Positions 1-64,000 of a stretch of DNA of 64,000 nucleotides are shown here, piece after piece; position 1 is the first letter of the stretch; every line of letters begins with the position of its first letter. Position numbers and translations under genes: made by a program. Under the pieces are notes generated by a model, which was not told the origin of the DNA, ran no database searches, and saw only the letters and a list, made by a program, of their open reading frames with translations. This DNA comes from Myxococcales bacterium (GTDB lineage Bacteria > Myxococcota_A > Polyangia > Polyangiales > DASUME01), in the NCBI GenBank assembly GCA_047601445.1, contig JASGJH010000001.1, positions 8,736,001 through 8,800,000 on the forward strand, read 5' to 3'.

Positions 1-1
1 C

Positions 2-1159
2 GCGGGGGTGGGCCTCATCGGACTGTGTGCCGCGGCGGTGGTGAGTGTCTTGTCGGCCACCCTGCGAATGGGACTCTGGCTCTCGCGTGAGCCGGGACGC
101 GCCGAGTCGGAGCGCGTTTTCGCCGAGACGCGACAGCCGCTGCAGACGGGGTTTTTGGTGCCGCGCTTGCGTTTCTGGCCCTTCGTGGAGCCGCGCGTCG
201 AGTGGCTCGATCCCGCGTTCGCGGAGATCGAGGAGGCCCGCGAAGGCAGCCTTTTGACCGAGCAAGTTCGGCTCTGGGACCATGGTGAGATCCGGCGCGT
301 GACGCGGCGCATCGTGCTGCGCGACGTGTTCGGGCTCTCTAGTGTGGCTCTGCGCAAGCGCGCGAACGTGGACCTGGCGGTGTTGCCCCATGCGGGGTCC
401 TTGCGAAGCCTGCCCTTGCTGCGCTCCCTGGCCGGCGGCGACGACATGCCGCATCCACTCGGCATCGCGCAGGGCGATCGTCTGGAGCTGCGGCGATACG
501 CGCCCGGGGACCCGGCGCGCTTCATCCACTGGAAGGTCTACGCCCGAACCCAGAAGCTGGTGGTGCGGATGCCCGAGCGAGCGCTCTCGCGGGCCCACCG
601 TGTGGCCGCGTTCCTGCTGGCGGGCGAACAAGACGCGGCCAGTGCCGCGGCGGCGCGCGTGGCGCTCGAGGAAGCCGCCTTCGGGACGGACTTCTGTTTC
701 GGTGCCGACGGTTCACCCGAGCCCGCGCGCAGCCTCGAGCCGGCTTTGTCCTCCATTCGGCGCTCGAGCGGGGCGCGTGAGAGATCGGGGCGCGATCTGG
801 AGGCGTTCGTGGCCAACGTCGAGAAGCAAGGGCCCGCCAGCTACGTGCTGTTCGTGCCGTCCGTGGCCGGCGAGGGAGTCGAAGCCGTCCGCCGCATGGT
901 CAGTGCGCAAGGTCACCCGGTGCGCATCGTGATCGGCATCGACGGACTCGAGAACCTGGGCCGCGCGCCCTGGTGGTCGCGCCTCACGCTCCGGGAGAGC
1001 GCGAGCTCTCGGGTGCAGCTCGAGGCCCTGCGCGATTCGATGTCGGCCTACAAGCGCATGAACTGCGATGTCGTCGTGCTGGACCGAGAGAGCGGCCGCG
1101 CGCTCGGCGATGCTCACCTCCAGCACGCGGCGAGGCATGCGCAGGGAGTGGCAGCGTGA
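2..1159 (+). CDS. DUF58 domain protein (5' partial, frame open to window edge)
   Basis: Motif LRRYAPGDPARFIHWKVYARTQKLVVR is typical of DUF58; adjacent to transglutaminase and MoxR genes. Confidence 0.85.
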   Translation, partial: AGVGLIGLCAAAVVSVLSATLRMGLWLSREPGRAESERVFAETRQPLQTGFLVPRLRFWPFVEPRVEWLDPAFAEIEEAREGSLLTEQVRLWDHGEIRRVTRRIVLRDVFGLSSVALRKRANVDLAVLPHAGSLRSLPLLRSLAGGDDMPHPLGIAQGDRLELRRYAPGDPARFIHWKVYARTQKLVVRMPERALSRAHRVAAFLLAGEQDAASAAAARVALEEAAFGTDFCFGADGSPEPARSLEPALSSIRRSSGARERSGRDLEAFVANVEKQGPASYVLFVPSVAGEGVEAVRRMVSAQGHPVRIVIGIDGLENLGRAPWWSRLTLRESASSRVQLEALRDSMSAYKRMNCDVVVLDRESGRALGDAHLQHAARHAQGVAA

Positions 1160-3360
1160 CGCGCAAGAAGCCCATCCAGCCGACCAAGCCCGAGGCGGCC
1201 ATCGCCGAGGCGCCTTGGCTCGTGACCACGTTGCGGGCGCTGGTCTATGCGCTGTGCGGTGCTGCCTTCGCCTGGCCGCTCGCGCACGTGCCGACGGTGT
1301 TCGCCACGGCATTTGGGGCGCTCGCGGGTGCCTTGCTGTCTCCGCGCCTCGCGCGCTCGCGCCTGCGCACCACCTGGCTCGTGCTTGGCGGGCCGCTGCT
1401 TGCGGCACTCGGCTTCGGTTTAGTGCGCTTGTTCGCCCGCTCGGGCAGCATCGCGCAGGCGCTGGGCGACGAGCAGTTCCTCGCTGTGGTGGACGCGCTG
1501 TCGTTCGCACTGGTGGCGCTGGCCTTGTCGGTCGCGCTCTCGGCCCTCTCGTTGCGCTATCGCTTCGTGGCGTTCGTGGAGGTGGCCCTCGGCGGCATGA
1601 TCGCCTCGCAGCTGGTGGCCGAGCACCGTCACGGAGCCATCAATCGGCCCTTCGACATCGCCGATCCGATTCTCTCTTCTGGCGGCGACCCGGTGGTGGT
1701 GTTCTACGCGCTCGGCGGGCTAGCGGTGATCGGCCTGGCGATGATTCTGATCTTCGAGCGTTCGCTGTGGCGACTGAGCGCCCACGTCGCGCTCCTCCTG
1801 CTGCTCTTGGGGGCCGCCGGCTTGGCCGCCGAATCTGGCTTCGTGCCGCACCCGGAACCCAAAGATGCCCTGGGACTCACGGGCAAACCGGACGAGCAGG
1901 ACAAGGACAACAAGAACGGCAAGAACGGCCGCGGGCGCCCCGACAACGATACCCTCGAGTTCCGCGATCAGGAACGCAACCGCGATCAGCAAACGCCGGT
2001 GGCCGTGGTGCTGCTACACGACGACTACTCGCCCCCCACGGGCGTCTACTACTTCCGTCAGGGAGCGTTCAGTCAGTTCAATGGTCGGCGCCTCGTGGCG
2101 ACCACGCGCGACGCGCTCGATCGCGACATCGTGCCCAACTTTCCGGTCGACAAGCTCAAGGTGCCCGAGGCGCCCGACGCCGGGCTCGACCGCGCCACGC
2201 TCGAGAGCACGGTGGCCCTGCTCGCGGACCACACGCGGCCGTTCGGGCTCGAAGCTCCCGTGGAATTCGTCGCGCAGGAGAACCCGAGCCCCGAGCGCTT
2301 TCGGCGCGTATACAAGGTGGTTTCCTCCGCGTTGACCGCGGACTTCATGACGCTCACCGGGCATCGCGCCGCGAACCCCAAGTGGAGCGCGGAGGACAAG
2401 CAGCAGTATCTGGCGCTGCCCGCGGACCCTCGCTACGCCGAGTTGGCGCACAAGATCGTCAGCAGCCTGCCTCCCGAGGTCCAGGAGGACCCGATGATCG
2501 AAGCCTGGGCCGTCCGCGAGTGGCTCAGCAAAGAGGGCACCTACAGCCTGGCGAGCAAGCACGCCACGGCCGAGGATCCCACCGGGCATTTCTTGTTCGG
2601 TGACAAGACCGGCTACTGCGTCCACTTCGCGCATGCGGCCGCTTTCTTGCTGCGTTCACTCGGCGTGCCTGCGCGCGTGGCGACGGGCTACGCCGTGGAG
2701 GAGTCGGCGCGTCAGGGCGGGTCGGCACTGTTGATCGCGAGCGGCGCGGCCCACGCATGGCCCGAGATTTACCTGGATGGCGTGGGTTGGGTGGTGGTCG
2801 ACGTGCAACCCGAGCGCACGCTCGATCCGGCGCCCGAGCCTCCCGACGCGGATCTACAGCGACTCCTGGGGCAGCTCGCCCGCGGCATTCGACCGCTTCC
2901 CCCCGACGGCAGTCCTCCGCCCACGCCCTGGGAGATTTGGCTCAAGGACCTCGCCCGCTGGGCGCGCGATGCGCTGGGGCACGGCTTGGTGGCAGCCCTG
3001 GGGCTGCTCTACCTGGCCAAGCTCTGGCGCCGCTTCGCCCCGTGGTTTGCCAGCAGCAAGAGCTTGCCGCGCGTGGCCTATCGAGCGGAGCTGGACCGGC
3101 TCGCCGAGCTCGGCCTGTCGCGTCGGCGCGGCGAGTCCCGTGAGGCCTTCGCACTCCGCGTGAGCGCGGTGGCCCCGGGCTTCCGCGAGCTGACCAATTT
3201 GCACGTGGGCGCACGCTTCGGTTCACGTTCCGCGCTGGCACGGGCGGGAGAGCTGAAGCCCCTGACCCGCGTGATTCAAGAGCAACGTCGACGAGCCTTC
3301 AGTTGGTGGCGTCGAACGCTCGGCGTCCTCACCCCCTGGAGCTGGTTGAAGGCGCGCTGA
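1156..3360 (+). CDS. Multi-TM transglutaminase-like domain protein (TgpA-like)
   Basis: GTG start overlaps the DUF58 stop (GTGA); N-terminal TM helices; triad motifs GYCVHFA, HAWPEIY, VVVDVQP. Confidence 0.85.
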   Translation: MTRKKPIQPTKPEAAIAEAPWLVTTLRALVYALCGAAFAWPLAHVPTVFATAFGALAGALLSPRLARSRLRTTWLVLGGPLLAALGFGLVRLFARSGSIAQALGDEQFLAVVDALSFALVALALSVALSALSLRYRFVAFVEVALGGMIASQLVAEHRHGAINRPFDIADPILSSGGDPVVVFYALGGLAVIGLAMILIFERSLWRLSAHVALLLLLLGAAGLAAESGFVPHPEPKDALGLTGKPDEQDKDNKNGKNGRGRPDNDTLEFRDQERNRDQQTPVAVVLLHDDYSPPTGVYYFRQGAFSQFNGRRLVATTRDALDRDIVPNFPVDKLKVPEAPDAGLDRATLESTVALLADHTRPFGLEAPVEFVAQENPSPERFRRVYKVVSSALTADFMTLTGHRAANPKWSAEDKQQYLALPADPRYAELAHKIVSSLPPEVQEDPMIEAWAVREWLSKEGTYSLASKHATAEDPTGHFLFGDKTGYCVHFAHAAAFLLRSLGVPARVATGYAVEESARQGGSALLIASGAAHAWPEIYLDGVGWVVVDVQPERTLDPAPEPPDADLQRLLGQLARGIRPLPPDGSPPPTPWEIWLKDLARWARDALGHGLVAALGLLYLAKLWRRFAPWFASSKSLPRVAYRAELDRLAELGLSRRRGESREAFALRVSAVAPGFRELTNLHVGARFGSRSALARAGELKPLTRVIQEQRRRAFSWWRRTLGVLTPWSWLKAR

Positions 3361-3377
3361 CCGCGCCTGGAGATGTC

Positions 3378-4379
3378 ATGTCCTCTCAAGCACAAGATCT
3401 GAATCAAGCCCATGAACTCGTCTCACGTCTGCGCGCGCGGCTCGCCGCGGCGGTGCGCGGGCGCGACGATGTCATCGAGCTCTTGCTCATCGCACTCCTG
3501 GCCGACGGCCACGTGTTGCTCGAGGACTTCCCCGGCTCCGGCAAGACCACCCTGGCGCGCGCGCTCGGCGAGGCGGTGGAGGGCGATCAGGGGCCCGAGG
3601 AGATCAGCTCCTTCCGGCGCATCCAGTTCACGCCCGACCTGCTGCCGAGCGACGTCACGGGTACCAACGTGTTCGAGCCCGCCACGGGTGGTTTCGTGTT
3701 CCGACGCGGGCCCATCTTCGCGCACGTGGTGCTGGCCGATGAGATCAACCGCACGTCGCCCAAGGTGCAGGCGGCGATGCTCGAAGGCATGGCCGAGAAG
3801 CAGGTCACCATCGACGACCGTACGTACCCGCTCGATGCGCTGTTCTTCGTGATCGCCACGCAGAACCCGCTGGACCTGGCGGGAACGTATCCGCTGCCGC
3901 GTCCGCAGCTCGACCGCTTCCTGTTCAAGATCCGCATGACCCACATCGCGCGCAACGACGAGCTCGCGGTGCTCGCCGACTACCCGGCACCGCGCCTCGA
4001 GCGCGCCGCGCAGCTTCCGGGCGTGAAGCGCAGCGAGGTGTTGCGGGCGCGCGAGGCGCTGCGCGAAGGCGTCTCGATTCACGCGAGCATGCGCGAGGCC
4101 CTGGTGGACCTGGCGGGTGCGCTCAGGGCGGATGCACGTCTGGTCAACGGGGTGTCCACGCGCTCGCTGGTGTTGCTGCTGCCCGCGCTCCAGGCGCGTG
4201 CCTTGATCGCCGGTCGTGACTACGTGAGCCCGGAGGATCTCGAGGCGCTCGCGCCCCACGTGTTCCACCACCGCGTGGAGCCCGCGCCCGGCATCGACGA
4301 CGTCGAGCGCGTGGTGAAAGACGCACTCAAGCCCCAGATCGAGCGGCTTGCCCGCCTGAGCCTCGCACGGTCGGCATGA
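3378..4379 (+). CDS. moxR: MoxR-family AAA+ ATPase
   Basis: Walker A EDFPGSGKT, RIQFTPDLLPSD, Walker B LADEINR, ATQNP, LDRF. Confidence 0.92.
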   Translation: MSSQAQDLNQAHELVSRLRARLAAAVRGRDDVIELLLIALLADGHVLLEDFPGSGKTTLARALGEAVEGDQGPEEISSFRRIQFTPDLLPSDVTGTNVFEPATGGFVFRRGPIFAHVVLADEINRTSPKVQAAMLEGMAEKQVTIDDRTYPLDALFFVIATQNPLDLAGTYPLPRPQLDRFLFKIRMTHIARNDELAVLADYPAPRLERAAQLPGVKRSEVLRAREALREGVSIHASMREALVDLAGALRADARLVNGVSTRSLVLLLPALQARALIAGRDYVSPEDLEALAPHVFHHRVEPAPGIDDVERVVKDALKPQIERLARLSLARSA

Positions 4380-6382
4380 AGCTTCACCGCACCCTGCGTG
4401 TGTCCCTGCTGTGGCTGGGCCTGGCGGGCTCGGCGAATGGCCTGGCGGCCAGCGCGGCCCGTGCGCAGGGCATGGAGCAGCTGCTCGAGGCCCCGCCCGG
4501 AATGGAGGCGTCGCCGGAGGAGCTCGAGGCGTTCTACACCGCGATGTCGGGTCGCTTGATCCGCGCTCGCGAGCTGGCCACCAAGCTGCTCGCGAAGCAT
4601 CCCGACTCCTACGTGGGCAACTACGTGATGGGCGAAGTGGAGCACGACGCCGAGGCGAACTTCCCGCGTGCCGTCTATCACTTCGAGCGCGCGGCCCAGC
4701 TTTTTCGGGCGCGGTACGGCGACCATCCCGGCGAGACGCAGCCCTGGCGTTGGCACACCCGCATCATGCTCTCGCTGGCGTTCGCCTACGGAGAGATCGA
4801 GAAGCACGAGGAGAAGCTCGCGCTCATCGGCAAGTACAACGAGCTCTACGATCCGGATCGCCTGGCCGAGCGCGCGTGGCCGCTGATGAAGCTGCGCGAG
4901 TTCGACGCGGCCCGCAAGGCCGCCGAGGAAGGCCTGCGCACCGACGATCCCCAGCAGCGAGAAATCGCCCTGAATTCCCTGTGCGCGGTGGAGTTCGAGG
5001 CAGGCAACGACGAGGCGAGCTACGAGGCCTGCAAGCGCGCCATGGACAACGCACGCGCGCTGGGCAACGGGCTCGACCCGGCGGACTTGATGAACTTCGC
5101 CGAGGCGTCGCGCTCGGTATTCAAGTTCGATGAGGCCGAGCGCATCGACCGCGAGGCCACGGAGGCCAGCACGGCCTGGTACGGCAATCCCTGGTCGGAG
5201 CTCGGCGAACTGTACCTGCGCGAGGCGCGGCTGCCCGAGGCGCTCTCGGCGCTCAAGGAGATCCCCAAGTATCGCGTGCAGCGTCCACCCCACGTGCGCG
5301 AGGCCGATCGCAACGAGAACCGCCGCGCGCTGAGCGCCTTCTTTCTTCTGCTGGGGCGCCCCGACGAGGCCTTGCGCATCACCGAGAAGGCCTTGGTGGC
5401 GCCCGATCGCCGGGGACACAACAGCCGTGATCCCGCGCAAGATCGCTCGATTGCCGCACTGCTCGACCGCGGCGCGCACCTGATGAAGGCAGAGCGCGCC
5501 GAGGAGAACGCGGTGACGCTGCCCTGGTACAAGCGAATCTACGCCTGGAGCGACGCCGAGGTCTCACGCGCGCAGGCCTGGCTCAGCGGTCGCCGCGCGG
5601 TGCGCGCGGTAGGCGATGGTGATCGTCTGGCGGGCAGCTTCCAGATCGGCACGGCGCGGGGCGCGATCATGCCCCCGTGGTTGGCTGGTGATCTGGTCCA
5701 CGTGGTGGGGGCCGGCGCGTCCGAGGCGGCCATCCAGGTGGGACGCCGCATCGACAAACGCGCGCAGGCCCGCGCCTACTACGACGCCTTCGAGGGCGAG
5801 GCCGCATGGATCGCGCGCGATGGCGGCAAGGCCGAGAAGCTCCTGAGCAGCGCGAGTGAGACGCTGCCCACCGCCGAGGCGCTGTTGCGCGCCCGCGTCT
5901 TCGCGATCTTGGGGCAGGTGCGTGAGGAGCGCGGAGCCCTCTCGGCGGCGCTGCAGGACTACGAGCGCGCGATGCAGATCGACCCCGGCGTGCTGCGGCG
6001 TTTGGGCATCGCGTTGCCTGTGCGCGTGGAGACTCAGGGCGACGAGGTCGCCAGTGATGCGGCCGATGCGCTCGGGCGCTCGCCTCGTTTCGACGTGGGC
6101 GCGAGCGGACTTCTCCTGCGCGTGCATGCGACGCGCGCCGGCGGCGAGGCGTGTCTGGTGGGCGCATCCGGAGCCCAGCTCGCCTGTGGTCAGGTGCAAG
6201 CCAAGGCCAACGAGCCCGCAGACTCGGTGGTGACGAGGCTCGTGCGCGATGCCCACGAGAACATCTTCGAGCCCAACGTCGATCTATCGCAGACCGACGC
6301 CAACTCGCTGGACGGCTCCAACCTGCGCGGTGGCCAACAGGACCTGACGCCGCTGCTGCAGGGCGAAGGCTTCACGGAGTAG
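4376..6382 (+). CDS. Secreted TPR/helical-repeat protein
   Basis: ATGA overlap with moxR; signal peptide ending ARA-Q; TPR-like helices such as ALQDYERAMQIDP. Confidence 0.7.
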   Translation: MKLHRTLRVSLLWLGLAGSANGLAASAARAQGMEQLLEAPPGMEASPEELEAFYTAMSGRLIRARELATKLLAKHPDSYVGNYVMGEVEHDAEANFPRAVYHFERAAQLFRARYGDHPGETQPWRWHTRIMLSLAFAYGEIEKHEEKLALIGKYNELYDPDRLAERAWPLMKLREFDAARKAAEEGLRTDDPQQREIALNSLCAVEFEAGNDEASYEACKRAMDNARALGNGLDPADLMNFAEASRSVFKFDEAERIDREATEASTAWYGNPWSELGELYLREARLPEALSALKEIPKYRVQRPPHVREADRNENRRALSAFFLLLGRPDEALRITEKALVAPDRRGHNSRDPAQDRSIAALLDRGAHLMKAERAEENAVTLPWYKRIYAWSDAEVSRAQAWLSGRRAVRAVGDGDRLAGSFQIGTARGAIMPPWLAGDLVHVVGAGASEAAIQVGRRIDKRAQARAYYDAFEGEAAWIARDGGKAEKLLSSASETLPTAEALLRARVFAILGQVREERGALSAALQDYERAMQIDPGVLRRLGIALPVRVETQGDEVASDAADALGRSPRFDVGASGLLLRVHATRAGGEACLVGASGAQLACGQVQAKANEPADSVVTRLVRDAHENIFEPNVDLSQTDANSLDGSNLRGGQQDLTPLLQGEGFTE

Positions 6383-8024
6383 CGGGCGAGTCTGGCTTCG
6401 GGGGGGCGCGCTCCACGGGATAGACGCTGATCCAGGTCGCCCGCTTGGACTGAAAACCCTTGGCCACCATGCCCGTCCGCCACGCGCCCAAGCTCGGCCA
6501 CAGATGCTTGCGCAAGAACTCGAAGCTTGCACCGGGAAACTCCGTGTAGACGAGCTCGTCGGACACGCCGAGCGCCGCATGGTCGAAGGAGGTGAACGGT
6601 TCGCGCCGCAGCCAGTACACCGGGGCACCGTCCGAGTCGATCGCGTCGGCGCGCTCGCCAGGCTCGAGCACGTGCACATTCCAGGGATGCTTGCGGAAGA
6701 ACGGATAGCTCGGTACCAGCGTCTCGTCGTCCACGGCGAAGTGGATGGGAGCGGGGAGATCCTGGGCCCAGTGTGCGAACTGGTAATGCGGGCGCCAACC
6801 GAGCGGATAGAAAGCGAGCAAGGCCATGCCCATCAAGTTCCACACCACCAGCGCGCCATAGAGCCAGCTGCGCTGGAAGCGGCGGAACAGCGCGGCCACC
6901 GACTCCGCCTTGCTCTGCAGCCAGTGGGAGCTCTTCGTGTCGCTCTCCTCGAAGCCCATCGCGGCACCCACGAGCGCCAGTAGGAACACTGGGAACATGT
7001 AGCGCTCCTCTTTGTGCCCGATAGCGCTGTGCGCGAAGATGAACGGGATGGTGGTCCAGCTGAGCACGTGCTTGGGCCGCCGCACCCAGCACACCGTGAG
7101 CCCCACGATGGCCAGGATCACCACCGGCGCGAAGATGTTGGCCAAGGTGATGTGCAGGTAGCCGAAGAACCACTTGGTCCCGTACTGCGCGGCCACTCCC
7201 TCGATCATGTTGGTGCGCAGGTAATTCCAGGGCGGGAACGCGAACTCGCCGTAGCCCCAGCTGTCGACGGCCAGGGCGAGCGCCATCGGCACGAGGCCGC
7301 CCGCGCACACCACCAGGGTGGCGCGCACGTCGCGTGCGACGAGCCACATCCAGGCCAGCAGACCCACGATCGCGAAGGCCATTTGAAAGCGGAACTCGAA
7401 GCACATGCCGAGCAAGAGCCCCGCTCCGAAGGCGCGCCCTGCGGATAGGCGGGCACCCTCGCTCCAGGCGGCCTCCGCGGGGCGTCCGCGCACGATGACG
7501 CTGAGCGCGAGCAGTAGGCAAGCGGTGGACAGATTCTCCGAGGTCGCGCGCACGGCGATGTACGGGATGAAGCCGGCGAGCGTCAGCCAGCGAATGCGCG
7601 AGCGATTGGCGTCTTCGTGGCTGACCCACGGGGCCGACGTCTGCATCAACGAGACGAGCGCCGCGAACGACACCAGGCACGAGGCCAGGCGCATCAGGAA
7701 GATCATCACGAAACGGTCGTCGAGTCCGAGTGCCACCAGGGGCTTCAGCAGCGCGTAGTAGAGAGCCGGCTGCATGAACGGGCGGGCGCGCTCGACGAAT
7801 TCCCAGGTCAGCTCCTCGGGCCGGGTGAAGCCGAGCTTGAGCCCAACGAACTCGATGATCTGATAGTGCTCGTCGGGGTGGAAGAAAGTCTCGCTACGGA
7901 ACGCCGTGAGCAGCGTGACCGCGAAGTTGAAGAGCAAGAGCTTGCGCGTGGTGGGGTCGGCCCACGGACGCTCGCGATCGGACCAGGCCGATGCTGGGGA
8001 GAAGGACGTGCCTGGCGCGCTCAT
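6372..8024 (-). CDS. Alg9/PIG-B-like (GT22) membrane mannosyltransferase
   Basis: HPDEHYQIIE...LTWEF..RAR loop after TM1, HKEERY motif, about 10 TM helices. Confidence 0.75.
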   Translation of the reverse strand: MSAPGTSFSPASAWSDRERPWADPTTRKLLLFNFAVTLLTAFRSETFFHPDEHYQIIEFVGLKLGFTRPEELTWEFVERARPFMQPALYYALLKPLVALGLDDRFVMIFLMRLASCLVSFAALVSLMQTSAPWVSHEDANRSRIRWLTLAGFIPYIAVRATSENLSTACLLLALSVIVRGRPAEAAWSEGARLSAGRAFGAGLLLGMCFEFRFQMAFAIVGLLAWMWLVARDVRATLVVCAGGLVPMALALAVDSWGYGEFAFPPWNYLRTNMIEGVAAQYGTKWFFGYLHITLANIFAPVVILAIVGLTVCWVRRPKHVLSWTTIPFIFAHSAIGHKEERYMFPVFLLALVGAAMGFEESDTKSSHWLQSKAESVAALFRRFQRSWLYGALVVWNLMGMALLAFYPLGWRPHYQFAHWAQDLPAPIHFAVDDETLVPSYPFFRKHPWNVHVLEPGERADAIDSDGAPVYWLRREPFTSFDHAALGVSDELVYTEFPGASFEFLRKHLWPSLGAWRTGMVAKGFQSKRATWISVYPVERAPPKPDSPATP

Positions 8025-8084
8025 CGGGCGCGATCATGACGCGAAACGGGGCGCTTGCACCCACGCGCCGGTTAGGGAAACCGC

Positions 8085-9827
8085 CTAGGGCGTCGCGGCG
8101 GCGGGCGGTGCGGGGGCTTCGGCGGCGGGCTCGGCCGGTGCAGGCGTCGGCTCGCCCGCGGGCGCTTCGGCCTTTGGAGCATCTGCCTTGGGGGCTTCGC
8201 CTGCGGGGGCGCTAGGGTCCTTGGCTTCGGGCGCGCTCACCTGACTCGGCTTGGGGGCGGGTGGCAGCGGCGTTTCGCTGATGATCTCGCCCTCGACGTG
8301 CTCCCCTTCGTTGACCACCACGGTCTCTTCGACCTCTTCCCACTCGTCCATGACGGCGTCGGCCTCGGGGGAAATATCGCTCGTGGGCTTGGCCGCTGCG
8401 CTGGGAGTCCCGGCCGGCGTGTAGGCTGCGCCGACGGGCGCTGCGGTGCCGGGCTTGACCTTCTTGCGGCGGATCTTGCGGACCACCGTCTTCTTGGGCC
8501 CCTCCGAGTCCGGGGCAGGCTCCGCCGTGTTCTCCTCCGGCGCCGTCGCCGGCGCTGCGGCGGGGGCAATCGGCTGCTGGGCGCTCGCTTCGGCGGGAGA
8601 GCCGGAACTTCCCTTGTGACTCCACAGCCAGGCACCAGCGCCGAGGCCGAGCAGCACGAAGGTCGTGATGGCGCCCAAGCGGAAGAGCGGAGGCTGATTT
8701 TGCGTGGCGCGATTCGGTGCGCGCTCAGGCTCGTTGCCGAGGCGCAGCTGGGGCTGAGTGCGCAACGTGATCGGCTGGGCTGACTGCGCTGGCGGCTGGG
8801 GCTGCGCGGTGCCGGTCGGCGTGACCACGGTCTTGGCGTCGATCGACGACTTCGGAGCGGGCGTCGGCGCGGGCAGGGTCTTGTCTTCGCCACTCGAGCG
8901 ACCGATGAAGTCGGGGCGCGTCAGCCTGCGTGACATGCGCGCCTCGTCGCTGGCGTGCGTGCTCACGTGATTGGGCACGAACTCCTGCAGTGCGGCGATC
9001 ATCGCCTCCAGCGTGGGGAAACGGTCTGCGCGGTCCTTCTCGATGGACTTCATGACGGCGTTGACCAATCCCTCCGGGAGATCGGGGCGCAACGCGCTCA
9101 AATGCTTGGGAGGCCCGCTCATCATGCGGATGGCCAGCGCGGGTGCGCTGTCGGCGACGTAAGGCAACTGCCCCGCCATTGACTCGTACAAGATGCAGCC
9201 CATGGCGTAGACGTCCGCGCGGGCGTCGATATCGCGCTGGCTGTTGAGCTGCTCGAAGGACATGTAGTGGGGCGTGCCCATCAACACGCCGCTCTTGGTG
9301 AGCGAGCGCTTCTCCTCTTCGTCATCGAGCTTGGAGATGCCGAAGTCGAGCACGCGCGGATCGTCGAGGCGGCCCGAGGGGCCCTTGCACACGAAGATGT
9401 TGTCGGGCTTGAGATCGCGATGGACGATGCCCTGGGCATGTGCGGCGGCCACGCCCTCCATGGCGCGCAGCACGAGCGCCAAGATCTCGTCGAGCTCCAC
9501 GGCCTTCTCGCGCAGCAGCGCCGAGAGCGGCTTGCCCTCGAGGTAGGGCATGACGATGTACAGGACCTGCCCGTCTCGGCCCACGTCGAACACGTCGACC
9601 ACGTGGCGATGCTGGATGCGGCCGGCGGCCTGAGCTTCACGCAGGAAGCGTTCGACTAGCTCCGGATACTCGAGGTACTGCGGGAGCAAACACTTGAGCG
9701 CGAGCTTCTTGCCGGTAACGCGGTGGCTCACCAGATAGACCGCGCCCATGCCGCCCTGGCCCAAGCTGCGTTCGACGACGTACTTGTCGGCGATGACGTG
9801 ACTTGGTTCGGGCAAGGTTTGGGTCAT
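8085..9827 (-). CDS. Membrane Ser/Thr protein kinase (Hanks type) with Pro/Ala-rich external tail
   Basis: LGQGGMGAV, ALK, HRDLKPDN, DFG; one TM; start chosen at MTQTLPE. Confidence 0.92.
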   Translation of the reverse strand: MTQTLPEPSHVIADKYVVERSLGQGGMGAVYLVSHRVTGKKLALKCLLPQYLEYPELVERFLREAQAAGRIQHRHVVDVFDVGRDGQVLYIVMPYLEGKPLSALLREKAVELDEILALVLRAMEGVAAAHAQGIVHRDLKPDNIFVCKGPSGRLDDPRVLDFGISKLDDEEEKRSLTKSGVLMGTPHYMSFEQLNSQRDIDARADVYAMGCILYESMAGQLPYVADSAPALAIRMMSGPPKHLSALRPDLPEGLVNAVMKSIEKDRADRFPTLEAMIAALQEFVPNHVSTHASDEARMSRRLTRPDFIGRSSGEDKTLPAPTPAPKSSIDAKTVVTPTGTAQPQPPAQSAQPITLRTQPQLRLGNEPERAPNRATQNQPPLFRLGAITTFVLLGLGAGAWLWSHKGSSGSPAEASAQQPIAPAAAPATAPEENTAEPAPDSEGPKKTVVRKIRRKKVKPGTAAPVGAAYTPAGTPSAAAKPTSDISPEADAVMDEWEEVEETVVVNEGEHVEGEIISETPLPPAPKPSQVSAPEAKDPSAPAGEAPKADAPKAEAPAGEPTPAPAEPAAEAPAPPAAATP

Positions 9828-9982
9828 GTCTCGTGGCTCGAGCTGAGGACCGCCCATCCCCCTGAATGGCAGCCCGGACAACACCCTACGGCGTTTCGCT
9901 GCTCTGCGCTATGGAAGGTAACCCTGATGCGGAGTTCGAGGTGTGCACGTTGGATGATCGCACCCACGTTCTCTTACCAACT

Positions 9983-11713
9983 TCAGCTGCCCTCGTATTC
10001 GCGGTCGATACTCGTCACGCGACGCTTGTATTCCGCTTTGGAGATCACCCCGGCGCGCAGATTTTCTTTCTCGGCCTCGATGCGGCGCGCGCGCCGGGTC
10101 TTGAGTACCCAGATGGTGTCCTCGTAGGCCTGCTCGCTGAGATTCCCCGCGCGGTAGGCGCGCTTGGCGGCGGCTACGTTGTTGTAGGCAGGGCCGCGCG
10201 CGAGGAGGGCCTGACGGCGCTCACTCTGGGACGCGCCCGAACCGGCCGTTCCGCCTCCGCCTCCGCCGCTCCCGAAAATGCGATTGAACGTGTTTCGCAA
10301 GTGAGGGAAGGGGCGATTGTCGCTGCCTGTCCGCGTGCTCGCGCTTCCGCCGCCGCTCTCGTCGACACCCGTACTGTCGGCGGGTGCACCCGTCGCTTCG
10401 TCGCTACGCGCCTCGCGGCCGCCCGTCGCTTCGTCGTTGCGTGCCTCGCGGCCGGCACCAACCTCCGCGGCCTGTGTCTCGCGCCGGGCTCGGCGGCCGG
10501 CCTCGGGGGCGGCTTCGGGCAGCGGCTTGGCCTCTTGCTCTTCGGGCTCAACGGCGCTCGCGGCCAGCGCCGGAGCAGGGGCCGTGGGATCTTTCCCGTC
10601 TGGCCACAACGCAGCCACCGCGCCCAGCGCGGCGAGCAGCAGCAGCGCGCCCACCACCAAGATCTTCGGGCCCTTGTCGCCCTGTTGCTTGAAGAGCGCC
10701 GTGAAGGTGTTGGGGAACGAGTTGGCCGCCGGCACCGCGCGCTTGTCCGCGCTCGCTGCGCTCGCAGCAAAGGCCGTGGGGGCCTGTTCCTTGGCCACGC
10801 GCGTGGCGCTGTAGCTCCCGGGAGCGCCGCCCAGAGTCATCTCGCGCAGCACGTCGTCGACCAGCGCGAGGACCTCGGCAGCGTCGCGTGGACGTTCGTC
10901 CGGCGACTTGGCCAGCAGTCGATCCAGCAGACCTTGCAGGCTGACGTTGCGGGCCAGTTCGGGCCTCACCTGGACCAATCGCGGCGGGACCTTGGAGACT
11001 TGCGCGAGCAGCAGCGAGACCACGGAATCAGCCGCGAAGGGCACGCTGCCCGTGACCATCTCGAACAACATCACGCCCAGCGAGTACAGATCCGAGCGTG
11101 CATCCACGGGCTGGCCCTGCGCCTGCTCCGGGGACATGTACGTGGGCGTGCCGAGCACCGCGCCGGCCAAGGTGAGCTTGGTCTTCGAATCGGCCTCGAT
11201 GCCTGCGATGCCGAAGTCCATCACCTTGGCGAAGGTCTGCCCGCCGTGCACCTTGGTCATGAACACGTTCGCCGGCTTGAGATCGCGGTGCACGATGCCG
11301 CGCGCGTGGGCCTCGCTCAGGGCCTGCAGGACTTCGCGCAAGATGCCCAGCGCCTCTTGCAGTGGAAGCGCGCCCTTCTGCGTGAGGTACTCGGAAAGGT
11401 CTTCGCCAGCGAGCAGCTCCATCACCATGAAGAGCTCGCCCCGCTCCACACCGAAGTCGAACAGGCGCACCGTGTTCGGGTGATGCAGCAGGGCCATTGC
11501 CTCGGCCTCACGGCGGAAGCGCTGGATGCACTCCTCGTTGCTCGCAATGGCGCCGGCGATGAGCTTGATGGCCACCGGCCGTTGGATGGACAGCTGACGA
11601 CCGCGATAGACGCTGCCCATGCCGCCGTGTCCCAACAGCGCATCGATACCGTACTGGTTGGCCAGCACGCGTCCGAGATTCGGATCCTGTTCCGGTTGGT
11701 CCGCTGAGCCCAT
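9983..11713 (-). CDS. Membrane Ser/Thr protein kinase with SHOCT-like C-terminus
   Basis: LGHGGMGSV, AIK, HRDLKPAN, DFG, GTPTYMSPE; one TM. Confidence 0.92.
   Translation of the reverse strand: MGSADQPEQDPNLGRVLANQYGIDALLGHGGMGSVYRGRQLSIQRPVAIKLIAGAIASNEECIQRFRREAEAMALLHHPNTVRLFDFGVERGELFMVMELLAGEDLSEYLTQKGALPLQEALGILREVLQALSEAHARGIVHRDLKPANVFMTKVHGGQTFAKVMDFGIAGIEADSKTKLTLAGAVLGTPTYMSPEQAQGQPVDARSDLYSLGVMLFEMVTGSVPFAADSVVSLLLAQVSKVPPRLVQVRPELARNVSLQGLLDRLLAKSPDERPRDAAEVLALVDDVLREMTLGGAPGSYSATRVAKEQAPTAFAASAASADKRAVPAANSFPNTFTALFKQQGDKGPKILVVGALLLLAALGAVAALWPDGKDPTAPAPALAASAVEPEEQEAKPLPEAAPEAGRRARRETQAAEVGAGREARNDEATGGREARSDEATGAPADSTGVDESGGGSASTRTGSDNRPFPHLRNTFNRIFGSGGGGGGTAGSGASQSERRQALLARGPAYNNVAAAKRAYRAGNLSEQAYEDTIWVLKTRRARRIEAEKENLRAGVISKAEYKRRVTSIDREYEGS
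10389..10454. repeat. 33-nt tandem duplication inside the kinase linker (GREARxDEATG x2)
   Basis: cccgtcgcttcgtcgctacgcgcctcgcggccg followed by cccgtcgcttcgtcgttgcgtgcctcgcggccg. Confidence 0.8.
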
Positions 11714-11888
11714 AAACGTCGCGCCTAGTGTTGTTCTCGCACGCGCTCGCGCGCTCCCATTTCTGCGCAATCTCGTGCTTTTTTTCGAACCTGGTGCTCA
11801 CACCGTGATCGCTGCTCGCATCCCTAGCATGCTGAACCGGGGACGGCCTACCGGTGCATGCTAGCCTGAAAAGCCTTGCGAGTTAGCC

Positions 11889-12635
11889 ATGTTTCCCGAT
11901 CCCATCATCCGCAAGCAACTCCGCGACGGCACGCGCGTCCTCCTGCGCGCGGTGCGGCCCACTGATCGCGCGCTCTTGGCCCAGGGATTCGAGCAATTCA
12001 GCGATGAGTCCCGCTACCGACGCTTCTTCGTCCACAAGAGTGAGCTCAGCGACGAGGACCTGCGCTATCTGACCGAGGTGGACGGCGTCCAGCACCACGC
12101 GCTCGGGGCGGTAACCCTCGACGACCGTGGACAAGAGGTGCCCCTCGGCATCGCGCGCTACGTGCGCTCCGCGGAGCATCCCGAGGTGGCCGAGGCGGCC
12201 GTGGCGGTCATCGACGCCATGCAAGGCAAGGGGCTGGGCAAGCTCCTCCTGCACGGGTTGAGTGACGTGGCTTACTCCCACGGCGTGCGCAAGTTTCACT
12301 GCAGCGTACTCGCCACCAACGAGGCCATTCACAAGGTGTTGCTCGAGCTAGCTCCGAACGCCCATGTGGTGCGCAGCGAGGCCAACGTGGAGGAGCTCGA
12401 GCTCGAGCTTCCCGCGCCGGACACGGGCGAGCCGGAACCCCCGCTCGGTCCGCGCCAACGCCTGGAGAATCTGCTCAGACTGGCGGCGCAACGTCTGGTG
12501 TCGGTGCGCGCGTTCTCGCGCCCTGGCAAGCGGACCAGTCACGACCCTCAGCCCGTGGCAGACGCCGAGGCGATGCTGGCGGAGGAGTCGGGGGCCCGCA
12601 ACGACGACACCTCTAGGCTGGGCGATCGTCCGTGA
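11889..12635 (+). CDS. GNAT-family N-acetyltransferase
   Basis: LRDGTRVLLR..SRYRRFF; acetyl-CoA motif QGKGLGKLL. Confidence 0.85.
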   Translation: MFPDPIIRKQLRDGTRVLLRAVRPTDRALLAQGFEQFSDESRYRRFFVHKSELSDEDLRYLTEVDGVQHHALGAVTLDDRGQEVPLGIARYVRSAEHPEVAEAAVAVIDAMQGKGLGKLLLHGLSDVAYSHGVRKFHCSVLATNEAIHKVLLELAPNAHVVRSEANVEELELELPAPDTGEPEPPLGPRQRLENLLRLAAQRLVSVRAFSRPGKRTSHDPQPVADAEAMLAEESGARNDDTSRLGDRP

Positions 12636-13512
12636 GCGCCGGCTGATTCAGACGTCGCGCCAGAAACTGCTCCACGATTTCGGCGATCGGCTCGGGATCG
12701 TCCAACAAGGCCGTGTGGGTTCCGTGCTTGAGGCGCACGAACTCGCTGGTCGGTGCGGCGCGGTGCATGGGCCAGCCCACCGTCTGCGCGGGTGCGAATG
12801 GATCGCGGTCGCCTGCCATGATGAGCAGGGGCATGGTCAGCGATCCGAGCACGTTGAAGGCCGAGTGGGCCTCCGCGGAGGCCGCCATGCGCCGGATGGT
12901 GCCCGGATCCAAGACCGATAGATGTTCGGTCATGTCGTCGATGTCTCTGCGGCTTGCCTGCTTGCCCACCAGACCGATGGCGCGCGCCCCGTGAAAGCTG
13001 AGCGCGGTCTTCGCCAGGCTCGCGAAGCCGCGCGCGAAGGGCACGAAGTACTCGTCTGGAGTGTCGCGCAGAAGCCGCAGCAAGAGCGGGCCCGGGATCG
13101 GTAGCCGGGTGGTACTCAGCACGTGTTGAGCGGCGCCAAGCAGGAGCAGCAACGCATCGCAGCGCTCGGGAAACTGGCGTGCCATCTCGAGGGCGATTTG
13201 GCAGCCCACCGAGAACGCACCCTGGATCGCCGTCGTCAGACCCACCGCGTCCATCACCTTGGCCATCAACGCCGGTTGGGCCTCGATGGTGGCTGTGTAC
13301 TCGCTGCGCGCTGGGCTCGAGATGCCGTGGCCCGGCAGGTCCCACGTCACGATGGTGTAGTGAGACTGCCAGCGCGGAATCAGGTACTTCCAGAACAGGT
13401 CGGTGGTGGTCAGTCCGTTGGTCAGCAGGAGCCCGGGTCCCGTGCCTTGCACGGTGAACTCGATGCATGTGCCGTCCTCGGCCGTGATGCTGCCTGTGTT
13501 CGCGGATCCCAC
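12613..13512 (-). CDS. Alpha/beta fold hydrolase
   Basis: WDLPGHG, AFSVG nucleophile elbow, GDRD, GTH; start uncertain. Confidence 0.8.
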   Translation of the reverse strand: MGSANTGSITAEDGTCIEFTVQGTGPGLLLTNGLTTTDLFWKYLIPRWQSHYTIVTWDLPGHGISSPARSEYTATIEAQPALMAKVMDAVGLTTAIQGAFSVGCQIALEMARQFPERCDALLLLLGAAQHVLSTTRLPIPGPLLLRLLRDTPDEYFVPFARGFASLAKTALSFHGARAIGLVGKQASRRDIDDMTEHLSVLDPGTIRRMAASAEAHSAFNVLGSLTMPLLIMAGDRDPFAPAQTVGWPMHRAAPTSEFVRLKHGTHTALLDDPEPIAEIVEQFLARRLNQPALTDDRPA

Positions 13513-13603
13513 GTGCGACTCGTCCCAAGCATACGCGGCGATCGACGCTCCCGCCCGCGCCGATCGACGCCGCCCTCGACTGGCTTCAAACTGCGGGTAC
13601 CCC

Positions 13604-14542
13604 ATGCATGATGTGCAATCCAGCTATCTCGTGCGTCGCCCGGCGACCAGTCAGTTCGTGGAGGCCCGCGGCATCCGTCACCACCTGACGAGCTGGGGCT
13701 CACCCGCCCTGGTGTCTGCCGAGCGACCGCCGCTCGTCTTGGTCCACGGCTACATGGATGTGGGTGCGTCGTTTCAGTTCTTGGTGGATGCCATGGAGCA
13801 GCTCGAGGGGGCCAGCCGGTACGTGCTGGCGCTGGATCTGCGAGGCTACGGGCGCACTCAGTCGCCTGCTGCCGTGGACGCCTACTGGTTTCCCGACTAC
13901 CTCGGCGATCTCGACGCGGTCTTTCGTGCGCTCTTTGATGATCGGCCGCTCGATCTGCTTGGACACAGCATGGGCGGCAACATCTGCATGGTGTACGCGG
14001 GCGTCCGGCCCACGCGCGTTCGACGCCTGGTGAACCTCGAGGGTTTCGGGCTGCCGGAGTCCGATCCCGCCGATGCTCCCGACCGCTACGCCCTCTGGCT
14101 CGAGCAACTCGCGACCGAGCAGACCATGCCGACCTTTGGCGACTACGAAGCGGTCGCGCGTCGCCTGTGCCGCAACAACCCGCGACTCCCGCCGAACAAG
14201 GCGGCCTGGCTCGCACGGCAGTGGGCTGCAGGTGATGACGGGCAGCTCAAGGTGTTGGGCGACCCGGCCCACAAACGAGTGAACCCCATCTTGTACCGCA
14301 TGCTCGAGGCCCAAACGTGCTGGGCGCGCATCCAGGCGCCGGTGTTGTGGGTGGAGGGCAAGCAGACCGAGGCCGAGCGCTTCTGGGGCGGGCGCTACAG
14401 CCTGGCCGATTTCCATCGCCGCCTCGACGTCGTGACGACTCCCGTGCAACGTGAAGCGCTCGACGACGCCGGGCACATGCTGCACCACGATCAGCCCGAG
14501 AAGTTGGCCGAGCTGGTGGTGCGCTTCTTGGCCGCGCGCTAA
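13604..14542 (+). CDS. Alpha/beta fold hydrolase
   Basis: HGYMD, DLRGYG, GHSMG, AGHMLH. Confidence 0.88.
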   Translation: MHDVQSSYLVRRPATSQFVEARGIRHHLTSWGSPALVSAERPPLVLVHGYMDVGASFQFLVDAMEQLEGASRYVLALDLRGYGRTQSPAAVDAYWFPDYLGDLDAVFRALFDDRPLDLLGHSMGGNICMVYAGVRPTRVRRLVNLEGFGLPESDPADAPDRYALWLEQLATEQTMPTFGDYEAVARRLCRNNPRLPPNKAAWLARQWAAGDDGQLKVLGDPAHKRVNPILYRMLEAQTCWARIQAPVLWVEGKQTEAERFWGGRYSLADFHRRLDVVTTPVQREALDDAGHMLHHDQPEKLAELVVRFLAAR

Positions 14543-16584
14543 CCGGCCTCGTCGCTCGAGAAGGGCAGCGTCGTTCCCGGACCGGTGCTGTCCTGGTCGA
14601 ACAGGGCGAACGCCTGGCGGATCGCCTCGGAATTGCCCACCAGATACACCACATCTCCGGCCTGGAAGGGCACGTGGGGATCCGGATCCTTGAGCAGGCG
14701 CGCACCACGCTTCACGCCCACCACCAGTGCGCCCGTCTTTCCTCGCAGGTGGAGCGTCACCGCGGACTTGCCCACGGCGGCGCTCTGTTCGCGCACCAGG
14801 GCGCTCTCGATCTTGAGCTCGTCCAGGCCGCGCAGATCGCGCAGCGGCGTGCGGGGAACCGTCTGCTTGCGCTCGGTGGTCTGGGTCTCGGAGCGCACGT
14901 TCCGGATACGCTCTTCGATGACGTTGCGAGGTACCTCGATGCGACGAAGCATGCGCGCGATGACCTCGACCGCGCCCTCGACCTCCTCGGCCACGATGTC
15001 GTGGGCACCCACCTTCATCAGGAGCTGGCGTTCGCGCAGGTAGTGTGTGCGCATGAGCACGGGAACCTGCGGTGCCACGCGACGCGCCGTGTCCACCACG
15101 CGCAGGGCGGCCTGCGGATCGTTCATCAACAGCACGAGCAGCTTGGCGCCTTCGAGGTGCGCGTGCCCCAGCGCCTCGGAGCTGGTGGCGTCACCGTAGT
15201 AGATGGGGAGCCCCTCTTGCTTGCCCGAGCGCACGTTGTCCGCGTTGAGCTCGAGCACCACGAACGGCACGTTGCAGGCCGCCAACGTCTGCGCGGCGAA
15301 GCGCCCCGCCACCCCGTAGCCCACGATCACCACGTGGTCGTGCAGACGCGAGTGCTGCGTGCCGGGTTGATCGGCTTCGTCGATGGCGCGCACGCCGATC
15401 AGCCGCTCGAGCGGGGCGAGCAGGCGCTCTCCTGCGGTGACGTGGGGAGCCGCGCGCACCAGCAGCGGCGTGAGGAACATGCTCGCGATGCCTGCTGCGA
15501 GCAGGGGCCCGAGCGCGCTGCTCTCCACCACACCGCTCTGCTCGCCCAGCTGAGCCAGCACGAAGCCGAACTCACCGAACTGCGCCAGACCCACGCCCGA
15601 CAACCAGGCCACGCGTGAAGGGAAGCGCATGGCCATCGCTGCGAGCGTCGCCAGAAAGCCCTTGGCCAGCAGGAAGCCGAGCAGCAAGAGGCCCACCAGC
15701 AGCGGCTTCTGAAGCACCACCTGCACGTCGAACAACATGCCCAGGGACACGAAGAACAAGCTCACGAACGCATCGCGCAGCGGCAGGATGTCGCCCATCG
15801 CTCGGTGGCTGTACTCGGTGTCCGCCACCACCATGCCGCCGAGAAACGCGCCCAGCGCGAGGGAGAGTCCCACCAGCGACGTGAGCCAGGCCGTGCCGAT
15901 GCACAGCGCCAGGATGGCCAGCAAGAACACCTCGCGGCTGCGGCTAGCGTCGACCCAATCGAGGATGGTCGGCACGATGAAGCGCGCCAGGGCCACCAGG
16001 CACACCACCACCAAGGCGGCCTTGCCCATGGCGAACGCGATGGCCTCGCCGGCATCCTGCGCTGCGCCGCTGCCCAGCAGCGGCACGATCAACACCATGG
16101 GCACCACGCAAAGGTCCTGGAAAATCAGCGTGCCGACGATGAAGCGTCCGTGTGGTGCGTCGAGCTCGCGGCGCTCCGAGAGGGCGCGCAGCACGATGGC
16201 CGTGCTCGAGAGCGAGAACACGAACCCGTAGAAGATGCCCCGTGCCCAGGACTCCCCGAGCGCCACGGCCACGCCGGCTGCGGCGGCCGTGGTGAGGCCC
16301 ACTTGCAGGGCGCCGCCCAGGGCGACTTGTCGAAAGATGTCTCGCAGCCTTCCGAGCGAGAACTCGAGGCCGATGGAGAACAGCAACAGCACCACGCCGA
16401 CCTCGGCGAGCACCTCGATGGCGTGCACGGACTTCACGAGCTGCAGGCCGAAGGGCCCGGCCAACGCACCGGCCGCCAGCAAGCCCGCCACGGTGGGCAA
16501 ACGTAGTCGCGAGAGAATGACCGTGACCGCGACGGCCAGGCCCGCCACGATGGCCAATTCATCCAGCAACGGCACGTGTCCCAT
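14539..16584 (-). CDS. CPA2 (Kef-type) cation:proton antiporter with TrkA-N/TrkA-C domains
   Basis: LAEVGVVLLLFSIGLE, SSTAIV, LIFQD, GEFGFVL; GYGVAG RCK domain. Confidence 0.9.
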   Translation of the reverse strand: MGHVPLLDELAIVAGLAVAVTVILSRLRLPTVAGLLAAGALAGPFGLQLVKSVHAIEVLAEVGVVLLLFSIGLEFSLGRLRDIFRQVALGGALQVGLTTAAAAGVAVALGESWARGIFYGFVFSLSSTAIVLRALSERRELDAPHGRFIVGTLIFQDLCVVPMVLIVPLLGSGAAQDAGEAIAFAMGKAALVVVCLVALARFIVPTILDWVDASRSREVFLLAILALCIGTAWLTSLVGLSLALGAFLGGMVVADTEYSHRAMGDILPLRDAFVSLFFVSLGMLFDVQVVLQKPLLVGLLLLGFLLAKGFLATLAAMAMRFPSRVAWLSGVGLAQFGEFGFVLAQLGEQSGVVESSALGPLLAAGIASMFLTPLLVRAAPHVTAGERLLAPLERLIGVRAIDEADQPGTQHSRLHDHVVIVGYGVAGRFAAQTLAACNVPFVVLELNADNVRSGKQEGLPIYYGDATSSEALGHAHLEGAKLLVLLMNDPQAALRVVDTARRVAPQVPVLMRTHYLRERQLLMKVGAHDIVAEEVEGAVEVIARMLRRIEVPRNVIEERIRNVRSETQTTERKQTVPRTPLRDLRGLDELKIESALVREQSAAVGKSAVTLHLRGKTGALVVGVKRGARLLKDPDPHVPFQAGDVVYLVGNSEAIRQAFALFDQDSTGPGTTLPFSSDEAG

Positions 16585-16651
16585 GGATTCGACAGTAGCG
16601 TGCTTCGCAGCGGGATGGGGCGGCGATTCGAGGCTTCTTCGGTTGGACCGC

Positions 16652-17344
16652 TCAGCCCAGCTGGGCGATGGTCTTGGCCAGCCCGAGCAGTGCGGGCCGA
16701 GGGATCTCGTGTCCGCCTCGGAACTCCACGAAGCTGAGGTCGGCGCCACCTGCGCGCAGGAGTGCGGAGAGTCGCTCCGCGTCTTCGAATGGCAACAAAG
16801 GATCGAGGTGGCCATGGCTCTGAAACACGGGCACACCATGCAGGGTCGGGGCGAGCGGTCGCCAGACCGGTTCCGCGATCAGCGTGCTCGACAGCAAGAG
16901 CAGCGCTCCGGGCTTCTCGGCGGCATGTAGGGCCACGTCGCAAGCCACCATCGATCCCTGCGAAAAACCGCCCAAAACCAGGCGCGACGGCTGGACCTGG
17001 AAATACGCGGCCACTTCGCGCAGGAGCTCGCCTACCTGGGCGCGCACGGTGGGCAGGTTAGGGGGCAACTCCTGGCTGCGATCGATGCGCTCGCCCCGGG
17101 CGCGGCGCTCGAAGACTTCCATGTCCAGCATCCACCATGCGCGAGCCGGCCCGCCTTCGACGCTGAGCGGTGCCTCCGGACACACGATGCGGGGGCGGTT
17201 AGGGAGCTCGAGCAGGGCATCCCCGAGCGGCACCAGATCGTCGCCGAGCGCCCCGAAGCCGTGCATCAACACCACCACGGGGCCGTCGCTGTCGGACTCT
17301 TCGAGGACATGGCTGGTCAGGCCGGCAAAGTTCATGCGCTCCAT
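16652..17344 (-). CDS. Phospholipase/carboxylesterase
   Basis: MHGFGA, GFSQG, HGHLDP, GGHEI. Confidence 0.88.
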   Translation of the reverse strand: MERMNFAGLTSHVLEESDSDGPVVVLMHGFGALGDDLVPLGDALLELPNRPRIVCPEAPLSVEGGPARAWWMLDMEVFERRARGERIDRSQELPPNLPTVRAQVGELLREVAAYFQVQPSRLVLGGFSQGSMVACDVALHAAEKPGALLLLSSTLIAEPVWRPLAPTLHGVPVFQSHGHLDPLLPFEDAERLSALLRAGGADLSFVEFRGGHEIPRPALLGLAKTIAQLG

Positions 17345-17456
17345 GGCGAGCTCTTAGCAGGGCGGACACCCCCGAGGCTCGCCGCAAGGAAGCCGTGGGG
17401 CAAAATGGGGCCACTCGCCGCCCAAAAAGGGGCCAGCTCCTGCTAGAACTGGGCCG

Positions 17457-20039
17457 GTGAATCGACGCGCTTGGATGGACTTGGGCGGCGTTCTGCTCGT
17501 CATTTCCGCGCTGGCCGTGGTGGTCTTCTGGCCTGCCTTCGACCCCGACCAGGGCGACGTGGTGGGCCGTTACGACGTGCATCGCCAGTTCGGGCCTTGG
17601 AACTACTTCTTCGACTACAGCATCCAGCACGGGGACTTTCCAGAGTGGGACCCGCTGGTGTTCTCGGGGGCCCCTCACGCGGCCAATCCACAGAGCTGGG
17701 CGTTCTATCCCCCGAACTTGCTGCGCGCGCTCCTGCACACCGACCCCACGCCGCTGGGAACGTTGCGCGGCCTGAGCGTGCTGATGGGGCTGCACCTCCT
17801 GTTCTGGGCGCTCGGTGTCTTCCAGCTCGCGCGCAGCCACGGCTTGGCCCGTGACGGCGCGCTGCTGGCCGCCATCGCCGCCAGCTTCAGCGCGCTGATG
17901 GTGCGTCGAGTCGGCGAGTACCACTTCATCTTCACGCTGGCCGCGTTGCCCTGGATGCTGCTGTGCATCCGCAAGCTGGTGCTCTCTCAACGCGCCGAGA
18001 AAGCACAGGCCTCGGCGGCCATCGCGCCCGTCTTGGGGCTCGCGGTGCTGTTCGCGGGCTCGGTGCTGGGCGGCTTTCTGCAGGTCGTGCCGCACCTGGT
18101 GGTCGCCATGACGGCCTATCTGCTCAGCGAACTCTCGCTCTCCGGGGCGGCGCGCGAGGAGCGCGTCCGGCTGTGGTCGCGCACCCTCGGCTGGTTGGCA
18201 CTCGCGGGGGCGCTCGCGGTAGGCCTCGCGAGCGTACTGCTCGTGCCGGCCTCGGAGCTGCTTGCCCACTCGCCCCGCGCCAGCGGTTCGGGTGTGGACG
18301 TGGGTGGACACAAGCCCGAAGCCTGGAACCTGCTCTATGCGGCCCGTAGCTTGATCGTCTACTCGGGTCGCATCTTCGAGCCCGAGACCCTGCGCGGCGC
18401 AGGCATCGTGTTCCTGGCGCTGCTGCTGTGCGCTCTGGTGCAACGCTCGTGGCGCGGCATCGCGCCCTTCGTGGCCATGTCCTACGCGCTGGTGGACTTG
18501 ATGCTGGGCAGGCCCTGGCCGCTCTCGAGCTTGATCGCCGCCCTCAGTCCCGTGCAGCTCGTGTCCGGCACGCGAGCCTTCGACGTGGCCATGCTGCCGC
18601 TCGCCATCCTCGCCGGCTTCGGACTCGCCAACTTGCGGCGAAGTCGTTTTGCCGCGCCCGGCGTGGCCGCCGCGATTGCCCTGTGCGGTGTGATCGTGCT
18701 CGAGCGCCAGCTGGCCGCCAACGACGTGTGGGCCCGACCCGATGCGATCGTATGGTGGATCCCGCTCGCGTTCGTCGGGCTGCTCATACTCTGGATGGTG
18801 GTGCCGAGTCGCGCTGCGCTGTGGAGCGCCCTGGTGGTGCTGCTGATGGCCTCCGAGTTGTTGAGCTGGAGTCGCTTCTACAGTCCGCGCATGTTGGTGC
18901 GACCGGGCTTCGACGCCGACTGGAAAGCGCGCGACGGCTTTACCGGCGTCGAGCCGCTCTGGCCCCACAATCGCCGGGAGACCACCGACCGGGAGAACTT
19001 CTCTCTGTTCTCCCTGCGCGGCATCAGCAACGGCTACGATCCGTTGCATCTGCGCAGCTACCGCGAGGCTGTCAGCGGACGCACCAAGCTCCAGTACCGA
19101 CGCACACTGCGCGAGCGCGAAACGGTCACCGAGACGCCGCGTGGGCACCTGTTCCTCAAGCGCGCCTTTTGGCTCGTGCCGAGCGTGGTCTACGGTCCGA
19201 TGCCGCTCGGTCAACGCATGTTCCCTCCCACCGCGCTCGCCTTTGTCACCAGCGAAATCCCCAAGGGCTTCCCGGTGGTCTCTGGTCATGACATCCCGTT
19301 CCGCGCGTCTTCCGAGCACGTGCAAAGCATCCCCCTGGTCGTCCAGCGCAGGTCACGCTCCCTGTACAGCGCGCGCGCCCCCCGTCTCGCCCCGGTGCAC
19401 CACGTCCTCCTGGTGCGGCTGATGCCGACCCAGGACGACTCGCCGGAGGTCGCGACCCAGTACCGCGACCAGGCTGTGCCGCGACCCATCCCGGGGTATC
19501 GCCACCGGCCGCGGACCCGCGCCGGACAGGTACTCGAACTGATCTTTCCCATGCCCGACGTCGTCGAGCCCCGCATCGACCTCGAGCTCAAATCCCAGGA
19601 TCCGGGCTTGAGCGTGGTGAGCATGGAGCTCTTGCAGGACCTGGCGGATGAAGACGCCTTGATCCACGTGGAACGACGCAGCGCCGATTCCGTGGATCTG
19701 CGAGTCGACAACCTGCCGGGGCCGCGACTCCTTGCCTTCATTGATGTGGACTATCCAGGGTGGCAGGTCGTGGTGGATGGCAAGCCCGCGGAGCTCGCGC
19801 AGGTCAACGATTCCTTCAAAGGAGTGTGGCTCGCGCCGGGGCCGCACCGCGTGAGCTTCCAGTTCGCCTCGTCGAGCTTGCGCAAGGGGGCTGTCATCTC
19901 GGGCATCAGCGCGCTCTCGTGCCTGCTGCTCGGGGTCTTCGCCGTGCTTCAGCGCAGGCGCTCAGCTCGGCCAGCGCAGCGCGGTGACGGCCAGCAGGCC
20001 GATCCAAAGCAACCCGACCCCCGCGCGAAGCAGGCGTGA
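17457..20039 (+). CDS. YfhO-family (GT-C-like) membrane protein
   Basis: PEWDPLVFSGAP..ANPQ..FYP; C-terminal YPGWQVVVDG...GPHRVSFQF followed by a TM. Confidence 0.82.
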   Translation: MNRRAWMDLGGVLLVISALAVVVFWPAFDPDQGDVVGRYDVHRQFGPWNYFFDYSIQHGDFPEWDPLVFSGAPHAANPQSWAFYPPNLLRALLHTDPTPLGTLRGLSVLMGLHLLFWALGVFQLARSHGLARDGALLAAIAASFSALMVRRVGEYHFIFTLAALPWMLLCIRKLVLSQRAEKAQASAAIAPVLGLAVLFAGSVLGGFLQVVPHLVVAMTAYLLSELSLSGAAREERVRLWSRTLGWLALAGALAVGLASVLLVPASELLAHSPRASGSGVDVGGHKPEAWNLLYAARSLIVYSGRIFEPETLRGAGIVFLALLLCALVQRSWRGIAPFVAMSYALVDLMLGRPWPLSSLIAALSPVQLVSGTRAFDVAMLPLAILAGFGLANLRRSRFAAPGVAAAIALCGVIVLERQLAANDVWARPDAIVWWIPLAFVGLLILWMVVPSRAALWSALVVLLMASELLSWSRFYSPRMLVRPGFDADWKARDGFTGVEPLWPHNRRETTDRENFSLFSLRGISNGYDPLHLRSYREAVSGRTKLQYRRTLRERETVTETPRGHLFLKRAFWLVPSVVYGPMPLGQRMFPPTALAFVTSEIPKGFPVVSGHDIPFRASSEHVQSIPLVVQRRSRSLYSARAPRLAPVHHVLLVRLMPTQDDSPEVATQYRDQAVPRPIPGYRHRPRTRAGQVLELIFPMPDVVEPRIDLELKSQDPGLSVVSMELLQDLADEDALIHVERRSADSVDLRVDNLPGPRLLAFIDVDYPGWQVVVDGKPAELAQVNDSFKGVWLAPGPHRVSFQFASSSLRKGAVISGISALSCLLLGVFAVLQRRRSARPAQRGDGQQADPKQPDPRAKQA

Positions 20040-21710
20040 ACCACGCGGCGAGCCGCCGTCCAGCTGACGGTCGAGGTAGAGCCAGGTGGCGCTCACGAAG
20101 AGCATGATGGCGAGCGACATCAGGTAGTTGTTGCAGAACGCCAGGAAGCCCGAGCGGTCCCAGTACCAGTACACGCCGGCGCCGCACAAGAAGGGCAGGG
20201 CCAGGATGAGCTGGGCCGCGCGCTCGCGCTGGTAGCGAGCGAATAGCAGGATCCAGTAGGCGTAGATGCCGAAGTAGTACTCCACCGTGCCGAACAGCAA
20301 GAAGAAGCTGCCGAAGCCTGCCATCACCGTGGCCTCCAGGTCCGACAGGCGCGGCAGGAGCAGGATGATGACGAAGAGTCCCAGCGCGGTGAGTCCCCAG
20401 ACTGCGGGCGCGATGGCCTTGAGTTCGGCGGCGCGGGCGCCGTTGTGGATGGCGTCGGGCGTGAACTCACCGCGGAACAGCAGGAGATAGCGGAAGCCGA
20501 TGCGGCTCACGGTGATGAGCTGGGAGTGCTTGCCCATGTCTCCGAGGAACTCGCGCCAGTTTTCGAGCCCGCGCGCGTGGACGAACGTCGACAGGAAAGC
20601 CGTGGCGGCCGTGGCCATGGTGGCCAATGTGAAGCGCACGTGCTCGCGCTCGAGGCGCCGTGTGCGGGCGAACTGCAGCGCGCCCTTGCCCCCGATGCCG
20701 AGCAAGAACAGGACGGGGAAGATGTTGAGCATGGCGGCCAGGGCGAACAGCACCCCCGACAGGACGTAGCGCCGACGCGTGAGCGCCAAGAGTCCGAAGC
20801 CGCTCAAGAACATCCAGTGATAGCGAAAGAAGGAGCCGCCGATGTAGAAGAAGCGGTCCGAGAACGCCGTGAAGAAGCCGATGGCCACCAGGCTCCCCAG
20901 TTGCCACCCGAACGCGGCCGTGATCCCCGCCAGCATCGCGCAGACGGCGAGCGTGTCGATGAGCGTCGACAGGATCATGGTGTCGTAGTCGAGCGTGAAG
21001 CTGTTGGCGATGGCGCCAGCGACGAGGCCCTGAAAGGGAGTGCCGTTGTAGCCGTAGTCGCGGATCATCCCGCGGATCATCGCGGGCCCGGCGGCGTCGA
21101 CGATGACGCTGTAGTCGTGCTTGAACTCTTCCCAGCGCTCGGGCGTGAAGTGTTCTTTGCAGCGGCTCCGAGCGCGCACCTTGCTGGTATCGACGTAGCG
21201 ATATGCCCCGAGATCGCGGATTTGTTGATCGCCGATGAAGTGCAGGGTCTCGGCGTCCGCGACTACCGAGCATTCGTAGAGGCCGAAGTAGCCGAGCTCG
21301 TCGTAGTACTTGGGGCCGAGGAAGTAGTGATAGACGTCGTAGACCTTGGCGTAGTCGGGGCGCGTTACGCCGCCGTACAGATACAGCCAGTTGGCGGCGC
21401 TGAGCAGCAGGAGCGCTGTGAGCACGCCCTGCGCCGTGCGGCGGTACCAGCGCGCGCTCGAGACCGCGTGCCGTGTGAGCAGGCCATGCGCCACCAGGCC
21501 GAGGCCCGTGAGCCCAGCGAGCACGCCGTACAGGGCGTCGCTGAGTTGGCGCGTGAAGCGCACGTCGTCGAGACCGATGAACCCCTGATGAGCCAGGCTG
21601 GCCTCGTGGTCGTTCTCCCGGAACAGCAGCAAGCAGACGAGGCTCAGCGCCAAGAACCCGTAGACGCCCAAGGCGAACCGGCGGGAGCCCTGCGCGTCTT
21701 CAGCGTGCAT
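19962..21710 (-). CDS. Polytopic membrane protein, possible GT-C glycosyltransferase
   Basis: About 12 TM; external loop DVYHYFLGPKYYDELGY...DYGYNGTP. Confidence 0.55.
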   Translation of the reverse strand: MHAEDAQGSRRFALGVYGFLALSLVCLLLFRENDHEASLAHQGFIGLDDVRFTRQLSDALYGVLAGLTGLGLVAHGLLTRHAVSSARWYRRTAQGVLTALLLLSAANWLYLYGGVTRPDYAKVYDVYHYFLGPKYYDELGYFGLYECSVVADAETLHFIGDQQIRDLGAYRYVDTSKVRARSRCKEHFTPERWEEFKHDYSVIVDAAGPAMIRGMIRDYGYNGTPFQGLVAGAIANSFTLDYDTMILSTLIDTLAVCAMLAGITAAFGWQLGSLVAIGFFTAFSDRFFYIGGSFFRYHWMFLSGFGLLALTRRRYVLSGVLFALAAMLNIFPVLFLLGIGGKGALQFARTRRLEREHVRFTLATMATAATAFLSTFVHARGLENWREFLGDMGKHSQLITVSRIGFRYLLLFRGEFTPDAIHNGARAAELKAIAPAVWGLTALGLFVIILLLPRLSDLEATVMAGFGSFFLLFGTVEYYFGIYAYWILLFARYQRERAAQLILALPFLCGAGVYWYWDRSGFLAFCNNYLMSLAIMLFVSATWLYLDRQLDGGSPRGSRLLRAGVGLLWIGLLAVTALRWPS

Positions 21711-22617
21711 CGCCGCGATGCCCCTGCAGCCGATCGAGGGCCCGATGGACCGCCTCGGGATCGAGGAAGGACAAGTAGAGCGCCCACATCGTCACGGTGA
21801 AGGTGAACACGCTGAGGAAGGCGTAGAAGACGCCGTGCAACAGGAGGCCTGGCAAGATCAGATAGCGGCGCGTGCTCGGGAAGAACAGGCCGAACGCCAG
21901 CGCGAACTCGAGTAGCAGGGTCGCCCACGCCAGCGCCATGAACAGGGCCCCGGTGACGCCGCTATCGATGGGCGACGAGCCCGTATAGAAGTTCATGGTG
22001 TAGTGGGCGAGGCGCGAGCCGCTCAAGAAGCCCGCGTTGCACTTGTTGATCGCGGTCCAGAAGTACACGGAGGCCGTCTGCAGCGCGAGCAGCCGCATGC
22101 CCCACAGGTTGCCGCGCTCCTCCGGCCACGGCGTGCCAGCACGCTCCGCGCGGCCGATGGCGAGCCAGCGATCCAGAGAATAGGAGCGACCGCAGGGCGT
22201 GAACGCGAGCCAGGCGCAGGCCCAGGCGAGCAGGGTAGTGTGGTGATGGGTATAGGGCTCCACGCCCTTGCCGTGTCCCAGGTAGTAGACGAGATAGAGG
22301 GCGCACAGGGCAGTGCCGGCCACCGTGACGCGCGTCCACAGGCCCACCAAGGCCAGCGTGGTGACCGCGAAGAACACCGCGCAGAATACGAACTGCCCGT
22401 CGGTGAGGTGGCGGAAGAGCAAGAGCTCGTTCGCGTAGCGGGTCCAGACGGTGGCCACCAGGATGATGCGCATCAGGCTGGCGGCGCGCGTGGAGCCCTC
22501 GGTCTTGAGCGCCCATTCATAGAAACGCTGCCAGGTCGTGCCCTCTCGAGACGGCGTGCGCTCCTGGGATGGCGTGCGCTCCTGGGATGGCGCGCGCGTG
22601 CTGGCCGCTTCGCTCAT
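21700..22617 (-). CDS. HTTM-domain (VKGC/SdpB-like) membrane protein
   Basis: PCGRSYSLD, YFWTAINK, LHGVF; HHH in loop. Confidence 0.8.
   Translation of the reverse strand: MSEAASTRAPSQERTPSQERTPSREGTTWQRFYEWALKTEGSTRAASLMRIILVATVWTRYANELLLFRHLTDGQFVFCAVFFAVTTLALVGLWTRVTVAGTALCALYLVYYLGHGKGVEPYTHHHTTLLAWACAWLAFTPCGRSYSLDRWLAIGRAERAGTPWPEERGNLWGMRLLALQTASVYFWTAINKCNAGFLSGSRLAHYTMNFYTGSSPIDSGVTGALFMALAWATLLLEFALAFGLFFPSTRRYLILPGLLLHGVFYAFLSVFTFTVTMWALYLSFLDPEAVHRALDRLQGHRGDAR
22553..22592. repeat. 18-nt tandem repeat (PSQERT) at the HTTM N-terminus
   Basis: ggcgtgcgctcctgggat x2 plus a partial copy. Confidence 0.8.
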
Positions 22618-23084
22618 GGCGATTCCTCGGAACTCGTCGGTGCCTCTTGCCGTGGGCGCGGCGCCAACTGTGCCGGCCGTCCGGGACGCCCGCAGACATC
22701 GTTCGAGCCGTCTTCCACCACGGTCCAGCCGCGCCGGGTGGCGTCCCGCAGCTTCATGAACACGGGCCGCTGCTCACCCAGCTCGCGGCACAGGGCCCGC
22801 GCCAATGCCCAGGCCTCCGCCTCCTGCTTGACGAGCCGCACGTTGCGGGGGGCGACCCACGGGTCGGCATAGCCGAGCACCTCGAAGCGATCGAGCGCCA
22901 CGCGTGCCCCGGTGGCGTCGGTGGTTTCGAACGAGACCTCGTAAAGGTCCCGAGCGATGCCGCTGAACATCTCCCACTTTACGGCGTAGGGCGGCGCGTC
23001 GGAGCTCAGCGCGCGGTAGGCCGGGGCGACTAGGATGAATGCCGCACTCAGGAAGAATAGGAGGCCGCGCACCGCTTCCGACAC
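22614..23084 (-). CDS. Single-TM protein with W-x-M-F motif (SdpA-like HTTM partner)
   Basis: N-terminal TM then KWEMFSG; ATGA overlap with the HTTM gene. Confidence 0.6.
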   Translation of the reverse strand: MSEAVRGLLFFLSAAFILVAPAYRALSSDAPPYAVKWEMFSGIARDLYEVSFETTDATGARVALDRFEVLGYADPWVAPRNVRLVKQEAEAWALARALCRELGEQRPVFMKLRDATRRGWTVVEDGSNDVCGRPGRPAQLAPRPRQEAPTSSEESP

Positions 23085-23390
23085 AGGCAGAACCTATACA
23101 CCAAGGCTAGTTCGGGGGACAGCACGGATGTGCAGGCGCGCTCCCTTGTCGCCGTGCCTTTGGGCTCGGTTTGAGGTCGGGCTCGATGTTAGGCTGGCTG
23201 CCGTTCTCCGCGCCCGTGGGCGCTTCGACGTAAGGCACTCGACATCACCCGTATGCACTCTCGGCAGTAAATGGATTTGGGGCTACAAACGTCCCGCTCC
23301 AAGTAGTAGCTCGACCGCGGGCGGTGTTGCCCGCTTCGACCTGATGTTCGCGGGCCTTTGGCGCCCGCATGGACCGAGGAGAAAACATCG

Positions 23391-23993
23391 ATGCAAAAAG
23401 CTCTCGCAACGTGGCTCGCGGGCCGACCCGCCCGCTTCGACGGAGCCAGCCTCGCCCAGAAATGGCGCGGCACCCTCTGCGCCGGCATGGCGCTCGGCGC
23501 GCTGTCCGGGTGCGGCGGGGTAATCAAGTTCGCCGACTCCACGCCCATCGGCATCCGCGGGCCCGCTCCCGTGGTGGCCGAGGTGCCCAAGCGGGTCGAG
23601 GTGAAGGCAGACCGGCTCGAGATCGGAGAGAAGATCCAGTTCGAACTCGACAAGGCCGACATCAAGCCCGAGTCCCACGGACTGCTCGACGAGATCGTGC
23701 AGGTCCTGAGTGCGCACCCGCAGATCAAGAAGGTGGACGTCAACGGCCACACCGACAGCGACGGCGCCGATCACTACAACATGGATCTGTCCGATCGACG
23801 CGCCAAGGCCGTGGTGGCCTATCTGACGTCGCATGGCGTCGATGCCGCGCGTCTCACCTCCAAGGGCTTCGGCGAGTCGAAGCCCATCGCGGACAACAGC
23901 ACGGCGGCCGGCAAGGAGCAGAATCGCCGCGTGGAGTTCTTGATCACGGAGCAGGACAACGGCAAGGGGGTACTCAGTGCGCAGGGCAATTGA
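23391..23993 (+). CDS. OmpA-family peptidoglycan-binding lipoprotein
   Basis: GAGGAG RBS; LSGC lipobox; GHTD, NMDLSDRRA, NRRVEF. Confidence 0.9.
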   Translation: MQKALATWLAGRPARFDGASLAQKWRGTLCAGMALGALSGCGGVIKFADSTPIGIRGPAPVVAEVPKRVEVKADRLEIGEKIQFELDKADIKPESHGLLDEIVQVLSAHPQIKKVDVNGHTDSDGADHYNMDLSDRRAKAVVAYLTSHGVDAARLTSKGFGESKPIADNSTAAGKEQNRRVEFLITEQDNGKGVLSAQGN

Positions 23994-24345
23994 TGTCGTG
24001 ATGTGCGGGGCCCTCGCGCTCCTCTCGGGTTGCTCCTTCTACGCGCGGGGACCAGACGACTACCGCAAGGTCGTGCGCGAGACGCTCGACACGCGCAGCG
24101 CCCAGATCGAGTCCTGCTACCGCGGCGAGCTCGCCAAGGATGCCGCGGCCGGTGGACGCGTGGTGGTCAAGTTCGACGTCGAGCCCAAGACCGGCAACAT
24201 CGCCAAGCCGGCCATCGTGGACGGCGAGACCACGGCGCCCGAGTCGGTCAAGAACTGCGTGATGACCTCCCTGGACGGGCTTGCCATCAAGCCCCCCGAC
24301 CAGCGCAAGGGCGAGGCCACCTTCGCCTGGGAGTTCACGCACTGA
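23977..24345 (+). CDS. Lipoprotein with AgmX/PglI C-terminal (TonB-C-like) domain
   Basis: LSGC lipobox; IESCY...GGRVVVKFDV...NCV pattern. Confidence 0.7.
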   Translation: MRRAIDVVMCGALALLSGCSFYARGPDDYRKVVRETLDTRSAQIESCYRGELAKDAAAGGRVVVKFDVEPKTGNIAKPAIVDGETTAPESVKNCVMTSLDGLAIKPPDQRKGEATFAWEFTH

Positions 24346-24458
24346 AGTTCGCCGTCCGCTAGACCACCTTCGACGCTGCGAGAGCACGCGTGAGCGGAGG
24401 TCGCGTGACCTCCCCGTGAATTTGCGTATACCTGGCCAAACTCGGCGAGGAAACGCGA

Positions 24459-25268
24459 ATGGGCGGCAAGAGAATCTTCATCACAGGCGCGGCGAGCGGA
24501 CTCGGACTCGCGCTGGCCAAGCGCTATGCGCGCGAGGGCTACAAGGTCTGTCTGGGTGACGTCAACGACGCGGCGGGCCAGTCCGCACAGGAGGCCGTGC
24601 GGGCAGCGGGCGCCGCGGAAGCGCTCTACCTGCGCTGCGATGTCACCAAGGAAGAGGACCTGCAAACGGTGGCCAATACACTCAGCGAGCGCTGGGGCGG
24701 TGTGGACATCGTGGTCAACAACGCGGGCGTCGCCCAGGCCGGCAGCATCGACGAAGTCTCTCTCGACGACTGGCGCTGGATTCTCGACATCAACCTGCTC
24801 GGCGTGGTGCGCGGGTGCAAGATCTTCACGCCCGTCTTCAAGCGCCAGGGGGACGGACGCTTCATCAACGTCGCATCCATGGCCGGCCTGCTCGATATGC
24901 CCAAGATGAGCAGCTACAACGTGTCCAAGGCGGCGGTGGTCTCGCTCTCCGAGACGCTGCAGAACGAGCTCGGGCACTCCAACATCCGCGTGTCGGTGGT
25001 GTGCCCGTCGTTCTTCAAGACCAACCTGGCCGACTCCCTGCGCACGACCGATCCCAAGCTGGGGGTGCTGGTGGGGAAGCTCGTCTCGCGCGGCAAGCTC
25101 ACCGCCGAGATCGTGGCGGACAAGGTGTACGAGGGAGCCAAGAACAATGAGTTCTACATCCTGCCCCACCTGGACGGACGCGCGCTTTGGCAGGCCAAGA
25201 CCTTGCTGCCACGTGCTCTGTACAACGCCATCGTGGTGAACCGCTCGCGCTGGCTCATGAAGATGTAG
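24459..25268 (+). CDS. SDR-family oxidoreductase
   Basis: TGAASGLG, NNAG, YNVSK. Confidence 0.92.
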   Translation: MGGKRIFITGAASGLGLALAKRYAREGYKVCLGDVNDAAGQSAQEAVRAAGAAEALYLRCDVTKEEDLQTVANTLSERWGGVDIVVNNAGVAQAGSIDEVSLDDWRWILDINLLGVVRGCKIFTPVFKRQGDGRFINVASMAGLLDMPKMSSYNVSKAAVVSLSETLQNELGHSNIRVSVVCPSFFKTNLADSLRTTDPKLGVLVGKLVSRGKLTAEIVADKVYEGAKNNEFYILPHLDGRALWQAKTLLPRALYNAIVVNRSRWLMKM

Positions 25269-25273
25269 TCCCG

Positions 25274-25765
25274 ATGCAGCTCGCCTTCCGCTTGCCCTAT
25301 CAGCGCCTGGTTCTCCGCTCGCCGCTCGCACCCAGCGAGGCCCGACGCGCGCTCGAGTCCCAGCTGGCCGACGTGGCGTTCTACAAGAACCCGGCTGGGA
25401 AGGCGTTCCGCGGTCGCTTCGAGGGCGAGCGCTTTCGTTGCTCGCGCGTGACCCCCTACCGCAACGTGTTCTTGCCTGTGGTGCGCGGGCATCTCGTGGC
25501 GGAGGGCACGGGTACCAGGGTGGAACTGCTTCTCCACACGCCCCCCTTCGGCTCGGCCTTCCTCACGGTGTGGACGCTGGGCATTTTGGCGGTTCTCGTG
25601 GGAGGCACGCTCGGAGGACGGGGGAGCGCCCCGGGGGCCGGTTTCTGGCTCCTGACGGTCCCCTTGTTGGGGATTGGATTCGCGATTGCGGGGTTCGCGT
25701 TTGGCTCGGAGGCGGTGGAAACCATCGCTTTGCTCGAGCGATGCTTGAGGGTTTCTCGGGCGTGA
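25274..25765 (+). CDS. Hypothetical membrane protein (2 C-terminal TM)
   Basis: Starts 6 nt after the SDR stop; GTGA overlap with next gene. Confidence 0.6.
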   Translation: MQLAFRLPYQRLVLRSPLAPSEARRALESQLADVAFYKNPAGKAFRGRFEGERFRCSRVTPYRNVFLPVVRGHLVAEGTGTRVELLLHTPPFGSAFLTVWTLGILAVLVGGTLGGRGSAPGAGFWLLTVPLLGIGFAIAGFAFGSEAVETIALLERCLRVSRA

Positions 25766-26157
25766 ATCGCGTCTACATGCCCGGGATGCGCCCACGGGAA
25801 CTGCTCAAGGTGCTCGACCGAGGCCAGGGCGATGTCGCCCTCGCCGACCCGCAGTGTCAGCTCATGCTGACGCTGATCGCCCATGTGATCCACGCCGACC
25901 GCGGCATGACCCAGGACGAGCTCGATTTGGTGCGCCCATTGGTCCGCAACGTCGAAGACAAGCGGGGCTTCTTCGAAGAGCTGAGCCAACGCCCGCTCGA
26001 CCTCGAAGCGCTCGCCCAGAACTTCCCCGATCGCCGCGACCGCAAAGACCTGCTCGAGATCGCCGAGCACTGCCTGTGGTGCGACGGCGTCGAGGACGAG
26101 CGCGAGTGGAACCTGATCGACCGAATCGCGTACAAGTTGGGTCTCTCGCGCGCCTAG
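25762..26157 (+). CDS. TerB-like (tellurite resistance) domain protein
   Basis: HADRGMTQDE and WCDGVEDERE helical-repeat motifs; start uncertain. Confidence 0.6.
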   Translation: MNRVYMPGMRPRELLKVLDRGQGDVALADPQCQLMLTLIAHVIHADRGMTQDELDLVRPLVRNVEDKRGFFEELSQRPLDLEALAQNFPDRRDRKDLLEIAEHCLWCDGVEDEREWNLIDRIAYKLGLSRA

Positions 26158-26172
26158 CGAGGGCTGACAGCG

Positions 26173-27489
26173 TCACCCACTCACCGAAACCACCTTGAGT
26201 GGAACTCCGAATTTGGGCCCCATGGTGATGTTGCGGCGCACGCGGGGCTCCGGCCCTGGCCGGACGCAGGCGAGCTCCGTCCGGCGCAGCAGCGTGGCCA
26301 GGAAGATCTTGGTCTCGTAGTCGCTGAAGGCCGCACCCAGGCAGCGGCGCACGCCACCCCCGAAGGGCAAATACTCGAAGGGTGCGTAGCGGCGCTCGAG
26401 AAAGCGCTCGGGCCAAAAGCGCTCAGGCTCGGGATAGATCAACGGATCGCGGTGCAACGCCTCGATCAGCACGATCACCACATCCTTGGGTGTCAGCACC
26501 AGGTCGTCCTCCACATGAAAGAGGCCGGTCGGCACCCGTGCCACGTCGGTCACGATGGGATCGATGCGCAGGGTTTCGTCGATGACCGCGGCCAAGTACG
26601 GCAGGCGTTGGGCCTCTTCGGGTGTGGTCTGTGCGCCGAGCTCTGCCTTGAGCTTGGCGAGTGACTCGGGGTGCTGGTGCAAGCGCCCGAGGCTCGTGGC
26701 CAACGCGAGCGCAGTGGTTTCGTGGCCGGCCAGGAGCAAAGTCACGAGCTGGTCGCAGATCTCGTCGCTCCCGATCTCGGAGCCGTCGTCGTAGCGCGCT
26801 TCGAGCAAGAGCGAGAGCACGTCGTCCCGCCGCAGCGGCTCCCGCCGACGCTGCGCGATCTGAGCATGCACCCACTGGTTGAAGCGCGCCCGCAGGCGTT
26901 GATAGCGCGCCCAGGGCGGGAACCAGCGTTGTTGGAGGCGCGGCACGAAGATGGCGATGGGCGGAACGCTGTGCACGATCTCGCCGAGCAACTGCTTGAG
27001 CTCATGCGCCGCAGCGGGGTTCTCCACACCGAACACCGTGCGCACGATGACATCGAGCGTGAAATCGGTGGTGAGATCGACGGCCCGGAAAGTTTGGCCC
27101 GCGCGCAGCGCGGACACGTGCTCGTTCGCGATCTGTTGCATCGTGGTCCCGAACGCGCGCAGACGCGGACCCGTAAGCGGTGGCGCGAGCAGCTTGCGCT
27201 GCCGGGCGTGGGTCGGGCCGGAGGTCAGCAGCACCGAACGCGGACCGAAGATGTTGCGCAGCGAAAACGCCGAGAACGACAGGAAGGTGGACGAATCCGC
27301 GCTGAAGATGCGCTTCACGTGGGCCGGGTCGGCGGTGAACAGGAAGCTGGCCCCCAGTGCCGGTACGCTGTAGCTCCGCCCGAAGGTGCGGGCATGGCGC
27401 GTCGCGAAGCGCGTCGGCGCCAGGCCGAACTCGAGCATATTGAAGAGGGGAGGGGAGCTGGGGCCGGCGAGGGAAGACAGCGTGCGCAC
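26173..27489 (-). CDS. Cytochrome P450
   Basis: AGHETTA, ETLR, PERF, heme motif PFGGGVRRCLG. Confidence 0.95.
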   Translation of the reverse strand: MRTLSSLAGPSSPPLFNMLEFGLAPTRFATRHARTFGRSYSVPALGASFLFTADPAHVKRIFSADSSTFLSFSAFSLRNIFGPRSVLLTSGPTHARQRKLLAPPLTGPRLRAFGTTMQQIANEHVSALRAGQTFRAVDLTTDFTLDVIVRTVFGVENPAAAHELKQLLGEIVHSVPPIAIFVPRLQQRWFPPWARYQRLRARFNQWVHAQIAQRRREPLRRDDVLSLLLEARYDDGSEIGSDEICDQLVTLLLAGHETTALALATSLGRLHQHPESLAKLKAELGAQTTPEEAQRLPYLAAVIDETLRIDPIVTDVARVPTGLFHVEDDLVLTPKDVVIVLIEALHRDPLIYPEPERFWPERFLERRYAPFEYLPFGGGVRRCLGAAFSDYETKIFLATLLRRTELACVRPGPEPRVRRNITMGPKFGVPLKVVSVSG

Positions 27490-27504
27490 GGCCCTACTTT
27501 GGCT

Positions 27505-28083
27505 TCACTTCTGTGCGAGGATCAAGAGCTCCAGCTCAACCTCGTCCTCCAGGCTGATCTTGGCAGCCACGCTGCCTGCGCCGATGCCGAAATCGTTGCG
27601 GTTGACGTTGATCTTCCCCTTGTAAGCCACGGTGTCGATGCCCGCGCCGTTCTTGCCCCTGGCTACCTTGAAGGGGATCGTGAGCTTCTTCTTCTTGCCG
27701 TGCATGTCGAGCGTACCTGTCACGCTGAGCCCGCTCGCCGACTCCGTGATGCTCTCGGACACGAAGGTGATCTTCGGGTACTTCTTGACGTCGAAGAAAT
27801 CGGGGCTCGAAAGGTGCTCATCGCGCTTGTCGTTGTCGGTGTCGATGCTGGCGGCGTCGATGTTCACAGTGACTTTGGCCTGGGCGGGTTTGGTCGGGTC
27901 GCCATCGACCAGGACCTCGTACTTGTTGAAGCGGCCTTCCACGCTGAACAGCAACGTCGAGGCCGTGAAACCGACGCGGCTGTGCACGGTGTCGAGCTTG
28001 AGCGGCTTGAACTCCGCGAAAGCAACTCCCACCAGGGCGGTCACGAGCAGCCAACCCAGCGCAAACTTCACCACATTCCGCAT
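27505..28083 (-). CDS. yceI: YceI-family secreted lipid/polyisoprenoid-binding protein
   Basis: Signal peptide; HSRVGF, RDEHLSSPDFFD, RNDFGI. Confidence 0.9.
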   Translation of the reverse strand: MRNVVKFALGWLLVTALVGVAFAEFKPLKLDTVHSRVGFTASTLLFSVEGRFNKYEVLVDGDPTKPAQAKVTVNIDAASIDTDNDKRDEHLSSPDFFDVKKYPKITFVSESITESASGLSVTGTLDMHGKKKKLTIPFKVARGKNGAGIDTVAYKGKINVNRNDFGIGAGSVAAKISLEDEVELELLILAQK

Positions 28084-28319
28084 TCCTGAGCCTCCTCGGT
28101 CCCGCGCATTGTACGTGGGATGCAGGTAGTTCGTTCGTCGACTGCCCTTGGTTTCATCGGATTCACAGAAACGCTTCCTGCCCTCGATGGCCCCAGGATG
28201 GGTACGTACGACCCAGCCCCCTGCGGGGCCTCCGGACCCTGCTCCCCATGAGCCGCGGAAAGAAGCGGCCCAGGCTGACTCGCGGCCCACTTCCGCGGCG
28301 TCCGAGGCATAGTGTGGGC

Positions 28320-29432
28320 ATGAAGACGAAAGCTGCAGTCGCGTACGAAGCCGGCAAGCCCCTGGTCATCGAGGACGTCGAGTTGGATGGGCCGCGGGCC
28401 GGCGAGGTGCTCATCGAGCTCAAGGCCACTGGCGTTTGCCACACCGATGAGTTCACGCTCTCCGGCAAGGACCCGGAAGGATTGTTCCCCGTCATCTTCG
28501 GGCACGAGGGAGCGGGCGTGGTGGTCGACGTCGGGCCAGGCGTCACCAGCCTCAAGCGCGGCGACCACGTGATCCCGCTCTACACACCCGAGTGCCGGAC
28601 CTGCAAGTCCTGCCTCAGCCGCAAGACCAACCTGTGCACGGCCATCCGCGCGACCCAGGGCAAGGGCCTGATGCCAGACGGCACGAGCCGCTTCTCCATC
28701 GGCAAGACCAAGATCCACCACTACATGGGCTGTTCGACCTTTGCGCAGCACACCGTGCTGCCCGAGATCGCGCTGGCCAAGGTCCGCGAGGACGCGCCCT
28801 TCGACAAGATCTGTTACATCGGTTGCGGCGTGACCACCGGCATCGGCGCGGTGATCTACACGGCCAAGGTCGAGCCGGGCGCCAATGTGGTGGTCTTCGG
28901 TCTGGGGGGCATCGGCCTCAACGTGATCCAGGGCGCGCGCATGGCCGGCGCCGACATGATCGTCGGCGTGGACATCAACCCCGCGCGCGAGGCCATTGCG
29001 CGCAAGTTCGGCATGACGCACTTCGTGAACCCCAAGCAGATCGACCAGGACGTGGTCGCGCACCTGGTGGAGCTCACCAAGGGAGGCGCCGACTACAGCT
29101 TCGAGTGCGTGGGCGACGTGAAGCTCATGCGCCAGGCCCTCGAGTGCTGCCACCGCGGCTGGGGCGAGAGCATCATCATCGGCGTGGCGGGCGCGGGCCA
29201 GGAAATCTCCACCCGGCCTTTCCAGCTGGTCACGGGGCGCGTCTGGAAGGGCACCGCCTTCGGGGGCGCGCGCGGGCGCACGGACGTCCCGAAGATCGTC
29301 GATTGGTACATGGAAAAGAAGATCGACATCGACAGCCTCATCACCCACAAGCTGCCGCTCTCGCGCATCAACGAGGCCTTCGACCTGATGCACCGCGGGG
29401 AGTCGATCCGCTCCGTGATCGAGTTTTCATGA
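28320..29432 (+). CDS. frmA: S-(hydroxymethyl)glutathione dehydrogenase / class III ADH
   Basis: GVCHTD, GHEGAG, structural Zn Cys cluster, TRPFQLVTGRVWKG. Confidence 0.96.
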   Translation: MKTKAAVAYEAGKPLVIEDVELDGPRAGEVLIELKATGVCHTDEFTLSGKDPEGLFPVIFGHEGAGVVVDVGPGVTSLKRGDHVIPLYTPECRTCKSCLSRKTNLCTAIRATQGKGLMPDGTSRFSIGKTKIHHYMGCSTFAQHTVLPEIALAKVREDAPFDKICYIGCGVTTGIGAVIYTAKVEPGANVVVFGLGGIGLNVIQGARMAGADMIVGVDINPAREAIARKFGMTHFVNPKQIDQDVVAHLVELTKGGADYSFECVGDVKLMRQALECCHRGWGESIIIGVAGAGQEISTRPFQLVTGRVWKGTAFGGARGRTDVPKIVDWYMEKKIDIDSLITHKLPLSRINEAFDLMHRGESIRSVIEFS

Positions 29433-30283
29433 CGCGCGCTCCCTTCGAGACGCGCAGCGAACAGCGGGCCTTCGACGGAGTGCAAGGCTTCTACGAGCAC
29501 CAGAGCAGCTGCTGCCAGGGCGCCATGCGCTTCGGCGTGTACCTGCCGCCCCAGGCTCTGCGTGGCGAGCCCGTGCCGGTGCTCTACTATCTGGCGGGCC
29601 TTACCTGCACGGAAGAAACCTTCGCCATCAAGGCCGGTGCGCAGCGCTTGGCCGCAGAGCTCGGCCTCGCCGTCGTGACCTGCGACACCAGTCCGCGCGC
29701 GGTGCGTTTGCCCGGTGACGATACCGACTGGGACTTCGGCCTCGGCGCTGGCTTCTATCTGGATGCCACGCAAGCGCCTTGGTCCGGTCCCTATCGCATG
29801 TACAGCTACGTGACGCGCGAACTGCCAGCCCTCGTGGAGGCCCAGTTTCCCCTGCGCGCCTCGGCGCGCGGCGTGTTTGGACACTCCATGGGCGGCCACG
29901 GCGCGCTTACGGTCGCGCTCAAGAACCCGGGGCACTACCGCAGCGTGTCTGCCTTCGCGCCCATCGTGGCGCCGAGCGACGTGCCCTGGGGCCGCAAGGC
30001 CTTCACCCACTATCTCGGGCCCGAGCGCTCCGCCTGGTCGGCCCACGACACGGTGGCCCTCCTCTCGCACGCGCGCTTTGCCGGGAAGCTTCTGGTGGAC
30101 CAGGGCACCCAGGACAAATTCCTCGAGCGGGAGCTCAAGCCCGAGCTCCTGGTCTCAGCCTGCGAGCAAAGTGGCCAGGACTTCGAGCTGCGCATGCGCG
30201 ACGGGTACGACCACAGCTATTACTTCGTGGCCTCGTTCGTCGGCGAGCATCTGCGCCATCACGCCGAGGTGCTCTGGGGCTGA
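29429..30283 (+). CDS. fghA: S-formylglutathione hydrolase
   Basis: ATGA overlap with frmA; GLTC, WDFG.GAGFY, GHSMGG, GYDHSYY. Confidence 0.95.
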   Translation: MTRAPFETRSEQRAFDGVQGFYEHQSSCCQGAMRFGVYLPPQALRGEPVPVLYYLAGLTCTEETFAIKAGAQRLAAELGLAVVTCDTSPRAVRLPGDDTDWDFGLGAGFYLDATQAPWSGPYRMYSYVTRELPALVEAQFPLRASARGVFGHSMGGHGALTVALKNPGHYRSVSAFAPIVAPSDVPWGRKAFTHYLGPERSAWSAHDTVALLSHARFAGKLLVDQGTQDKFLERELKPELLVSACEQSGQDFELRMRDGYDHSYYFVASFVGEHLRHHAEVLWG

Positions 30284-31296
30284 GCTCCGCCCAGCAGGCG
30301 TGTGAGCTCGTTGGAGCGATAGAAGGGCGCGAGCACGGCGCGCACGCGCTCTTCCATGAAACCCGTGTCGTCGGCCTTGGCCAGGAGCGGTCCCAGGAAG
30401 GTCTCGAGCTCGGATTTCACCATCTGCTCGGTGACGCCCATGTCTTCGATCAAGGCGAGCACGCTGCCCTCGCCGTACTTGTCGAAGAACAGCCCCACCA
30501 GCTCGCCCATGATCTCGTGGAAGTAGGGCGTCTTGCGGAAGCGCAGCCAGAACTCGTAGCAAATCACCACGAAGTCCTCGATGTCGCGCGCGCCCACGAA
30601 GTTGAACGCCTCGGCCAGGCGCAGCGTCGAGAGCGCGTCCCATGCCTCGTCTGCCACGCTGCGTAGGGCGTCCTGGTCCACCACGTCGGTGAGATGACGC
30701 TGGGCATCGCGCACGATGCGGGCGCGGTGCTTCTCGATGTAGCGCCCCAAGAACTCCTCCACCTGGCGCTCCACCTCGGGCAGCACGCCCGCGAGCAGAC
30801 CCGAGGTGAGCTCGGACAGGCGCGCAGAGCGCGGCTCGGCGCGGGTGCGATCGCTGCGAAAGAGTAGGTCGAGCAGGCCGTGGGAGAGGATGCGCGAGGC
30901 AATGGAGGCGAAGGCGTTGCTGTTGGCAGCCATGGAGATGACTTCCTGGCGCACCGACTCGAGGGCCAGGAGCTTCTCGGTGAACTCCTCGTAGGTCGTA
31001 CGGCCCAGGATTTGACTCAGGGTGACGTCGGCACTGGCGGGCGACTGCACCACGCCGCGAGCCATTTCTCCGGCCAACTCCGTGATACCGCCGCTGACCC
31101 GCAGCTCGATCACCATGCGCTCGATCACACCGATGACCTGGTCGCGCGTGGCCAGATCGTTGAGGGGCACGTCCGCCAGCCACGCCATGGTCGCCCCGAT
31201 GTGCTCGTCGATCAGGCGCCTGAGTCCATCCCCGCGCAGGCGCGCGAGCTCGAACTTGACGTGGGCCTCGAGCAGGGTCTCTGCGAGCTCGTTCAT
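30259..31296 (-). CDS. Hypothetical all-helical protein co-transcribed with TetR
   Basis: ATGA overlap with TetR; native-like codon usage. Confidence 0.7.
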   Translation of the reverse strand: MNELAETLLEAHVKFELARLRGDGLRRLIDEHIGATMAWLADVPLNDLATRDQVIGVIERMVIELRVSGGITELAGEMARGVVQSPASADVTLSQILGRTTYEEFTEKLLALESVRQEVISMAANSNAFASIASRILSHGLLDLLFRSDRTRAEPRSARLSELTSGLLAGVLPEVERQVEEFLGRYIEKHRARIVRDAQRHLTDVVDQDALRSVADEAWDALSTLRLAEAFNFVGARDIEDFVVICYEFWLRFRKTPYFHEIMGELVGLFFDKYGEGSVLALIEDMGVTEQMVKSELETFLGPLLAKADDTGFMEERVRAVLAPFYRSNELTRLLGGAQPQSTSA

Positions 31297-31889
31297 GGAG
31301 CGCTCTCCTTACGAGCTTTGAGCTGGGCGGCCAGTCGTTGCAAGGCCTGGCTGCGCAGCTCGCTGCGCGCTGGTTCGGCCTCGGCGCCTTCCATCTCCAG
31401 CAATCGATTGAGTTCGTCCAGCAGCACCACCACGGCGGCGTGCGCTTGCCAGGGCTCGCAGCTGCAGGCGCCCTGCAGCGTCTGCGCGAGCACGTCGAGC
31501 TTTTGCCGCAGCCCAGCCCGGAAGTTGGCAAAGGCCCCGGCCTGCTCGGCCAGCACGAAGCGCACGAGCTCGCGATCCTGGGCCACGGCCTGGAACGCTG
31601 CGCTCACCAGGGCCTCCGGCACCCCCTGCCCGCCGCCGGCAGCCTCCTTCACGGCCTGCTCCAGCTGGGCGAGCGTGGGCACCACGAACTCGTTGATGAT
31701 GGCCCGGCCCAGCTCGTCCATGTCCGCGAAGTGCCGGTAGAACGAGGTCGGGGCGATGCCGGCCTCACGGGCCACTTCGCGCAGCCCCAGGCTCGAGAAA
31801 CCGTGGGCGGCGGCGACCTGCAGGGTGGCTCGCAACAGGGCGTGCCGGACCCGCTCCTTCTCTTCCTTCTTCTCGGGTGACGCGCGCAA
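31293..31889 (-). CDS. TetR-family regulator, FabR/DesT-like
   Basis: HTH LGLREVAREAGIAPTSFYRHFADMDELG; TTG start with GGAGG RBS; divergent from a desaturase. Confidence 0.85.
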   Translation of the reverse strand: MRASPEKKEEKERVRHALLRATLQVAAAHGFSSLGLREVAREAGIAPTSFYRHFADMDELGRAIINEFVVPTLAQLEQAVKEAAGGGQGVPEALVSAAFQAVAQDRELVRFVLAEQAGAFANFRAGLRQKLDVLAQTLQGACSCEPWQAHAAVVVLLDELNRLLEMEGAEAEPARSELRSQALQRLAAQLKARKESAP

Positions 31890-31937
31890 GGGCTGGGACC
31901 TCCAGAGTCGGCGCGGACATTACACCAGAATGCTTGT

Positions 31938-31967
31938 CAGGAACACATGTGCGCACACTTGTGCCGC
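31938..31967. promoter_or_regulatory. Two overlapping FabR/DesT-like operator boxes
   Basis: CAGGAACACATGTGCGCA and TGCGCACACTTGTGCCGC share the ACA-N2-TGT core with flanking GCG/CGC of FabR-type palindromes. Confidence 0.6.
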
Positions 31968-32170
31968 GCGATCGCGGGCGCTTTTTCACGATTCGGTCAC
32001 AAGATCGCGCCCGCGAGGTCGCAACTACCCGAATCGAGAAAGAAAACGTTGTCAGGGGTTTGTTCAGGCGCGCCGTGGCCGCTAAAGTCGCGGCGCCTTT
32101 TGGCCGAACCCTCTTCCAAAACGTGACGCGCGAGTGCCTCGCGCGAGCAAAACAAGGCTCCTCCATCAGC

Positions 32171-32974
32171 ATGAAGTCGTCTCGCGGGAAGATCCTTCGC
32201 TACACCATCGACCGCTTCACGGTCTTTTGGGTACTCCTCTTCTTCAGCGTCCAGCTGACGATCTGGTATTTCGCGCCGCCGTGGCTCGCCGCCGTGCTCG
32301 CGTTGCCGCTGTACTTCGCGTCCATGATGTCGGCGTGCATCCACCACAATCACCAGCACGTGAATGTGTTCCGGAAGTCCTGGCTCAACCGCGTCTTCGA
32401 GCTGCCGCTCACCATGCAGACGGGCGTCGGGCCGTACACCTGGGTGCTCCACCACAACCTTGGTCATCACCTGAACTATCTCGAGCAGCGTGACTACGAG
32501 AAGGGTGTCGACGAGTCGCGCTGGCTGCGCAAGAGCGGCGACAAGATGGGGCGCCTCGAGTATTCGGCGTTCCTGTTCGTGAAGCACCACTTCGACGTGT
32601 ACCAGGTCGGCAAGAAGCACCCGCGCATCTATCGCAACTACCTGCTCATGCGCATCCCGCTGTACACGGTGTTGGCGGTCTTGTTCTGGCTCAACCCGGC
32701 CAACACGCTGATCCTGTTCCTGGCGTTGCCCCTGGCCACGCTGTTCCACACCTGTGCGGCCACCTACGAGCACCACTCGGGGCTCGAGACCAAGGATCAC
32801 CTGCTGGCGAGCCGCAACAACACCAACAGGTTCTACAACATCCTCGCGCAGAACCTCGGCTATCACACGGCCCATCACACGCGTCCTGGCCTGCACTGGT
32901 CCGAGCTGCCGGCCTTCCACGAGCAGATCGTGGCGAGCATTCCGGCCGGCCAAATCAAGACCACGTTCTTCTGA
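32171..32974 (+). CDS. Membrane fatty acid desaturase
   Basis: His boxes HHNHQH, HHNLGHH, HTAHH. Confidence 0.88.
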   Translation: MKSSRGKILRYTIDRFTVFWVLLFFSVQLTIWYFAPPWLAAVLALPLYFASMMSACIHHNHQHVNVFRKSWLNRVFELPLTMQTGVGPYTWVLHHNLGHHLNYLEQRDYEKGVDESRWLRKSGDKMGRLEYSAFLFVKHHFDVYQVGKKHPRIYRNYLLMRIPLYTVLAVLFWLNPANTLILFLALPLATLFHTCAATYEHHSGLETKDHLLASRNNTNRFYNILAQNLGYHTAHHTRPGLHWSELPAFHEQIVASIPAGQIKTTFF

Positions 32975-32982
32975 GTTCGCGG

Positions 32983-33858
32983 GTGGGCAGCGACCAGGCA
33001 GTCGAGCTCACGGAGCTCCTCGGACGTACGGTGACGCTCTACGTGCAGCGTCTCGGCGCGCCAGGGGCGTTTTGCTCCTTGTCACGCGAGGCCAAGCCGA
33101 GTGACCCGTCGGTGCTCTTGCCGCGCAACGAGCTCGACGAGTACGTCCATGAGGGCGACGCGCTGGAAGCCTTCGTGTACCTCGACTCCGAGGACCGTCC
33201 GGTGGCGACCCTGGCGGAGCCGAAGCTCGAGCTCGGGCAGGTGGCCTTCCTCGAGGTGCGCGACGTCAATCGCTTTGGGGCGTTCGTGGACTGGGGCCTG
33301 CCCAAGCAACTTTTGGTACCGTTCAAGGAGCAGATCCGGGAGCTGGCACCGGGGGACTGGGAGCCCATCGCGCTCGACGTCGATCGCACGGGGCGCCTGG
33401 TAGGCACGATGCGCGTGCGAGAGTTCCTGGAGGACGGCGGCGCGTTCGAGCGCAATGAGTGGGTGCCGGGCGAGGCCTGGCGCTTCGAGCCGGCGATCGG
33501 GCTGTTCGTGATCATCGAGCGGCGCTACGTGGGCTTGTTGCCTGCCCACGAGCGACACGGGTTGAAGCGCGGGGAGCAGGCGCAGTTTCGCGTCTCCCAC
33601 GTGCAGCCAGACGGCAAGGTCGAGCTCTCGCTGCGCGGCTTGGGGCATGAAGAGCGGGCGAGCGACGGCGAGAAGATTCTGGCCAAGCTCAGGGCCGGCA
33701 AGGCGCCCGGACTTTCCGATCGCACCAGTCCCGAGGAGATCGACGCCCTGTTCGGGCTCAGCAAGAAGGCCTTCAAGCGGGCGATGGGCGGGCTGCTCAA
33801 GGAGGGCAGTGTGACCTTCGATCGCGACGGCTGCTTCGTGGTGCGCGAGAAGAAGTGA
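32983..33858 (+). CDS. cvfB: CvfB-family S1 RNA-binding protein
   Basis: YLDSEDR, GAFVDWGLPK, FGLSKKAFKRA winged helix. Confidence 0.9.
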   Translation: MGSDQAVELTELLGRTVTLYVQRLGAPGAFCSLSREAKPSDPSVLLPRNELDEYVHEGDALEAFVYLDSEDRPVATLAEPKLELGQVAFLEVRDVNRFGAFVDWGLPKQLLVPFKEQIRELAPGDWEPIALDVDRTGRLVGTMRVREFLEDGGAFERNEWVPGEAWRFEPAIGLFVIIERRYVGLLPAHERHGLKRGEQAQFRVSHVQPDGKVELSLRGLGHEERASDGEKILAKLRAGKAPGLSDRTSPEEIDALFGLSKKAFKRAMGGLLKEGSVTFDRDGCFVVREKK

Positions 33859-33887
33859 TGCGGGGCGAGGGCTGAACAGCCCGCGCG

Positions 33888-35255
33888 TCACTCGAGAAGG
33901 CCGGCGTTCAGTGCGGCGGCGGCCCTGACCTGCGCCTCGAGGGTGGTGGTGCTGGCTTGGATGACGTTCGCCGATTCGTTGAAGGCATCGGGCGCACAGG
34001 TGCCGAGCTTGAACTTGGCGACGGGTGTGGTGGCGCTGCTCATGAAGGCGTCGAGGGCACCCTGGAAGGCACCTTTGGCGGCGGAGCCGAGGTCGGCACC
34101 CGCGTCGATGATGAGCTTGGATTTCTGAAAGGCGGCCAGGATGTTGGGTAGACGCGCCTTGAGCGCCTGCACGTAGTACTTCCCTTGCTCCTGGGCAGGT
34201 GCGTCGGCGCTTGCCATGAAGGTGATGTCGACCTCGAGCGACGGCGGGGTGCACTCGACCTTCAAGCTGGCGTCGGCCTTGGTCTGCGCGTCGCAGCTCG
34301 CGCTGGCGTTGCACCCAGCCATGGTCATGCAGGCCGGCGGCTTGAAGTCGCCTTCGCACTTGCCCTTGCACGTGACGAAAGCCATCGCGTTGCCTTCGCA
34401 CTTGGCGGTGGCGTCGGCCGTGCAGGAGACCATGGGTCCGGAGACCGTGCACGCGCCGCTGCAGGTGCCGCTGCAGTCCGCGCCGACGTCACTCTCAATC
34501 GTGCAGCTGCCCTGACACATGCCGGTGCACTTACCCTGGCAAGTGCCTCCGTTCTGGGTGCCTTCGCAACCGCCGGAGCAGGTGCCATCGCAGGTGCCGC
34601 CACACGCGGCGTTCACATTGCCGGTTAGTGTGCAGGTGCCGGTGCACTCGCCGGTGCAGGCCACGGAAGGTCCCTTGGTGGTACAGGACGCGGTCGCGCC
34701 TGCTTCGCACGTCACCATGGCGCTGGCTTCGACCTCACAGCCACCCTTGCACTCGAAGGAGGCCGTGCCGGGATCGCAGCTGGCGTCGACCTCACAGCCT
34801 GCTTGGGCCTTGCAGTAAGCGCTGGCTTCGAAGCTGGCGTGGGCGTCGACCTCGCACCTGGCGGGCTCGGCCTTGACCTTGATGCTGGCCTGGGCGCTCG
34901 TGGTGAGCTTGGCCTTGATGGCGCCAGCGAGGCCGCCGCCCGAGGTGAGGTCTGCGGCCGTGATGCCGAAATCCGTCTCGAGGCCCTTGAGTTCGGTATC
35001 GATGCGGCGGGTGAGCGCGTCCGCGGTGGTCTCGAAGTCGAGTGCGGCCTTGAAGAACGCGTCCACCGAAGCGACGCCAGTGATTCCAGCTTGTCCCTTC
35101 GCAACGCTGGCCTCGCACGAGAAATCGCTGCTGCAGTGATCCGTGATGACCTCGGGTGAGTCCCCGCATCCCGCGTGTGCGAAGATACTCAAGGCACCTG
35201 CCAAAACGTTCGCGCCGAAGAGCACACGAGCTCTGGAGTTCACTCGTCGAAACAT
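33888..35255 (-). CDS. Cys-ladder lipoprotein, paralog A (455 aa)
   Basis: GGAGG RBS; lipobox HAGC30; 30-Cys central block with mirrored spacing. Confidence 0.85.
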   Translation of the reverse strand: MFRRVNSRARVLFGANVLAGALSIFAHAGCGDSPEVITDHCSSDFSCEASVAKGQAGITGVASVDAFFKAALDFETTADALTRRIDTELKGLETDFGITAADLTSGGGLAGAIKAKLTTSAQASIKVKAEPARCEVDAHASFEASAYCKAQAGCEVDASCDPGTASFECKGGCEVEASAMVTCEAGATASCTTKGPSVACTGECTGTCTLTGNVNAACGGTCDGTCSGGCEGTQNGGTCQGKCTGMCQGSCTIESDVGADCSGTCSGACTVSGPMVSCTADATAKCEGNAMAFVTCKGKCEGDFKPPACMTMAGCNASASCDAQTKADASLKVECTPPSLEVDITFMASADAPAQEQGKYYVQALKARLPNILAAFQKSKLIIDAGADLGSAAKGAFQGALDAFMSSATTPVAKFKLGTCAPDAFNESANVIQASTTTLEAQVRAAAALNAGLLE

Positions 35256-35271
35256 CGCTCAGCCTCCAACC

Positions 35272-35309
35272 AAAAGCAAAACGGCCGGAGGCTTGTGCCG
35301 CCGGCCGTT
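35272..35309 (-). terminator. Intrinsic terminator after paralog B
   Basis: Minus strand AACGGCCGGCGGC-ACAA-GCCTCCGGCCGTT followed by TTGCTTTT. Confidence 0.75.
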
Positions 35310-35333
35310 CATCCATGTGAATGCGAGGAGCGA

Positions 35334-36701
35334 TCAGCTGCCGATGAGTTCGGTGCTGAAGGCGCCAGCGGCCGTGACCTGAGCCTTCAGGTCGGCGGTG
35401 GCGCTCTGAATCTCGGTGGCCGACTCCTTGAAGGCGTCGGGGCCGCAGTGGATGAGCTTGTACTTGGCCACGGGGCTAACATCTCCCGACCCGAACGCGT
35501 CGATGGCACCCTGGAAGGCGCCGCTGGCGGTGGCGCCGAGGTCGGCACCGGCGTCGACGATGAGCTCGGACTTCTTGAGGGAGGCGAGGAGCTTGGGCAG
35601 ACGCGCCTTGAGCGCCTGCACGTAGAACTGCCCCTGCGCCTGTGCGGTGGCGTCGGCGCTCGCCATGAAGGCGATGTCGACCTCGATCGAGGGCGGCGTG
35701 CACTCGACCTTCAGGCTGGCGTCGGCCTTGGCCTGGGCGTCGCAGCTCGCGCTGGCGTCACACTTGGCCATGGCCATGCAGCTGGGCGGCTCGAAGTCGC
35801 CTTCGCACTTGCCCTTGCACATGACGGAAGCCATCGCGTTGCCTTCGCACTTGGCGGTGGCGTCGGCCGAGCAAGCGACCATGGGGCCGGAGACCGTGCA
35901 CTCACCGCTGCAGGTACCGTTGCACTGTGCTCCGACATCGCTGTCGATTTTGCAGCTGCCCTGACACATGCCGGTGCACTTGCCCTGGCAGGTGCCGCCC
36001 TTCTGGGTGCCTTCGCAGCCGCCGGAGCAGGTGCCGTCGCAGGTACCGCCGCAGGTGGCGTTCACGTTGCCGGAGAGCGTGCAGGTGCCTTTGCACTCGG
36101 CAGTGCAGGCCACGGAGGGGCCCTTGGTGGTGCACGAAGCGGTGGCGCCCGCTTCGCAGGTCACCATGGCGCTGGCTTCGACCTCGCAGCCACCCTTGCA
36201 CTCGAAGGAAGCCATGCCGGGATCGCAGCTGGCGTCGACCTGACAGTTTGCCTCGGCCTTGCACTGGGCGCTGGCTTCGAAGCTGGCGTGGGCGTCGACC
36301 TCGCACTTGGCGGGCTCGGCCTTCACCTTGATGCTGGCCTTGGCGCTCGCGGTGAGCTTGGCCTTGATGGCGCCGGCGAGGCCGCCACCGGTGGTGAGCT
36401 CGGCAGGCGTGATGCCGAAGTCAGCCTGCAGGCCCTTCAGCTCGGCGTCGATGCCACCGGCGAGCGTGTCGGCGGTGGTCTTGAAGTCGAGGGTCGCCTT
36501 GAAGAACGCGTCCACCGACGAGATGCCGGTCACCGCGAAGCCGCCCTTGGCGACGCTCTCGGTGCAGTCGAGACCGCAGATCTCCAGGCCCTTGGAGACC
36601 GGATTTTCATCGCAGCCGGGGGTCGTCAACAGGGCCGCGCCGGCCACCATGATGCCAGCGGCGCTGAGGGCACCGTAAAGTCGTGTCCTATCGAGCTTCA
36701 T
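35334..36701 (-). CDS. Cys-ladder lipoprotein, paralog B (455 aa)
   Basis: Lipobox TPGC30; same Cys pattern as A and C. Confidence 0.85.
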   Translation of the reverse strand: MKLDRTRLYGALSAAGIMVAGAALLTTPGCDENPVSKGLEICGLDCTESVAKGGFAVTGISSVDAFFKATLDFKTTADTLAGGIDAELKGLQADFGITPAELTTGGGLAGAIKAKLTASAKASIKVKAEPAKCEVDAHASFEASAQCKAEANCQVDASCDPGMASFECKGGCEVEASAMVTCEAGATASCTTKGPSVACTAECKGTCTLSGNVNATCGGTCDGTCSGGCEGTQKGGTCQGKCTGMCQGSCKIDSDVGAQCNGTCSGECTVSGPMVACSADATAKCEGNAMASVMCKGKCEGDFEPPSCMAMAKCDASASCDAQAKADASLKVECTPPSIEVDIAFMASADATAQAQGQFYVQALKARLPKLLASLKKSELIVDAGADLGATASGAFQGAIDAFGSGDVSPVAKYKLIHCGPDAFKESATEIQSATADLKAQVTAAGAFSTELIGS

Positions 36702-36927
36702 GAAATCACCTCTGCAGAATGTGGAAGTACGGTGGGCTTGTTCATTGCGGCGAAGCCGGTGTTGGCGCCGACCGCGGACGTGGGCACGGCCTGTCGCCGC
36801 ACATCATGGCCCCTTTGGGATGCTTGGGGCCGCATCATACACATCTCGGGCCGCGACGCAGCGCGGACGTGGGAGCTTCACCCGAGTCGGGGTGGTTCGC
36901 GCGCGCCCGCGTGAGTTCCCCTGAATT

Positions 36928-36966
36928 AAAAGCAAAACGGCCGGAGGCTTTGCGCCGCCGACCGTT
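36928..36966 (-). terminator. Intrinsic terminator after paralog C (near-copy of 35272-35309)
   Basis: Same hairpin and T tail; about 65 nt of 3' UTR duplicated. Confidence 0.75.
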
Positions 36967-36990
36967 CATCCGTGTGAATGCGAGGAGCGA

Positions 36991-38358
36991 TCAGCCGCCG
37001 ATGAGGTCGGTGCTGAAGGCGCCAGCGGCCGTGACCTGAGCCTGCAGGTCGGCGGTGGCGTTCTGGATCTCGGTGGCCGACTCCTTGAAGGCGTCGGGCG
37101 CGCAGGTGCCGAGCTTGAACTTGGCCACAGCGCTGACATCGCCGGAGGAGAAGGCGTCGAGGGCGCCCTGGAAGGCACCGCTGGCGGTGGCGCCGAGGTC
37201 GGCACCAGCGTCGATGATGAGCTCGGACTTCTTGAGGGCCGCGAGGAGCTTGGGCAGACGCGCCTTGAGCGACTGCACGTAGAACTCACCCTGGGCCTTG
37301 GCGGTGGCGTCGGCGCTCGCCATGAAGGCGATGTCGACCTCGAGCGAGGGCGGCGTGCACTCGACCTTCAGGCTGGCGTCGGCCTTGGCCTGGGCGTCGC
37401 AGCTCGCGCTGGCCTTGCAGTCGGCCATGGCCATGCAGCTGGGCGGCTCGAAGTCGCCTTCGCACTTGCCCTTGCACATGACGGAAGCCATCGCGTTGCC
37501 TTCGCACTTGGCGGTGGCGTCGGCCGTGCAGGAGACCATGGGTCCGGAGACCTTGCACTCGCCGCTGCAGCTGCCGTTGCACTGCGCGCCGACATCGCTG
37601 TCGATCTTGCAGGTGCCCTGACACATGCCGGTGCACTTGCCCTGGCAGGTGCCGCCGTTCTGGGTGCCTTCGCAGCCGCCGGAGCAGGTGCCTTCGCAGG
37701 TACCGCCGCAGGTGGCGTTCACGTTGCCCATGAGCGTGCAGGTGCCGGTGCACTCACCGGTGCAGGCCACGGACGGGCCCTTGGTGGTGCAGGAGGCGGT
37801 GGCGCCTGCTTCGCAGGTCACCATGGCGCTGGCCTCGACCTCGCAGCCACCCTTGCACTCGAAGGAAGCCATGCCGGGATCGCAGCTGGCGTCGACCTGA
37901 CAGTGTGCCTCGGCCTTGCACTGGGCGCTGGCCTCGAAGCTGGCGTGGGCGTCGACCTCGCACTTGGCGGGCTCGGCCTTGACCTTGATGCTGGCCTTGG
38001 CGCTCGCGGTGAGCTTGGCCTTGATGGCGCCGGCGAGGCCGCCACCGGTGGTGAGCTCGGCAGGCGTGATGCCGAAGTCAGCCTGCAGGCCCTTGAGCTC
38101 GGCGTCGATGCCGCCCGCGAGCGTGTCGGCGGTGGTCTTGAAGTCGACCGTGGCCTTGAAGAACGCGTCCACCGAGGAGATGCCCGTCACCGAGAACTGG
38201 CCCTTGGCCACGCTCTGGCTGCAGTCGAGACCGCACGCCTTGAGGCCCTGGTCGAGCGGCGAATCTTCGCAACCGGGCGCGGCCAGGAGGGTCACACCAC
38301 CGATGGTCAGGGCGACGGCGCTAAGAATGCCGCCAAGTTGTTTCGTACCTAGCTTCAT
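36991..38358 (-). CDS. Cys-ladder lipoprotein, paralog C (455 aa)
   Basis: GGGGAG RBS; lipobox APGC30; same Cys pattern. Confidence 0.85.
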   Translation of the reverse strand: MKLGTKQLGGILSAVALTIGGVTLLAAPGCEDSPLDQGLKACGLDCSQSVAKGQFSVTGISSVDAFFKATVDFKTTADTLAGGIDAELKGLQADFGITPAELTTGGGLAGAIKAKLTASAKASIKVKAEPAKCEVDAHASFEASAQCKAEAHCQVDASCDPGMASFECKGGCEVEASAMVTCEAGATASCTTKGPSVACTGECTGTCTLMGNVNATCGGTCEGTCSGGCEGTQNGGTCQGKCTGMCQGTCKIDSDVGAQCNGSCSGECKVSGPMVSCTADATAKCEGNAMASVMCKGKCEGDFEPPSCMAMADCKASASCDAQAKADASLKVECTPPSLEVDIAFMASADATAKAQGEFYVQSLKARLPKLLAALKKSELIIDAGADLGATASGAFQGALDAFSSGDVSAVAKFKLGTCAPDAFKESATEIQNATADLQAQVTAAGAFSTDLIGG

Positions 38359-38749
38359 GTATCTCCCCTTGTCTTCTGCCTACGTTTGGAGGCGTTCCTT
38401 AAGTCGCGTCTGAACTCGAAGCAGCGTGTGCTTGGTTCTAGGTGTCAACGAGACCGAAGCCCCCGGTCGACCGGGCGCGACGGTAGCACGCAGCAATCAG
38501 CTTTCGTCGAGAAAAGAGCCAAAAAGAGCGGTGTGAGGAATGCGTTTCAAGCGCATGGCGCGCACATGCACGGCCGCGACGCGGGGCCTGCACCATCGCT
38601 TCACTGGGGACTGATTTAACCTTTGTCGCGTCAAGCTCGCCCCGAACACCACTCGCCGCGGCACAGATTCCCGAGGCCCCGTCCTTCTTACAGGCCATGC
38701 TGCAAAGCCGGTTCGTCATCTGCTGTCGGACAAGGTACGGTTGGCTCCC

Positions 38750-39007
38750 ATGATCGAGCCCAGTGAAATCGAACAACTGTTAAGGGCTGCTTTTCCAGAC
38801 GCCGCGGTGCTCGAGATCGAGGACCTGACGGGGACCAAGGATCACTACCAGGCCACCATCGTCAGCGGCAAATTTCAGGGCCTCACGCGCGTGGCCCAGC
38901 ACCAGGCCGTGTATCGCGCTCTCGGCGATCTCATGAAAGGCCCGATCCACGCGCTGGCGCTGAACACCTACACGCCCGAGGCCTACGCCAAAAAGCGCCT
39001 CACTTGA
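38750..39007 (+). CDS. bolA: BolA/IbaG-family protein
   Basis: DHYQATIVSGKFQG..RVAQHQAVY...IHALAL. Confidence 0.9.
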   Translation: MIEPSEIEQLLRAAFPDAAVLEIEDLTGTKDHYQATIVSGKFQGLTRVAQHQAVYRALGDLMKGPIHALALNTYTPEAYAKKRLT

Positions 39008-39035
39008 GCGCGGTGTCCGCGTTGACTCTAACGTC

Positions 39036-40151
39036 TCAGCGCTTTGACCGCGGGCGCACGCGATCCACGTTGCCACCGCCGCTGTCGCGCACCGAGTAGG
39101 AGCCGTCCACGGCGGGTTCCCTGAGCTTCTGCTCCGGCTGTTTGGCCTGGGCGTCGACTACCGTCTCGCGCGCGAAGCGCTGCGGGTCCTTGGGGGCGCT
39201 TGGTTGCGCGTTCAACTGGTGCAAAGTGACACGGTCGCGGCCCGCTCCCTTGCTCTCGTAGAGGGACGCATCGGCCCCGGCGACGAGATCGGCGGGAGAG
39301 CGGTACTGCAGTTCCTTCGTCAGGAGCGCCACGCCGATGCTGGCAGTGACTTGAAGGCTGCGTCCGGCCACCTGCACCGACGTCTGTGCGATGCGCGCGC
39401 GTAGACGCTCGGCCAGGACCTGAGCACCGCTCGCATCGCTGCCGCGGGCGATCACGGCGAACTCCTCGCCGCCATAGCGCGCCGCCACGTCCTCCGCGCG
39501 CAGGCTCTCCACCAGCACTTTCGCGGTGGCACCCAACACAGCGTCGCCGGCGGCGTGCCCGTAGCCGTCGTTGACCTTCTTGAAGTGATCGAGGTCGATC
39601 AGCATCACGGCCAGCACTCCACCGTGGCGCTTCACGAAGGCGTATTCGGCCTGCATGCGGTCGTCGAAATAGCCGCGATTGTAGAGGCCCGTCAGCCGAT
39701 CTCGCACCGCCGCTTCGTACATCGAGCGCGTGAGCTCCAGCTCCTCTGCATCGTGCAAAGCAAAGCGCAACACCACGCTGCCGAGCGTGATGAGCTCTCC
39801 GCTCTTGAGGCGATGGCGCGCGGTCAGTCGCTGGCCCTCCACGAAGGTGCCATTGCGGCTCTCGAGATCGGTGACCGCGAGTGTGTCGCCCTCGCGATCG
39901 AAGCGTGCGTGCGTGCGCGAGAGGCTGGGATCCTCGATGCGCAAATCGGCCTCGAGGCCACGCCCGATCACCGCGTGCGAGCCCTCCACCGTGAGCACTT
40001 CGCCGGCGTGGGGACCCTTCACCACCAGGAGTGCGAGCGCGCTGCGCTTGGAGCGGGCACCGATCGGTACGGTGATCTCCTGCGTTACGTCATCGCTGCT
40101 GGTCCGGGAACTTCGCCCCGACAAGGTCTCGATCACTTTCTGCGATCGCAT
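39036..40151 (-). CDS. FHA-GGDEF diguanylate cyclase
   Basis: FHA motifs IGR, SRTHA, DLESRNGT; I-site RAED; RYGGEEF. Confidence 0.9.
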   Translation of the reverse strand: MRSQKVIETLSGRSSRTSSDDVTQEITVPIGARSKRSALALLVVKGPHAGEVLTVEGSHAVIGRGLEADLRIEDPSLSRTHARFDREGDTLAVTDLESRNGTFVEGQRLTARHRLKSGELITLGSVVLRFALHDAEELELTRSMYEAAVRDRLTGLYNRGYFDDRMQAEYAFVKRHGGVLAVMLIDLDHFKKVNDGYGHAAGDAVLGATAKVLVESLRAEDVAARYGGEEFAVIARGSDASGAQVLAERLRARIAQTSVQVAGRSLQVTASIGVALLTKELQYRSPADLVAGADASLYESKGAGRDRVTLHQLNAQPSAPKDPQRFARETVVDAQAKQPEQKLREPAVDGSYSVRDSGGGNVDRVRPRSKR

Positions 40152-40223
40152 CGTCGGCGCACACACCCGTCATGGACTGACGGCCGTGCCCGGACCCCCC
40201 GCGGTCGCACGGGGACTACTCTA

Positions 40224-41348
40224 CTACTCTTTGGCCGTGAAACCGCGTCGTTCGATCATCCGCCGCAATGTGGAGGTGGGTTGGCGAAGGGCCTGGTAGG
40301 TCGTCGTGTAGGCGTGTGTAAGGATGGCGCGCCGGGCCGCGAAGTTCATGGGGGAGTGCATGAAGAGCGTGGCATCGCTCGGGTCGGGTTCGAGGACGTG
40401 GACCTCGGTGTGAGGGTTGGCCTCGCGGTAGCGTGCCAGGCCGGCCCGCAAGCGGGCGTCGCTGCGCATGCGGACCGACTGGTTGTAGACCCACAGGAGC
40501 CCCTTGTCGCGCACACGCTTTTGCGGCCCGTGGCCGGTGGGGATGTCACGCAGGTGAACCTGGGAGCGAATCGGCACCATCGGGTTCACGATCAGGACCG
40601 CCTGGGCACCGAGCTCCATGGCGACGTCGAGATGGGCGATGTCGCCCAGGCCGGCATCGATGTAGTCGCGCTCGGCCACGCGCACCGGGGCGAACAGGAT
40701 GGGCAGAGCCGAGGCGGCCGCCACAGCCTGCGACAGCGGCACGTCGATGTTCGGCGCGCTGCCAAACACGCGGCGCTCGCCCGCGTCGAGGTCGAACGCA
40801 ACCAACGCGAGCGGACGCGAGAGCTCAGCGAACGAGTTTGGGATGGAGCGTCGCTCCATGAACTCGGCAAGGAAGCGCTCGTAGGCTTCCAAGCTGAAGA
40901 GGCCGGCGGGCAAGGAGTCCACGAAGCGCTCGAGTTCGTTCCAGACATCGGCGTCGAGTGGACTCGCGATCACCGAACCCATCGCGCGCCGGCCCGCGCT
41001 CAAGACGGTGGAGATCACGCGCTTGAACTCGCTACCGTGAAAATGAAACATGTGCTGACGGCGCAGCGGGAAGAAGTCGTCGGCGGGATCGAGGAGCGCA
41101 CGATAGAGGCGGCTCGCGCGCAGGCCCCCGGCGAGCGCCATGGCCACCGTGGCACCCGAGCCAGTGCCCACGAAGGCGTCGAAGTCCGAGGCGTGAAAGC
41201 CCGTGAAGAAATCCTCGAGCGCCGCCAGGCAGCCCACCTCGTAGAGCGCGCCGGTGACGCCGCCTCCGCACAGGCACAGGCCCGTCCGTGGGCCGCTCGC
41301 GTGTCGCGAGAGGGTGGGGCGATAGGACGCTTTTTCGAGCTCACTCAT
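40224..41348 (-). CDS. Patatin-like phospholipase family protein (degenerate nucleophile)
   Basis: GGGVTG oxyanion motif, GTGSG, ASALP, YIDAG. Confidence 0.85.
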   Translation of the reverse strand: MSELEKASYRPTLSRHASGPRTGLCLCGGGVTGALYEVGCLAALEDFFTGFHASDFDAFVGTGSGATVAMALAGGLRASRLYRALLDPADDFFPLRRQHMFHFHGSEFKRVISTVLSAGRRAMGSVIASPLDADVWNELERFVDSLPAGLFSLEAYERFLAEFMERRSIPNSFAELSRPLALVAFDLDAGERRVFGSAPNIDVPLSQAVAAASALPILFAPVRVAERDYIDAGLGDIAHLDVAMELGAQAVLIVNPMVPIRSQVHLRDIPTGHGPQKRVRDKGLLWVYNQSVRMRSDARLRAGLARYREANPHTEVHVLEPDPSDATLFMHSPMNFAARRAILTHAYTTTYQALRQPTSTLRRMIERRGFTAKE

Positions 41349-42213
41349 GGGCGCCATCCTCGCTCGACGCGCCCTCGAGGCGCGTGATTGCGAACAGCAG
41401 GCCGAGCCCGAGCAGGAGGGGCGGCCAAACCAGATAGTGGGGTAGATGATCGGTGGTCAGGGATGGAACGTTGAACCCGCGCACCGCCACCAGGTGCTCG
41501 GGAAGCAGCACCGGTACCGCATTGAAGGCCCCATGCAGGGCCACGCCGGGCCACACGGAGCGCGTCGCGAGCGCGAGCCAGCCCAACAGGACGCCCGCCA
41601 CGGTCGCATACAGGGCGGGCACAGCGCCGAGGTGAACCACGCCGAACAACACCGAGCTCAACAAGATCCCGAAGGCCGGGCCGTAGCGGCGGCTGAGTCC
41701 GAACATGAAGATCCCCCGGAACAGGAGCTCTTCCATCAGCGGGATCACCCCGGCCAGGCACAGGATGACGACGGCGCCCTGTCCCAGGGTGCGGGCTTCG
41801 AGCAGGTTTTGCAGGGCCAGCTGCTGCTCGAGCGGATCGGGGCCGAACACGGAGCCGTGGAGCAGGTTCGAGAGCTCGGTGAGCGGGAACTGCAGGCAGG
41901 CCCCAGCCAGGAGGCACAGGCCCAGCGTGCGGCTCGCCACGGGACGCAGGGAGAGGGCGTCCGGGAGCTCGGATTCGGGGTCCATGAGGCGCAGCCCGAG
42001 CAGCAACGATGTGCCCATGGCGGCGGCCTGAATCAGCGTGAGGTTGAGCAAACTGCCGCGCACGTGGCGTTCGGCCTCGGCCAACGAGGTATCGCGACTG
42101 AACGCGGAGAGCGCGGCCAGGCCTGCCCCCAGGCCGATCATCAGCGCGACGGTGAGCACCAATAGGGCCAGCGCGCCGAACAGGGATAGGCTGCGTTGGG
42201 AACGCTCAGGCAC
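41341..42213 (-). CDS. CPBP (Abi/CAAX) intramembrane metalloprotease
   Basis: EELLFRG, FGVVH, HGAFN; start chosen at GTG 42213. Confidence 0.88.
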   Translation of the reverse strand: MPERSQRSLSLFGALALLVLTVALMIGLGAGLAALSAFSRDTSLAEAERHVRGSLLNLTLIQAAAMGTSLLLGLRLMDPESELPDALSLRPVASRTLGLCLLAGACLQFPLTELSNLLHGSVFGPDPLEQQLALQNLLEARTLGQGAVVILCLAGVIPLMEELLFRGIFMFGLSRRYGPAFGILLSSVLFGVVHLGAVPALYATVAGVLLGWLALATRSVWPGVALHGAFNAVPVLLPEHLVAVRGFNVPSLTTDHLPHYLVWPPLLLGLGLLFAITRLEGASSEDGAHE

Positions 42214-42260
42214 TTCCCAAGTATGCTTCGTTGCCCGGGAATTGCTAAGCTCGCGGCCAC

Positions 42261-44555
42261 ATGAAGAAGCCCCTAGCGGTCGTCCCAGCCGGATTGTTTG
42301 CTCGCCAGCGGGCCAGCGCATTGGGTGCGCTCGGCGCCGCGCTCGTGCTGAGCCTGGCCATGGGAGGCTGTGCGGCGCGCGCCCGGCCACCGCAGGCGCC
42401 TCAGGTCGCCGTGCCCGAGACGCTCGACGCCGTGAGCGCAGTCAAGGTCGAGCGCGCGTATCGCCGGCTCGATCCCAGCGATCCTCAGCGCAAGGACATC
42501 CGCGCCAGCCTGGTGCGGTTCCTGGTGACCGAGGCCGAGCGGGTCCACGCCGCCGATGAGTACGACGCGACCGTGGAGAAATTGGCCCGCATTTCGTCGC
42601 TGTACTACCCGAACGAGCTCGAGAGCGGTCTGCTGCCCGAGACGCTCGCGCTGGCCAAGTACCTGCGCAAGCAGGGCGAACCCAAGGGCGACGAGGCGCG
42701 CGTGCTGTCGGCCTTGTGGATCGAGAAGACCCTGGAGCCGCACAACCCGGAGCCCAAGACGCAGTACGAGCAGCTGCGGCGCTGGAGCGATGAGGCGCGC
42801 GAGAACCTCGGTGGGGTGGCCGATCATCTGACGGGACTCATCGAGGTCATGGCCGAGCACGCGCGTTTGACGCCGGCCCCGGACATCCTCGACAACCTCG
42901 CCAATCTGTTCGTGGAGCGCCGACAGCAGCTCGTGAAGGCGCTGGGGCCCGACGGCCAGTCGCCGCCCACGCCCGGAGAGCTGTCGTTCCAGGACTATCG
43001 CGAGGCCACCGTGGCGCTCAGTCGGGCTCCGCTCGACATCGCGGGGGTGTACCTGGCGCACGACGATTTCCAGAGCGCGCTGGCGCGCCTGCGCCAGCTC
43101 GAGACCGTGACCGGACTCGAGCCACGCATTCGCACGGTCGTCGAGATCGTGGCGGAGAGCAAGCCCGAAGCCCCCGATGCGTTGCTCGCGCTCTCGCGGG
43201 CATACATCGAGGGCAGCGATCCGGGCGTGGCTCGCACGCTGTGCACCTATGGCGTGCGCGCCTTCCGGCAGGACTCGCGCTTTCCGCAGTGTCTGGGCCG
43301 CATCGCGGCGGGCGACGACGACTATGCCGAAGCCACCACGGACTACGCCGAGGCCATCCAGCTCGCCCCCGAAGAGCGCGAGCTCTACGACGAGGCGCTC
43401 GAGGTGCTCGCCAACCTGATGCGCGGCGAGATGTTCGACAGCGACCCGAGCGAGACACGGGCGCTCGCCGAGCAGGCGCGCAACATCCTCGACGAGCGCG
43501 TCAAGCGCTGGCCCGACGTGCCGCCTCCGGTGGCCGTGGACGAACTCGAGCTCGCGGTGGGGCTGGCCGAGATGAGCGCGGGCAATGTCGACGAGGCCCG
43601 GCAGCACTTCGAGATCAGCCTGGAACGCCGTGAGTCCACGCGCGCGCTGATCCAGCTCGGGCAGCTCAGCGCACGCCTCGGCAGGTACGAAGAGGCCGAC
43701 AAGTACCTGCGACGGGCCCTCGAGCGCACCACCCAGCGCGACACCGAGGAGTCTCGGCTCAAGGCGCAGATTCTCGAGCAGATCGGCGACGCCGAGCGCG
43801 CGCGCGGCGACCAGGTGGCGGCCAAGCGCTCCTACGGGGAGGCGCTCGCTCTGTGGGACGCGGGCACCCGCGCCAACGACGAGGCTCCTCAGCGCGCGTT
43901 CACCCAGATCCGTCGAGGCATCCTGCTGTCGCGCCTGGACCGCAAGAAGGAGGCCGCCGATGCGTTCGAGCTCGCCATGCAGGCCGCGCCGGACAACCGC
44001 GAGACCTACGCCCAGATCCTTTCCTACCTGGTGGTGGCTCAGCCCGACCCTTCGCTGGCGGAGTCCATCGTGGCGCGCGCCCAGCGCCAGCTGACGCTCG
44101 ATCCGGAGTGGAAGACCTATTTCTCGCTGTGGGCCAAGGCCGTGGCGGGTCGCGCTCACGCTGCGAGCCCCGGTGATGTGGATCGCTTGCTGGGCCGCCT
44201 CTCCCGCTCCGAAGCCTGGTGGGGACACCTGGCGGCGTTCGGCCTGGGCAGCATCGACTACGCCAAGCTCTCGGGGCTGGCGAAGACGCGCGGCGAACAC
44301 ACCGAAGCGGACTTCTACGAAGCCGTACGGCGCGCCAGCACCGGCGATCTGACGGGCGCGCGGGCCCTGTTCAAGGCCGTGATCGACTCGCACATGGTGG
44401 GCTTCTACGAATACCAGATGGCGCAGGAGCTGTTGCTGCTCGACGACGCCACGCTGTCGCGGGGCAGCGCGCTCGTGGCGCCGGCTGCAGACGTCGCGCC
44501 TGCAGCCGCCGCACCAGCCACAGCGGTTCCCGCACCCACCGCGAGCGCCAAGTAA
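42261..44555 (+). CDS. TPR lipoprotein with NlpI-like C-terminal domain
   Basis: MGGC lipobox; TPRs; EADFYEA...ARALFKAVIDSHMVGFYEY. Confidence 0.75.
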   Translation: MKKPLAVVPAGLFARQRASALGALGAALVLSLAMGGCAARARPPQAPQVAVPETLDAVSAVKVERAYRRLDPSDPQRKDIRASLVRFLVTEAERVHAADEYDATVEKLARISSLYYPNELESGLLPETLALAKYLRKQGEPKGDEARVLSALWIEKTLEPHNPEPKTQYEQLRRWSDEARENLGGVADHLTGLIEVMAEHARLTPAPDILDNLANLFVERRQQLVKALGPDGQSPPTPGELSFQDYREATVALSRAPLDIAGVYLAHDDFQSALARLRQLETVTGLEPRIRTVVEIVAESKPEAPDALLALSRAYIEGSDPGVARTLCTYGVRAFRQDSRFPQCLGRIAAGDDDYAEATTDYAEAIQLAPEERELYDEALEVLANLMRGEMFDSDPSETRALAEQARNILDERVKRWPDVPPPVAVDELELAVGLAEMSAGNVDEARQHFEISLERRESTRALIQLGQLSARLGRYEEADKYLRRALERTTQRDTEESRLKAQILEQIGDAERARGDQVAAKRSYGEALALWDAGTRANDEAPQRAFTQIRRGILLSRLDRKKEAADAFELAMQAAPDNRETYAQILSYLVVAQPDPSLAESIVARAQRQLTLDPEWKTYFSLWAKAVAGRAHAASPGDVDRLLGRLSRSEAWWGHLAAFGLGSIDYAKLSGLAKTRGEHTEADFYEAVRRASTGDLTGARALFKAVIDSHMVGFYEYQMAQELLLLDDATLSRGSALVAPAADVAPAAAAPATAVPAPTASAK

Positions 44556-44567
44556 CGCTGCGCAGAG

Positions 44568-45044
44568 TTACGCGCCGAGTGCGTCGAAGGCTTGGATGAC
44601 CTCGGGCGGTGCCTGCACCAGCTCGATGAGCACGCCTTCGCCGCTGAGCGGGGACTCTTCGTTGCCCTTGGGGTGGATGAAGGTGACGTCGTAGCCAGCG
44701 GCGCCCTTGCGGATGCCACCGGGCGTGAAGCGCATGCCCTTGGACTCGAGCCAGCTCACGGCCGCGCGGATGTCGTCGACCCAGAGACCGATGTGGTTGA
44801 GCTGCGGGTCGTTGACCTTGGGCTTCTTGTCGGGGTCGATGGGCTGCATGAGGTCGACTTCGACGCGGAAGGGACCACTGCCCAGCACCGCGATGTCTTC
44901 ATCGACGTTTTCCTTCTCGGACTTGTAGTTGCCCTCGAGGTGCAGGCCGAGCGTGTCGACCCACAGCTTCTTGAGGCGCCCCTTATCGAGCCCACCGATG
45001 GCGATCTGTTGAAGTCCCAACACGCGAAAGGGTCTCTTTTCCAC
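44568..45044 (-). CDS. VOC-family protein (methylmalonyl-CoA epimerase/glyoxalase-like)
   Basis: [23 protein letters not shown]. Confidence 0.85.
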
Positions 45045-45062
45045 GGCCTTCTGCTCCTTCTC

Positions 45063-46040
45063 TCACTTCTTCACGGAGATGCCGATGACATCCCGAACGC
45101 GGCTCAAGGTGGCCTGCGCGATCTTGCGTGCGCGCTCTGCGCCGTGCTCGAGGATCTTGTCGAGGCCCGCTTCGTCGGCCCGCAAGGCCTGATAGCGCTC
45201 GCGCATGGGCCCGAGCTCCGACTCCATGGCGGCGAGCAGATCTTGCTTGGCGTGTCCCCAGCCGTAGTTACCCGCGGCCAGCTTGGCGGAAAGCTCCGCC
45301 GCCTTGGCTTCACCAGCCACCTGCTTGTAGATGGTGAACACGGTGGTGCCCTCGGCCTGCTTGGGCTCCTCGAGCGACTCCGAGCCCGTGACTACACTCA
45401 TCACGGCCTTCTTGAGCTCTTTCTGCGTGCCGAACAGCGGGATGACGTTGCCGTAGCTCTTCGACATCTTCTGACCGTCGAGCCCGGGTACCAGCACCTC
45501 GTCTTGGATCACGGGTTCGGGCACCACCAGCGTGCCTTCGCCGAACACGTGGTTGAGCCGCAGTGCGAGGTCGCGCGCGATCTCGATGTGCTGCTTCTGA
45601 TCGCGGCCCACGGGTACCACGTTGGTGTCGTACAGGACGATGTCCGCGGCCATCAGCACCGGGTAGTTGAAGATGCCGGCGTTCGGGGCCTGGCCCTTGG
45701 CGAGCGCGTCCTTGTAGGCGTGTCCGCGCTCGAGCTGCCCGGTGGCCGTGAGGCAGGCGAGGATCCACGTGAGCTCGAAAACCTCGGGCAAGGAGGATTG
45801 CCGGTAGAGCAGGGTACGCTCCGGGTTGAGCCCAGCAGCAAGCCATGCTGCGGCGACGTCGTAGATCATCGTGTGCAGCGCGCTGCGGTCGTTGACCGTG
45901 GTGAGCGCGTGGTAGTCGGCGATGAAGTACAGCGTGCTTTCGTAGGTTTCGGCGAGCCGCAACGCGGGGCGAATCGCTCCCAAATAGTTGCCCACGTGGA
46001 TGGTGCCGGTGGGTTTGATGCCTGTCAGGGACCGCTGCAC
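45063..46040 (-). CDS. trpS: Tryptophan--tRNA ligase
   Basis: HVGN, YPVLMAADI, VPVGRDQKQH, KMSKS. Confidence 0.96.
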   Translation of the reverse strand: MQRSLTGIKPTGTIHVGNYLGAIRPALRLAETYESTLYFIADYHALTTVNDRSALHTMIYDVAAAWLAAGLNPERTLLYRQSSLPEVFELTWILACLTATGQLERGHAYKDALAKGQAPNAGIFNYPVLMAADIVLYDTNVVPVGRDQKQHIEIARDLALRLNHVFGEGTLVVPEPVIQDEVLVPGLDGQKMSKSYGNVIPLFGTQKELKKAVMSVVTGSESLEEPKQAEGTTVFTIYKQVAGEAKAAELSAKLAAGNYGWGHAKQDLLAAMESELGPMRERYQALRADEAGLDKILEHGAERARKIAQATLSRVRDVIGISVKK

Positions 46041-46155
46041 TTACTCTCTCTCCGTTGCGTGCTCGTGCGCGGACCCGCGCACTTTGGATTGCCTGATTCG
46101 CGGTGGATAGCAGAACGCCTCCCCGCCGCTAGCTGGGCGGGCATAGGATCGATGC

Positions 46156-46944
46156 GTGCGCAATTTCGTGGATTGGCTGCAGTCGACGGGAGCACCCCAG
46201 TTCAGCCGCCTGCACGGCGGCGAAACCCCTCGTGTTCCAGATGTCTTGGCGGTGGGCGAGCTGAAGGTGGTGTACCAGCCTATCGTGGACCTCCGCTTCA
46301 AGCGGGTGTTCGCCTATGAGGCCCTGGTGCGCAGCTCCTCCCCGCATTTCCAGGGGCCGCCGGCCCTCTTCAGCGAGGCCCTCAAAAGCCGCCAGCTGGG
46401 TGCCCTCGGGCGCATCATCCGGGAGCTCACGGTGGAGCACGCCCCGGCCTGCCCGCTGTTCGTGAACATCCACCCCAACGAATTCGACGAGGGCTGGCTG
46501 GTGCAACCCGACGACCCCGTGTTCCGCCACGAGCACGGCGTGTATCTGGAGATCACCGAGTCGGTTCCCCTCACGCATTTCGCCATGTGCCACAACGTGC
46601 TGTCCGAGATGCGCAGCCGCGGCGCGTTCCTCGCCGTCGACGACCTCGGAGCGGGCTACTCGAACCTGAAGTACATCGCAGATCTCTCGCCCGAGATCGT
46701 GAAGCTGGATCGTGAGTTGGTGGTGAATCTGCGTCCGGGCACGCGTCAACACCTGCTAGTGCGGGCCATCGTGCGGCTCTGCGAGGAGCTCGGCACCAAG
46801 GTCGTCGCGGAGGGCATCGAGACCGAGGCCGAGGCGAGCGCGGTGATGGACACGGGAGCGCACTACGGGCAGGGCTACTACTTCGCCAAGCCCGCGTATC
46901 CACCGCCGTTGGCCAAGCTGGACGTGGTTCGCGCCGCGTCCTAG
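46156..46944 (+). CDS. Stand-alone EAL-domain c-di-GMP phosphodiesterase
   Basis: YQPIV, EALVR, EITE, DDLGAGYS, KLD, EGIET, QGY. Confidence 0.9.
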   Translation: MRNFVDWLQSTGAPQFSRLHGGETPRVPDVLAVGELKVVYQPIVDLRFKRVFAYEALVRSSSPHFQGPPALFSEALKSRQLGALGRIIRELTVEHAPACPLFVNIHPNEFDEGWLVQPDDPVFRHEHGVYLEITESVPLTHFAMCHNVLSEMRSRGAFLAVDDLGAGYSNLKYIADLSPEIVKLDRELVVNLRPGTRQHLLVRAIVRLCEELGTKVVAEGIETEAEASAVMDTGAHYGQGYYFAKPAYPPPLAKLDVVRAAS

Positions 46945-46958
46945 CACGCCGCGTCCGG

Positions 46959-47288
46959 CTAGCGTCTCCGTTCGAGCTCGCTCAGGAGGGCCTGCTCCGC
47001 GCGACGCCAGGCGCCCTCGAGGCCTTCGAACGTTGCAACGACTTCCTCGGGCGAGTCGGGCTCGTTCTCGAGCGTGCCTTGCAGCGCACGCGCCCGCCGT
47101 GCGACGTCTTTGGCCCCCACCATCGCCGCTTGGCCTGCCACCGCGTGGGCAGCCTCCGCCGCAGCTGCCCAAGCCTCCGCTTGCAGCAAACGCCGGAGCT
47201 CCTCGAACTGCTCATGCTGGGAGGCCCGCGTCTGGGCTACCACCCGGGGCAGCACCGCCTGTCCGTCGCGGCCCGTGAGACCCCGCAG
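46959..47288 (-). pseudogene. Hpt domain, out-of-frame 3' part of the hybrid kinase
   Basis: AAHAVAGQAAMVGA Hpt motif; joins the kinase frame if one A at 47289/47290 is removed. Confidence 0.7.
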
Positions 47289-48954
47289 AATCCTCGATGA
47301 CTTTGGGGTCGAGCGGGTTGTCGGGATCGGGCGCGGACGCCTCTTGAGCTGGGCTCGCGTTGGCCGTTTGGGAGAGTCCCTGGGTCTCTGCTTCACTCAG
47401 CAAGGTGAGCAGGGCGGCGCGCGAGAGCGGCTTGGCGAGTACGCCGTCGATGGCCGCGAGCTCGCTCAGTTGCTCGTGGGCGAACAGGTTGGCCGTGAGC
47501 AGATAGATGCGCACCGGACGCTCGAGGCGCCTGGTCTGGCTGAGCCTGCGCAGCGCCACGGCAGTCTCCGCACCATCGGCGTCGGGCATCTGGTAGTCCA
47601 GCAAGACGAGATCGAATGCCTGGCTCGCCATCAAGCGTTGGGCCTCGTTGCCGCCTGCGGCGCACTCCGTTTGCCATCCGGAGAGCTCGAGCATGGCGCG
47701 CAGGAGCTCGCGCGCGGGTGCGCTGTCGTCCACGATCAGAGCGCGCCCGCCGTGCAGCGCGTGCTGTGGCAACGGCGAAGGGGGCCGAGTGGCGGCCTCG
47801 CGACGCAACTCATCCACACCGGCGAGCGGCAGGAGCACGCGGATCTTGGTGCCCCGTCCCAACTCGCTCTCGACCTCGAGCGTGCCTCCCATGTGGGTCA
47901 CCAGGCGGTGCGCGATGGCGAGGCCCAGGCCCACGCCGCCGTAGCGTCGGCGCGTGCTGCCGTCGGCTTGCTGGAACGGGGCCAGTACGCGTCGAGCCTC
48001 CTCCAGGTTCATGCCGATACCGGTGTCGCTGACCTCGACCTGGACCTGCTGCACGCCGCGCTCGCGGGCGGTGCTGCGCAGGCTCAGCGCAACCTCGCCG
48101 CGTTCGGTGAACTTCACCGCGTTGTCGAGCAAGTTGCGCACGATCTGCAGCACGCGCGCGGCGTCGGCCTCGACCCAGACCCGCTGCGCTTCGTGGTCGA
48201 AGCGCAGGGCGAGCCCCTTGACGCGCGCGCTGGGCTCCGCGGACTCCACCAACGTCTGCAGCGCGGTCACGAGCTCCACCGGTTCGCGCTCGAGACTCAA
48301 GCCGCCCGCTTCGAGTGCCGCCAGGTGCAGCAAGTCGTCCACCTGACGCTGCATGGCTCCGCACTGACCGCGGATCAGCTCTACATAGCGCCGCTGCTTT
48401 TCGTCGAGCGTACCCGCCTCGAGCAGCTCGGCGAAACCCGAGATGCAATGGGCCGGTGAACGCAGCTCGTGGCTCACGTTCGCGAGCAGCTCCGAGCGTG
48501 CGATCACGGCGCTCTCGGCGCGCTTGCGCAAGTTGCGGAGCTCCTGCTCCATGCGCTTTCGCTCGTCGATGTCGCGCACGCTGGTGCGATAGCCCGCCGG
48601 GTTTCCCGTCGAGTCCGTGAGACTCTGCCAGGAGATCGCCACCCAGCGTTCCACGCCGTCTTTACGCACGATGCGAAACTCGATGTCGTTGCCGCTGCCG
48701 CGTCGCTCGGCGTCACGCACGATGGCGCTGACCAGGGCCCGATCGTGCTCGTGCACCAGGCTCACCGGGTAGTCCGCCATGGCCAGGCACTCGTCCACCG
48801 CGTAGCCGGTGATGCGCTCCACGGCGGCGTTCACCCAGCGCGGACGTCCTTCGGCGTCGACCCAGGTCTCCCAGTCGTAGGTGTACTCGGCGATGATGCG
48901 GAACAGGTCGGGTGTGGGGGCACCGCCGCCCGCGTCCGAATGGGGCCGACTCAC
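47212..48954 (-). CDS. PAS-HisKA-HATPase-REC hybrid histidine kinase (frameshifted before Hpt)
   Basis: SHELRSP, NAVKFT, DTGIG, GVGLGL, LDYQMP. Confidence 0.88.
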   Translation of the reverse strand: MSRPHSDAGGGAPTPDLFRIIAEYTYDWETWVDAEGRPRWVNAAVERITGYAVDECLAMADYPVSLVHEHDRALVSAIVRDAERRGSGNDIEFRIVRKDGVERWVAISWQSLTDSTGNPAGYRTSVRDIDERKRMEQELRNLRKRAESAVIARSELLANVSHELRSPAHCISGFAELLEAGTLDEKQRRYVELIRGQCGAMQRQVDDLLHLAALEAGGLSLEREPVELVTALQTLVESAEPSARVKGLALRFDHEAQRVWVEADAARVLQIVRNLLDNAVKFTERGEVALSLRSTARERGVQQVQVEVSDTGIGMNLEEARRVLAPFQQADGSTRRRYGGVGLGLAIAHRLVTHMGGTLEVESELGRGTKIRVLLPLAGVDELRREAATRPPSPLPQHALHGGRALIVDDSAPARELLRAMLELSGWQTECAAGGNEAQRLMASQAFDLVLLDYQMPDADGAETAVALRRLSQTRRLERPVRIYLLTANLFAHEQLSELAAIDGVLAKPLSRAALLTLLSEAETQGLSQTANASPAQEASAPDPDNPLDPKVIEDSAGSHGPRRTGGAAPGGSPDAGLPA

Positions 48955-48957
48955 GGC

Positions 48958-49611
48958 TCAGCTCTCCGCGTCGACCAGTCCCTGGGCGATCGCATAGCGG
49001 GTCAGCCCGGCCACGTCGTGCACGCCCAGCCGTTCCATGATGCGCGTGCGGTGGTTGGTGACCGTCTTCTCGCTCAGGATCAAGCGAGTGGCGATTTCCT
49101 TGGTGCTCATCCCGCTGGCCACCAACCGCACCACTTCGCGCTGACGACTGGTGAGCTGCTGGTCGCATTCGGGTGTGACGGCCGCCTCGTGCAAGAGCTG
49201 GCTGGTCTGGCTGCAGTAGAACACGCCGCCTGCCGAGACTCGGTCGATGGCCTCGCGCAGCTCGCGCAGGGGAGCGCCCTTGGTGACCACGCCGTGGGCG
49301 CCGCGCGCGGTGGCCTCCTTGACGATGGCTGGACGAGAGTGCGCCGTGAGCACGACGACGCGTGAGCCACGCGACGTCGACTTGATCTCACTCAAGAGCT
49401 CGAACCCGTGGGCGTCCGGCAGCACCAGATCGAGCAGCACCAGATCGAAGCGACCCTTGGTCAACGCGCTGCGCGCCTCGGCGCCGGTCCCGGCGGACTC
49501 GGTCTCGTAGTGCACGCTGGCGAAGAGCTCTTCGAGCAATTCGCGCAAGGTGGTTTGGTCTTCGACGATCAGGGCCCGCTTGGCGGCGGACGGGCGGGAT
49601 TTGGTGAGCAT
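48958..49611 (-). CDS. NarL/LuxR-family response regulator
   Basis: IVED, LLDLVLP, LTSRQREV...KEIA..L.LSEKTV. Confidence 0.92.
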   Translation of the reverse strand: MLTKSRPSAAKRALIVEDQTTLRELLEELFASVHYETESAGTGAEARSALTKGRFDLVLLDLVLPDAHGFELLSEIKSTSRGSRVVVLTAHSRPAIVKEATARGAHGVVTKGAPLRELREAIDRVSAGGVFYCSQTSQLLHEAAVTPECDQQLTSRQREVVRLVASGMSTKEIATRLILSEKTVTNHRTRIMERLGVHDVAGLTRYAIAQGLVDAES

Positions 49612-49960
49612 TCTTTTTGTGAACCTTGGGGGGTTCCCTCTATTCCGGGGGGTGGGCAAAAAGTCCACAGTGTACCCGGGGTGGAGTCTCGCGTGACCTA
49701 TTCAGGATGACGCAAAACCTCATCACGGTCGCAGGCAAGCTTGGGTGCCCGCGTAAATGCGCGGCTTTTCGAGCGCTGCGAGCCCTGCTCTCGCGTCGGT
49801 GAGGGCCCCCGACTGGGTCCTCCGGGCTCACCGAATGCGCTCCCCAACGCGGCTAGACGCTGTCTGGTCCGCTTTGGTTCCCACCACCTCCTCGGGCGCC
49901 GTGCTCCGCGCGGTCGTCCCGCTTGAACGCCCCTCAAGAATCACGGGGCAGGCGAGCCAA

Positions 49961-49999
49961 CCGTGAGAAATCCGCGCGCTCGCCCGTGAGAACTCCGCG
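49961..49999. repeat. 16-nt direct repeat with 23-bp period (candidate activator site)
   Basis: CCGTGAGAAATCCGCG and CCGTGAGAACTCCGCG. Confidence 0.7.
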
Positions 50000-50039
50000 G
50001 ACTGCGCCATGTAAGCGCGTTTTGCAGCAGAAACGCTGG

Positions 50040-50055
50040 TGGCACATGCGCTGCA
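50040..50055 (+). promoter_or_regulatory. Sigma54 -24/-12 promoter
   Basis: TGGCACATGCGCTGCA: GG-N10-GC, 61 nt upstream of the sulfatase ATG. Confidence 0.65.
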
Positions 50056-50116
50056 TTGGCGGGCGCTGCGCGGCGGACTCTCGGGTTCACGCGCCGCCAA
50101 ACAAGGAGAACGAGGA

Positions 50117-51703
50117 ATGCACGCAGATGCTGCGAAGGGAGCGAGCGCCGGCCGGAGAGCTTGGTTCAGGCTCTCACTGGTGTGGGCGTTGACTGCTGTG
50201 GGATGCGCGAATCAGGGCTCGGACGCCGAGGCTACGCGCGAGGACTCGCTCGAGGTTGCGGAGACCAAGAACGAGTCTCTCTCGAGCAAGCCCAACATCG
50301 TGTACATCGTGACCGACGACCTCAACACCGAAGTGTACGACCGGCAAACCGGGCTCAAGTCGTTGCTCGATCAACAAGGCACGGTGTTCAACAAGCACTT
50401 CGTGAGCCTCTCGCTGTGCTGCCCCTCGCGCACGGCGGTCCTGCGCGGGCAGTTCGCGCACAACAGCGGCGTGTTCTCCAACGGTGGAGAGAACGGCGGC
50501 TTCGGCAAGGTCTACGCCGACGGCCTGGAGAGCAGCACGATCGCTACGGCGCTGCAGGGGGCGGGGTACCGCACGGCTCTGTTCGGCAAGTACTTGAACG
50601 GCTATCCCGGCGAGGGCCCCTCGAAGACCTATATCCCGCCGGGCTGGACGCGCTGGTTCGCCGCCAACGGTGGCAGTCCGTACTCCGAGTACAACTACGA
50701 CCTCAACGAGAACGGCACCACGGTTCACTACGGGAGCACGGCCGCGGACTACGGCGTGGACGTCGTAGCGAACAAGGCCACCACCTTCATTCGCAACTCC
50801 ACCAACAACTTCCCCAACAAGCCCTTCTTCCTCTACATCGCGCCCTTCGTTCCGCACGGCCCGGCAACACCGCCGCCTCGCTACGAGGACCGATACCCCA
50901 ACGCCAAGGCGCCACGCACGGCCTCCTTCAACGAGGCCAACGTGGGTGACAAGCCTAACTGGGTGAAGAACAAGGCGCTCCTGACTCAGAATCAGATCGA
51001 TGCCATCGACGCCCTCTATCGCAAGCGCTTGCAGACGATGCTTGCGGTCGAGGACCTCGTGCGCAACGTGATCGACACCCTCAGTGCAACCGGTCAGCTC
51101 GCCAACACGTACATCTTCTTCACTTCGGACAACGGGTTCCACCAGGGCCAGCACCGCTTGACCTCGGGCAAGAACACGGCCTACGAGGAGGACCTGCGCG
51201 TACCGTTGATCGTGCGTGGACCCGGCGTGCCGGTGGGCCGCGTGGTCAACAAGATCACGGCCAACGTCGATTTCGCGTCGACCTGGGCCGACCTCGCTGG
51301 CGTCGCCTCCCTCCCACAGTTCGACGGTCGCTCGTTGGTGCCGTTCCTCCGCAACCTGACGCCGAGCCCCTGGCGTCAGGCCCTGTTGCTCGAGCATGCG
51401 GGTCCGAGCATCACGCTGCCCAGCGCCGACGGCACCCTGGAGCCCCAGGATGACTTCGACGTGCAGGCGCAGGCCACCGGTGGCACGCCCGTGTTCGTCG
51501 GAGTGCGCACCGCCGATCGCACCTACGTGGAGTACGACACCGGCGAGCGCGAGCTTTACGACAACGTCGCCGACCCGGATCAGCTCGACAACTCCTACGG
51601 CACGGCGAGCGCGGCTCTCAAGGCCAGCCTTTCCAGCTGGACGACCAACCTCAAGAGCGCCGCTGGAGCCCAGCTGCGGGCCGCCGAAGAGGTACAGCCC
51701 TGA
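50117..51703 (+). CDS. Formylglycine-dependent sulfatase (GlcNAc-6-sulfatase-like), lipoprotein
   Basis: AVGC lipobox; TDD, CCPSR, GKYLN, TSDNG. Confidence 0.92.
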   Translation: MHADAAKGASAGRRAWFRLSLVWALTAVGCANQGSDAEATREDSLEVAETKNESLSSKPNIVYIVTDDLNTEVYDRQTGLKSLLDQQGTVFNKHFVSLSLCCPSRTAVLRGQFAHNSGVFSNGGENGGFGKVYADGLESSTIATALQGAGYRTALFGKYLNGYPGEGPSKTYIPPGWTRWFAANGGSPYSEYNYDLNENGTTVHYGSTAADYGVDVVANKATTFIRNSTNNFPNKPFFLYIAPFVPHGPATPPPRYEDRYPNAKAPRTASFNEANVGDKPNWVKNKALLTQNQIDAIDALYRKRLQTMLAVEDLVRNVIDTLSATGQLANTYIFFTSDNGFHQGQHRLTSGKNTAYEEDLRVPLIVRGPGVPVGRVVNKITANVDFASTWADLAGVASLPQFDGRSLVPFLRNLTPSPWRQALLLEHAGPSITLPSADGTLEPQDDFDVQAQATGGTPVFVGVRTADRTYVEYDTGERELYDNVADPDQLDNSYGTASAALKASLSSWTTNLKSAAGAQLRAAEEVQP

Positions 51704-51735
51704 GCAGCACGGGTCGCTGCGAGGTGAGGCTCGCC

Positions 51736-52875
51736 ATGCAGGGCGTGACGAAGCGGCAGCGAAGTCTGCTGATCGGAGTCGTGCTCGGCATCGCGAGTGC
51801 TTGGTGGGGGTGCGGCTCGGAGTCGGGGGGCTCCGAGCCGCGAGCGGCCGCCAAGGTCGAGCCGCGCAGCGACCCCGGGGCGCGAGCGAGCGTGCAGCGC
51901 CCTGAGCCACTCGCGTCGGACCACGGGCGCGTGCTCTACGCCAGGATGTGCGCGGTCTGTCACGGTGCCAGAGGCGAGGGGTATCGTGCAGACAACGCGC
52001 CTGGCCTGGCGCACCCGGAGTTCTTGGCCAGTGTCAGCGACGAGGCGCTGGCGGTCGCGATCATGGACGGCCGCGCGGGCACGACCATGTCGGCGTGGCA
52101 CCTGTCCCATGGGGGCCCGCTGTCCGATCGCGATGTAGTGAGTCTCATCGAGTTCTTGCGCACGTGGTCCAGGGCTGCGCCTGCGGCGCTCGATGCGAGT
52201 CCGCCGCGAGGGGAGCCCGCCGCAGGCCGACGCCTGTTCGCGAAGGAGTGCGCGCGCTGTCACGACCCAGCCGGTCCCTACGTGCGCATCACGTCGCGTG
52301 AGTGGCTCTCCACCGCGACGCCCGGCTTTCTGCGTCATGCCTTGCGCGTTGGGCGCGTGGGGACGCCGATGGCGAGCTTTGCAGACCTGGGTGAGCGAGC
52401 CATCGAGGATCTCGTGGCCTACTTGACGAGTCTGCCGGCGTGGCCAACTCCGCAGCCTCCACCGCTGACTGCGCGCCCACCGCCGTTGCCGCTCGGACCG
52501 GTCCCCTTGAACCCGCGTGGACCTTCTCCTCGAGGCTTTGCGCCGTTTCCACGTATGACCTCGGTGGACGTCGTGCATGCGCAGCTCGCACGTGGAGCCC
52601 GCATGGTCTTGATCGACGCACGCGTACCCTCCGACTTCGTGCAGCTCCGCATCGAGGGCGCTGTCAGCGTGCCCTTCTACGATCCTGCGCCTTACTTCGC
52701 TGCGCTCCCCAAGGACACCTGGTTGGTCTGCTACTGCGGTTGCCCGCACGCCGAGTCGGGTGCGCTCGCGGAGCAGCTCGTCGCCGCTGGCTTCCGCAAG
52801 GTCACGGTGCTCGACGAGGGACTCGGTGAATGGCTCGCGCGGGGATATCCTGTCCACAGCGGCGGCGAACACTGA
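51736..52875 (+). CDS. Diheme cytochrome c-rhodanese fusion lipoprotein
   Basis: CAVCH, CARCH with distal Met motifs; IDAR..F...RIEGA; YCGCPHAES. Confidence 0.82.
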   Translation: MQGVTKRQRSLLIGVVLGIASAWWGCGSESGGSEPRAAAKVEPRSDPGARASVQRPEPLASDHGRVLYARMCAVCHGARGEGYRADNAPGLAHPEFLASVSDEALAVAIMDGRAGTTMSAWHLSHGGPLSDRDVVSLIEFLRTWSRAAPAALDASPPRGEPAAGRRLFAKECARCHDPAGPYVRITSREWLSTATPGFLRHALRVGRVGTPMASFADLGERAIEDLVAYLTSLPAWPTPQPPPLTARPPPLPLGPVPLNPRGPSPRGFAPFPRMTSVDVVHAQLARGARMVLIDARVPSDFVQLRIEGAVSVPFYDPAPYFAALPKDTWLVCYCGCPHAESGALAEQLVAAGFRKVTVLDEGLGEWLARGYPVHSGGEH

Positions 52876-52945
52876 TAGCCTCGCGTGAATGGCTGCATCG
52901 TTTTTTGTGAGCCGCGCGTCAGAGGATGCGCGCGTGAACCGCGTG

Positions 52946-54748
52946 ATGCGGAGTTTCCTTCGAAACAGGTCGTCTATCGCGATTGCCGGGGCAGCACTGC
53001 TTTGGTCATGCTCGGGCGACGGAACGCGCGCAGGCGACCACGTAGGCGATGGTGGCAAAGCGGACGGAGGTGGCTCCGCATGTGCCGGTCAGCCCTACGT
53101 TTGCGAGGGAAATCGCGCCGTGTCCTGTGGTCCGGACGCGGGTGCGGCCCAGGACTGCAGCGCCCTCGGCAAGGTATGCAACGAGTACTCGGGCTGCGCG
53201 GACTGCATTCCCGAGCAAGCCTCGTGCGAGAACGGCCAGGCCACTTGGTGTTCCCCCAAGGGCGAGCTGCTCGCATTCGAGTGCGACCCGGTGCAGGGGC
53301 TGACGTGCGATCCGGATGGCTGCAAGGGCGCATGCACCCTGGGCGAGGTCCATGATAGCTACATCGGTTGCGACTACTACCCCACCGTCACGCTGAACCC
53401 CGTGTGGAGCGGCTTCACGTTCGCCATCGCGGTCTCCAACGCGTCGGGTGCCGACACCAAGGTGACCATCACGCGCGGCGACGCTGTGGTGAAGGAGGAG
53501 ATGGTCGGAGCCGGTGAGCTCAAGAGCATCCCGCTCGACTGGATCCCGGAGCTCAAGGGTGGCGATTCGCAGTGCGCCACGCCGCCTCCTGCGGGGGGCA
53601 CGCGCCTGGTCGCCAACGGCGCATATCGCGTGCGCGCCGATCGGCCTGTGACGGTGTATCAGTTCAGTCCGCTCGACTACGAGCTCTCGCCCCGCCCGGC
53701 CGCCTGCCCTGTGATCGCAGAGTGCTCGACCAAGTCCAATGAGACCCGCTGTCTCTCCTACACGAACGATGCCTCGTTGCTGTTGCCCGCCTCGGCGCTC
53801 ACAGGTAGCTACACCGCGCTTTCCTGGCCTACGCAGGACAATGGCTCGGGCTTCATCGCCGTCACGGCCACGGAAGATGGCACCGAGCTGACGCTCACGG
53901 GGCAGGGCGCCACGGTGGCTGGCGCCGGCATCGGGTCCACTGCTCAGGGCACGGTCTCGATGAAGCGGGGCGACGTGCTCGAGGTGGTGGCTGCGGCCAA
54001 CGGAGATCTGAGTGGGACGCGACTGCGCGCGAACAAGCCCATCCAGGTGCTCGGTGGTCACAGCTGCGCGAACGTGCCTACCAAGGGCATCGACACCTGC
54101 GACCACATCGAAGAAGTGCTGTTCCCCGAGGACACGCTCGGCAAGGACTACCTGGTGACGCTCGGTATCTTTGCCAACCAGCAGACGCTGTGGCCGTCGG
54201 TAGTGCGTGTGGCGGCCATCCAGGACGGCACGAACGTGAGCTTCGATCCGCCGCTGTTCCCGGCCAAGACCCTCAACGCCGGCGAGATCGTGCAAGTGGA
54301 GCAATCCGGGGCGAACGCTCAGCCGGTGCACGTGATGGGCGACAAGCCGATCCTGGTCACGACCTACATGGTGGGGCAGGAGGCCCTTCCGGAGGCTCAT
54401 TTCGTGGGCGATCCATCGATGTCGATCGCGGTGCCCACCGAGCAGTTCCGGCAGTCCTACATCTTCACCGCGCCCACCAGCTACGCGATCAACTTTGCGA
54501 GCGTGATCGCAAAGCCGGGAGCCAACGCCAAGATCGACGGCGTGGTCGTGGAAGACTCGGCCTACACGCCCATCGGGAGCAGCGGCTACGGTGTGGCGCA
54601 CGTGGAGCTGAGCTCGGACACCTCGGTGCACACGCTCGAAGCGAGCCAGGAAGTCGGACTCTCGGTGTACGGCTATGGGAGCTTCACGAGTTATATGTAC
54701 CCCGGCGGAGCTGATCTCGATCGCATCACGGTGCCCCCGATCCTCTGA
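52946..54748 (+). CDS. IgGFc-binding-domain lipoprotein with Cys-rich N-terminus
   Basis: LWSC lipobox; SYIGCDYY, YTNDASLLLP, DHIEE, GDPSM, SYMYPGG; start uncertain. Confidence 0.85.
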   Translation: MRSFLRNRSSIAIAGAALLWSCSGDGTRAGDHVGDGGKADGGGSACAGQPYVCEGNRAVSCGPDAGAAQDCSALGKVCNEYSGCADCIPEQASCENGQATWCSPKGELLAFECDPVQGLTCDPDGCKGACTLGEVHDSYIGCDYYPTVTLNPVWSGFTFAIAVSNASGADTKVTITRGDAVVKEEMVGAGELKSIPLDWIPELKGGDSQCATPPPAGGTRLVANGAYRVRADRPVTVYQFSPLDYELSPRPAACPVIAECSTKSNETRCLSYTNDASLLLPASALTGSYTALSWPTQDNGSGFIAVTATEDGTELTLTGQGATVAGAGIGSTAQGTVSMKRGDVLEVVAAANGDLSGTRLRANKPIQVLGGHSCANVPTKGIDTCDHIEEVLFPEDTLGKDYLVTLGIFANQQTLWPSVVRVAAIQDGTNVSFDPPLFPAKTLNAGEIVQVEQSGANAQPVHVMGDKPILVTTYMVGQEALPEAHFVGDPSMSIAVPTEQFRQSYIFTAPTSYAINFASVIAKPGANAKIDGVVVEDSAYTPIGSSGYGVAHVELSSDTSVHTLEASQEVGLSVYGYGSFTSYMYPGGADLDRITVPPIL

Positions 54749-54895
54749 CCCGTCTCGGCCTTCCCGAGGCTCAAAAACAAGCGCAAACAAAATGGCCTCT
54801 TCAAGGATGAATCTTTGGAGGGTTATCCTGCCTTTTCCCGTCGTGCTTTGCTGGCGGGCGGACCCGCCCGCTTCGACCGAGATCCCGGAGTTGCC

Positions 54896-56902
54896 ATGAA
54901 CACGTCGCCCAACCGCGCCATCTCCAACGGTGCATTTCAGGCCTTCGGACGCAGCTGGGCGCGCTCGCTATTGCTAGGCATCTGTCTGCTCGCTGCCTGT
55001 TCGGGCAAGGAACAGAAAGGTGCTCAGCATGGCAACGGCGATGCAGGCGCGCTGACCGGCAACGATGGCGGCGGGGACGGCGATGGCAACGGCGACGGTG
55101 ATGGAGACGGCCAGGGCGATGGCGACGGAACCGGCGACGGTGACGCAGGCTCGGGCCACAAGGGCCCCATGTCGTGTTCACCCATCACGTGCGAAGCCAA
55201 GGGCTATTCGTGCGGCCTGGTCGAAGATGGTTGTGGCGGCGTGTTGCCCTGCGGCCCCTGCAAGGACAACAAGGTCTGTTCGCCCGATACCCATCAGTGC
55301 GTGGAGCCGGTTTCGCTCTGCATGATGCGCGAGTGCGGCGCCGCCATCGACGCCTGCAACGATCCCGTCGCCTGCGGCGGCTCCTGCGGGGCGGGCGAGA
55401 TCTGCAAGGGCGGCGAGTGTCAGGCCTGCGTTCCACGTGAGTGCAACAAGGACGGTCTATGCGGCGACGTGTCCGACGGTTGCGGCGCCACGCTGCACTG
55501 TCCTGGCTGCGGCGACGGAATGGCCTGCGATCGAATCATTCATCAGTGCGCCGCCTGCGAGCCCACCACCTGTCTCGGCGAGGGTGTCGAGTGCGGCACC
55601 ATTAGCGACGGCTGCGGCAAGACCCTGGATTGCAAGGCCTGCACTGCCGACAAGATGTGCTTGAGCGGCAAGTGCGTGCCCAAGGCGCTTCCGGCCGAGT
55701 GCACCGCGCAAGGCGCCAACTGCGGCGACATCCTCCATGCCTGCACGGGCGCCAAGCTCAACTGCGGCAAGTGCGTGGAAGGCGAGATCTGCTCGAACAA
55801 CGTGTGCAAGAGCTGCGTGCCCACCAGCTGCGACGAGAAGAGCGCGGTGTGCGGCGACATCGACGATGGCTGCGGAGGCAAGCTGCACTGCGGTGACTGC
55901 GATGATGCCAAGGACGAGGTGTGCAACCGCGGCAGTTGCTGCGTGCCCAAGACCTGCGAGCAGCTCGGCAAGAACTGCGGCGACAACGTCGATGACGGCT
56001 GCGGCGGCAAACTGCACTGCGGCGACTGCGACCCGCTGAAGAACCAGTTCTGCGGCTACAAGACCTCACCCAACGTCTGCGGCACTTGCATCCCCACCAC
56101 CACCTGCGCCGACGCGGGCGAGCAGTGCGGCCGGCTCTTCGACGGCTGCAAGGACGTCAATTGCGGCGACTGCGACGCCGGTGAGGGATGCGACAATGGT
56201 GGAACAGCCAACATCTGCGTGCAGTGCCCCACCTGCGCGTCAATCGCCGCGGACAACGGCGGCAAGCAGGCCTGTGGTCCTCACAAGGGCGTTTGCGGCG
56301 ACCTGAACTGCGGCGATTGCTTGGCCTCCAATGAGAGGTGCGGTGCCGGTGGAACCGCTGGTATCTGCGACGTTTGCGTGCCCGACCCCAACGCCTGCGC
56401 TGGCAAGAACTGCGGCACGGTCTGGAACGGCTGCGACAACGTGACCTGCTCGCCTAACAGCTGCGGCGCGGGCGAGACCTGTGGCGCCAATGGAGTCGCC
56501 AACGTGTGCGGCGTGTGCTCGCCCACCACCAGCTGCCAGGCCCAGGGTAAGACCTGCGGCACGGTCTGGAACGGCTGCGTGAACGAGCAGTGTGCCGGCT
56601 GCAAGGCGGGCGAGAAGTGCATTGCGAACGGCACCCAGTGCTGCAAGCCCGACAGTTGCTCTGCTCACGCCGGTCAGTGCGGAGACATCGACGATGGTTG
56701 CGGTGGCACCTTGCACTGCGGCTGCCCGTCGCAGTCCCAGAGCTGCTTCAACGGTAGCTGCTGCGTGCGCCGCACCTGCCAGGAGATTGCCAACCAGATC
56801 GGCGGCAACGATCCCGTGGTCGGCTGTGTGGACGGCGACCAGCAGAACTTCATCGAGTGCGGCGAGATCGTGCAGTGCGAGTTGTGCCTCGATCTCCAGT
56901 GA
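54896..56902 (+). CDS. Cys-rich repeat lipoprotein (about 12 CxPxxC..CG..DGCG..LxC units)
   Basis: LAAC lipobox, GDGDG linker, ~42-aa repeats with 7-8 Cys each. Confidence 0.8.
   Translation: MNTSPNRAISNGAFQAFGRSWARSLLLGICLLAACSGKEQKGAQHGNGDAGALTGNDGGGDGDGNGDGDGDGQGDGDGTGDGDAGSGHKGPMSCSPITCEAKGYSCGLVEDGCGGVLPCGPCKDNKVCSPDTHQCVEPVSLCMMRECGAAIDACNDPVACGGSCGAGEICKGGECQACVPRECNKDGLCGDVSDGCGATLHCPGCGDGMACDRIIHQCAACEPTTCLGEGVECGTISDGCGKTLDCKACTADKMCLSGKCVPKALPAECTAQGANCGDILHACTGAKLNCGKCVEGEICSNNVCKSCVPTSCDEKSAVCGDIDDGCGGKLHCGDCDDAKDEVCNRGSCCVPKTCEQLGKNCGDNVDDGCGGKLHCGDCDPLKNQFCGYKTSPNVCGTCIPTTTCADAGEQCGRLFDGCKDVNCGDCDAGEGCDNGGTANICVQCPTCASIAADNGGKQACGPHKGVCGDLNCGDCLASNERCGAGGTAGICDVCVPDPNACAGKNCGTVWNGCDNVTCSPNSCGAGETCGANGVANVCGVCSPTTSCQAQGKTCGTVWNGCVNEQCAGCKAGEKCIANGTQCCKPDSCSAHAGQCGDIDDGCGGTLHCGCPSQSQSCFNGSCCVRRTCQEIANQIGGNDPVVGCVDGDQQNFIECGEIVQCELCLDLQ
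55070..55146. repeat. Gly-Asp (GGCGAC-type) low-complexity repeat
   Basis: Encodes GDGDGNGDGDGDGQGDGDGTGDGDA. Confidence 0.75.
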
Positions 56903-56917
56903 ACGAGTGACCAGAAC

Positions 56918-58795
56918 ATGATTCAACGCTCCAGTTTCAAGCTCTACAGCGCGTTGCTGCTCGCCAGCGCCGCCTGCGGTGGTGACGTCAACGGCGGCCA
57001 CATGCTCGACGAAGATGCCGGCGAGACCATGGACGCCTCGCACATGGGCATGCCTGAGGCAGGGCCCGCTCCGGTCGTGGATGCGGGCAGCGATGCCGCG
57101 GTGGAGGACCCCTACCAGGTGTGCTCCTCGGACGGCTGGTGCTTCGAGCAGCCGCTACCCACGGTGGCCGATCTGTTCACGGGCGTGCGCGTGAGTCCGA
57201 CGCAGGCGTGGTTCGGCGGCGAACGCGGCACCTTGCTGTCCTACGACGGCGTGGGAATCGCGGGTGCAGCCAGCGGCACCGAGTCTGCGCTCCGGGGCAT
57301 GTTCGCGTTCTCGCCCACGGACGCCTGGGCGGTCGGCGATGCGACCACCGTGCTGCGCTTCGACGGCACCAAGTGGAGCCCGCTCGCCACGGGCACCGAC
57401 GGCGGGACGGCCGCACCCGAGGAGCTCCAGGCAGTGTGGGGCGCCAGCGCGGACGACGTCTGGATCGTGGGTCGAGCGGGGGCGCTCTGGCGTGCGCAGG
57501 CGGGTGTCCTCGCCAAGCAGACGGCTCCTTCGGGCGATCACTTCCACGCCATCTGGGGCAGCTCCGCGAGCGACATCTTTGCGGTCGGCGACAAGGGCGC
57601 GTCGATGCACTACGACGGCACCAAGTGGACCAAGAGTCCCGCGCTTCCGAGCACCGGCAAGAACCTGCTCGCCATCCACGGCACGGGGCCCACGGACGTC
57701 TGGGCCGTCGGCGCAGCCGGCATCGTGCTGCACTTCGACGGCATGAAGTGGAGCGCGGTGGAGCTCACGCTGCCCAAGGTGGACCTGTGGGCGGTGCGAG
57801 CCATCTCGGCCACGGAGGTCCTGGTGGTCGGCGCCGAAGGAGCAACTTATCGCTACGACGGTACCACCTGGCACGCGCTCACCAGCGGCGTGGACGAGAT
57901 CATCCACGGCATCGTGCCCGGTGAAGCCGGTCGCTTCATGACCGTGGGCAACCACGGCACCGCCATCGAGTGGAATGGCGAGGTCCGTAATACGTTCAGC
58001 GAAGGTCCGCGCACCAACCACCTGGCGCAGTTCGACGGCAAAGACGGCGCGCTCTGGATCCTCGGCGATGGCACCGAGAAGCTCACCGAAGCCGGCTATG
58101 AAACCGTCGACACCGGCACGCCCCGCTCGCTCTACGGTGGCTTCGCGCCGTCGGCTGCGGTCGCGTGGGCGGTGGGCACCAACGGCACCATCGTGCGGCG
58201 CAAGGACGGCAAGTTCGCCCCAATGGAGAGCGGCACCATGAACTGGCTGCGGTCCGTATGGGGTCCCAACGAGAGCAGCGCCTGGTTGGTCGGCGACAAG
58301 GGCACCGTGCTCGGTCTCTTGAACGGTGCGTCCTGGCAGAAGATCTCGGCGGGAGCGACAGTCGACCTCTACGCGGTCTGGGGCACTTCGCTCGAGGATG
58401 CCTGGACGGTGGGCGACATGGGCACGGCGGTGCACTGGGACGGCACGTCCTGGACGCCGATCGCCACCAACTCCACGGCGGGCCTGCGCTCGCTCTGGGG
58501 CAGCGCGGCCAACGACGTGTGGGCCGCCGGCACGCTGGGTACGGTGCTGCACTGGAATGGACAAGCCTGGGTAATCTCCCAGAGCGGCGCTGGCTACTCA
58601 TTGAATTCGATCTGGGGCACGGGTCCCAGCGACATCTATGCGGTCGGCAGCGGCGGCACCATCGTGCACTACGATGGCAGCGCGTGGACCCAGCAGAGCT
58701 CTCCCACCGATCGCGCACTGTTCTCGGTGATGGCTGGCCCCGATGGTGTGTTGCGTGCCGTCGGTGAGGACGGCGTAGTGCTCACCAAGCGCTAG
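56918..58795 (+). CDS. Beta-propeller (WD40/YVTN/BNR-like) repeat lipoprotein
   Basis: SAAC lipobox; many L..VWG....DVWAVG..G..LHxDG..W repeats. Confidence 0.85.
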   Translation: MIQRSSFKLYSALLLASAACGGDVNGGHMLDEDAGETMDASHMGMPEAGPAPVVDAGSDAAVEDPYQVCSSDGWCFEQPLPTVADLFTGVRVSPTQAWFGGERGTLLSYDGVGIAGAASGTESALRGMFAFSPTDAWAVGDATTVLRFDGTKWSPLATGTDGGTAAPEELQAVWGASADDVWIVGRAGALWRAQAGVLAKQTAPSGDHFHAIWGSSASDIFAVGDKGASMHYDGTKWTKSPALPSTGKNLLAIHGTGPTDVWAVGAAGIVLHFDGMKWSAVELTLPKVDLWAVRAISATEVLVVGAEGATYRYDGTTWHALTSGVDEIIHGIVPGEAGRFMTVGNHGTAIEWNGEVRNTFSEGPRTNHLAQFDGKDGALWILGDGTEKLTEAGYETVDTGTPRSLYGGFAPSAAVAWAVGTNGTIVRRKDGKFAPMESGTMNWLRSVWGPNESSAWLVGDKGTVLGLLNGASWQKISAGATVDLYAVWGTSLEDAWTVGDMGTAVHWDGTSWTPIATNSTAGLRSLWGSAANDVWAAGTLGTVLHWNGQAWVISQSGAGYSLNSIWGTGPSDIYAVGSGGTIVHYDGSAWTQQSSPTDRALFSVMAGPDGVLRAVGEDGVVLTKR

Positions 58796-58803
58796 GACAC
58801 CCC

Positions 58804-59661
58804 CTAGCGCGACAGGGTTTCTTCGAGCCGGCTCTTCAGCTGACCTACGTAGCTTGCCCCGAACAGGCATACGTGCACGAGCAGCGGATAGAGCTGGCAC
58901 AGGGCCACGCGTTGCTCGGCCCGTGGGGCCCGCGGATACACTTCGTCGTAAGCGCGGAAGAGGCGCTCGGACGGTGACCCGAACAGCGACAGCATGGCCA
59001 AATCCATCTCGCGATGGCCGCCGTAGACCGCGGGATCGATCAGCACTGGGGCGCCCCGTTCGTCGCAGTGCACATTCCCGCTCCAGAGGTCGCCATGCAG
59101 TCGACTCGGCGGCTCGTCCGGTCCCGCGAGCTCGGGCAAGCGCTCGCGCAGCTCCTCGAAGCGCAGGAGCAACAATCCCGCAAGCAGACCGCGCGCACCC
59201 GCGCGAGCCAGCAGCGGCTTTAGCCGCTCGCTCCAATAGAACGCCGGCCAACTCGCGCTCTCGCGATTCGATTGCCCAAGCGAACCGATGAAATTCTCCC
59301 GCGCCAGTCCGAAGGTCGGCGCCCCTGCCTGGTGCACGCGCGCCAGCCCTCGCCCGAGCTGCTCCTCGAAGTCCCGTGCGCGAGCCCTCGCCTCGATCCA
59401 CTCGAGCACCAGGAACTCGCGTGTGGCCAACTCCACTTTGGGCACCCGCAGCGCCCCCACCTCGGCGAGCCATGCGAGCCCTTCTGCCTCGCGCGCGTAC
59501 ATCTCCGGTGGGGCGCCCGCCCGCGTCTTCACGAAACGCAGGCTGCCGTCGCTCAGCTGCGCCCGGAAGGCCTCGTTGATGTCGCCGCCCGGAACCCGCG
59601 TGAGGTCCACAATCTCGCGCCCCAGCGTGCTCGCTAGGGCACGCCGCAGGGCCTCGCTCAC
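58804..59661 (-). CDS. Fructosamine/ribulosamine 3-kinase family
   Basis: GGDIN, FVK, LHGDLWSGN, IDPAVYGGHREMDL; GTGA overlap with PTP. Confidence 0.92.
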   Translation of the reverse strand: MSEALRRALASTLGREIVDLTRVPGGDINEAFRAQLSDGSLRFVKTRAGAPPEMYAREAEGLAWLAEVGALRVPKVELATREFLVLEWIEARARARDFEEQLGRGLARVHQAGAPTFGLARENFIGSLGQSNRESASWPAFYWSERLKPLLARAGARGLLAGLLLLRFEELRERLPELAGPDEPPSRLHGDLWSGNVHCDERGAPVLIDPAVYGGHREMDLAMLSLFGSPSERLFRAYDEVYPRAPRAEQRVALCQLYPLLVHVCLFGASYVGQLKSRLEETLSR

Positions 59662-60164
59662 AGGCCGTGCTCCCGCTGCACGTGCGCCAAGAGCCCGCGG
59701 CACGCCGAGTCACAGATATCGAAGACGCGCTCGAAGCCCTCGGGGCCGCCGTAGTACGGGTCCGGCACGCTCAGATCGTCCCGCGCGTGCTCGGGCTCGA
59801 ACGAGCGCAGCAAGTGCACCTTGGAGCGCGCCGCGGGCGTGCTCGCCAGAGCCAGCAAATTGCGCTGATTTTGCTCGTCCATGGCCAACACGTAGTGGAA
59901 GCGCTCGAAGTCGCTGCGCTCGAATGCCCGCGCGATGCTCGGCAGGTCGACCCCGCGCGCCTGCGCCGTTTGGCGGCTGCGGCGGTCGGCGCGCTCGCCG
60001 ACGTGGTAGGCGGCCGTGCCCGCGCTGTCGATCTCGATGCGCCCGGCCAGGCCCGCGGTCTTCACCAACGCCAACATGATGCCCTCGGCGGTCGGCGATC
60101 GACAGATGTTGCCGAGGCACACGAAGCAGATGCGCACGCGTTCGCCGTCCATGTCCTGCCTCAC
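59658..60164 (-). CDS. Low-molecular-weight protein-tyrosine phosphatase
   Basis: CLGNICRS, DSAG, VPDPYYG. Confidence 0.94.
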   Translation of the reverse strand: MRQDMDGERVRICFVCLGNICRSPTAEGIMLALVKTAGLAGRIEIDSAGTAAYHVGERADRRSRQTAQARGVDLPSIARAFERSDFERFHYVLAMDEQNQRNLLALASTPAARSKVHLLRSFEPEHARDDLSVPDPYYGGPEGFERVFDICDSACRGLLAHVQREHGL

Positions 60165-61621
60165 TCCGTGATGACGACCAAGCTTCCCGTGTAGCCGGTC
60201 TTCTGCGTGGACACGCCGTGCCAGCCAGGGGCCACCACCGGCCAGGTGTGCTGGAAGATGTAGAACGCGTCAGCCGGGGCCAGGTTCACGCAGCCGTGGG
60301 AGCGCTTGATGCCGAACTGCGAGTGCCAGAACGCTCCGTGCAGCGCGCGCGCGCCATCGAAGTACTGGGTCCACGGCACATCGTCGATGCTGTACCGGTT
60401 GTCGGCCACGTCGGCTCCGATGTCGGCCATGCTGTCCGACACGTACTTCTTGTGGATGCGAAAGCTGCCGAGCGGCGTGGCGTGCTCCACCAGGCCCGAC
60501 GAGATCAGCGTCGCGTAGATGGGCTCGTCCCCCACGTAGAGCACCAGGGTTTGCTCACCCACGTCCACGTGCACCCAGGGCTCTTTGGGGCCGACTTCCT
60601 TGGGCCGCGCCATCTTCTCGGCCACCGCCAGGTACCAGTCGTACAGATAGGTGCCGTCGCTCAGCTCGTGCATCAGCTTGCCGTCGACGCGCGCCCAACC
60701 CTTCCAGTTGCTCACCACCGACAGCCGCTCGAACGGCTTGGCATCGGGCGCATCGACCCAGTTCACGCTGCCATCGGCGCGCGTCTTCGGGACCTGCGGC
60801 GTGGCTCCGCGCACTGCCCACACGGCGGGTAACGTCTTTCCGTCCTTGAGCTCCACGCCGTGAAACGAGGGCCCTGACTTGGGCTCGAGCTGCTGCGCCT
60901 TGATGTAGCTCCCTCGCACGGAACGCGCGAACGTCCGCTGCGAGCGCACCAGCGTGCCCGTGGAGGCCACGTAGAAACCGCGCTCCAAAAACCGGCGAAT
61001 CACCGCGTGCTTGGTGGGCTGCCCCGGCAGGCTGCCCTCGAGGAACTTCTTGAGCTTCTGTGCGTTGCCCTCGAGCTCCAGCTTCTGCCACATGTCCGAG
61101 TAGGCCGCCGCGGCGCGCTGTTGATCGCGCGACGGCAGCTGGTGGTACTCGGGCACCTTGGCGTCCTTCACCAGGTAGTACTGGTAGGGCATGGGCGCGT
61201 TGCGGTTGGCTTCGGAGCGGTCTTCCTCGGCCACCTGCGGAGCGCCCGGCGACACGTCGATGCCTTCGCCCGCGCACACGAACCCCTTGGGGTGGATCTC
61301 GTGCCAGCCGCTCTTGCAGGTCGCACTCTTCAGGGTGCTCGGCTTGAGCCGTATGATCTCACCGCGACGCAGCCAGCCCAGCGCGATGCCCTCCGGAGCC
61401 GCCTCCTTGCGCACCGTGATGGCGGTGCCGCTGACGCGCCCGTAGAGCGGGAAGTCTTGGTAGGGATCGGGCCCCAGGTTCGCGGCACCCACCTGGCCCG
61501 TCTGCTCTGGTGTGCCCTCGGCCGCGTTCGCACCTTCGGCCTTCGAGCAGCCTGCGGCCAGCGCCAGGAGCAGAAGAGGCAGGGCAAAACGGGGTCTCGA
61601 TAGCCGCACGGGACCCTTCAT
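60161..61621 (-). CDS. L,D-transpeptidase lipoprotein with SH3-like N-domain
   Basis: AAGC lipobox; ALHGAFWH...SHGCVNL. Confidence 0.9.
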   Translation of the reverse strand: MKGPVRLSRPRFALPLLLLALAAGCSKAEGANAAEGTPEQTGQVGAANLGPDPYQDFPLYGRVSGTAITVRKEAAPEGIALGWLRRGEIIRLKPSTLKSATCKSGWHEIHPKGFVCAGEGIDVSPGAPQVAEEDRSEANRNAPMPYQYYLVKDAKVPEYHQLPSRDQQRAAAAYSDMWQKLELEGNAQKLKKFLEGSLPGQPTKHAVIRRFLERGFYVASTGTLVRSQRTFARSVRGSYIKAQQLEPKSGPSFHGVELKDGKTLPAVWAVRGATPQVPKTRADGSVNWVDAPDAKPFERLSVVSNWKGWARVDGKLMHELSDGTYLYDWYLAVAEKMARPKEVGPKEPWVHVDVGEQTLVLYVGDEPIYATLISSGLVEHATPLGSFRIHKKYVSDSMADIGADVADNRYSIDDVPWTQYFDGARALHGAFWHSQFGIKRSHGCVNLAPADAFYIFQHTWPVVAPGWHGVSTQKTGYTGSLVVITE

Positions 61622-61638
61622 GTAACGATCGGCGGCCA

Positions 61639-62499
61639 ATGAGCAAGTTCTGGTTGCGGGAGAGCGAGCGAGGGCTCGTGATCCAGGGAGACAACGAGGC
61701 GGTCCTGCCCGAGTTACCCGCGGCGAGCGTCGATCTCATCTACATCGATCCCCCCTTCAACACGGGGCGGCCACAGGAACGTCTGCAGCTGCGCACCAGG
61801 CGGGACCCTACTGGAGATCGCACGGGATTTCAGGGCGCCCGCTACCGCACAGAGCGGATAGCGAGCGAGCGCTACGAGGACAGCTTCGAGGATTACCTCG
61901 CGTTCCTGGAGCCGCGTCTCGCCCACGCCCACAGACTGCTCAAACCGACGGGAAGCTTCTACTTCCACATCGACTATCGCGAGGTTCACTACTGCAAGGT
62001 GCTGCTCGATCGCATCTTCGGGCGCGCGGCCTTCCTCAACGAGATCATCTGGGCCTACGACTACGGAGCGCGCACCAAGCGGCGCTGGCCCGCCAAGCAC
62101 GACAACATCCTGGTTTACGTGCGCGATCCCAAGCAGTACCACTTCGACACCGCCGAGGTGGACCGCATCCCCTACATGGCGCCTGGCCTCGTCGGGCCCG
62201 AGAAAGCCGCGCGCGGCAAGCTACCGACCGACACCTGGTGGCACACCATCGTGAGCCCTACCGGCAAAGAAAAGCTGGGCTATCCCACGCAAAAGCCCGT
62301 TGGCATCCTCGAGCGCATCGTGCGCGCCTCCTGCCCGCCTGGCGGATTGGTGCTCGATTTCTTCGCCGGCAGCGGAACCACCGGCGCGGCCGCGCTGCGC
62401 TCCCAGCGGCGCTTCGTGCTGGTAGACAAGCATCGACCCGCGTTCGACGTGATGACGCGTCGCTTCGATGGAGAGCCGGGAATTCGCTTCGAACCCTGA
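61639..62499 (+). CDS. Orphan N4/N6 DNA methyltransferase (beta order)
   Basis: IDPPF precedes YPTQKP and DFFAGSGTT. Confidence 0.9.
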   Translation: MSKFWLRESERGLVIQGDNEAVLPELPAASVDLIYIDPPFNTGRPQERLQLRTRRDPTGDRTGFQGARYRTERIASERYEDSFEDYLAFLEPRLAHAHRLLKPTGSFYFHIDYREVHYCKVLLDRIFGRAAFLNEIIWAYDYGARTKRRWPAKHDNILVYVRDPKQYHFDTAEVDRIPYMAPGLVGPEKAARGKLPTDTWWHTIVSPTGKEKLGYPTQKPVGILERIVRASCPPGGLVLDFFAGSGTTGAAALRSQRRFVLVDKHRPAFDVMTRRFDGEPGIRFEP

Positions 62500-62510
62500 C
62501 GTCAGGTCCG

Positions 62511-63053
62511 TCAGGCGTGCACGGTCTTGTCGAGTCCGCCGTTCCGAATCCACTGGTTCATCACGCGGGCTTCGATCTCGAGCAGGCGCTTGGCTTCGCG
62601 CGCGATCATCTGCTCGACCATGCCGGCCATCGGGCGCACCAGCAGGGGCAGGCTGTGCAGCTTGATCTCTGCCTTGGTGCGGCGGTGGGTCTTGCCGGAG
62701 GGCAGGGGGGTGAGCTGGATCTCGCCCTGGTTGAGGAAGCGCTCACGCACTTTGTCCGCGACGGGCACGTTGTTGAAGGCCAGCGTGCGCGTGCGTTTGT
62801 CCCAGGTGCTCGACTCGACGAACTCGAACCAGTTCGAGGGCACCTCTTTGAAGCCCACGTGGTCGAAGGCCGGCCGGGCAACGTAGTGCACCCGACGCCG
62901 AATCTGCGCTGGGCTCTCCTCGAGCGCCTGCGGATGGGCGCCGGTGAGGATCTCGTGGTGCGCCACCAGGAACGCGAGGTATTCCGGATGGAACATCGCG
63001 GCCTCGATGGTCTCCACGGGCGCCTCGAGGATATGTTCTACCTCAAAGTACAT
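62511..63053 (-). CDS. DUF2505/SRPBCC-like lipid-binding fold protein
   Basis: MYFEVEH start, EFVESSTWD, C-terminal helix. Confidence 0.65.
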   Translation of the reverse strand: MYFEVEHILEAPVETIEAAMFHPEYLAFLVAHHEILTGAHPQALEESPAQIRRRVHYVARPAFDHVGFKEVPSNWFEFVESSTWDKRTRTLAFNNVPVADKVRERFLNQGEIQLTPLPSGKTHRRTKAEIKLHSLPLLVRPMAGMVEQMIAREAKRLLEIEARVMNQWIRNGGLDKTVHA

Positions 63054-63138
63054 CGCCTACATGGTTACCACGCCCGAGCGACTCAAGGAAGCGCACCCTG
63101 GTGAAGCGTCGAAGGCCGGGGGCGAACGGATGGAACCC

Positions 63139-63543
63139 CTACCCGGCGTCGTCTGAGTCGGTGTCCTTGAGCAGCGAAAGTCCCAGGAAATCCCGGAGAG
63201 ATTCGTCGCCCACGCTGACCTGGTCGAAGCGCACTCCAAGGCCCGGACGGTCGCCTGCCGCAGGTGACACTCGGCGCACCACTTGGCCTTCGGCGATCAC
63301 GGGGTCGAGACCTGGCAGCTTGAGCGTGACCTTCACGTCGACGCCTGGCGCCATCGGTAGCGCGGTGCGCAGGAACAGCCCGCCTCGACCGATGTCCACC
63401 GTGGTGCCAAATACCGTCGCGTCCTGGTGTTCCAGCCAACAGCCGCAGCGCACTGCGACACGCTGATACTGACGGGGGCGCCGACGGGTCTTTCCCGCCG
63501 GGACCGTGGCCTGCAGTTCTTCGCGTTGGGCTTGTACCGTCAC
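63139..63543 (-). CDS. Stand-alone PilZ domain protein
   Basis: RQYQR, DIGRGGLF, GLGVRF. Confidence 0.85.
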   Translation of the reverse strand: MTVQAQREELQATVPAGKTRRRPRQYQRVAVRCGCWLEHQDATVFGTTVDIGRGGLFLRTALPMAPGVDVKVTLKLPGLDPVIAEGQVVRRVSPAAGDRPGLGVRFDQVSVGDESLRDFLGLSLLKDTDSDDAG

Positions 63544-63644
63544 GACGCCGCCATCATCTGCTCTCGGTTTATGTATGTCAAGAGCGTGTCTGTCGCAGTG
63601 TTGCCTACATTTCCCTGTCGCTCACAAAACCGCGTGAAGTGCCC

Positions 63645-64000
63645 ATGAAAGTCATTCCCAAAATCCTGACCGCAAGCGCCCTATTCATCGCCGCGGCCTC
63701 GGGCTGCCAGAGCGAGGAGGCTCGTTTGCGGGAGGAGGCCGGTCGACTGGTGGAGCTCTGCGCCGGAATCCAATACAACGACCCGCCCGATGTGCGCGAA
63801 AAGCGCCTCGCAACCCTCGAGCAGGCAGTCTTCGTGAGCCCCGATGTTGTGGCCGCGCGCACAGTTTGTCTGTCGGGCCACCGACAGTTACTGCAGGCGC
63901 AGCGATCACAGGACGAAACCGCTAAGGAATTGGACAAGGCCCTGGCGCAGACGGATGGCGGGGGGCCGCTGGCGGTCGGGACCATCGAGCGCCTGCAGGG
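63645..64000 (+). CDS. Hypothetical lipoprotein (3' partial; absent from the ORF track)
   Basis: My translation MKVIPKILTASALFIAAASGCQSEEARLREE..., no stop before window end. Confidence 0.7.
   Translation, partial: MKVIPKILTASALFIAAASGCQSEEARLREEAGRLVELCAGIQYNDPPDVREKRLATLEQAVFVSPDVVAARTVCLSGHRQLLQAQRSQDETAKELDKALAQTDGGGPLAVGTIERLQ

Follow-up and report, generated by a model that had tools for sequence, protein, structure and literature searches.

Nested disulfides across an antiparallel hairpin occur in theta-defensins, protegrin and tachyplesin, in which 2–3 bonds staple a flat ribbon of 16–18 residues. Among myxobacterial envelope proteins, TraA of Myxococcus combines a PA14 head with direct tandem repeats of the TIGR04201 type, a MYXO-CTERM and a Cys-rich region that has been suggested to act as a rigid stalk on the cell surface (PMC3325183). 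The locus described here lies in a window of 64,000 nucleotides (the whole stretch of DNA that was analysed) and encodes three probable envelope proteins that, like TraA, have a Cys-rich region. Pfam and NCBIfam scans found no PA14, TIGR04201 repeats or MYXO-CTERM in these proteins. Unlike the hairpin peptides, the family to which they belong would have up to 22 nested bonds, placed on a helical lipoprotein base.

Three tandem paralogs and their cysteine ladders

Each of the three paralogs (A, B and C) contains 34 Cys. The features of the locus are:

36991..38358, minus strand: paralog C, 455-aa predicted lipoprotein precursor, lipobox LAAPG/C30; first in the tandem trio
38233..38235, minus strand: Cys42 of C, the unpaired one of three Cys lying beyond the ladder (C42, C46, C419); it may bond to the other subunit
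37357..37962, minus strand: mirror Cys ladder of C (C133–C334), covering the neck-strand end, helix pair, linker and beta stalk
37462..37857, minus strand: beta stalk of C (C168–C299), proposed antiparallel double-stranded beta-helix with 11 lumen-crossing disulfides
37645..37674, minus strand: tip loop of C (C229–C238)
36929..36966, minus strand: hairpin with a T run downstream of C, resembling a terminator
35334..36701, minus strand: paralog B, 455 aa, 87% identity to C
35700..36305, minus strand: mirror Cys ladder of B, from the gap count
35272..35309, minus strand: terminator-like hairpin after B, near-identical to that after C, read from the sequence
33888..35255, minus strand: paralog A, 455 aa, 76% identity to C
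34251..34856, minus strand: mirror Cys ladder of A, from the gap count

Codon scores fall from C (99.9th percentile of 6419 ORFs) to B (98.8th) and A (78th). The hairpin after B, which is absent from the terminator scan output and was found by direct reading, is duplicated together with the gene. A GGAGG site and the ATG of A follow directly after it. The promoter scan found no sigma-70-type promoter, and there was no Rfam match across 33700–39200. The six flanking genes encode CvfB-like, desaturase, GGDEF, patatin, CAAX protease and TPR proteins (Pfam scan), with no radical-SAM gene among them; the neighbours of other loci were partly scanned for one. A fourth paralog in the same genome, outside the trio (G000:C1:2583628-2585037), has a different 28-Cys mirror that is also exact.

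In all three paralogs the gaps between 30 consecutive Cys are 13,5,5,8,3,9,7,8,3,3,9,3,3,3, then a central 8, then the same series mirrored. The first-pass annotation had reported this exact palindrome, and its gaps and coordinates were reproduced. In paralog C, i+j=467 for every mirrored Cys pair. The longest gap palindrome is 29, versus 15 in 20,000 gap-list shuffles per paralog. The residues between the Cys, which the same annotation described as not mirrored, turn out to be mirrored in part – of 86 non-Cys positions, 27 have the same residue as their mirror counterpart, mostly G/A/V (shuffled mean 8.1, maximum 19 in 5000 shuffles). A palindrome at the DNA level was ruled out, as the block has 26% identity to its own reverse complement and 31% to its own reverse. 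An assembly artefact was ruled out by hundreds of independent homologues.

The family and its probable disulfides

Homologues of 285–830 aa turned up in 68 of the 121 genomes covered from Polyangia, a class of soil and water bacteria, with named relatives including Enhygromyxa salina (locus L037 in the cultured strain DSM 15201) and Nannocystaceae. Outside Polyangia, a single genome in the phylum sample yielded the family, so work on Myxococcus has probably missed it. A search for longer forms gave 1 match. Sequence, fold and literature searches agree with the earlier view that no characterised family is known with this architecture: no named relative was present among PDB sequences or Atlas, members of ten clusters were "hypothetical protein", uninformatively labelled or nameless, and fold searches, which bore on likeness to cupin or jelly-roll folds and on that of the helical bundle to ClyA-type alpha pore-forming proteins, gave no clear match. 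No account of the family was found in the literature covered, mainly openly accessible papers taken at the level of titles and abstract openings. The fold looks new.

The mirror is exact in 223 of the 312 ladders in the trio's subfamily (subfamily 1), leaving 89 that are not, and in 108 of 119 ladders in the second subfamily. There are 48 arm patterns among mirrored ladders, and the lengths of the two arms correlate (r=0.957). When arms were paired at random, matches averaged 19.9 and never exceeded 35, versus the 223 observed. Ladders range from 4 to 44 Cys, with single Cys gained or lost jointly in both arms; the pairs C153/C314 and C159/C308 appear and disappear as units. Among the natural members, L105 and L111 are short forms with 12 ladder Cys, and L109 has no stalk. 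In 87 tree-independent contrasting pairs, the change was exactly mirrored in 39 and confined to one arm in 9, so homologues do carry the paired indels that the first-pass annotation had tied to a nested hairpin. The tip loop varies from 3 to 19 residues in homologues and is EF-hand-like in 9 of 306; its variability is barely above that of the rest, giving no hint that it acts as a hypervariable receptor.

The ladder Cys are very probably oxidised and paired in nested mirror order, with ~15 bonds per protein in the trio. This part of the original proposal is well, if indirectly, supported by the conserved mirror, by the paired gain and loss of Cys and by oxidase neighbours, a VKOR-DsbA oxidase gene adjoining relatives in 15 of 71 loci. 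No oxidase gene was found beside the trio itself, nor a close VKOR-DsbA orthologue in the host genome. Periplasmic enzymes of the DsbA/VKOR type would make the bonds. Any other conserved functional partner was rejected, since recurrent neighbours among those scanned tracked lineage.

Binding of metal ions in nested four-Cys sites, in the style of the DnaJ zinc finger, would yield the same mirror symmetry, and CxGxC runs do occur in the ladder. The cysteine-rich domain of DnaJ likewise has nested mirrored Cys motifs on a long hairpin; these are CxxCxGxG zinc sites in a cytoplasmic protein, while the ladder has CxGxC and single Cys in a protein that appears to be exported. The CxxC spacing is nearly absent in the homologue set (a gap of 2 in 11 of 8278 gaps), His content is 0.35%, and Cys come and go as single pairs, with many isolated singles or triples. 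With the disulfide-oxidase neighbours added, metal sites are highly improbable.

Stalk geometry, assembly and location

The whole exported lipoprotein would be one large nested hairpin. Close to the lipid anchor, its N- and C-terminal parts would make up a long bundle of helices; beyond it would come a flat neck of two strands, a disulfide-linked helix pair and a stalk. Both the helical base and the antiparallel pairing of the arms, as first proposed, are supported. The central 130 residues would make up the stalk, with the outgoing and returning arms wound round each other at ~10–12 residues per turn (up to ~17 locally), ~1 nm across the backbone and with a length of 5–6.5 nm. The lumen would be lined by Cys, Gly, Ala and Val, and each Cys would be joined across it to its mirror partner, so that insertions would have to be matched in both arms.

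That the hairpin is wound into such a coiled tube, an antiparallel double-stranded beta-helix, is likely given the couplings between the arms, computed by plmDCA on Cys-anchored rows (effective sequences 130 in subfamily 1 and 84 in subfamily 2). Co-variation between the arms falls into three registers in each subfamily: +4/+6, 0 and -6/-8 relative to the Cys register. Mean z in subfamily 1 was 1.16 at +4, 1.05 at 0, 0.70 at -6 and 0.80 at -8, and ~0 far away; in subfamily 2 it was 1.10, 0.79, 0.89 and 0.78 at the same offsets. The neck, which served as an internal control for a ribbon, has a single coupling peak (2.63 at 0). The coupling signal is modest: among the top-ranked pairs between the arms, 8 of 41 and 9 of 34 lie outside all three bands. 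Misalignment of CxxxC units was rejected as a source of the +4/-6 signals, as they recur with Cys-anchored rows. In a toy geometry with registers +4/-6, each Cys has its partner across the tube at about equal height, with 10–11 A between paired C-alpha atoms; flattening would be needed for a disulfide. AF2 gave a monomer with pLDDT 82.5 and a tip turn at 235–236, read as register +4; the antiparallel helix pair of C (137–150/317–330) lies within the ladder. AF2, ESMFold2 and the couplings draw on overlapping alignments and are not independent of each other. Register +4 also permits a shifted CxxxC pairing (C221–C250, C225–C246, C229–C242) that leaves C217 and C238 free.

The first-pass annotation had drawn the hairpin as a ribbon that could extend to 30 nm, which is probably wrong: two strand registers flank the Cys register, and couplings in two registers are impossible for a flat two-stranded ribbon. 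A straight ribbon with cross-strand disulfides, ~30 nm at most, would fit the exact nested mirror, the mostly even Cys spacing and the couplings at offset 0. It is nonetheless improbable, as in both subfamilies the coupling peaks at +4 and has another band at -6/-8, while the flat neck couples at offset 0 only. Positions on the Cys side are 93% G/A/V/L and those on the opposite side mostly E/S/T/K/D, and a ribbon would expose its G/A/V/C face. The predicted dimer also juxtaposes residues 193–208 and 255–267.

That dimer is a predicted two-fold homodimer, modelled with two copies. It scored 0.64 versus 0.00 for the best control; of proteins with solved structures, 20 of 30 homodimers reached the score mark, as did 1 of 23 monomers. 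At least 86% of contacts are shared between runs, with partner pLDDT at least 79. A stalk-stalk contact patch involves 193–196, 263–267, 204–208 and 255 in -6/+4 order. Couplings at the interface are weak: across 22 pairs z averages 0.68, and one pair exceeds 3. Residues 41–43 and 42–43 fall in the interface; C42–C42' is not among the best pairs listed. Two subunits probably stand side by side, and might pair via base and neck, perhaps locked by C42–C42', into a two-horned, lipid-anchored rigid unit.

The second strand register could instead lie between subunits, with several hairpins forming a multi-stranded barrel, pore or filament. Couplings are blind to whether contacts lie within or between chains, tandem paralogs and codon bias would suit a polymer, and flagellin likewise has paired terminal helices and a projecting centre. 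Membership in the flagellin/FliD group was rejected, given the lipobox signal and the absence of a Pfam match; those proteins use type III export and have no signal peptide. An alternating V/S C-terminal tail, present in 103 of 119 subfamily-2 proteins, could be a donated strand; it is nearly absent from the trio's subfamily (2 of 214). A single chain alone folds at pLDDT 80–90 over most of the stalk, the two-copy model has only a small stalk-stalk patch and no strand pairing along the arms, and the outward residues are polar and acidic, unlike those of a membrane barrel. Such assemblies are doubtful.

The lipoprotein claim is supported by a lipobox-like signal (hydrophobic, ending [GAS]-Cys; simple rule) in 179 of 198 full-length homologues. 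Of those 179, 147 carry exactly 3 Cys downstream of the lipobox that are not part of the ladder. In M. xanthus, Lys at +2 marks inner-membrane lipoproteins and Ala at +7 is an extracellular-matrix signal (PMC3222651). Lys at +2 occurs in 1 of the 179 lipobox-bearing homologues and Ala at +7 in 27. An outer-membrane location is probable, and there is close to an even chance that the protein faces the surface as a coat or spike. The most likely role would be an abundant outer-membrane coat or spike. It might contact surfaces, kin or prey, with horn length set by modules added at the tip. A role of the coat in replacing a missing LPS layer in Sorangium was considered and set aside.

With the same fold, the protein could instead face the periplasm and act as a strut or tether, either from membrane to membrane or to the peptidoglycan. 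Outer-membrane lipoproteins mostly do face the periplasm, Ala at +7 is confined to a minority, and the family is retained in genomes of 2.7–3.3 Mb. A periplasmic role is unlikely all the same. Ladder length varies ~tenfold on a constant base and differs among paralogs of one genome, which disfavours the fixed-length periplasmic strut first suggested; the Pfam scan found no peptidoglycan-binding domain; and a related mirror ladder lacking the base is present in L119 and L120, proteins whose MYXO-CTERM-like tail scores 15.9 bits, below the cut-off of 20.

On balance, a lipid-anchored dimer with coiled cystine-cored stalks, serving as a structural outer-membrane coat or spike, is the favoured overall explanation. 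More tentatively, this antiparallel double-stranded beta-helix, cystine-cored and able to lengthen, may be a new fold that forms the horn of a two-horned lipid-anchored dimer, a major surface coat in much of Polyangia, re-used base-less in MYXO-CTERM-like proteins and given its own disulfide oxidase in some lineages. If true, this would add a simple repeatable fold – a thin rigid rod whose length is tunable by modules matched in both arms. Its natural versions, from 4 to 44 Cys on one base, would make it useful as a scaffold and for testing how up to 22 nested bonds form during oxidative folding. Many Polyangia would also have in this family an envelope protein that is probably abundant and that nobody has yet studied.

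Comparison with known systems

Two models in the databases resemble parts of the family. The N-arm shares an x-G-x corner pattern with bactofilin (PF04519), a cytoplasmic single-stranded beta-helix polymer with no Cys or signal peptide. Membership was rejected because the N-arms of the trio score 15.5–23.4 bits, under the cut-off of 27.9, and have a lipobox export signal; one homologue (P0111) reaches 32.3 bits, with no single stretch passing alone. CxxxC runs are shared with tSAM_targ_Cxxx_rpt (PF27846), a label precomputed on many homologues, though an NCBIfam scan of the trio gave no match. This model, which corresponds to TIGR04114, describes putative modified-peptide targets, unlike the long lipoproteins of this family.

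The closest analogy in how the proteins would work is with OspC/Vsp of Borrelia and the trypanosome VSG, which are lipid-anchored helical homodimers encoded by paralogous genes. No sequence likeness to them was found, and their coats have no cystine tube. For the stalk, the beta-solenoid of the Tenebrio antifreeze protein has ~12 residues per turn and a lumen-crossing disulfide at each turn, but is single-stranded and parallel, with direct repeats, local bonds and no mirror. The antiparallel double helix of gramicidin A has an antiparallel strand pair in one tube with two hydrogen-bond registers; it is built of D and L residues, its side chains all point outward and it lacks disulfides. The double-stranded beta-helix or jelly roll has, as the proposed stalk would, a self-wound beta-hairpin in which sequence-distant antiparallel strands alternate. 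Cupins and capsid proteins are wide, short sandwiches with a cavity, whereas the proposed stalk would be a narrow tube of 5–6 turns, filled with cystines and growing by tip modules.

Mirror spacing of the ladder and its conservation

The minus strand of the window carries three tandem ORFs of 455 aa each, with a mutual identity of 76–87%:

36991–38358 (−), lipoprotein paralog C
35334–36701 (−), lipoprotein paralog B
33888–35255 (−), lipoprotein paralog A

Each has 34 cysteines: the lipobox Cys30, C42, C46 and C419, and a ladder block of 30 (C133–C334 in paralog C, whose numbering is used throughout). The first-pass annotation had read the spacing of these 30 as an exact mirror, and this was borne out in each paralog (nt 37357–37962 in C, 35700–36305 in B and 34251–34856 in A); when the 29 gaps were shuffled 20,000 times per paralog, the longest palindrome ever reached was 15. 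Its further statement that the residues between the cysteines are not mirrored did not hold – 27 of 86 non-Cys positions, mainly G/A/V, are mirror-identical (shuffles: mean 8.1, maximum 19). An inverted or a mirror repeat at the DNA level was ruled out as the origin of the ladder, with identities of 26% and 31%, respectively. A fourth paralog, distant from the trio in the host genome (G000:C1:2583628–2585037), has its own exact mirror of 28 Cys.

From 368 gathered sequences, 47 without both outer anchors (fragments or divergent) were removed, and 312 unique ladders were kept. The Cys number was even in 306 of these and the mirror exact in 223, over 48 arm patterns. Arms were 76–136 residues long, with a between-arm correlation of r = 0.957 over the 312 ladders. 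Random pairing of arms, a shuffle that ignores kinship, gave a mean of 19.9 exact matches and a maximum of 35, versus the 223 observed. Because of this limit, 87 independent contrasting pairs were taken from a tree of the non-ladder columns (293 rows). Cys number differed with both members exact mirrors in 22 pairs, and spacing was altered identically in both arms in 17. The remaining spacing changes fell in overlapping slots (16) or different slots (6), and nine pairs changed in one arm only, by 1–3 residues. A further 17, in which Cys number differed and not both members were exact, were uninformative, since splitting the ladder itself forces equal Cys numbers per arm. The paired changes that the hairpin proposal had led one to look for in homologues were therefore found: 39 of the 87 contrasts were mirrored exactly, versus 9 one-armed. 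Single Cys pairs are also gained or lost jointly (C153/C314 is present in about one-third of sequences, C159/C308 in 3%). These comparisons indicate that the mirror arrangement is maintained by selection.

A second subfamily has a different gap pattern; its 119 ladders (one fragment removed) comprise 108 exact mirrors and 11 with a single mismatch. Remoter members have 12–14 ladder Cys, or merely 4, and are also mirrored, and ladder sizes across the family form a series from 4 to 44 Cys. As these short ladders stand on the same helical base, the stalk (C168–C299) is seen as a telescoping insert and the base as constant. In two stalkless members, at L108:1601–2752 (+) and L109:4709–5593 (−), the ladder part is reduced to the helix pair and a loop of 16 residues, with 4 ladder Cys, which makes them well suited to solving the base structure.

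Members turned up in 41 of 301 genomes sampled across the phylum, all but one of these belonging to the class. A class-level sample of 121 genomes gave 68 with the family, spread unevenly over the taxonomic families. Within the window's own order it occurred in 30 of 48 sampled genomes (a single genus accounts for 14 of those where it was not found), and it is retained in genomes of 2.7–3.3 Mb. Named records holding it are mainly Polyangiales, Nannocystales or unresolved myxobacterial bins. Against a codon reference of 8 genes chosen by motif, C lies at the 99.9th percentile and B at the 98.8th, with A at the 78th and the fourth paralog at the 48th despite similar make-up, which hints that B and C are highly expressed. 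A duplicated terminator-like hairpin follows both C and B. Nearby, a fatty-acid desaturase gene (31293–32974) has codon use very atypical for the host genome (0th percentile) and adjoins an ORF that looks TetR-like by eye.

Predicted fold of the stalk

The AF2 model (mean pLDDT 82.5, pTM 0.68) has long helices from both termini and the following elements:

Residues 122–136 and 333–345, neck strands
Residues 137–150/317–330, helix pair
Residues 166–304, beta region

The strand pattern was unchanged in the isolated stalk (pLDDT 72). Geometry was tested by mean-field DCA and by plmDCA with Cys-anchored rows, which agreed; offsets of non-Cys cross-arm pairs are expressed as i+j relative to the Cys register (i+j = 467). 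The signal is modest, and the predictors draw on shared data. In subfamily 1, the window's own (160 rows), peaks lay at +4, 0 and −6/−8 (mean z 1.16, 1.05 and 0.70/0.80), over a distant background of about 0 in which 8 of 1965 pairs had z >3. Subfamily 2 (109 rows) gave 1.10, 0.79 and 0.89/0.78 at the same offsets. Among the top 50 pairs of subfamily 1, 41 join the two arms: 7 fall no more than 2 from the Cys register, 11 between +3 and +9, 15 between −3 and −12, and the other 8 outside these bands (which make up 7, 9 and 13% of the background); the 34 cross-arm pairs of subfamily 2 divide as 7, 8, 10 and 9. The neck, a flat ribbon serving as control, had one peak only (mean z 2.63 at 0). Offset-0 pairs are often small or hydrophobic (197–270, 176–291), and +4 and −6 pairs mainly polar (204–267, 169–302, 222–239). 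Cys-side positions are G (45%), A (30%), V (11%) and L (7%); the remaining positions are mostly E, S, T, K and D.

Two strand registers that are 10–12 apart and flank the Cys register imply a two-stranded antiparallel helix. In a toy model, each Cys partner lies across the tube at nearly equal height, and the rise is 0.84–1.03 A per residue, so C168–C229 would cover about 5–6.5 nm. A round tube puts the C-alpha atoms 10–11 A apart and requires flattening; a +4 hydrogen-bonded ribbon would, by our own estimate, displace the partners of isolated Cys pairs by about 13 A. Pairing may be shifted by one unit within CxxxC runs, and the second strand register could lie between chains instead of within one. 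Two copies of paralog C (residues 36–455) gave a homodimer score of 0.64, with 0.00 for the best control; 20 of 30 solved homodimers pass the scoring mark, as does 1 of 23 monomers, but with the alignment used here these figures are approximate. At least 86% of contacts were shared between dimer runs, with partner pLDDT of at least 79. The predicted contacts are two-fold symmetric (68–68', 72–72'), residues 327–337 rest on the helices of the partner, and stalk–stalk contact is made at 193–196, 204–208, 255 and 263–267, a contiguous patch in the coiled model. Couplings support this interface weakly. The ladder stalk is probably a new fold.

Disulfides, location and function

A lipobox-like signal in 179 of 198 proteins indicates export, ladder cysteines vary by pairs rather than by fours, CxxC spacing accounts for 11 of 8278 gaps, and His content is 0.35%. 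Metal binding is disfavoured on these four counts, and nested disulfides are very likely. Outside the ladder, the cysteines after the lipobox number three (odd) in 147 of 179 subfamily-1 proteins and four in 94 of 102 of subfamily 2; we infer a C46–C419 bond. The predicted dimer interface includes residues 41–43 and 42–43, and a C42–C42' inter-subunit bond is possible.

A distinct VKOR-DsbA fusion gene (L024:2422–3543, L039:7288–8559 and 13 more loci) is co-oriented with the homologue at 15 of 71 loci, in Polyangiales and Nannocystales records; the assignment is Pfam-confirmed for 3 of the 15 genes. In 14 it is the adjacent gene, at a measured distance of no more than about 350 nt for 13 and judged from coordinates for L042; at L039 it sits between two paralogs. 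Five further adjacent cases were read from coordinates (G318, G327, G349, G369, G407). The fusion lies mainly alongside one ladder type, with the pattern 3,3,3,5 in 11 of the 15 loci. None lies beside the window's trio, and no close orthologue was found in the host genome; a thioredoxin-fold gene without CxxC faces the fourth paralog. From gene neighbourhood, the fusion is possibly a dedicated oxidase for ladder proteins.

Work on M. xanthus lipoproteins describes Lys at +2 as an inner-membrane signal and Ala at +7 as a matrix signal (PMC3222651). Among the 179 lipobox proteins, one has Lys at +2 and 27 have Ala at +7; if the M. xanthus rule carries over, the family would be outer-membrane lipoproteins. 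Seven proteins (P0170, P0174, P0239, P0252, P0263, P0262, P0264) have extra N-terminal domains or, for P0264, a tandem of two complete units, so the base need not adjoin the membrane directly. P0262 has an FGE-sulfatase domain N-terminal of the ladder unit, and the domain in P0170 and P0174 is, judged by eye, presumably ZU5-like. The last 20 residues form an alternating V/S tail in 103 of 119 subfamily-2 proteins (L085, L075, L105–L111, P0267–P0386) and in 2 of 214 of the window's subfamily; this tail may act as a donated or additional strand.

A separate secreted family (L119:3123–4148 (+), L120:3458–4354 (−)) lacks the helical base. Its ladder is nearly a mirror, matching exactly over the 11 gaps on either side of the turn, and its proteins carry a MYXO-CTERM-like tail (L120: 15.9 bits against a cut-off of 20); here the stalk module seems to have been put to use again on a different anchor. 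Nine of 306 ladders, the fourth paralog's included (L001:8629–10038 (−) and 8 homologues), have an EF-hand-like tip loop of the form Dx[DN]x[DN]G...E; a calcium site at the tip is possible.

Variable ladder length disfavours a ruler role. A rigid exposed horn is favoured by the MYXO-CTERM-like ladder relatives, EF-hand-like tips, tandem expansion and polar acidic surface. We infer a surface coat or spike as the first-ranked role, with a periplasmic strut, polymer or pore after it. For TraA, the Cys-rich repeats have been proposed to act as a stalk (PMC3325183).

Comparison with known families

At least five other host ORFs end in C-x3-C-x5 repeats (10-residue period), four with a lipobox-like start and DAG-rich linkers; their palindromes are only apparent because the repeats are periodic:

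G000:C1:3999258–4000121
G000:C1:7189687–7190472
G000:C1:3023134–3024519
G000:C1:9079606–9081039
G000:C1:816214–816900

Within the window, a 717-codon ORF at 54749–56899 (+) begins with a lipobox-like sequence and carries about 100 Cys arranged as short repeats.

No curated family model reaches its cut-off on the window's three proteins, and bactofilin and CxxxC-repeat labels appear to mirror the CxGx pattern. The architecture is real and conserved. As modelled, the stalk would combine features that are seen singly in jelly rolls, the gramicidin double helix, insect antifreeze solenoids and cystine-ladder peptides, but the ladder proteins could be assigned to none of these four groups.
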